Part shown: positions 1 to 30,438 of the stretch, piece after piece
Numbering within the stretch: position 1 is the stretch's first letter
Layout: each line of letters begins with the position of its first letter
DNA from: a candidate division WOR-3 bacterium
GTDB lineage: Bacteria; Hydrothermota; Tepidihabitantia; Tepidihabitantales; DTDR01
DNA length: 30,438 nt
NCBI GenBank assembly: GCA_039801885.1
Contig: JBDRVN010000016.1
Span: 1-30,438, forward strand
Direction of reading: 5' to 3'
Translations under genes and position numbers: made by a program
Notes under the pieces: generated by a model
What the model was told of the DNA's origin: nothing
The model's input: only the letters and a program-made list of their open reading frames with translations
Database searches by the model: none

Positions 1-945
1 ATGTTTAAAATTAAGTCCGTAACGAATAATTGCTGCTGGAAAGGTAATAATTGTTAAAATCAACATCAAAGGAAAAGAAAAATTAGCAGTTAAATGAAAA
101 AAAGATTCCAATTTTTGTTTAAAAGGAATTTTTGAATTTAATATTATGCCTAACATTTTTTTTGCTGTTTGAACACCTCCTTTTGCCCAACGATACTGTT
201 GGGCTTTAAAAGAATTAATCTCTATTGGCAATTCAGCATACACAACATAATTAGGTAAATAAATAAATTTCCATCCCAAAAGTTGGGCACGCAGGCTTAT
301 ATCTAAATCTTCAGCCAAAGTTGAACCATCCCAACCACCGGTTTGTAATAATGTTTTTTTTCGCCAAATACCCGCAGTGCCATTAAAATTAAAAAACGAA
401 TAATTCTTATTAATATGGCCCCATCGGGTTTGAACCATCCCAACTTTTTCGTCAGTAAAATAATGGATAGTTTTTAACAAAAAATCTCTCGGCACAATAA
501 AATCAGCATCAAAAACCGCAATAAAATCACCTTCGGCTTTCATTAAACCCCGTTGTAAAGCACCAGCTTTATAACCTTCACGATTATTACGATGAAAATA
601 TTTTATATTTATTCCTTTTTCTTGATATTTTTTTACTAATCTTTTCAAAATCTCCTGTGTTTCATCTGTGGAATCATCCAATACTTGAATTTCTAATTTA
701 TCTAAAGGATAATCAATCTGGCATACAGAATTAATTAGTCTTTCACAAACAAATTTCTCATTATAAATGGGTAGTTGGATTGTAACTTTTGGTAATTCTT
801 TAAAATAACTTTTTGGTTTTATTACCTTTTTCCTTCCTTTTAAATATAAAAAAATCAAAAAGTACCGATGAATACCATAAAGAGAAAGAATTGCTAAGAT
901 TACAAAATAAAGAATTAAAATTAATGTATCAAATAGATTTAACAT
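1..945 (-). CDS. Glycosyltransferase family 2, cellulose-synthase-like (CESA-like) membrane GT; runs off the left edge; missing from ORF track
   Basis: Manual translation from ATG at 945, open to position 1: MLNLFDTLILILYFVILAILSLYGIHRY...VTIQLPIYNE...QVLDDSTDET...GYKAGAL...VFDADF...VQTRWGH...FNGTAGIWR...TLAEDLD...QQYRWAKG (D, DxD, ED and QxxRW motifs of processive GT2s). Confidence 0.9.
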   Translation of the reverse strand, partial: MLNLFDTLILILYFVILAILSLYGIHRYFLIFLYLKGRKKVIKPKSYFKELPKVTIQLPIYNEKFVCERLINSVCQIDYPLDKLEIQVLDDSTDETQEILKRLVKKYQEKGINIKYFHRNNREGYKAGALQRGLMKAEGDFIAVFDADFIVPRDFLLKTIHYFTDEKVGMVQTRWGHINKNYSFFNFNGTAGIWRKKTLLQTGGWDGSTLAEDLDISLRAQLLGWKFIYLPNYVVYAELPIEINSFKAQQYRWAKGGVQTAKKMLGIILNSKIPFKQKLESFFHLTANFSFPLMLILTIITFPAAIIRYGLNFKH

Positions 946-954
946 TGGTTTTTA

Positions 955-982
955 ATTATAATAGAATTTTTTAAAAAATCAA
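955..982 (-). promoter_or_regulatory. Putative sigma70 promoter for the CESA-like GT2
   Basis: Minus strand TTGATT(982-977)-16 nt-TATAAT(960-955), 9 nt before the ATG; no SD. Confidence 0.5.
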
Positions 983-1641
983 GCCATCCGATAATATAAT
1001 AAAGTAAATAAGGCAATAATTCCATCTTTGGGTTTTATTTTTTTCCCAGCTTTTCGGGCTTGATAAGAAATTGGAACTTCAATTATCTTTATTTTTTTCT
1101 TTAACAATTTTGCTGTGATTTCCGGTTCAATTTCAAATCTTTTACTTTTTAGATTTAAAGAAAGTATCATTTTTCTTGGCAAAACTTTATAACAAGTTTC
1201 CATATCGCTTATTTTGCTACTGAAAAAGAGATTAGTAAAAAAATTGAGTATTATATTTGCCAATTTACTTAGAAAAAGAAATTTGCCATCTCCTTTAAAT
1301 CGGGAGCCGTAAACCGCAATATTTTCCCCATATTTTAAAAAGGGTTTTAATAATTTTAGGTAATCAAAAGGGTTATATTCTAAATCAGCATCTTGAATAA
1401 TAACAATATCACCAGTAGCTAATTTCAAACCAGCTCTAATTGCTGAACCTTTGCCTTGATTTTTATCAAAAAATATAGTTTTTATATCTTCAATATTTTT
1501 TAATATCTCTTTTGTCCGGTCGCTGGAACCATCGTCAACGACTATTATCTCTTTCTCAATCGGCACTTTCTTTATTTCAACAATAACTTTTTCGATTGTT
1601 TTTTCTTCATTGTAGACAGGAACAATTATTGAAACCTTCAT
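979..1641 (-). CDS. Glycosyltransferase family 2 (DPM1/polyprenol-phosphate sugar transferase-like)
   Basis: SIIVPVYNEE, VVDDGSSD, NQGKGSA, QDADLEY, GSRF, DMETCYK, FEIEPEIT motifs. Confidence 0.9.
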   Translation of the reverse strand: MKVSIIVPVYNEEKTIEKVIVEIKKVPIEKEIIVVDDGSSDRTKEILKNIEDIKTIFFDKNQGKGSAIRAGLKLATGDIVIIQDADLEYNPFDYLKLLKPFLKYGENIAVYGSRFKGDGKFLFLSKLANIILNFFTNLFFSSKISDMETCYKVLPRKMILSLNLKSKRFEIEPEITAKLLKKKIKIIEVPISYQARKAGKKIKPKDGIIALFTLLYYRMA

Positions 1642-2507
1642 AATACTTTTTCTATTTCATTAATAATTTTTGCAACCCCTTCTGAAGAAATAATCTCTTT
1701 TATATTTTTATTAATTAAAGAATTTAAAAAAAACCTCAATTCCCAATACAATGGTAATTTTTTATTAATTTTTTCAACAAACCTTTCTTCCCTATTTTCC
1801 AGGAATTTCAAAATTGCTAAATTATCATCAAAAATAATTTCCTTACCATCTGCCTTAGCAATTATTATCCTCTCTTTTTTCCTTTGGTTTTCTCCCCATC
1901 TCCCAGAAATCTCTATTTCTTTGCTAATAGAAAAATTGAAGTCAATAATCCTTTTTTTCACTTTCAAATCTATTTTATCAAATTCTTTATTAAATAAAAA
2001 CAAAATTAAACTAATTTCATGGGGACCAAAGTCATAAAGAATATCTCTTGGTTGATGATAAAGAAGAAAATTATTTGTTCGTATGATTTTTAATTGCCAA
2101 TTTTTATATTTACTTAAATATTTTTTAAACCGCCAAGTCAAAGGATGGTAAAGTAAAATATGCCCAGTAAAGAGATTAAGGTTTTTCTTTCTTGCCAAAT
2201 TGATTAATGAAAGGGCTTCTTTATAAGAAGTAGCTAAGGGCTTTTCAACAAAAAGATTAATATCGGATAATAAAAACTTATGAGCAATTTCGTAGTGCGT
2301 CTCATTAGGAGTAGCAATAATTACCCCATCCAATTTCATCCTTATTAAATCTTTATAATCATCGGTAACAATAATTTTTTCATCTAAATTTATATTCTTT
2401 TTATCACAAATAGCAAAAACCTCACAATCCGAAAAATTCTTTAAAACATAATAAATCTTTTTCCCCCAATTACCGAAACCAACAATACCGATTTTTAATT
2501 TATTCAT
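1638..2507 (-). CDS. Gfo/Idh/MocA family NAD(P)-dependent oxidoreductase
   Basis: N-terminal Rossmann GIVGFGNWG, IATPNETH, FVEKPLA, DFGPH. Confidence 0.85.
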   Translation of the reverse strand: MNKLKIGIVGFGNWGKKIYYVLKNFSDCEVFAICDKKNINLDEKIIVTDDYKDLIRMKLDGVIIATPNETHYEIAHKFLLSDINLFVEKPLATSYKEALSLINLARKKNLNLFTGHILLYHPLTWRFKKYLSKYKNWQLKIIRTNNFLLYHQPRDILYDFGPHEISLILFLFNKEFDKIDLKVKKRIIDFNFSISKEIEISGRWGENQRKKERIIIAKADGKEIIFDDNLAILKFLENREERFVEKINKKLPLYWELRFFLNSLINKNIKEIISSEGVAKIINEIEKVL

Positions 2508-3219
2508 TATAAGCAGGACAGATTTCTAAAAAATCACAGTACTCACAAAGACTACTCTTTTTAGGCAAATATTCTTTCTCTTTTAAAATTTCTAAGCCAA
2601 TATCAGCGATTATATTTAAATAATCTTCAACCTCTTTATCTTCGAAAGCATAAATAACTTTCTTCTGAGATAAAAGGTAATGATTAATTATTCTTATCAC
2701 TTTTTTGTGATAGTTTTTTTCTAAAAGAAACTTGTAAATCACCGCACTAATTTTATTTAACTCTTTATCTTCAGTAATTTTGCCTGTTTTATAATCAATA
2801 ATCACTGCCTCCTTTTCATTTGTTAAATCTGCCCGATCAATTCTTCCGTACAAAACAAAAGAGCGATAATATCCTTTTAACCCCTTTTCAATTAAAAAAG
2901 GTTTTATTTTTAATTCCTCTACTTTATAAAAATTTTTTAATATTCTTAGACCTTTTAAGCCCCATTTTTTTTCTTCTTCTAAGGAAGAATAACCTTTTCT
3001 TAACCAATTTTTTCGATAAATCTTTTCTAAATTTTCATAGGTTCTTTCCTCTAAAGAAATTTTAAAAAAATCCCTTAAGGTCCGATGTAAAGAATCACCA
3101 AAACTTAAATAGTTTCTATCTTTTTTATATTTTTTATATAATTTATCAATATAATGAAATTTATATCTTAATGGACATTGCTTAAAAATACTGATTTTAA
3201 AAGGACTTAAAATAATCAA
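2500..3219 (-). CDS. PD-(D/E)XK nuclease, RecB/AddB/Cas4-like, with four-Cys Fe-S staple
   Basis: LSPFKI..FKQCPLRY, G..LH, GRIDR, IIDYKTG, C-terminal CEYCDFLEICP; TTG start overlapping the upstream gene. Confidence 0.85.
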   Translation of the reverse strand: MIILSPFKISIFKQCPLRYKFHYIDKLYKKYKKDRNYLSFGDSLHRTLRDFFKISLEERTYENLEKIYRKNWLRKGYSSLEEEKKWGLKGLRILKNFYKVEELKIKPFLIEKGLKGYYRSFVLYGRIDRADLTNEKEAVIIDYKTGKITEDKELNKISAVIYKFLLEKNYHKKVIRIINHYLLSQKKVIYAFEDKEVEDYLNIIADIGLEILKEKEYLPKKSSLCEYCDFLEICPAYNE

Positions 3220-4144
3220 TGGTTTTTCTTAAACCTTCTTCCAAACTAATTTTTGGCTCCCATTTTAATATCTCTTTGGCTTTTCTTATATCCGGACATC
3301 GGCGATGGGGATCATCAGGATAAGGTGATAAATAGGTAATTTTTGAATTAGATGCGGTCAAAGAAATTATCTTCTTTGCCAAGTCAATAACTTTTATTTC
3401 GTTGGGATTTCCTAAATTTATTGGTTGGCAATAATTAGAATAAAAAAGTTTTACTAAACCATCAATCAAATCATCAATATAACAAAAGCTTCTTGTTTGA
3501 TTACCATCGCCATAAATTGTTACATCCTCACCTCTTAATGCCTGATTTATAAAATTAGGGATTACCCTACCATCGTCTACCCTCATTCTTGGACCATAGG
3601 TATTAAAAATCCGAGCAATTCTTACCGGAACATTATATTGCCGATAATACGCCATTGTTAAACTTTCGGCAAATCTTTTCCCTTCATCATATACCGAACG
3701 AAGTCCGCAAGGATTTACATATCCCCAATATTCTTCATATTGAGGTGAAACCTGAGGATCACCATACACCTCAGAAGTAGAAGCCAAAAAGAAAATTGCT
3801 TTTTTCTCTTTTGCCAATTCTAAAAGATTATAAGTAGCAAAAGCATTTGTTCTTAAAGTTAATAAAGGATAAGCAAAATAATCCTTGGGGCTCGCCGGTG
3901 AAGCAAAATGGAAAATTGCTGAAATATTTTTATCCTTCAAAAGATTTTTATCAATTTCGTTTACATCTTCTTTTATAAAGGTAAAATTAGATTCTTTTAA
4001 GAGATGAGAAATATTTTTTTCTTTTCCGGTAATTAAATTATCAATACAGATTATCTTATATCTTTCTTTAACGAAATATTCGCAAAGGTAAGAACCAATA
4101 AATCCTGCTCCACCGGTAATTACTAAAGTTTTATCTTTTTCCAA
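3197..4144 (-). CDS. uxs: UDP-glucuronate decarboxylase (UDP-xylose synthase), extended SDR
   Basis: GGAGFIGS, HFASPASP, ASTSEVYGDP, YDEGKR, RIFNTYGPRM, DGRVIPNF, QTRSFCY, DDPHRRCPDI. Confidence 0.9.
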   Translation of the reverse strand: MEKDKTLVITGGAGFIGSYLCEYFVKERYKIICIDNLITGKEKNISHLLKESNFTFIKEDVNEIDKNLLKDKNISAIFHFASPASPKDYFAYPLLTLRTNAFATYNLLELAKEKKAIFFLASTSEVYGDPQVSPQYEEYWGYVNPCGLRSVYDEGKRFAESLTMAYYRQYNVPVRIARIFNTYGPRMRVDDGRVIPNFINQALRGEDVTIYGDGNQTRSFCYIDDLIDGLVKLFYSNYCQPINLGNPNEIKVIDLAKKIISLTASNSKITYLSPYPDDPHRRCPDIRKAKEILKWEPKISLEEGLRKTIDYFKSF

Positions 4145-5423
4145 TTCCGTAATATTGAAATCCTAAATTAATAAGTCTTTCTTTATCTAAAAAATTACGA
4201 CCATCAAAAATAATTGGCTGACGCATCAGCATTTTTATCTTCCCAAAATCTAAATGGGCAAATTCTTCCCATTCAGTAATTAAGGCAAGACAATCAGCAT
4301 CTTTACAAACATCATAGGGATTATCACAATAGATAATATCTTTGATGATTTCTTTTGTCTTTTCAATTGCCTTTGGGTCATAAGCCTTAATTTTTGCTCC
4401 TTCTTTTTTTAATAAATTAATAATATCTAATGCTGGCGCAAACCTAATATCATCAGTATTGGGTTTAAAAGAAAGCCCTAAGATACCAATATTTTTATCT
4501 TTCAAATTCCACAAAATACTTTCAATTTTTTTCACAAAATATTCTTTTTGTTTTTCATTAATATTAGCCACTTCTTTTAAAAGCCGGAAGTCATAGCCCA
4601 ATTCTTCAGCAATTTTAATAAAGGCTGCTAAATCCTTAGGAAAACAGAAGCCACCGTAACCAACACCCGCTTTTAAAAAATGGGGACCAATTCTTTCATC
4701 AAGCCCCATACCTTTTGCTACCATCTCCACATCTGCACCGGATTTCTCACAAATTACTGAGATAGCATTAATAAAAGAGATTTTCATCGCCAAAAAAGCA
4801 TTAGAAGCATGTTTAATCAATTCGGCACTTGCTAAATCCGTTACTAAAATTGGTGCCTTTATCGGTTTATAAATATCTAATAAAATTTCTTCTGCCCTTT
4901 TATTTTCCACACCGATAACAATTCGATCCGGATTTAAAAAATCATCAACCGCACTTCCTTCTCTTAAAAATTCCGGATTTACTGCCACATCAAAATCAAC
5001 ACTCTTTTTATTAAAACGGGAAATGGTTGTTCTTATCCATTGAGCGGTTTTTACTGGCACGGTACTCTTTTCCACAATCAAACGATAGGAATCCATATGT
5101 TCACCAATTTGCGAGGCAACATTTTCCACATAAGATAAATCCGGCTCACCGGTCTCTTTTGGTGGAGTACCAACAGCAATAAAAAGAACTTTAGAGTTTT
5201 TCACACCATAGGCGATATCGGTTGTAAAAGAAATTAAACCTTTCTTCTTTACTTCCTCCACTATTTTATCAAGTTTTGGCTCATAAATAGGAATAATTCC
5301 TTGATTTAGTAAATCAATTTTTTTCTTGTCATTATCCACACAAATTACTTTATGACCAATATGAGCAAAACAAGCACCGGTTGTTAAGCCAACATAACCA
5401 GTACCAATTATCGTGATTTCCAT
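4131..5423 (-). CDS. ugd: UDP-glucose 6-dehydrogenase
   Basis: IGTGYVGL, IAVGTP, KSTVPV, NPEFLREG, GYGGFCFPKD (catalytic Cys), LGLSFKPNTDDIR, DGRN. Confidence 0.95.
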   Translation of the reverse strand: MEITIIGTGYVGLTTGACFAHIGHKVICVDNDKKKIDLLNQGIIPIYEPKLDKIVEEVKKKGLISFTTDIAYGVKNSKVLFIAVGTPPKETGEPDLSYVENVASQIGEHMDSYRLIVEKSTVPVKTAQWIRTTISRFNKKSVDFDVAVNPEFLREGSAVDDFLNPDRIVIGVENKRAEEILLDIYKPIKAPILVTDLASAELIKHASNAFLAMKISFINAISVICEKSGADVEMVAKGMGLDERIGPHFLKAGVGYGGFCFPKDLAAFIKIAEELGYDFRLLKEVANINEKQKEYFVKKIESILWNLKDKNIGILGLSFKPNTDDIRFAPALDIINLLKKEGAKIKAYDPKAIEKTKEIIKDIIYCDNPYDVCKDADCLALITEWEEFAHLDFGKIKMLMRQPIIFDGRNFLDKERLINLGFQYYGIGKR

Positions 5424-5430
5424 AAATAAA

Positions 5431-5458
5431 ATTATGCTTAAAAATATTAAAAAGTCAA
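5431..5458 (-). promoter_or_regulatory. Putative sigma70 promoter of the ugd operon (leaderless)
   Basis: Minus strand TTGACT(5458-5453)-16 nt-CATAAT(5436-5431), 7 nt before the ATG at 5423. Confidence 0.6.
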
Positions 5459-5471
5459 ATAATCATAATTA

Positions 5472-5523
5472 TTGACTTTAATTAAAAATTGCTTTATATT
5501 AATACTTAAATAAAAAAAGGAGG
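5472..5523 (+). promoter_or_regulatory. Putative sigma70 promoter and Shine-Dalgarno of the Kelch protein gene
   Basis: TTGACT(5472-5477)-17 nt-TATATT(5495-5500); AGGAGG at 5518-5523 before the ATG at 5529. Confidence 0.6.
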
Positions 5524-5528
5524 TAATA

Positions 5529-6854
5529 ATGGTAAAAAGAAATATTAAAGTTTTAATTGGCTTATTTTTATTTTCAATTATTTTCTCCCAAACTTGGCAA
5601 TATGGACCACAAACTGGTTTTCGCTTCTGGCGATTTGATGGCGAATATTTTCCAATAACAAGAAAGATTTATTTTCTTGGTGGTAGATTAGCCGATGGAA
5701 ATACTGACGGCACTATTTGGTGTTTTAATCCGGAATCCTTGACTTATTATCAAGTTGGCAGAAGTATTCTAATTCCTATCTCAAATTATACTATCTGTAT
5801 TCTTCGCGATACCACCCATTCTGATACTTATGGTTTATATATTGTTGGTGGTAGAAACCAGGCAGGAACATTTAGTCGAGCAGTTCAGGTTTATTATCCT
5901 TTAAGCAACACTGTTGCGATTATTGGAACTGATTCTTTCCCTGGACTTTTAAGTGGCCAATCTTATTTAACACCGGATGAGGCTGTTTATAATAACCGAC
6001 TTTATGTTCTTGGCGGTTTTAATTCTAATATCTCACCTTATACAACAAATCAGGTTTGGATGTATAATCCGGAAACTACACCCGGTGCCCGTTGGTCTCA
6101 ATTACCTTCTTTAGGATTAGCAAGGGTTTATATTAGCACCTGTGTTGTTAATGGTAAGTTATATGCCTTAGGCGGTTGTATTTATGATGGTATTAATTTA
6201 AGAGCTCAGAAATATTGTGAAGTATTATCCCTTTCTGCACCTGAATCTGGTTGGCAGAGAATTGCTGATTTACCGGATTCTTCCGGCGAAACAAGAGCCT
6301 TTGGTTTCGATTCAACTTCTCCTTTTCCTTTCCGAAATAAAATCATTATTGCTGGTAATGGGAAATGGCCAAATGAGACTCCCCAATGTTTTATCTATGA
6401 TATTGAAACAAATAGTTGGTCCACTTTTACTAACCTAAATTCTGCCCGAAGAAATCATGCCGGTGTATTAATTCCCGAACCCCTTGGCTCCCAAGGTACA
6501 CCAGGAATGTGGGTATTTGGTGGCAGACAAGGAGCCGATACTAATATTTTAAGAACCTGCGAATATTACCAGTTAGGGGTAGAGATCGCTGAACACCTCA
6601 TAAAAGAATATATTAAAAAATTCATTATCCAACCTAATCCAGCAAGAAACTATGCGAAATTAATCTATCCCAAAAATTTTGAGATAAAAGAATTAAAGAT
6701 TTATACGAAAGATGGTCGAATGGTTAAAAGCTTACCTGTTAAAAAAGAAACTCCCATCACCTTAGATTTAACTGACTTAAAATCAGGAGTTTACCAATTA
6801 CAAATTAAAACAAAAGAGATTAAATTTAATAAAGTAGTTAAAGTTTTAAGATAA
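5529..6854 (+). CDS. Secreted Kelch-repeat beta-propeller protein with T9SS type A-like CTD
   Basis: Signal peptide; repeated IY(F/V)LGG...Y.P....W Kelch units; C-terminal IQPNP...IY..DGR.VK...L.SGVY. Confidence 0.8.
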   Translation: MVKRNIKVLIGLFLFSIIFSQTWQYGPQTGFRFWRFDGEYFPITRKIYFLGGRLADGNTDGTIWCFNPESLTYYQVGRSILIPISNYTICILRDTTHSDTYGLYIVGGRNQAGTFSRAVQVYYPLSNTVAIIGTDSFPGLLSGQSYLTPDEAVYNNRLYVLGGFNSNISPYTTNQVWMYNPETTPGARWSQLPSLGLARVYISTCVVNGKLYALGGCIYDGINLRAQKYCEVLSLSAPESGWQRIADLPDSSGETRAFGFDSTSPFPFRNKIIIAGNGKWPNETPQCFIYDIETNSWSTFTNLNSARRNHAGVLIPEPLGSQGTPGMWVFGGRQGADTNILRTCEYYQLGVEIAEHLIKEYIKKFIIQPNPARNYAKLIYPKNFEIKELKIYTKDGRMVKSLPVKKETPITLDLTDLKSGVYQLQIKTKEIKFNKVVKVLR

Positions 6855-6884
6855 ATTAAAAATAATAAATTTTAAAAACTTCTA

Positions 6885-9383
6885 ATGCGAAAAATTCTAA
6901 TTATCTTTCTATTTTCTTCATTTATTTTTGGGAAAAATTTTGAAGAGTTTCTTATTGATAATACACTTATTTATGGTCCAGCACCGGATAATCAATCTTC
7001 ACCGGCAATTGCTTTTGATGGAACAAATTATTTTATTGTTTGGGCCGATAATCGAAGCGGCTCTTTAGATATTTTTGGTTCAAGAGTTTCTCAAAATGGG
7101 GTTATTTTAGATACCTCGGGAATTCCTATTTCCACTGCAATCTATGACCAATCTTCTCCTCAGATTGCTTTTGATGGCAACAATTATTTTGTTGTTTGGG
7201 AAGACCATCGGAAGAGCGTTTCTGATATTTATGGTGCCCGAGTAACTCCAGAAGGAAGGGTTTTGGACCAAGAAGGAATTTGTATTTCTCGTAATAATGG
7301 TTGGCAGACAAGACCGGTAATAACCTTTGGCGAGAATACTTATCTTGTCGTTTGGATAAGAAATTTTGACGAAATTTTTTGTGCCCGAGTGAATAGAAAC
7401 GGAGTTGTTTTAGATACCAATGGAATTCCTATTTCACCGTTATCGGAAGTACAAAGTGAACCAGCAGTTGTGTTTGGAGAAAACTTCTTCTTTGTTGTCT
7501 GGGTTGATCTTCGGGAAGATTGTCCACCAGTAAGAATTTATGGTGCTCGGATAGATCTATCAGGAACTGCTTTAGATACGATTGGCTTTCCAATATCAAC
7601 TCCTGACTATTATTTAAGTTCGCCTAAAGTTTCTTTTGATGGTGAAAATTATTTAGTTGTTTGGATAAAAGAAGAAGATCTTTATGGTGTAAGGGTGAAT
7701 AAAAATGGGCAGGTTTTAGATACTGCCGAAATTCCTATTTCAATAAATCCCAATAACCAAGCATCGCCAGCAGTTGCTTTTGATGGCACAAACTATTTAA
7801 CTACTTGGCAAGAGAACGGTCATATTTATGGCTCCCGAATAAGCCCTAACGGAATTGTAATTGATACTGCTGGTTTCATTATTTCAACCATCGCTAATTC
7901 CTCAAATCCATCATTAGTTTTTGATGGAAGAAATTATTTTGTAACTTGGCAAGATACTGCTGATATTTATGGTTCCCGAATAACACCCCAAGGAAATGTG
8001 ATCGATTCTAACGGTATTTGTCTTTCTCTTGGTGTAAATAAACAACTCTCGCCAACAGTTGCTTTTGATGGCACAAACTATTTAGTTGTCTGGCAAGATT
8101 ATCGTAAAGGGATCCCTAATATTTATGGTATCCGAATAGATGAAGAAGGAATTGCTTTGGATTCGGAAGTAATTGAGATTTCCACGGGTTTTAATGAAAA
8201 AAGTTTTCCTGCGGTTACCTTTGGTAGAACAAACTATTTAGTTGTCTGGCAAGAGAAAAGAAATAACTCTTGCGATATTTACGGAACAAGAATTAATCAA
8301 GAAGGTGTGGTTTTAGACCCCGAAGGTATCCCTATTTCTTCAGCACCTCATTGGCAACAATTACCTGCAGTCTCTTTTGATGGCAACAATTTTTTTGTTG
8401 TCTGGCAAGATTATCGAAATTCCCATCCCACAAATTTTAGCGATATCTACGGAGCAAGAGTGAGCCAAAATGGTATTATTCTGGATACTAACGGAATTGT
8501 TATTTCACCCTGGGCGCTATCACAATATTCTCCTTCCCTTGTTTTTGACGGTACAATCTATTTAGTTGTCTGGGAACAACGACGTTATGCTTCTTATGAA
8601 TGCGATATTTGTGGTACCCGAGTATCCCGTTCAGGCAATATTCTTGAACCAAATAGTTTTCCAATCTCTACAATCGGTAATTATCAAAATAAACCTGCGG
8701 TCTCTTTTGACGGTAATAATTTTTTAGTTGTTTGGCAAGATGGTCGCAATGGTTCAACCGATATTTATGGAGCAAGAGTAAGCCGAAGTGTCCAGGTTCT
8801 TGATTCTTGTGGAATACCTATTTCTTGTAATGAAAACTCTTTATATTATCCTTCCCTTACCTTTGATGGCACAGACTATTTAGTTGTCTGGGAAGAACAT
8901 CGACTTTCTACTAACGAATCTGACATCTATGGTGCCAGAATCAACTCCCAAGGTGTAGTAATTGATTCTTTTCCAATCTCTCTCCAATCGGGAAATCAAC
9001 TTTCACCAAAATTAACAAAGGGAAATAATAACCAAATACTCATTGTCTATGCTGGTTGGATTGATTCTATCAATCACAAACCAGTATTTACTTATCGGAT
9101 TTTGGGAAAATTCTATCAATTTACCAACATAAAAGAAAATAAAAATCTAATTATTTTATCTCCTCCACCATTTAAAATCTATCCTAATCCCGCTAATTCC
9201 TATTTTAATATCTTTTTGCCAGAAAATGTTGATTTTTTAAAAATTTACAATATTTCAGGAAGATTGATTAAGAATATAAAAATATCTAATAAAAGAAACT
9301 CTATTCCTCTTTTTGATATTAAAACTGGTATCTATTTTGTTAGAGTTGGTAATTTACAAGGGAAATTAATAATAAGAAAATAA
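6885..9383 (+). CDS. Secreted tandem-repeat (probable double beta-propeller) protein with T9SS type A-like CTD
   Basis: Signal peptide; 13 full plus 1 degenerate ~50-aa repeats (Q..P.VAFDGTNYLVVWQD.R...DIYGARV...G.VLD..GIPIS); C-terminal IYPNP...IYNISGRLIK...GIYFV. Confidence 0.8.
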   Translation: MRKILIIFLFSSFIFGKNFEEFLIDNTLIYGPAPDNQSSPAIAFDGTNYFIVWADNRSGSLDIFGSRVSQNGVILDTSGIPISTAIYDQSSPQIAFDGNNYFVVWEDHRKSVSDIYGARVTPEGRVLDQEGICISRNNGWQTRPVITFGENTYLVVWIRNFDEIFCARVNRNGVVLDTNGIPISPLSEVQSEPAVVFGENFFFVVWVDLREDCPPVRIYGARIDLSGTALDTIGFPISTPDYYLSSPKVSFDGENYLVVWIKEEDLYGVRVNKNGQVLDTAEIPISINPNNQASPAVAFDGTNYLTTWQENGHIYGSRISPNGIVIDTAGFIISTIANSSNPSLVFDGRNYFVTWQDTADIYGSRITPQGNVIDSNGICLSLGVNKQLSPTVAFDGTNYLVVWQDYRKGIPNIYGIRIDEEGIALDSEVIEISTGFNEKSFPAVTFGRTNYLVVWQEKRNNSCDIYGTRINQEGVVLDPEGIPISSAPHWQQLPAVSFDGNNFFVVWQDYRNSHPTNFSDIYGARVSQNGIILDTNGIVISPWALSQYSPSLVFDGTIYLVVWEQRRYASYECDICGTRVSRSGNILEPNSFPISTIGNYQNKPAVSFDGNNFLVVWQDGRNGSTDIYGARVSRSVQVLDSCGIPISCNENSLYYPSLTFDGTDYLVVWEEHRLSTNESDIYGARINSQGVVIDSFPISLQSGNQLSPKLTKGNNNQILIVYAGWIDSINHKPVFTYRILGKFYQFTNIKENKNLIILSPPPFKIYPNPANSYFNIFLPENVDFLKIYNISGRLIKNIKISNKRNSIPLFDIKTGIYFVRVGNLQGKLIIRK

Positions 9384-9385
9384 AA

Positions 9386-10285
9386 CTATCTTTCTAAAAC
9401 TTTATCAACTACTTTTATCAATTCCTCTACTATATTTTTATCTAATTGAGTAATAGCAATTTCTTTTTCCAAATCTTCCTTAAATTTATTTAACTTTTTT
9501 ATCTCTCCTTTTCTTTTTAAAGAATGATATTTTCTCAATATATTAAAATAACCACTCATATCAAGTATTTTTATCCCTTTATTAAAAAGAACTTTCTTTG
9601 CCTCACCTTCAATATTTAGCCACTCCTCCATATATCTTTGATAACCCTCAACCATCTTCTTTATCTTCCTATCAGTTATCGGCTTAACACATCTCTTTCT
9701 TTTTAATTCCCTTTTAAACCATTTTTTAACAATCTTCATAACTTCTGATAAAAAATTAGGAGAAAATGTCTTTAAACCATCTTTATCCGCCTTTTTCATT
9801 AATTTTTCAATAACCTTTTCATTTTCTTTCCCTTCATAAATTCTTAATAAGGAGCGGAAAAACTCTTCACCAAAATTAATATACTTTTCAATCAAATCAT
9901 TAGAAAGATTAAAAGGTAATAAATAATTTCTTATCTTTGCTGCCAGATATTTTGGGAAGCTAATAAATGTTCTTCGCGGATATTTTATTCCTACTAAATA
10001 TCGCTTAGCATCTTTCTCATATTTCTCTTTCTTCTCCTTTTTCCTTAAAATCTTATTCATCTCCCAATCCTCAATCTCTTTAAAAAATTCTGAATAAGAT
10101 ATTTGCAATCCTCTCAAATAATTCAAAATCACCACCAATGAAGGCTCTTTAATCTCACCCCTTTCTAACTTTGAAATATAAGAACCTGTCTTTTTACAGA
10201 ACTTAGTAATATCCTTTATCTTATATCCCCTTAACCTTCTTAAATTTCTTAACAACCTTCCAACAAATTTAGAAAACATAACCAA
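9386..10285 (-). CDS. XRE-family HTH protein with two tandem C-terminal helical domains (possible SIRV2 capsid-like fold)
   Basis: LLRNLRRLRGY.IKDI...SYISKLERGEIKEPSL..ILNYL..L.ISYSEFF is an HTH_3/XRE pattern; very basic. Start is TTG 10285 or ATG 10279. The C-terminal domain call is inference (see findings). Confidence 0.8.
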   Translation of the reverse strand: MVMFSKFVGRLLRNLRRLRGYKIKDITKFCKKTGSYISKLERGEIKEPSLVVILNYLRGLQISYSEFFKEIEDWEMNKILRKKEKKEKYEKDAKRYLVGIKYPRRTFISFPKYLAAKIRNYLLPFNLSNDLIEKYINFGEEFFRSLLRIYEGKENEKVIEKLMKKADKDGLKTFSPNFLSEVMKIVKKWFKRELKRKRCVKPITDRKIKKMVEGYQRYMEEWLNIEGEAKKVLFNKGIKILDMSGYFNILRKYHSLKRKGEIKKLNKFKEDLEKEIAITQLDKNIVEELIKVVDKVLER

Positions 10286-10296
10286 CGAAAAAATAA

Positions 10297-10325
10297 ATGA
10301 TAGAATAATAAAGATAAAAAGTCAA
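10297..10325 (-). promoter_or_regulatory. Putative sigma70 promoter of the HTH gene
   Basis: Minus strand TTGACT(10325-10320)-17 nt-TATCAT(10302-10297). Confidence 0.55.
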
Positions 10326-10386
10326 ATAAAAAGTATTCTAAACTAAATCAATTAAATTCTTAAAATATGAAAATTTTTGACTATTT

Positions 10387-10543
10387 TATAACTCCTTATT
10401 TTTCAATAACTTACCTCACTTTCCCAGTTTCCTGTATGGAAACTTTTTATTTGGCAGAAATTTTATATAAGTATTTGAAATTTATAGGCTTAAATCAAAT
10501 TACCACTTCGGATAGGGGGCTATATACTATACCACCTTGGATA
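10387..10543 (+). repeat. Dispersed 157-bp modular repeat, copy 1
   Basis: Gapless match to the reverse complement of 29995-30151, with identical blocks AGTTTCCTGTATGGAAACT (10426-10444), TAAGTATTTGA (10468-10478) and GATAGGGGGCTATATACTATACCACCTTGGATA (10511-10543). Confidence 0.9.
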
Positions 10544-10758
10544 CCGCTTAGAAGCCATTTTTATATTTAATTTTGTATTTATTCTTGCCTTTTATTTCTT
10601 AGTAAGTTTTGAATAATTATTTAAAAATTTTATCTTTTACATTATATAATTTATTTCGTTAATTAATTTTAAAAGTTATATTATAGAGAATAAACAATTT
10701 TATCCCGAATTTTATTCAAATTATTTTTAATATATTTATTAGAAGCCCTTTCGGTAGT

Positions 10759-10786
10759 TTGACAGAAGATAAATTTTTATTATAAT
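10759..10786 (+). promoter_or_regulatory. Sigma70 promoter of the rnf operon
   Basis: Consensus TTGACA(10759-10764)-16 nt-TATAAT(10781-10786), 12 nt before the ATG at 10799; no SD. Confidence 0.7.
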
Positions 10787-10798
10787 AATATTCTTAAA

Positions 10799-12157
10799 AT
10801 GTTTAATTTTTTAGCAAAAAATCGGATTAAAAAGTTTTCATTTCCTGGTGGAGTGCATCCGGAAGAAAATAAACATTTTACTGAGAATTGTCCTATAGAG
10901 AAATTGCCTTTGCCAAAAATTGTCTATATACCTTTATCCCAACATACCGGTAAACCAGCAAAACCTCTTTTGAATATTGGTGATAAAGTTAAAACTGGAC
11001 AACTTATTGGTGAAGCCGATGGCAGGATTTCGGCAAATATCCATTCTTCTATATCAGGAACAGTAAAAGATTTAAAGGAATTACCCCATCCCCTAACTTT
11101 CTCCAGAGTTTTGACTTATATTATTGAAAGTGATGGCGAAGATATTTGGGATGAAGATATTAAAAAAGATTTTGAAGAGAAAGATTTTAGTAGTGATGAG
11201 ATTATTGAGAAAGTTCATAAAGCAGGAATTGTTGGACTTGGTGGTGCTGCTTTTCCGACAGCAGTAAAATTATCGCCACCAAAAGATAAAGTTATTGACA
11301 CACTTATTATTAATGGCTGCGAATGTGAGCCCTATTTAACTAATGATTATCGCTTAATGGTTGAAAAACCAAAAGAAATAATTTTGGGTGCCTTACTTAT
11401 AAAAAGGGCATTAGAGAAGAATAATAAGAATATCAGATTAATCTTTGGTATTGAAGATAATAAAGAGAAGGCAATAGAGATTTTTAATTCTTATAAGAAG
11501 GATTATAATTTTGAAGTTTCTACTTTAAAAACAAAATATCCGCAAGGAGCAGAAAAGCAGTTGATAAAAGCAATATTGAAAAGAGAAGTGCCAAGTGGCG
11601 GACTTCCTTTTGACGTTGGCGTTGTCGTCCAAAATGTCGGCACTGCTTATGCTTGTTACGAATCCTGTTATTTTGATAAGCCATTATTTGAAAGGGTGAT
11701 TACTGTTTCCGGAAGTGGAATCAAAGAAAAAAAGAATTTACTTGTCCGGATTGGCACACCAATAAAAGATATTGTTGAATATTGTGGTGGTTATATTAGC
11801 GAAATAAAGAAGATAATTTTTGGTGGTCCAATAATGGGAATTGCCATCTATTCCGAAGATATGCCTGTTGTCAAGGGAACTACGGGAATTCTTTTCTTTA
11901 ATGATAAGGATGTTATTTTAGAAAAAGAAAAAGCTTGTATTCGTTGTGGTCGCTGTGTTGAAGCCTGTCCAATGGGACTTTTGCCTTGTGAATTACATAA
12001 ATTTATCCAAAGAAGAGAGCTTGAAAGAGCAAAAGAATATTCTCTTTTAGATTGTATTGAATGTGGTTCTTGTGCCTTTGCCTGTCCGGCAAGAATAAAA
12101 CTTGTTCAATCTTTTAAATTTGGCAAACAAGAGATTATAAAAAAGGAAAGAAAATGA
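10799..12157 (+). CDS. rnfC: Rnf complex subunit C
   Basis: FPGGVHP, PLSQHTG, AGIVGLGGAAFPT, INGCECEPYL, KYPQGAEKQL, two CxxCxxCxxxCP motifs. Confidence 0.95.
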   Translation: MFNFLAKNRIKKFSFPGGVHPEENKHFTENCPIEKLPLPKIVYIPLSQHTGKPAKPLLNIGDKVKTGQLIGEADGRISANIHSSISGTVKDLKELPHPLTFSRVLTYIIESDGEDIWDEDIKKDFEEKDFSSDEIIEKVHKAGIVGLGGAAFPTAVKLSPPKDKVIDTLIINGCECEPYLTNDYRLMVEKPKEIILGALLIKRALEKNNKNIRLIFGIEDNKEKAIEIFNSYKKDYNFEVSTLKTKYPQGAEKQLIKAILKREVPSGGLPFDVGVVVQNVGTAYACYESCYFDKPLFERVITVSGSGIKEKKNLLVRIGTPIKDIVEYCGGYISEIKKIIFGGPIMGIAIYSEDMPVVKGTTGILFFNDKDVILEKEKACIRCGRCVEACPMGLLPCELHKFIQRRELERAKEYSLLDCIECGSCAFACPARIKLVQSFKFGKQEIIKKERK

Positions 12158-13155
12158 ATGGAAAATTTATTGTTTCGGTTTCTCCCCACATAAGAAATGA
12201 TGTTACAGTCGATAAGATAATGTGGAGTGTTGTTTGGGCATTAATTCCGGCAGCAATTGGTGCTGGTTATTTCTTTGGAATAAAGGCAATATTTTTAATT
12301 CTTCTTTCAGTAATTAGCGCTTTAATATCTGAATATATTTGTAATATTATTTTTAAAAGGGAAGTTTCCATATTTGATGGCAGTGCGGTAATTACCAGTA
12401 TTCTTTTGGCTTTCAATCTACCACCAAATGTTCCTTTCTTTATTCCGATAGTTGGTTCTTTCTTTGCGATTGTTGTTGTTAAGCAACTTTTTGGTGGTTT
12501 GGGATATAATTTCTTAAATCCGGCATTGGCGGCAAGAGCCTTTTTGGTTGCCTCTTTTCCCCAAACAATGAGTGCCTCTTATACTGCTCCTTATTATGGA
12601 ACAATAAGTGGTTTTGATGCGATAACCCAAGCAACTCCATTAACTGCTATCAGAAATACGAAAATAATGGGCACACCACAGGATTTAGAAATTTTATTAA
12701 ATAAAGCCACCAGTTGGGAAAGTCTAAAAAATCTATTTATTGGTAATGTTGGTGGTTGTTTGGGCGAAACTTCTGCCTTATTATTATTAATTGGTGCTAT
12801 CTATCTTTTAATAAAAGGATATATTGATTATCGGATTCCTTTAAGTTATCTATTAACCTGCTTTATCTTATCCCTTTTTATTCTGCCAATAAAAAGGTTT
12901 CCCAATTATCATATTTTCCAAATTATCTCTGGTGGACTTATTCTTGGTGCCTTTTTTATGGCAACTGACTATGTTACTTCACCAATCACAAAAAAGGGAA
13001 GAATAATTTTTGGTATTGGTTGTGGTATTTTAACAATGTTAATCAGACATTTTGGTGGTTATCCCGAAGGTGTCTCTTTTTCTATTTTATTAATGAATGT
13101 GGCAACACCACTAATTGAAAGATATACAAAACCAAGGGTTTTTGGCAAGAGGTAG
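12154..13155 (+). CDS. rnfD: Rnf complex subunit D
   Basis: SPHI, KQLFGGLG.NFLNPA, FMN-attachment DAITQATPL, GCLGETS, FFMATDYVTSP, YPEGV. Confidence 0.95.
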   Translation: MNGKFIVSVSPHIRNDVTVDKIMWSVVWALIPAAIGAGYFFGIKAIFLILLSVISALISEYICNIIFKREVSIFDGSAVITSILLAFNLPPNVPFFIPIVGSFFAIVVVKQLFGGLGYNFLNPALAARAFLVASFPQTMSASYTAPYYGTISGFDAITQATPLTAIRNTKIMGTPQDLEILLNKATSWESLKNLFIGNVGGCLGETSALLLLIGAIYLLIKGYIDYRIPLSYLLTCFILSLFILPIKRFPNYHIFQIISGGLILGAFFMATDYVTSPITKKGRIIFGIGCGILTMLIRHFGGYPEGVSFSILLMNVATPLIERYTKPRVFGKR

Positions 13156-13157
13156 TT

Positions 13158-13691
13158 ATGAGGCAGATATTAGTATTAACTTTCGTTTGTGTTGTTAGTG
13201 CTTTACTTTTAAGTTATGTTTATCTCTTTACAATACCAAAAATAAAAGAGCATAAAGAGAAATTTTTTACCTCTGCCCTTTCCGAGATTTTTCCCAATAT
13301 TGGTGGTTATAAAGAGGTCGTTAAGGATAGTTGCTATCAAATTTTATCAGAAGATAAAACAAGGATTATTGGCTTAGTTTTCAGAACTGGTGAGAAAGGT
13401 TATGGTGGAATTATTGAGATGTTCGTTGGTATTGATACCTTAGAAAAAGTTTGTGGCTTAAAGATTGCTTCACCAGCCGAAGGATTAAAAGAGACACCGG
13501 GTTTAGGATTAAAAATTCGGGAAGATAAATTTAAAAGCCAATTTTTGGGAAAGATAAAAGAGCAAATAAAGTTAAAAAAAGAAGGTGGTGAGATTGAAGC
13601 AATCACTGCGGCAACAATATCTTCTAAGGCGGTTTGTGATGGTATTAGAAAAGGGATCGAAAAATATAAAAAATATTTAAGAGAAAAATGA
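13158..13691 (+). CDS. rnfG: Rnf complex subunit G
   Basis: N-terminal TM, KGYGG.I, ETPGLG, FMN-attachment AITAATISS; operon position. Confidence 0.93.
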   Translation: MRQILVLTFVCVVSALLLSYVYLFTIPKIKEHKEKFFTSALSEIFPNIGGYKEVVKDSCYQILSEDKTRIIGLVFRTGEKGYGGIIEMFVGIDTLEKVCGLKIASPAEGLKETPGLGLKIREDKFKSQFLGKIKEQIKLKKEGGEIEAITAATISSKAVCDGIRKGIEKYKKYLREK

Positions 13692-14281
13692 GGTTTAAAT
13701 ATTTTTGGAATGGAATTATTTTAGAAAATCCGGTATTAATCTTAATGATTGGTTTATGTCCTACTTTGGCAACATCTATTTCGGCGCGCGATGCCTTGGG
13801 AATGGGAATTGCCGCTTCTTTTGTCTTAATTTTTTCTAATATTTTTGTCTCGGCAATAAGAAAGATTGTGCCTGACAATATTAGAATACCGGTTTTTATT
13901 ATCATCATCTCAACTTTTGTTACTATTGTTGATTATATCTTACAGGCTTATGAACCGGATATGTATAAAGTCCTTGGTGTTTTTGTGCCATTAATTGTTG
14001 TCAATTGTATTATCTTGGGGAGAGCCGAAGCCTTTGCCTATCGTTATGGAATATTTGATTCTTTTCTTGATGGTTTAGGAAAATCGGTTGGTTTCACTTT
14101 GGTTATCTTCATTATGGGGACAATAAGAGAAATTTTAGCCCAAGGAACATTTTTTGGAGCAAAAATAATGCCTGATATCTATATCAATAACTCCCTTTTA
14201 TTTATGATATTTCCACCTGGCGGATTTTTATTGATTGGAATTTTAAAGGCAATTATAAATAAATTATTTTTAAATAAATAA
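13688..14281 (+). CDS. rnfE: Rnf complex subunit E
   Basis: ENPV....GLCP.LA, RIP.FI.II, PLIVVNCIILGRAEAFA, PPGGF. Confidence 0.95.
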   Translation: MRFKYFWNGIILENPVLILMIGLCPTLATSISARDALGMGIAASFVLIFSNIFVSAIRKIVPDNIRIPVFIIIISTFVTIVDYILQAYEPDMYKVLGVFVPLIVVNCIILGRAEAFAYRYGIFDSFLDGLGKSVGFTLVIFIMGTIREILAQGTFFGAKIMPDIYINNSLLFMIFPPGGFLLIGILKAIINKLFLNK

Positions 14282-14286
14282 AGATT

Positions 14287-14877
14287 ATGAATATCTCACC
14301 AGCAAAAGTATTTTTTGCCAGTTTTTTAGTCCAGAATATTTTATTAATGCGTTATATTGGTCTTTGTCCTTTCTTTGGTGTCTCCACAAGGATTTCTACT
14401 TCTTTTGGTATGGGACTGGCAGTTATTTTTGTAATGCTTTTGGCAACACTTATTACCTATCCAATTTACCACTTTTTCTTGGTACCTTTAAATTTAGAAT
14501 TCTTAAGAACTGCCTCTTTTATTTTAGTAATTGCCAGTTTAGTTCAGTTTGTTGAGATGTTCTTAAAGAAAAGTTATCGTCAATTATACAATGCCTTAGG
14601 AATTTATTTACCATTAATTACTACTAATTGTGCGATTTTAGGAACAACTTTTTTGGTAATTGATTATCGTTTTCATTTATTAAATACAATAATCTTTGCC
14701 TTAGGGACTGGATTAGGTTTTATGTTAGTTATTATTCTCTTTGCCGCAATTAGAGAGAAATTGGATTATGCTCCGATTTCCCATTCCTTTAAAGGTTATC
14801 CCATTGCCTTTATTGCTGCCAGTTTAGTCTCTTTGGCTTTCTTAGGTTTTGCTAACCTTTTTGGTGCTTCCTTATGA
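14287..14877 (+). CDS. rnfA: Rnf complex subunit A
   Basis: GLCPFFGVS, GMGLAV, FILVIASLVQFVE, LGIYLPLITTNCAILG. Confidence 0.95.
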   Translation: MNISPAKVFFASFLVQNILLMRYIGLCPFFGVSTRISTSFGMGLAVIFVMLLATLITYPIYHFFLVPLNLEFLRTASFILVIASLVQFVEMFLKKSYRQLYNALGIYLPLITTNCAILGTTFLVIDYRFHLLNTIIFALGTGLGFMLVIILFAAIREKLDYAPISHSFKGYPIAFIAASLVSLAFLGFANLFGASL

Positions 14878-15875
14878 TTATTATTTCGATTTTACTTTTA
14901 GGTGTTTTAGGAATTTTGATGGCAACAATTTTAACCATCGCCCATAAAAAATTGGCGGTATCTGTAGATGAAAAAGTATCCTTATTAACCAAGGTTTTAC
15001 CAAATGCAAATTGTGGTGCCTGTGGTTATGCCGGTTGTGAGAATTATGCGGAAGCAATTGTCAAAGGAGAAGCCGAACCAAACCGCTGCACCGTTGGCGG
15101 AAAAGAGGTAGCAGAAAAGATTGGTGAAATTTTAGGAATAAAAGTGGAAGCAAAAGAGAAAATGGTTGCAGTATTAACCTGCCAAGGCGGCATTGAAGAA
15201 TGTAAAGAAAGATTTTTTTATGATGGCCATTTAGATTGTAAAGAAGCAAATATTATCCACCAAGGAATGAAAGCCTGTCCTTTTGGCTGTTTAGGATTAG
15301 GAACCTGCGTTAATGTTTGTCCTTTTGATGCAATAAAGATTGATAAAAAGAAAAGATTGCCGGTAATTGATGAAAATAAATGTACCGGTTGTGGTATCTG
15401 TGTAAAAGAATGTCCAAAAGGTGTTTTAAAACTTATTCCCAAAACAAAACTTGTTTATCTTGCTTGTATCTCACCGGATAAAGGAAAAGAAGTAAGGGAA
15501 ATTTGTAAAGTTGGCTGCTTTGCCTGCGGAATATGTGTCAAAGTTTGTCCTTATGATGCCTTAAAAATGGAAAAAAATTTACCGGTTATGGATTTTGAGA
15601 AATGTACTGATTGTGGCATCTGTTATCAAAAATGTCCAACAAAATCTTATGTTGATAAAGTAAAGAAAAGACCTTATGCTTTAATCGATACCACTTGTAA
15701 CGGCTGTGGTGAATGTGTAAAAGTTTGCCAATTTAAAGCAATTGAAGGAAAACCTGGTGAAAGACATAAAGTAATAATTGAGAAATGTGTTGGTTGTGGC
15801 GAATGTTTCCGGGTTTGTCCAGTTAAAGCAATCACAATGGTTGGTGCCTTGGGTTATACCAAAAAAGAAGTATGA
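14874..15875 (+). CDS. rnfB: Rnf complex subunit B, long polyferredoxin form
   Basis: TM anchor, LPNANCGACGYAGC, CPFGCLGLGTC, multiple CxxCxxCxxxC ferredoxin motifs up to the C-terminus. Confidence 0.93.
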   Translation: MIIISILLLGVLGILMATILTIAHKKLAVSVDEKVSLLTKVLPNANCGACGYAGCENYAEAIVKGEAEPNRCTVGGKEVAEKIGEILGIKVEAKEKMVAVLTCQGGIEECKERFFYDGHLDCKEANIIHQGMKACPFGCLGLGTCVNVCPFDAIKIDKKKRLPVIDENKCTGCGICVKECPKGVLKLIPKTKLVYLACISPDKGKEVREICKVGCFACGICVKVCPYDALKMEKNLPVMDFEKCTDCGICYQKCPTKSYVDKVKKRPYALIDTTCNGCGECVKVCQFKAIEGKPGERHKVIIEKCVGCGECFRVCPVKAITMVGALGYTKKEV

Positions 15876-16408
15876 AAAAATGCTTTCTTTGTAATAAGAG
15901 AGCACCTAAAAGATTTTGTCTTTATTATCAAAATAATATCTGCTCCATCTGCTGTGGCGAAAAAAGAAAAAAAGAAATAGCCTGTCCAAAAGATTGTCCT
16001 TATTTAAGAACTGCTCAAACCCATTTAAAAGAAAAACTTGATATTACCTTACTAAATTATGAAGAGGATTTTAATAAAAATTTAAGAAGAGAAATCATCA
16101 ATTTAAAAAATACTCGACTGAGAGATTTAAAAGAAGAAGAAGTTTTAGAAGTTTTAGAAACCTTAATTGAAAAAATAAGATTAGAAACAAAGAATCTAAT
16201 CTATGAACCAAAGATTATTGATATAAGAAAACAACTAATTTACGAAACATTGGAAACTTTGATTAAAAACCATTTAAATGGGAAAGAAGAATACAAAAGA
16301 TATGATAAAGATAACCTCCTTACTCTTCTCAAATTAGAAGAAAGAATTATTAAGGATTTAAGAAATAGGAAAGAAGGTTATTTTAAAACCTTTTCCCTTT
16401 TATCTTAA
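15872..16408 (+). CDS. Hypothetical protein with Cys-rich N-terminal metal-binding domain
   Basis: CFLC...RFC...ICSICCG...CPKDCPY; start overlaps the rnfB stop (ATGA). Confidence 0.7.
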   Translation: MKKCFLCNKRAPKRFCLYYQNNICSICCGEKRKKEIACPKDCPYLRTAQTHLKEKLDITLLNYEEDFNKNLRREIINLKNTRLRDLKEEEVLEVLETLIEKIRLETKNLIYEPKIIDIRKQLIYETLETLIKNHLNGKEEYKRYDKDNLLTLLKLEERIIKDLRNRKEGYFKTFSLLS

Positions 16409-16498
16409 CTATTTTTTCTTATGGCGCATTAACTTCCTTCTTTTCTTATACCAATGTCTTTTTACTTTCTTTAGTTTTCTTTTCCTCCCACAGGGCAT
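16409..16498 (-). CDS. 29-aa basic peptide, bS22/AURKAIP1-COX24 (mS38)-like ribosomal small-subunit protein; missing from ORF track
   Basis: Manual translation MPCGRKRKLKKVKRHWYKKRRKLMRHKKK*; GGGAG SD-like motif at the end of the HU gene. Confidence 0.8.
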   Translation of the reverse strand: MPCGRKRKLKKVKRHWYKKRRKLMRHKKK

Positions 16499-16501
16499 AC
16501 A

Positions 16502-16795
16502 TTAACTCCCTACTTTTAGTGTTTCTTTAAAAATTTTTGATGCACGAAAAATTGGCACCCTTCTTGGCGGTAGGCTTACCGGTTCATTTGTCTTCGGATT
16601 TCGAGCGATCTTCGGTTTTCTTAATTTCGTATTGAATATACCAAAACCACGAAGTTCAATTCGATTCCCATCCGCTAAATTATCGATTATTTTATCTAAA
16701 AACTTTTGGACAATTTCCGCCACATCCTTTCTTGATACTCTCGGTGATATTTCTCTTACAATTTCTTCAACAATTTGTTGTTTTGTTATTGTCAT
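16502..16795 (-). CDS. HU/IHF family histone-like DNA-binding protein
   Basis: TKQQIV, RIELRGFGIF, RKPKIARNPKT.E.V..P.R.VP.FRASK; GAGGAAGGAGG SD upstream. Confidence 0.93.
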   Translation of the reverse strand: MTITKQQIVEEIVREISPRVSRKDVAEIVQKFLDKIIDNLADGNRIELRGFGIFNTKLRKPKIARNPKTNEPVSLPPRRVPIFRASKIFKETLKVGS

Positions 16796-16810
16796 AACCC
16801 CTCCTTCCTC

Positions 16811-17020
16811 TTATTTACAATTTTTACAACTTGTGGCACCGCAACTGCTACATCCTTTACTACCCACATTTTTTTCTAATCCTTGGGTAGCAAAGACGGA
16901 AAATTTTTTTTCTAATTCCTTACTGCCACAAGCTGGGCATTTAACCCCCTCCTCTTTATTTAAAACTAACTCTTCGAACTCTTTTTTACATTTTAAACAA
17001 ATATATTCATATATTGGCAT
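16811..17020 (-). CDS. FmdB family zinc-ribbon protein
   Basis: MPIYEYICLKC...FE...CPACGS..L.K.FS; Cys-rich tail CSSCGATSCKNC. Confidence 0.9.
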   Translation of the reverse strand: MPIYEYICLKCKKEFEELVLNKEEGVKCPACGSKELEKKFSVFATQGLEKNVGSKGCSSCGATSCKNCK

Positions 17021-17025
17021 AAATA

Positions 17026-17094
17026 ATTATAACATAAAAACTTACAAAAGTCAAGTGTTAAAATCTTTGATATTTTATATATATTTTTTATAAT
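17026..17094. promoter_or_regulatory. Back-to-back sigma70 promoters, both apparently leaderless
   Basis: Minus: TTGACT(17054-17049)-17 nt-TATAAT(17031-17026) with an extended -10 TG, 5 nt before ATG 17020. Plus: TTGATA(17067-17072)-16 nt-TATAAT(17089-17094), 5 nt before ATG 17100. Confidence 0.65.
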
Positions 17095-17099
17095 TCTTT

Positions 17100-18257
17100 A
17101 TGGAAAAAGAAAAAAGAAAGATTATTAATCTCTTTGCTACTGCTTCTTTTTTGAACGATTTAGGTTCGGATATTATCTATCCTTTATGGCCCTTATTTAT
17201 TAAAAATTTAAAAGCAAATATGGTTGCCTTAGGCTTGATTGATGGAATTGGTGATGCGGTCGTTTCCTTATCATCCTTTTTTTCGGGTTATATTGCTGAT
17301 AAAATAAAGAAAAGAAAAATATTTGTTTGGCTTGGTTATCTTTTTGGCTCTTTATCCAGAATTGGCTATGCTCTGGCAAAATTTTGGCCGATCCTTATTC
17401 CTTTAAAAATCCTTGACCGAACAGGTAAAATACGTCAGGCACCAAGAGACGCAATAATTGCCGATGTTTCCGACGATAGTAACCGAGGAAGAAACTTCGG
17501 TTTTTTAAGAACAATGGATAATTTGGGAGCTGTTTGCGGAATTCTCATCGCTATTCTATTTTTTAAATTTCTTGGTTTTAGGAAATTATTTTTCCTTGCT
17601 GCCTTACCTTCTTTAATTGGTGCTTTTTTAATAATTCTTTTTATAAAAGAAAGAAAAATAGAAAAGAAAACAACGACAAAAAGTTTAAATTTCTCTTTTA
17701 AATTTTTTGATAGAAACTATTATCTTTATCTTTTTTCCTCTTCCCTATTTTCTCTATCTTATTTCTCTTATTCTTTCCTTTTAATTTATGCTAATAATCT
17801 TGGTTTTAAAGAAGCCTTTATACCTTTATTTTATCTTATTTTTACTTTAACCGCCTCCTTATTTTCTCTTCCTTTTGGCAGACTTGCTGACAAAACTTCA
17901 AGAAGATTTACTTTATTTTTAAGTTATCTTTTTTGGATTATTGTAATTTTTGGATTTATCTACCTAAAATCAAAATCCTTATTCTTTCTTATTTTTTTAA
18001 TTTATGGACTAAATAAGGCTGCCTTGGAACCAAGCCAAAAAGCCTTGGTTTCTGAATTATCACCAATAGATTTTCGAGCAACCGGAATTGGCTTTTTCCA
18101 GATGATAAACGGAATAATTGCCCTTTTCTCTTCTTTTATTGCTGGTATTTTATGGGAAATATTCAATATGAAAGTTCCTTTTTATTTCTCTTTCTTTTTA
18201 ACGATTTTGGCAACGATGGTTTTATTATTCGTAAAAGAAAAGCGTCACTTAATATAA
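17100..18257 (+). CDS. MFS transporter
   Basis: Many hydrophobic segments; motif A GYIADKIKKRK and GRLADKTSRR; DR.GK..R.APRDA.IAD. Confidence 0.92.
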   Translation: MEKEKRKIINLFATASFLNDLGSDIIYPLWPLFIKNLKANMVALGLIDGIGDAVVSLSSFFSGYIADKIKKRKIFVWLGYLFGSLSRIGYALAKFWPILIPLKILDRTGKIRQAPRDAIIADVSDDSNRGRNFGFLRTMDNLGAVCGILIAILFFKFLGFRKLFFLAALPSLIGAFLIILFIKERKIEKKTTTKSLNFSFKFFDRNYYLYLFSSSLFSLSYFSYSFLLIYANNLGFKEAFIPLFYLIFTLTASLFSLPFGRLADKTSRRFTLFLSYLFWIIVIFGFIYLKSKSLFFLIFLIYGLNKAALEPSQKALVSELSPIDFRATGIGFFQMINGIIALFSSFIAGILWEIFNMKVPFYFSFFLTILATMVLLFVKEKRHLI

Positions 18258-21200
18258 ATAATCTTCTTTTTTATCTTTTCATTCTCTTGCGTAAGGATAA
18301 TATAGTAAATTCCGTTAGGTAATTTCCTCTGCCAGTTTTTCTCAATCTTGCCTTCAAAAATCTTTTTACCAGCGATCTCATAAATAGTTAACTTTAGATT
18401 ATCTTTTGGATTTAAAAGAAACTTACCTTTCTGAATTGTTGGAATAGTTTTTGGATTTATCTTTTTAGCAAGAGAAATATATTCTTTTACTCCGATATAA
18501 CCGATAGTATCGGTAGTAAATTTAATCGCTCGACCAGCAACAATTGGAGCACAAGCACGATGATAAGTATTATTATACAAGGCATTTATACCAATCATAT
18601 TTGTCTGATCTTCAATACCAACAGTATTTGATGTATAATTATTGGCAGTAAGATATTGGAAAATTATTTCGTTATCACCGGTATAAGTCCTCACTGTTGT
18701 ATCATAGATAATTATCTGAAACTTATCCCAAGATGCCCTTGGATTATAATAATGAACACTGTCCCATTCTAAAATCATTCGATGATTTAAGGTATCATAA
18801 TAGAACCAAACGCCATTTCCTTGAGGAGGATATAAATCATCCCAATTAACACAAATCATCGCACTCGGATTTGTTGATGTCGGGTCAGGCAACGGCTGAT
18901 TAGTATACACAGTTGATGTTGTCCTTATTGGACTTGCCCAACCATTACCACAAACTGATAAAGAATCGCTATACCTTACTCCGTAATAATAAATCGGAAA
19001 TAATAATGGTATCCTTATTGTCTGATCATCAGAAGTTATTGGTAATCTTGCACCAACACCTCTAATTTCAACCCATTCAAATCGTGGACATTCAACATAA
19101 AAACTATCAATATCATCGTATGCCCAATATCTTATTGGTGAAGCATTATCCGGTATCGGATCAGTAATCCTTAATTCACCAACGACAATTGTTAAATAAC
19201 AAGAAAATAGATAGTTATCCGAATAAATTCTTAAACTACAAGGAATTGGTGTCTCTGGTGGAATATTGGGTAAAGTTTGAACAACAAATTTATCTTGATT
19301 ATTAAACTTAGTTGAATCTTTAAAAATTGTATCATAAGTCCCAATTGAATCTAAAACAATTAGCCTTTCATCAAGAGATTTTAAAATAGCGTAGACGTTA
19401 TAACCATTACCAAGTCCTTGGTTTTTTATACCAATTGTTAAAGAAGATATCTCATTTGGATCAAGTCTACCATTATTATTTCCACCTGGTGGCGAATCAT
19501 AAACAACAATTTCCCGATTAACTAAAATTGGTGTACCAACATATAAGGTTAATCTTGATTCCCAAATCGAATCTAAGGTATCTTCAATAGAAAAAACCAA
19601 AGGAATTGAATAACCGTTGGGAAGATTTTCGGAAACCCGAATATTAAACCCATCTTCACCAGTAAATACAGAATCAAAAGGAGCAATGGAAGAAAAATAT
19701 TTAAAGGAATCTAAGATAACAACATTGGTATCAGGTTGTCTTAACCTTAAATAAATTTTTACCCCTTCAACTTCGTAATCGTTATAATTCTTAAACCAGG
19801 TTGGTATCTCAACCTCTTCGCCAGGATTTAATATTCTATCACCATTTCCCATCGGCGGTTCATCAATTAAATAATGAGCAAGATATCTGACTCCTGTTCT
19901 TGGTCTTAATTGAATACCACCAGTAATTACTACTGAATAAGGTTGAGGAATAGAAGTAACAACATTTTGTGCCATTATTTTTAAATTCCATCTTCCCAAT
20001 TCCGGTTGATTAATCCTAAATACTTCTAAGGGATTTATGTTATCGTATGGCTGAGTAGGATTTTGAACAGATTGACCATTTTGATAAATATTTCCTTTAT
20101 AAAAATTACCTGATGGTGAAGTCAACAAAACATCTAAATTGTTAATCAATGCTGGATTAGCACCTGGTGCGGCAGCAGTATCAGTCCAAACAACGGCTAT
20201 TCTTAAAGGAATGTTATCATTCACTTCAAATTCATACTCCACATATTCACCAGTTCTTAAACCAATTGTATCGTCATATAAAAGAAGTTTTCTTCTATCA
20301 GGAATTGGTTGAGCAAAATATAAAACAGAATCAATATTTACCCTTCCCCAACCAACATATTCTGAAGGAATAACATAATTTCCGATATTTGGATCACAAG
20401 AAACAATTAAACAGGCTTTTACTAAGGAAGCAGAGATATAGGGGAAAGAATCATCGGGATTAGGAACACCAGAAGGATAAAAACCTCTTTTTAGATAACT
20501 TCTAATAAGTCCACAAGCACCATTCACTGCTGGTGCGGCCATACTTGTTCCACTCATATCAATATAACCATTTTGAGTACCCCTTTGGGCAGAATAAATG
20601 AGCTCTCCTGGCACACAAACATCGGGTTTAATTCTTCCATCAGGCGCTGGTCCGCGAGAAGAATAACTTGATAAAACCGTAGAATTTAAACCATTTTGAA
20701 GTGAGCCACAAGCAATTATTGATTTGGAATTTCCTGGTTCGGTTATCCGATATTGAGTAGATTGTCCCTGATTGCCACAAGATTTTATAATTATCACATC
20801 TTTATTTAACCAAGAAAATATATCAACCGAAGCACTGGCATTGGTATATTGTCCCATTGTTCCTGTCCACCAGGAATTAGAAATAGTATATACTTTTAAC
20901 TCAGGATTTCTTAACCAATTTGTCATCTTATTAAAAGGACCTGTCAAATCCCAACCAGTTGGTTGCGGAATTGGTGCCAATATACCAATTCTTGCTCCTT
21001 TGGAATGACCATCGTTAGGATTTGTTCCGCCCATTAAAGAATCGTTTCCACCAATTGTTCCGCCAACATGGGTTCCATGACCATCGGGATCAGAAGGTGC
21101 TAAATAGGTCTCCCAATTTTTAAAGAATACTACTTTTCGATGATTAGGATATTCACCTGTATCAGGAATAGAAACATTTGGATCAAAAAATGCCCAATGT

Positions 21201-21958
21201 AAAATATCCAAACCTGTATCAGTATATCCTAAAATCTCATTCACTCCATAAATCCCTTGCTCCCAAATTCTTCTATTCTCTTGTGCCCAAGTCTGAATTA
21301 CCCATTGACAATTAACATTTTCCAATTCCGGTGGATGCCATTCTTCAATAGAAAAGATATAAGGTAAACTAGCTAAAATTGTAATATCCTCTCTTTTTGC
21401 TTCTACCTCAATAACTTTAAAATATTCTGACTCAGCATAACGAATAATCTTAAAACCTTTATTAGTTAAATCATTAACTGCAGAAATTAAATCTTCTGGA
21501 TAGAATAAAGTTAAAGTAAGAATTCCCGATTCTCTATCTTTTAAAATTGTTGAAGCAAATTTATAACCTGGTTGATAAATTCCAATCCAACGGATATAAG
21601 GTAATTTCTCTATCTTTTCTCTTATTTTGTTATCCATCTTCACAACTAAAAGATACCGAGAATGAAAACCAAGAGTTAAAGCACCAAGATTTCTTATCTC
21701 CTCTACCATATAACGATAAACCGGACCTTTCAATTGAATAAGATAATAACCAATCCCATCTTGTGGATAAGCATCAATAATTAAATCTTTTGATAAAGGC
21801 GGTAAAGAAGATAATGGATCAAATTTTGGCAAGTCCCAAAAGCCAATAAAAAAATCATTAGAATTAGCAGTTGGTGAATAGAAACCAAAATTTTTTGGTG
21901 CTAATGGACTTTTAGCAAAAATAATTAAAGGAATTAAAAATATAACTATTCTCTTCAT
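18245..21958 (-). CDS. Secreted S8 (subtilisin-like) serine peptidase, multidomain, with T9SS-like CTD
   Basis: DTGLD, HGTHVGG, GTSMAAP triad; SSRGP..DGRIKPD; P-domain-like WTD...NNLDV; two D..P.GN....L.P.E modules; AGGAGG SD. Confidence 0.92.
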   Translation of the reverse strand: MKRIVIFLIPLIIFAKSPLAPKNFGFYSPTANSNDFFIGFWDLPKFDPLSSLPPLSKDLIIDAYPQDGIGYYLIQLKGPVYRYMVEEIRNLGALTLGFHSRYLLVVKMDNKIREKIEKLPYIRWIGIYQPGYKFASTILKDRESGILTLTLFYPEDLISAVNDLTNKGFKIIRYAESEYFKVIEVEAKREDITILASLPYIFSIEEWHPPELENVNCQWVIQTWAQENRRIWEQGIYGVNEILGYTDTGLDILHWAFFDPNVSIPDTGEYPNHRKVVFFKNWETYLAPSDPDGHGTHVGGTIGGNDSLMGGTNPNDGHSKGARIGILAPIPQPTGWDLTGPFNKMTNWLRNPELKVYTISNSWWTGTMGQYTNASASVDIFSWLNKDVIIIKSCGNQGQSTQYRITEPGNSKSIIACGSLQNGLNSTVLSSYSSRGPAPDGRIKPDVCVPGELIYSAQRGTQNGYIDMSGTSMAAPAVNGACGLIRSYLKRGFYPSGVPNPDDSFPYISASLVKACLIVSCDPNIGNYVIPSEYVGWGRVNIDSVLYFAQPIPDRRKLLLYDDTIGLRTGEYVEYEFEVNDNIPLRIAVVWTDTAAAPGANPALINNLDVLLTSPSGNFYKGNIYQNGQSVQNPTQPYDNINPLEVFRINQPELGRWNLKIMAQNVVTSIPQPYSVVITGGIQLRPRTGVRYLAHYLIDEPPMGNGDRILNPGEEVEIPTWFKNYNDYEVEGVKIYLRLRQPDTNVVILDSFKYFSSIAPFDSVFTGEDGFNIRVSENLPNGYSIPLVFSIEDTLDSIWESRLTLYVGTPILVNREIVVYDSPPGGNNNGRLDPNEISSLTIGIKNQGLGNGYNVYAILKSLDERLIVLDSIGTYDTIFKDSTKFNNQDKFVVQTLPNIPPETPIPCSLRIYSDNYLFSCYLTIVVGELRITDPIPDNASPIRYWAYDDIDSFYVECPRFEWVEIRGVGARLPITSDDQTIRIPLLFPIYYYGVRYSDSLSVCGNGWASPIRTTSTVYTNQPLPDPTSTNPSAMICVNWDDLYPPQGNGVWFYYDTLNHRMILEWDSVHYYNPRASWDKFQIIIYDTTVRTYTGDNEIIFQYLTANNYTSNTVGIEDQTNMIGINALYNNTYHRACAPIVAGRAIKFTTDTIGYIGVKEYISLAKKINPKTIPTIQKGKFLLNPKDNLKLTIYEIAGKKIFEGKIEKNWQRKLPNGIYYIILTQENEKIKKKIIYIK

Positions 21959-21977
21959 TTTTTCCTCCTTTTAAAAA

Positions 21978-23819
21978 TTATTTTATTTTTATTATTTTAT
22001 AAAAATTATTTTTTCTTCTTACAAAATAAATTCCTTTTTTTATTTTATCAACTTTTTGACCGTTTGATAGATAATAAGTCTCTTCTTTTTGTAAATATAT
22101 TTTTTTCTTTGTCTCTTCACTTATTCCCACCGGATTTCTTAATCTCACATACATACTACAAACCGAACGGTTATTAGAAACATCATAGGCATAAACTTTA
22201 ACTAAATATCTACCATTTGAAAAATTTCTTGTCTGCCAACAATAATTAGCATCACTACTTTCTATAATACTATCGCCATCGGTATTAGTAAAAATAAAAT
22301 AATAATCACGATAACTATAATCACCTCTTGTTCGACAAGTATTATCCTGTTTGTAAACAACACTAACTAATTGGTCTGCAGGTAAACAACCAGTAAAAGA
22401 GAAAGATAAGGTTCTATATAATGTTTCGTATTCACCGATAATCTCATATTCAATTTTTAAGGGAATAAGTTTATCCCAGATATTATTACCAGTTGAAATG
22501 ATAAATTTATCATAAATTTTGGCAATTATATCAACATCCCCGTATAAACTATCCGGATTTAAATAAGTTGAAGTATTATTTACGCAAAAGGCAAAATATT
22601 GATTTTGTCTTGCATATTCAAAAGTTGGTGGAATTGTATCTAAATTTGGTCTTAATAAAATCAAAGGATTAAAAACGAATGCCCAATCAGCCCTGGGCCA
22701 AGTATAACCCTCATCTTTTATTTTCGCAAAATGAATATGGTCGAAACCCTCTACTGGCCAAGGAACTAAATAGCCAATAAGTTCACCTCTCATAACATAA
22801 TCACCCACTTGTTTATGATAACGGGCAGAATCAATATGGGCATATAAATAACCTTCGCAAGAATCCGGATATTCTAAAGAAGAATCAGCAATCGCCAACC
22901 GCCAGTGATAAGTTGCTTGGATTGTTAACCAGGCTTTCACCCAACCATCTTTTACCGCATAAACCGGAACTCCTTGCCTCGTTGGTGTTAATATGTCAAT
23001 ACCAGGATGAAAATAAGATGAACCACCATAATTTTGATATTCTCCCCAATTATTACCTAAAGGTTGTAAAGAATCGGTTGGCGGCAAGGGCCAAGGAATG
23101 GCATCAGATATAAAATTTTCATACAGATTTTTTCTTTCTTTTTTATTAAAGTAGTTCAAAAGATAACTATTATTATAAGTCTTACCATAAATCTTATTAT
23201 CTCTTATTTCTATATCCAAAACTATTTCATCTTCTTTCTCATAATAGTTTAAAAATCTTTTTATCAAATTACCATCGAAATCAAAAAGATAAGTCTCAAA
23301 CAAAAACTCTTTCCGATTTTCACTTACTATACCAATAAAACTATCAAGAAATTTAACAAAAATTAAAGGTAAAGAAAAACTTCTTTCCCATAAAAGATTT
23401 TTATTCTCTAAATCAAATAATGAAAAAGAGTTTTTATCCAATAGCCCAATATATCTTTCATCTTCCGAGAAAATAATCTTTCTTAATACCTTTTCTTTTA
23501 AGTTAATTCTAAAGAAGAATAGAAAATCTTTATAAACCCTTATCTCTTTGTCGTCGTAAATCAAAAGATATTTACCGGTTTTAGAAACTTCTATCCCACC
23601 CTTATCTTTTATTTTCTTTAACTCTTTCCCTTTATTATCAAAAACATAAATATAATCTTTTTCTATTAAATATAAATTATTATTTTTGTCAGTTTTATAG
23701 CCATAAAAATCGCCTTCAATCCTTTTTATTAATTTTTCTCTCTCATAAAAATTAACTATTTTTATTTTTTCTTTGCCTTCCAAGGTGAAGAAATTAAAGA
23801 GATAAAATAAAATTAGCAA
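21978..23819 (-). CDS. Secreted M23-family metallopeptidase-like protein with N-terminal beta-rich region and short CTD
   Basis: FHPGIDI (HxxxD), PVYAVKDG, YAHI, DHIHF (HxH); TTG start next to the upstream stop. Confidence 0.75.
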   Translation of the reverse strand: MLILFYLFNFFTLEGKEKIKIVNFYEREKLIKRIEGDFYGYKTDKNNNLYLIEKDYIYVFDNKGKELKKIKDKGGIEVSKTGKYLLIYDDKEIRVYKDFLFFFRINLKEKVLRKIIFSEDERYIGLLDKNSFSLFDLENKNLLWERSFSLPLIFVKFLDSFIGIVSENRKEFLFETYLFDFDGNLIKRFLNYYEKEDEIVLDIEIRDNKIYGKTYNNSYLLNYFNKKERKNLYENFISDAIPWPLPPTDSLQPLGNNWGEYQNYGGSSYFHPGIDILTPTRQGVPVYAVKDGWVKAWLTIQATYHWRLAIADSSLEYPDSCEGYLYAHIDSARYHKQVGDYVMRGELIGYLVPWPVEGFDHIHFAKIKDEGYTWPRADWAFVFNPLILLRPNLDTIPPTFEYARQNQYFAFCVNNTSTYLNPDSLYGDVDIIAKIYDKFIISTGNNIWDKLIPLKIEYEIIGEYETLYRTLSFSFTGCLPADQLVSVVYKQDNTCRTRGDYSYRDYYFIFTNTDGDSIIESSDANYCWQTRNFSNGRYLVKVYAYDVSNNRSVCSMYVRLRNPVGISEETKKKIYLQKEETYYLSNGQKVDKIKKGIYFVRRKNNFYKIIKIK

Positions 23820-23820
23820 G

Positions 23821-25656
23821 TTAGTTTAAAATAAATATTTTCTTATATTGGTCTTTAATTTTCAGAAAGTATAATCCTTTCCTTATATTATTTATCTTAA
23901 CTTTTCTACCATCTTTTTGATAGATTTCATAATCCTTTTTTAATAAGTCCTTTTTTCTAACAAATAGAGCAAAAATATTTATCTCTCTCAATTTTTTATA
24001 CTCTTCTTCGTTTAGAGAAACAACTTGCGATTGTTTTAAAAGCCAATTTTCTGGGTCAAAAACCAAGGAGATTGGTGAAGAAGAAAAATAAAAAGTATAA
24101 TTTTGAGGATTGGTATCGTTTATTACAGTAATAACTGTTTCACCATTGGCTAAATTGAACTTAAAACTGATCGGCATAATAAAAGTTTCCGGTGCATTAG
24201 CACCATTATTTTGACTAACTGTCAAATTTACTTGATTTCCTTGAAAAGAATAATAAATAGTATATTTAGGATAGCCTGCCTGATATATCCATTGGTCAAA
24301 AAATCGCTCCAAATTAATTCCACTAACTTGGCTTAATATCCTTTTTAAATCTTCGGTATTAGCATTTCTGTAAGCAAAACTATCCCGATAAGCTCTTAAA
24401 CCTCTAAAAAATATTCCCCTTTCTGTAAAACTGGTATCTTCCATTAAATATCTTAACATATGTAAAATCCAACTTGCTTTACAATAGGTGTGGCCATAAT
24501 CAAATAGATGTTCTAATGGCGGATTATATAATGGTCTCCGATAAGAAGCATCTTCACTAAAATAATACTGGGCTCTTTGATCCATCAGATTTTTAAAATA
24601 ATCTCTACCATTTCTAAATCCTAAATATAAGGCATCAGAATAGGTAGCAAACCCTTCATTTAACCAGATATCAGCAAAGCTAAAACAGGTAACCATATCT
24701 CCCCACCATTGATGGGAAAGTTCGTGGGCAATTCCACCTTCACTTCCCTGAGTAACCCATTGCCGATGAATAGTTGTCATTGTTTGATGTTCCATTCCAC
24801 CCCACATAAAAGGATATACCGCATCCATTCCGTATTTTTCAAAAGGAAATATTCCATACATATTGGTATCAGAAAAGAACTGTATCATCAAAGGAACATT
24901 ATTAAAAGAACTAACTGCCCTTAAAGAATCTTCCGGCCAGATAAAATATTTTATTTCAAAAGAATCATTTGGTGAATTGTGATACCAATGAGAAAAAGTG
25001 GCATATTTTGAACAGGCAAAATGGATTAAATAAGTTGAAATCGGATAGGAATGAGACCAGAAATAGGTTTTAAAATCTTGATTCTCTTTTATACTATCTA
25101 AAATTCCATTACAACAGACGAAATAACTATCCGGACAAGTTATTTCAAACAAAACACCCCTTTCCGCCTTTTCCCAAGGTTCATCAAAACAACAAAACCA
25201 ATATCTTGAATCATAAGGTTCAGTACAAGTATAGGCAATATTATGTAAAGTGTTGCCACTTCTTCGATAAAAATAAAATCCTAAATTCGGTACATTATTT
25301 TCTCGGTGATAATATATCTCCAAATCAATTAATTCGTTTGGCATCAAATTTCTATCAAGTTGAATTTTTAAATAACCATTTTCTTGTCTAAAATTTTGCC
25401 TTCTATTTTCTAATTTTACTGAATCACAAATAAGATTAACAAAATGGAAACTTAAAGTATCTGTTAAGATATTTGATTTTAAACTAATAACTTCTTTACA
25501 GGAAAAATAACCATTATCCATCGGCAAAAAGATATTAAAAGCATATTTTCTAACATCATAATAATAAGAAGTATCTGCGGGCTTTAAAATATCTGTCCTT
25601 AAGAATTTGCCATCAAAGACTTGGTTAAAAAGAAAAGAAAAGAAGATAAAAAACAT
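23821..25656 (-). CDS. M1 family zinc aminopeptidase with short CTD
   Basis: GGMEH, HELSHQWWGD...WLNEGFATY (HExxH-x18-E), YCKASWILHMLR. Confidence 0.93.
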   Translation of the reverse strand: MFFIFFSFLFNQVFDGKFLRTDILKPADTSYYYDVRKYAFNIFLPMDNGYFSCKEVISLKSNILTDTLSFHFVNLICDSVKLENRRQNFRQENGYLKIQLDRNLMPNELIDLEIYYHRENNVPNLGFYFYRRSGNTLHNIAYTCTEPYDSRYWFCCFDEPWEKAERGVLFEITCPDSYFVCCNGILDSIKENQDFKTYFWSHSYPISTYLIHFACSKYATFSHWYHNSPNDSFEIKYFIWPEDSLRAVSSFNNVPLMIQFFSDTNMYGIFPFEKYGMDAVYPFMWGGMEHQTMTTIHRQWVTQGSEGGIAHELSHQWWGDMVTCFSFADIWLNEGFATYSDALYLGFRNGRDYFKNLMDQRAQYYFSEDASYRRPLYNPPLEHLFDYGHTYCKASWILHMLRYLMEDTSFTERGIFFRGLRAYRDSFAYRNANTEDLKRILSQVSGINLERFFDQWIYQAGYPKYTIYYSFQGNQVNLTVSQNNGANAPETFIMPISFKFNLANGETVITVINDTNPQNYTFYFSSSPISLVFDPENWLLKQSQVVSLNEEEYKKLREINIFALFVRKKDLLKKDYEIYQKDGRKVKINNIRKGLYFLKIKDQYKKIFILN

Positions 25657-25662
25657 TAAAAT

Positions 25663-25690
25663 ATTTTAATTAAAATATTTCAAAAATCAA
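25663..25690 (-). promoter_or_regulatory. Putative leaderless promoter of the M1-M23-S8 peptidase run
   Basis: TTGATT(25690-25685)-16 nt-TAAAAT(25668-25663), 6 nt before ATG 25656. Confidence 0.5.
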
Positions 25691-25731
25691 TTTTTAATAT
25701 AGCGAAGGTTTAGCCCGTATATTAATTTAGG

Positions 25732-25759
25732 TTGACATTTAGAAAATTTTTGCTATATT
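25732..25759 (+). promoter_or_regulatory. Sigma70 promoter of tRNA-fMet
   Basis: TTGACA(25732-25737)-16 nt-TATATT(25754-25759), with extended -10 TG at 25751-25752. Confidence 0.7.
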
Positions 25760-25770
25760 TATATATAAAC

Positions 25771-25844
25771 TGCGGGGTGGAGCAGCCTGGTAGCTCGTGA
25801 GGCTCATAACCTCAAGGTCGTGGGTTCAAATCCCACCCCCGCTA
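25771..25844 (+). tRNA. tRNA-Met(CAT), initiator (fMet) type; CCA not encoded
   Basis: TGCGGGGTGGAGCAGCCTGGTAGCTCGTGAGGCTCATAACCTCAAGGTCGTGGGTTCAAATCCCACCCCCGCTA: cloverleaf, CAT anticodon, 1:72 mismatch, A11:U24, TTCAAAT T-loop. Confidence 0.97.
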
Positions 25845-25851
25845 TTTTTTT

Positions 25852-26922
25852 ATGTTTCCCCTTTTAATCCAACTACCAATTGGGCGGGGACATCCTAATT
25901 ATTTAAACCTATTAAAACAAGAACTAAATATCCCCTATTTTTATATAGAAATTCCTTTAAATATTAATATTATAAAATTATTAAATTTTTTATATAAAAA
26001 TTCACCAAGAAATTTATTTAGTCTATCAATTTATAATAAATTAAGAGAAAAAGGAGAGACACCAAATTTTCTTATTAAAAAATTAAACAGAGAAATTAAA
26101 AGATTTTTACCCAAAGAAAAGTATTTAATTGTTGTCTCCCATCCCATTTTGGTAAAGGCATTAGAAGAGAAAGAAAATCTTTATTATCTTCATTGTGAGA
26201 ATGCCTTTCCCAAAGAAGCAGTATGTAATGCCAAAAAAATATTTGTTCCATTAGAGATTACCAAAGAAAAGGCAATATCCTACGGAATGGATAAAGAAAA
26301 AATTGTTGTCACTAATTTATTTATAGAGAAAGAATTGGTAACTTTAAAAGAAATGGGTTATGAGAAAAGAATTGAAAGGATTAAAAATAAGGAAAGATTA
26401 AGTTGTGCTATCTTTCTTTCTGGTGCCTATCCTAAATTTCATATAAAAGAGATTTTTAAGTACATAAAATATTTTAGTCTAAATAATATCAGAACCTTTC
26501 TTTTTAGCGGCATAAATTATTCTTATTATCTTTATTTCCAGAGAAAACTTTTTAGCGAAGGTGTGTATGTAATAAAAAGCAAAAATTGGGAAGAAGAGAT
26601 TAAGAAGTTTCAAGAGATTTTTTTAGATATTGATTTTTTTATCGCTGCCTCTCACGAAAGAACAAATTGGGCATTAGGGCTTTCTTTGCCAATGTTTGTT
26701 TTAAGTCCTTTTATTGGTTCTTATGCTTATGAAAATTATGAAATTGCCAAAAATTATGGTATTGCTTCATTATTAGAAGATATTAAAAATTTAAATAGAA
26801 ATGATTTATATAGAAAATTACTTCAAATGAATATAAGTTGCTATAATAAATTTTTCACTAATGGCGCAAAAGTTACTTCGGAAATTATTGAAAGAGAATT
26901 ATCTAATTTTAATAACTTTTAA
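25852..26922 (+). CDS. Hypothetical protein, probable divergent GT-B glycosyltransferase (MGDG synthase/UgtP-like)
   Basis: N-terminal IGRGH (cf. GxGH), KEKAISYGMDKEKIVVT, DFFIA...ALGLSLPMFVLSP.IG...EN resemble the GT28/UgtP pattern. Confidence 0.5.
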   Translation: MFPLLIQLPIGRGHPNYLNLLKQELNIPYFYIEIPLNINIIKLLNFLYKNSPRNLFSLSIYNKLREKGETPNFLIKKLNREIKRFLPKEKYLIVVSHPILVKALEEKENLYYLHCENAFPKEAVCNAKKIFVPLEITKEKAISYGMDKEKIVVTNLFIEKELVTLKEMGYEKRIERIKNKERLSCAIFLSGAYPKFHIKEIFKYIKYFSLNNIRTFLFSGINYSYYLYFQRKLFSEGVYVIKSKNWEEEIKKFQEIFLDIDFFIAASHERTNWALGLSLPMFVLSPFIGSYAYENYEIAKNYGIASLLEDIKNLNRNDLYRKLLQMNISCYNKFFTNGAKVTSEIIERELSNFNNF

Positions 26923-29859
26923 ATTCTTTTTATTTTCTTTAAGGTTAATTATATAAATACCTTTGGGAAGTTCTTTCATATCTAAAACAATCTCTTTCTC
27001 TTTTGGTTTTAAACTTTTTACTTTTGAGCCTGATAGATTATAAATTGAAATCTCTTTTTCTTTCTCTAAATTAAGTTTAACTTGGGAAGCAATGATTGTT
27101 AGATAAAAAATTTTTTCTTTTTGATTTTTAAAATCTTGACAGATACAGACAACCTGGGGCCAAACATTGGTAAATCTTATCGCCCTTTCCCTTATTATTC
27201 CCTCCTGGGGATAATTAATTCCAATCGTATTGGTGTAGTCTTCAATTCCAATTGTAGAGGAAGTAAAACCATTTCTTGTTTTGTATTGGAAGAGAATTTT
27301 ATTATAGCCATTGGGACCGGCAACTGTTGAATCATAAATAATCACTTGGAATTTATCCCAAACTTCTCTCGGATTGTAATAATGAACACTATCCCACTCA
27401 ATTATTATCCGGTGATTTAAACTATCATACAAAAACCAAATCCCATTACTTTGAGGCGGATATAAATCATCCCAATTAGGACAAATCATCGCACTCGGAT
27501 TTGTTGATGTCGGGTCAGGTAATGGTTGATTACTATAACTAATTGATGTTGTTCTCATTGGTGTTATCCAGCCATTAGAACATATTGATAAAGAATCATT
27601 ATAGATAACTCCATAATATTTGAAACTAAAGGGCCATTTTATTCTGATTGTCTGGTCATCGTTAGTTATGGGCAATCTTATACCGATATTTCTTATCTCA
27701 ATCCATTCGTATCTTGGACATTCAGTATAAGTAGAACAAGAATTATCATAAGCCCAATAGATATATTGATTATCAGGTATCGGGCAAGTTGCTGTGCCAC
27801 CGCCGGTTTGAATCCTAATATTTACCGAATCTAAATAATTGTTAGCAACCATAATTAGTCTAAAATTTGTCTGCCATCTTGGTGGTGTATTCGGTGAGAT
27901 AAATATCCGTGGGTCTAATGGACCAACTTCTGAATCTGGTAAGATATCACCAAAATAGGTAATTGAATCAATAATAGTAATAAATGTATCACTTGTCCTT
28001 AAAATTGTATATACTGACTCGGCAGTTTCATTTCCCATATTTCTTATTTTAAATAAAAGTGATACCAATTCATTTGGTTCTGCTCTTCCATTGCCGTTAC
28101 CATTTGGTGGAGTATCAATTATTCCAAAAAGAGAAGGTGTTAATAATGGACCAGGAGAAGTATAAGCAACAATCGCATCCAAATCAAAGCCAGCAGTCGG
28201 CGAAGAACTGCCATCACCATCATCAACAATTTTTATATACCGTGCCCAATTTAAACCACTTCTACTTAAATCAAAAGCAGCGGTTCCAGTATCACTTCCA
28301 CAAAAATAGAAAGGACCGTTCCAATTCTGAGAGACATAAACATTATAACCCTCATGGTCATTATCATTCTCATAAACAAAAAAGTCAATTCCTGGTTGAT
28401 TTAAAACCGGTTTTAACACATCAATAACAATCCAACCATTAATTCCCAAAGATATTCTTCGGTCATCAGGATATCCTAATGCCAAGTTAGAAAAACTGGG
28501 AATAACATTGTTATCTCTATGCCTTAACATTGTTGTTATAAAACCAAAATATCTTGGATTAGTATCGGGTGATAATTTAACTTCTAAGAAAATTGCGGTA
28601 TCTTGCGGTGATATAACATTTTCAATAATTTTTGTTTGATAACCAGGCGCCATTATTTTTAAACTATATGTATCGGGTAACAATGGTCTCATAAAATATC
28701 CATCTACTGAATCAGAATATACCGGCCAGAAAGTATCAACTTGAATTAATGCTTTTATCGGTTGATTGGTAAAAGAATCTTTCACCACACCTTCAATTCC
28801 AATTTTAATCTTTATTATCAAATTTTTCATTGCCTGAATTTCTCTATTAGTTATTGGTTCAATTGAATCTGCTGGTGGTGTCTTTATATAACATATTTCT
28901 GTTGTCCAAGATATCGCACCATAAACACCATAGGCATAATCTTTTGAACAGCCGTGAATCTCATACATTCCACGGTAACCTTGGGCATAGGGATAACCCG
29001 TAAAACTTGCATATTCTCGGGCAAAGGTTCCAATTACTAAAGCACTATCAGGTGGTGTAAAAGGTGAATAACTCCAAGGACAAGAAATAAATAATGTTCC
29101 TGCGTGATAAGAAGTCCAATGAGAAAAATGGCATCTTGCTGATAAATTTCTAAATGCCCTTGTCTCTGGTTGGGAAAAGGCATCAGGACTTCCCCAACCA
29201 GTATCCCAAGCATATCCATAATCCCTATTTAAATCAACACCATTAGCATTTTCTCGTGTATTACTAATATGACCATCAGGATTAACAACCGGTGAAATCC
29301 AAATCTCCCTGCTATTTACAATCTGAGTAACCAATGGGTCAACACCATAATTTAATACTAAATATCTCAAAATACCAAAGGCCGCTTCCGAACCAATTTT
29401 CTCATCACCATGGGTATTTCCTTCAATTAATATTTCTGGCTCATATTCTTCTATATCTGGATTATCAGTTATCTTCATCACAACAATCGGTCTATTTTGA
29501 ACTGAGAACCCAATCGTCTCTAATCTACATATGTGAGAAAAATTTATTGCTAAAATATGTAAGGTATCTAAAAATTCCTGATAAGTATGATAACGGGCAT
29601 CAGCAAAATTATCCTCATAATATTTTGTCACATTATAAATCAATATCTCATAATCATAACCCATCTTTTTTATCTCATTCTCTCTTCCGATTGGCACCTC
29701 AATTATTAAATTCCCATCTTGAAAGCCATTAATAACAAAACCTTTCTTATCAAAAAGAAGAATCTTATCCTTCTCAACATTCTTTACCTTTACCAAATGA
29801 TAATATTCCTTAGCATTTAAAACAAAAAAGAAAAATAAAACAATAAATATTTTTCTCAT
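26899..29859 (-). CDS. Secreted M14 zinc carboxypeptidase, multidomain, with T9SS-like CTD
   Basis: HGDE, VNPDG, RENANGVDLNRDY, SQPET, SYHAG, TTEI; carboxypeptidase regulatory-like domain; AGGAGGT SD. Confidence 0.93.
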   Translation of the reverse strand: MRKIFIVLFFFFVLNAKEYYHLVKVKNVEKDKILLFDKKGFVINGFQDGNLIIEVPIGRENEIKKMGYDYEILIYNVTKYYEDNFADARYHTYQEFLDTLHILAINFSHICRLETIGFSVQNRPIVVMKITDNPDIEEYEPEILIEGNTHGDEKIGSEAAFGILRYLVLNYGVDPLVTQIVNSREIWISPVVNPDGHISNTRENANGVDLNRDYGYAWDTGWGSPDAFSQPETRAFRNLSARCHFSHWTSYHAGTLFISCPWSYSPFTPPDSALVIGTFAREYASFTGYPYAQGYRGMYEIHGCSKDYAYGVYGAISWTTEICYIKTPPADSIEPITNREIQAMKNLIIKIKIGIEGVVKDSFTNQPIKALIQVDTFWPVYSDSVDGYFMRPLLPDTYSLKIMAPGYQTKIIENVISPQDTAIFLEVKLSPDTNPRYFGFITTMLRHRDNNVIPSFSNLALGYPDDRRISLGINGWIVIDVLKPVLNQPGIDFFVYENDNDHEGYNVYVSQNWNGPFYFCGSDTGTAAFDLSRSGLNWARYIKIVDDGDGSSSPTAGFDLDAIVAYTSPGPLLTPSLFGIIDTPPNGNGNGRAEPNELVSLLFKIRNMGNETAESVYTILRTSDTFITIIDSITYFGDILPDSEVGPLDPRIFISPNTPPRWQTNFRLIMVANNYLDSVNIRIQTGGGTATCPIPDNQYIYWAYDNSCSTYTECPRYEWIEIRNIGIRLPITNDDQTIRIKWPFSFKYYGVIYNDSLSICSNGWITPMRTTSISYSNQPLPDPTSTNPSAMICPNWDDLYPPQSNGIWFLYDSLNHRIIIEWDSVHYYNPREVWDKFQVIIYDSTVAGPNGYNKILFQYKTRNGFTSSTIGIEDYTNTIGINYPQEGIIRERAIRFTNVWPQVVCICQDFKNQKEKIFYLTIIASQVKLNLEKEKEISIYNLSGSKVKSLKPKEKEIVLDMKELPKGIYIINLKENKKNLKVIKIR

Positions 29860-29889
29860 CTTTACCTCCTTTTATTTTTCATTTCTTAT

Positions 29890-29917
29890 ATTATAGAACA
29901 AAATAGATATTTGTCAA
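29890..29917 (-). promoter_or_regulatory. Sigma70 promoter of the M14 peptidase gene
   Basis: Consensus TTGACA(29917-29912)-16 nt-TATAAT(29895-29890). Confidence 0.7.
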
Positions 29918-29994
29918 TTTGTTTTTAACTATTATCACTTAAAAGACATAAAAATATATTCTAAATTTTTCTAAGAATTATCCATATCAAGGCA

Positions 29995-30151
29995 TATCCA
30001 AGGTGGTATAGTATATAGCCCCCTATCTAACAGGCTGAAATTAGTTAAATTATTAAATCTCAAATACTTACATAAAAATTTCGTAAAATAAAAAGTTTCC
30101 ATACAGGAAACTTTTAAAATTATGTAAGTAACATAAAATCAATAGTTTATA
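29995..30151 (-). repeat. Dispersed 157-bp modular repeat, copy 2 (inverted relative to copy 1)
   Basis: TATCCAAGGTGGTATAGTATATAGCCCCCTATC (29995-30027), TCAAATACTTA (30060-30070), AAAAGTTTCC-ATACA-GGAAACTTTT (30091-30115). Confidence 0.9.
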
Positions 30152-30181
30152 GCAATATTTTATTTACCAAAAGAGTAGATT

Positions 30182-30438
30182 TTAAAATAGGATTAATTTT
30201 TTCTTAAATATTCGACCATTATTTTTAAAGGTAACGAAATAGATTCTCTTCTTTTTTAACTCCTTTTCTTTTTTTCCGTAGATATTATAGAATAAAAGGT
30301 TATCTTTTCCAAGGGTCTTTAATAGGTCTTTTGCTTTTAAAAATGTTGGTAAAGAGAAAATGTTAAATTCTTTTTCAGTAATACCAACCTCTTTTTTATA
30401 TAACTGAAGATTTATTATCATTTCTATCGTATTATTGA
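30182..30438 (-). CDS. C-terminal part of another secreted protein with T9SS-like CTD; starts beyond the right edge
   Basis: Frame stays open from 30421 to the window edge; GITE...FYNIYGK...RIYFV...KKLILF matches the other CTDs. Confidence 0.75.
   Translation of the reverse strand, partial: NNTIEMIINLQLYKKEVGITEKEFNIFSLPTFLKAKDLLKTLGKDNLLFYNIYGKKEKELKKKRIYFVTFKNNGRIFKKKLILF

Follow-up and report, generated by a model that had tools for sequence, protein, structure and literature searches.

We describe a non-coding element of ~170 bp that is dispersed in 12 copies through the genome of a WOR-3 bacterium. The parts of the element are held at near-invariant distances, one copy forms the immediate upstream region of a gene for an XRE-family helix-turn-helix protein, and a paralogous regulator gene has a control region of the same geometry that ends in another palindrome. 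Our best reading, argued from sequence and held with about even confidence, is that the element is a composite protein-binding DNA module which would be cognate to XRE-type regulators and would have been copied to orphan loci. The stretch analysed, called the window here, is the 30,438-nt contig C16 of genome G000 (1.55 Mb in 70 contigs, 31% G+C, 91% complete).

Anatomy and distribution of the element

A repeat search and a MAFFT alignment both confirmed the starting point of the preliminary description, which is that positions 10387-10543 of the window match the reverse complement of 29995-30151 without gaps. These stretches form the longest inverted pair of the window (157 nt, 75% complementary); both are intergenic, and MAFFT places zero gaps from the hairpin to the end of the G-rich block when copy A (10387-10543, forward strand) is aligned with copy B (29995-30151, reverse strand). 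The similarity between them is far beyond chance: with copy A alone as the query, nhmmer returns copy B at E = 8e-14 and ten more copies of the same genome at E = 7e-26 to 3e-8.

The landmarks originally named, a box A, a 19-bp palindrome, a box B and a 33-bp block, are all present in the sequence. Box A of copy A (10389-10413, forward strand; first delimited as 10387-10414) is an imperfect palindrome of 25 bp that follows TAAGT-N15-ACTTA in degenerate form, and the family alignments show that box A and box B are versions of this one 25-bp motif and that box A is optional, being recognisable in ~8 of the 12 copies of this genome. The 19-bp palindrome that follows, HP2 (AGTTTCC-TGTAT-GGAAACT, 10426-10444), is indeed identical in both copies, as had been stated, but the identity is longer than claimed and extends through the T-run to include all of TTTTTATTT (10426-10453, forward strand). 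At its centre is a 15-bp palindromic core, TTTCC-N5-GGAAA (10428-10442, forward strand), whose loop differs between copies and whose inner 5-bp arms stay the same in 31 to 33 of 33 copies. Box B (10468-10492, forward strand), a 25-bp palindromic box reading TAAGT...CTTA, stands between the HP2 core and the block, at 25 nt from the first and 18 nt from the second, with its outer three pairs unchanged in all 33 copies.

The last part of copy A is the G-rich block GATAGGGGGCTATATACTATACCACCTTGGATA with a more weakly conserved tail (10511-10556, forward strand). Its first 33 bp, 10511-10543, equal the reverse complement of 29995-30027 with 0 mismatches; in the family as a whole this 33-bp stretch is exact in three copies and has three or fewer mismatches in six. 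The segment ATAGGGG[GA]CTAT within it is near-invariant in the family alignments, which give the block consensus as GATAGGGGGCTAT.TA.TATA..CCTTGGA.A, and the block's palindrome is longer, ATAGGG-N7-CCCTAT, in the congeners G002 and G003. On the opposite strand the block reads ...CCCCCTATC, and the whole element, read on that strand, runs from a C-rich block through 18 nt, a 25-bp box and 25 nt to the 15-bp palindrome, often with a second box beyond. Copy B, on the reverse strand, has the same parts in the same order, with the block at 29995-30027, box B at 30046-30070, the HP2 core at 30096-30110 and box A at 30125-30149.

The homology search across related genomes that the preliminary description had proposed as a check places this pair within a dispersed non-coding family, called type 1 here. 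There are 12 copies in G000 (nhmmer, copy A as query, E <= 3e-8), iterating the profile brings in further, partial copies on contigs C27 and C46, and all five congeneric genomes have matches, 3-18 in each. The inverted arrangement of the window's two copies, 19.5 kb apart, which had been presented as special, is thus incidental, the pair being two members of a 12-copy family. Outside the genus the search returned one weak partial match of 33 nt among 35 genomes from 20 other genera of the order. A scan for the block motif gave no match in viral contigs, two matching stretches in genome contigs and 11 stretches in metagenome contigs, namely ten full or partial copies and one weak partial match. 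The sequencing runs that contain the DNA carry hot-spring metagenome labels in all but one of 15 cases, and no RNA data set is among them.

Fixed spacing and sequence constraint

The distance from the start of the hairpin to the start of the block is 84 nt in 11 of the 11 full copies of G000 and in 41 of the 43 distinct copies that have both motifs, counted over all loci and including ten metagenome contigs. The two exceptions, at 83 and 82 nt, both come from G002, the most divergent congener; five more block matches, which have no HP2 nearby, are a contig-end truncation, a 42-nt deletion, the copy on contig C12 and two other loci. The claim that the spacers have diverged in sequence and not in length, made for the window's pair, therefore holds for the whole family. 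The 123-nt core has a mean pairwise identity of 76%, and an alignment of 33 copies contains no gapped column between HP2 and the block.

The copies are not the product of a recent duplication, in agreement with the preliminary description, as orthologous loci in the congeners hold copies between flanking genes that are only 77-88% identical. At two orthologous loci compared between G000 and G003 the core is intact, gaps of 34 and 56 nt interrupt the stretch that separates the element from the next promoter, and in one copy half of box A is missing. That the core keeps its length next to intergenic DNA with indels of 34-56 nt argues that the length constraint is real and local, and bears out the earlier proposal that the spacing is under selection. 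The more specific proposal of helical phasing was not supported, given that the palindromes lie 34, 45 and 41 bp apart from centre to centre, which are not whole helical turns. The G003 copies are closer to one another (0.88-0.90) than to their orthologues (~0.8), which indicates that gene conversion contributes to the similarity among copies.

The arrangement can be followed beyond the genus, into G012, a genome from another family of the order. Among 66 genomes of the order, a pattern of the box, 20-26 nt and TTTCC-N5-GGAAA has 46 matches in seven genomes, six of them of the genus and the seventh G012, and a reversed-pattern control has 0 matches. The gap is 25 nt in 44 of the 46 matches, including all seven in G012, where regulator homologues are also preceded by CCCCCTATC, 17 nt and the box, and where one copy of box, gap and TTTCC-N5-GGAAA lies 14 nt upstream of the -35 site of a gene for an 89-aa homologue. 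The G012 spacers are GC-rich and unrelated in sequence, and the palindrome arms are the same. Identical arms joined to replaced loops and spacers argue for sequence-specific recognition over mere hairpin formation.

The regulator gene, its paralogue and the orphan copies

The gene next to copy A (9386-10285, reverse strand) encodes a 299-aa XRE-family helix-turn-helix protein (Pfam HTH_31), is transcribed away from the element, and is our proposed source of the cognate protein. A putative promoter, TTGACT-17-TATCAT (10297-10325, reverse strand; 10 of 12 in a consensus scan), lies between the gene and box A. The reversed element is the immediate upstream region of the gene in four of the four assessable genomes, G000 and the congeners G003, G005 and G002. 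In the remaining congeners a contig end interrupts the locus, and in G002 a different gene stands on the element's other side. As with XRE operators, palindromic sites thus stand upstream of the regulator's own gene and are conserved alongside it.

Every homologue of the protein that a word-filtered search returned (20 at E <= 1e-5) comes from a WOR-3 source, which places the organism in this candidate division. An AF2 model built on a 10-sequence alignment is all-helical (mean pLDDT 84, pTM 0.46), with a long, helical, K/E-rich tail. Foldseek gave nothing at E <= 0.001; a good alignment is confined to the N-terminal 70 residues, which match XRE domains, with C.BclI, C.AhdI, C.Esp1396I and ClgR as the best matches, and the C-terminal 220 residues have no recognised fold. 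Whole-length Foldseek alignments to Rgg, PlcR and PrgX were discounted at a TM of ~0.2 and an rmsd of ~24 Å. NCBIfam, PHROGs and PADLOC recognise the helix-turn-helix part only.

Every genome of the genus also has a paralogous regulator gene, which in G000 lies on contig C4 (28258-29133, 42% identity). Upstream of it, the five members of the genus that were checked, G000 among them, share a conserved region with a ...CCCTATC hairpin, a box that matches box B of another copy at 24 of 25 positions, and the palindrome TTGCAT-N3-ATGCAA directly against the -35 site. This palindrome occurs at only three sites in G000, the paralogue and two orphans on contigs C1 and C46, and the three loci share the same block-18-box-25 geometry in an ungapped alignment of ~125 nt. 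When G000 was scanned for CC[CT]TAT., 14-22 nt, the box, 20-30 nt and either of the two palindromes, all 13 matches (11 of type 1 and two of type 2) had gaps of exactly 18 and 25 nt, from which it follows that the reversed element shares the geometry of the paralogue's control region and differs in its end palindrome.

The copies are not uniformly placed with respect to promoters. In G000, TTTCC-N5-GGAAA lies ~100 nt from the -35 site of the regulator gene, a distance at which it is no classical promoter-overlapping operator at this locus; in G003 the distance is ~17 nt. No regulator gene accompanies 11 of the 12 G000 copies, copy B included, and a gene stands in the regulator-like position (beyond box A and transcribed away) in only 12 of 39 assessable copies, so that most orphans are not obvious promoter-proximal operators. 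We considered and rejected two further roles of the element. It is not the promoter of the genes downstream, as rnfC and the gene for a 986-aa peptidase have their own 12-of-12 consensus promoters between element and start codon, outside the element. Nor do the downstream genes look like a regulon: they are an unrelated set that includes rnfC, TldD/PmbA, HsdR, carbamate kinase, CstA, YebC and secreted proteins.

With invariant palindrome arms, no compensatory changes and linkage to a helix-turn-helix gene, the multi-site protein-binding reading offered in the preliminary description is the one that fits best, binding itself being what we infer. The proposed pairing of protein with site is drawn from their adjacency and from the parallel families of the two paralogues. 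In our proposal the regulator, probably as an oligomer, would contact the end palindrome, the box and the block together, and this joint contact with all the sites would leave the spacer letters free and set selection against spacer indels. The end palindrome would determine which paralogue is bound, the box and the block being shared parts. Copy A is the stretch just upstream of the regulator's own gene; copy B and the rest would be orphan docking sites, with possible effects on the transcription of neighbours or on the local structure of the chromosome.

Alternative explanations and relation to known systems

An unlikely explanation that still carries some weight is that the element is a selfish non-autonomous repeat, MITE- or REP-like, spread or homogenised by recombination. 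The family is multi-copy, intergenic and lineage-restricted, and if gene plus module is or was an autonomous unit, the link to the regulator would follow and the conserved sites would serve mobilisation instead of host regulation. Members of the regulator family reach 15-17 matches in G007 and G011, some with internal stops; contig ends carry copies in G005 and G012, among them five G012 copies that are near-identical over >250 nt; and the flanks are reshuffled at the copies L060, L051 and L089. Judging from these contig ends the element breaks short-read assemblies, and the reshuffled flanks suggest that it may mediate rearrangements. The greater likeness of the G003 copies to one another than to their orthologues could also be a way of keeping similarity without function at each locus. 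G002 carries a copy at one locus that lacks it in G000 (contig C25), where ~20 nt stand in place of ~265 nt, a difference that would fit insertion and deletion equally; no clean target-site duplication is evident in this single comparison. Terminal inverted repeats were not seen either: by inspection of the family alignments the element's two ends have no inverted similarity, in line with the earlier remark that it was not recognised as an IS end. No recombinase or transposase was found among 71 flanking ORFs scanned, of 92 listed (Pfam, E <= 1e-5); those scanned encode housekeeping or secreted proteins. An IS200/IS605-type palindrome-associated element was also rejected, on 0 matches to PF01797 (Y1_Tnp) and PF07282 (TnpB-type) in this 91%-complete genome. 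Most copies are orthologous in position between G000 and G005, G003 or G001, which indicates that movement is rare, and neutral decay would not hold an 84-nt spacing at 76% identity. For the suggested recombination, packaging, loading or origin site we found nothing specific, the neighbours being ordinary housekeeping genes. Two further kinds that the preliminary description did not recognise in it do not fit either: the element is not a REP, its palindromes being AT-rich inside a 170-bp unit with no Y1_Tnp match, and it is not a CRISPR repeat, its copies being single and on different contigs and the window's pair inverted at 19.5 kb.

There are three further explanations. That it is a small RNA or cis-acting RNA, with three or four hairpins recognised by a protein or acting through the G-/C-rich block, we consider somewhat less probable again. 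Its four palindromes could fold, and in a hand-built four-hairpin model 80% of cells pair, a share that falls to 30-52% once the partners are shifted by 1 to 3 columns; copy B folds more stably than shuffled sequence (z = -3.75 forward, -2.13 reverse), and the CCCCC motif of the opposite strand presumably resembles the motif that some small RNAs direct against ribosome-binding sites. Against this, copy A folds no better than shuffles (0.36, -0.01), and the covariation check proposed at the outset gave no support for a structured RNA: the RNAalifold consensus fold is weak (-5.6 kcal/mol forward, -4.2 reverse) with compensatory change in 0 of 10 pairs forward and 0 of 8 reverse, the covariation measures of the hand-built structure are reached by 69 to 240 of 500 shuffles, and an all-against-all comparison of columns on both strands yields scattered pairs and no helix. 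Pair 107-125 of box B is GU in six copies and a non-pair in seven, which speaks against a strand-consistent tolerance of wobble. No Rfam family reaches its gathering score over the element, the window's only match being a tRNA (25771-25844), as expected from the statement that no known ncRNA was recognised; at E <= 10 over 10300-10800 there is only a low-complexity mitochondrial rRNA match of 12.8 bits, with a gathering score of 60. A promoter inside the element was rejected as well, as no hexamer pair is conserved across copies on either strand (TATAGT on the reverse strand has become TATAGG in most G003 copies) and no consistent sigma-70-type promoter appears, though promoters of this organism reach 12 of 12. 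AT-only stems of 9 bp and a 7-bp stem with three G-C pairs would, moreover, probably be weak in a hot-spring organism. The orientation of the element follows the neighbouring genes in 27-28 of 39 copies, which would suit an RNA. The next explanation, improbable to a slightly greater degree, is a portable intrinsic terminator cassette whose hairpin and T-run would stop upstream read-through with the remainder carried along. HP2 is flagged as terminator-like on the forward strand in both window copies because TTTTTATTT comes after the palindrome, it is the only such site per 700-bp scan (shuffle mean 0.2), and 27 of 39 copies follow a gene that runs the same way, those tabulated mostly beginning 0-260 nt past its end. 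The hairpin is always followed by the T-run on the element's forward strand, and this A/T-run polarity is also kept in G012. However, 12 of the 39 copies, copy A among them, lack an upstream gene in the same direction, nothing more than CTTTATCC follows the hairpin in the five near-identical G012 copies, and a 42-nt deletion has removed the hairpin, but not the rest of the element, from the G005 orthologue of copy B; the terminator also leaves the invariant 84 nt and the conserved box and block unexplained. Finally, a small protein-coding gene would account for the absence of indels, and in both window copies, as in about half of the family, a frame of 37-47 codons from an ATG in the hairpin loop (METFYF...DRGL.TIPPW...) passes through the block without a stop. 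It is scarcely credible nonetheless, and we rejected it: the ATG is absent in 14 of 37 translated copies, many of the 37 have in-frame stops before or within the block (TGA in box B, TAG in the block), variation is not greatest at the third codon position (column entropy 0.57, 0.73 and 0.58; permutation p = 0.71), and the sequence has no Shine-Dalgarno ahead of the ATG.

Set beside known systems, the proposed regulator-binding module shares features with several and coincides with none of them. Among the closest are the autoregulatory operators of XRE-family regulators, for instance the C-boxes of restriction-modification controller (C) proteins, which are palindromes at fixed spacing upstream of the protein's own gene. 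The element likewise places palindromes at fixed spacing upstream of its own XRE regulator gene, and like XRE operators the control regions have paralogue-specific palindromes beside a -35 site; unlike C-boxes, the module covers ~110-170 bp with three or four distinct sites and mostly orphan copies, and unlike C proteins, the regulator has 299 aa with a large, uncharacterised helical C-terminal part. Noc with its NBS sites, MatP with matS and RacA with ram each pair one protein with some 10-70 scattered palindromic sites that have no link to promoters. Dispersed palindromic sites are common ground with these systems, and the protein here has a long K/E-rich helical tail. Their sites are single palindromes of 13-16 bp, whereas three or four different sites stand in a fixed array at each locus here.

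Among repeats, the pneumococcal BOX and the Neisseria Correia elements are modular and intergenic, occur in tens of copies and may affect nearby transcription. The present element is also modular and intergenic, with boxes that are present or absent; it differs from these length-tolerant elements, which have terminal inverted repeats or a variable number of modules, in its near-invariant spacing and its link to a regulator family. The REP/BIME sequences of enterobacteria are bound by IHF and gyrase and can affect transcript ends, and they too are dispersed extragenic palindromic repeats. They are tied to RAYT (Y1) transposases, unlike our element, which is AT-rich, ~170 bp long and multi-part, and for which no Y1 gene was found. 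REPs are characterised in a passage of PMC3184786 as short G-C-rich stem-loops. The element is therefore distinct from REP/BIME, BOX and Correia by its rigid multi-site geometry and gene linkage, and from XRE operators by its size and its orphans. We found no published description of the repeat or of the regulator in the WOR-3 literature searched, including PMC12542636, the main genomics paper on the group.

We can also present a broader proposal, possible if doubtful, in which WOR-3 bacteria have a hitherto undescribed system of paralogous XRE proteins of ~300 aa, each with its own dispersed, rigidly spaced three-part modules that would combine a common block and box with a palindrome specific to the paralogue. 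Regulators of this kind would seed copies of their own control region around the chromosome, either wiring in genes or anchoring and organising the chromosome, and a bacterial network would grow by the copying of whole composite operators. Were the element merely a selfish repeat, it would still be a new repeat family, of modest interest. If our reading of the element as a regulator-binding module is right, what has spread to a dozen loci, and stayed whole in one species after another, is a composite operator of 110-170 bp and more than a short binding site. The matched pairs of regulator and site family make this a directly testable system, one that would allow the study of how regulators gain targets and of how selection polices multi-site DNA architecture, and it would open a first way into the function of a protein family that has so far been met in no phylum but the uncultured WOR-3.

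A second module family and the paralogous HTH gene

The window's genome also contains a second, smaller family of modules (type 2), which shares the block-18-box-25 geometry of the type-1 element. The end palindrome of the type-2 module is TTGCAT-N3-ATGCAA, whereas type 1 has a different one. One type-2 module (contig C4, 28100-28257) lies upstream of the gene (28258-29133) that is paralogous to the window's XRE-type HTH regulator gene, and the other two, on contig C1 (49166-49230) and on contig C46 (491-555), are orphans. Downstream of the C46 module come a promoter-like site, then a ribosome-binding site and a gene for a secreted protein.

In a congener alignment that included the window's genome, G003 and G004, the palindrome adjoining the -35 site of the paralogous HTH gene carries compensatory changes, its variants being TTGCAT..ATGCAA, TGGCAT..ATGCCA and GTCCT..AGGAC. 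The arms of the type-1 palindrome, in contrast, are invariant.

In other WOR-3 genera, many homologues of the HTH gene are preceded by degenerate 12-nt tandem-repeat arrays placed directly upstream of the block and box, with a core of AATAG or similar and up to ~17-25 units. Such arrays occur at L117 (G012:C87, another family of the same order; ~15130-15600), at loci L129-L146 and in the window's own genome (contig C4, 27950-28120), and no convincing ORF was found over any of them. The HTH gene family reaches 15-17 matches per genome in G007 and G011, which represent two other genera, and several of these matches contain internal stop codons. In G007, the unit common to two copies spans ~1.2 kb and comprises the gene plus ~330 nt upstream.

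Type-1 copies in congeners

The G005 orthologue (L074, G005:C9) of the window's minus-strand type-1 copy (29995-30151) has lost its entire hairpin in a deletion of 42 nt that is bounded by two TTAC direct repeats; the remaining element is retained. Some congener copies, namely L089 (G005:C51), L060 (G005:C26) and L051 (G003:C35), have hybrid flanks, joining the upstream flank of one copy in the window's genome to the downstream flank of another, which means that the copies have recombined with one another or that the assemblies are chimeric at the repeat.

Open frames and promoters in the window

Both window copies are crossed by an open reading frame (METFYF...DRGLYTIPPW...; 43-47 codons), at 10434-10577 (+) and 29959-30102 (-), which was considered as a gene but judged non-coding on the evidence of the family. 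Elsewhere, an 832-aa ORF (6885-9383, +) consists of ~13 tandem repeats with periods of mostly 144-168 nt (48-56 aa), and a conserved motif resembling FDG.NYLVVW closes every repeat. Two large minus-strand ORFs, one of 1237 aa and one of 986 aa that encodes a secreted M14 peptidase, have ~430 nt in common at 73-80% identity (18693-19129 and 27323-27759).

Both genes downstream of the window copies have a perfect TTGACA-16-TATAAT promoter (10759-10801; 29859-29917). At rnfC, the -10 hexamer lies only ~12 nt from the ATG and there is no Shine-Dalgarno sequence, an arrangement which suggests that its mRNA is leaderless or nearly so.
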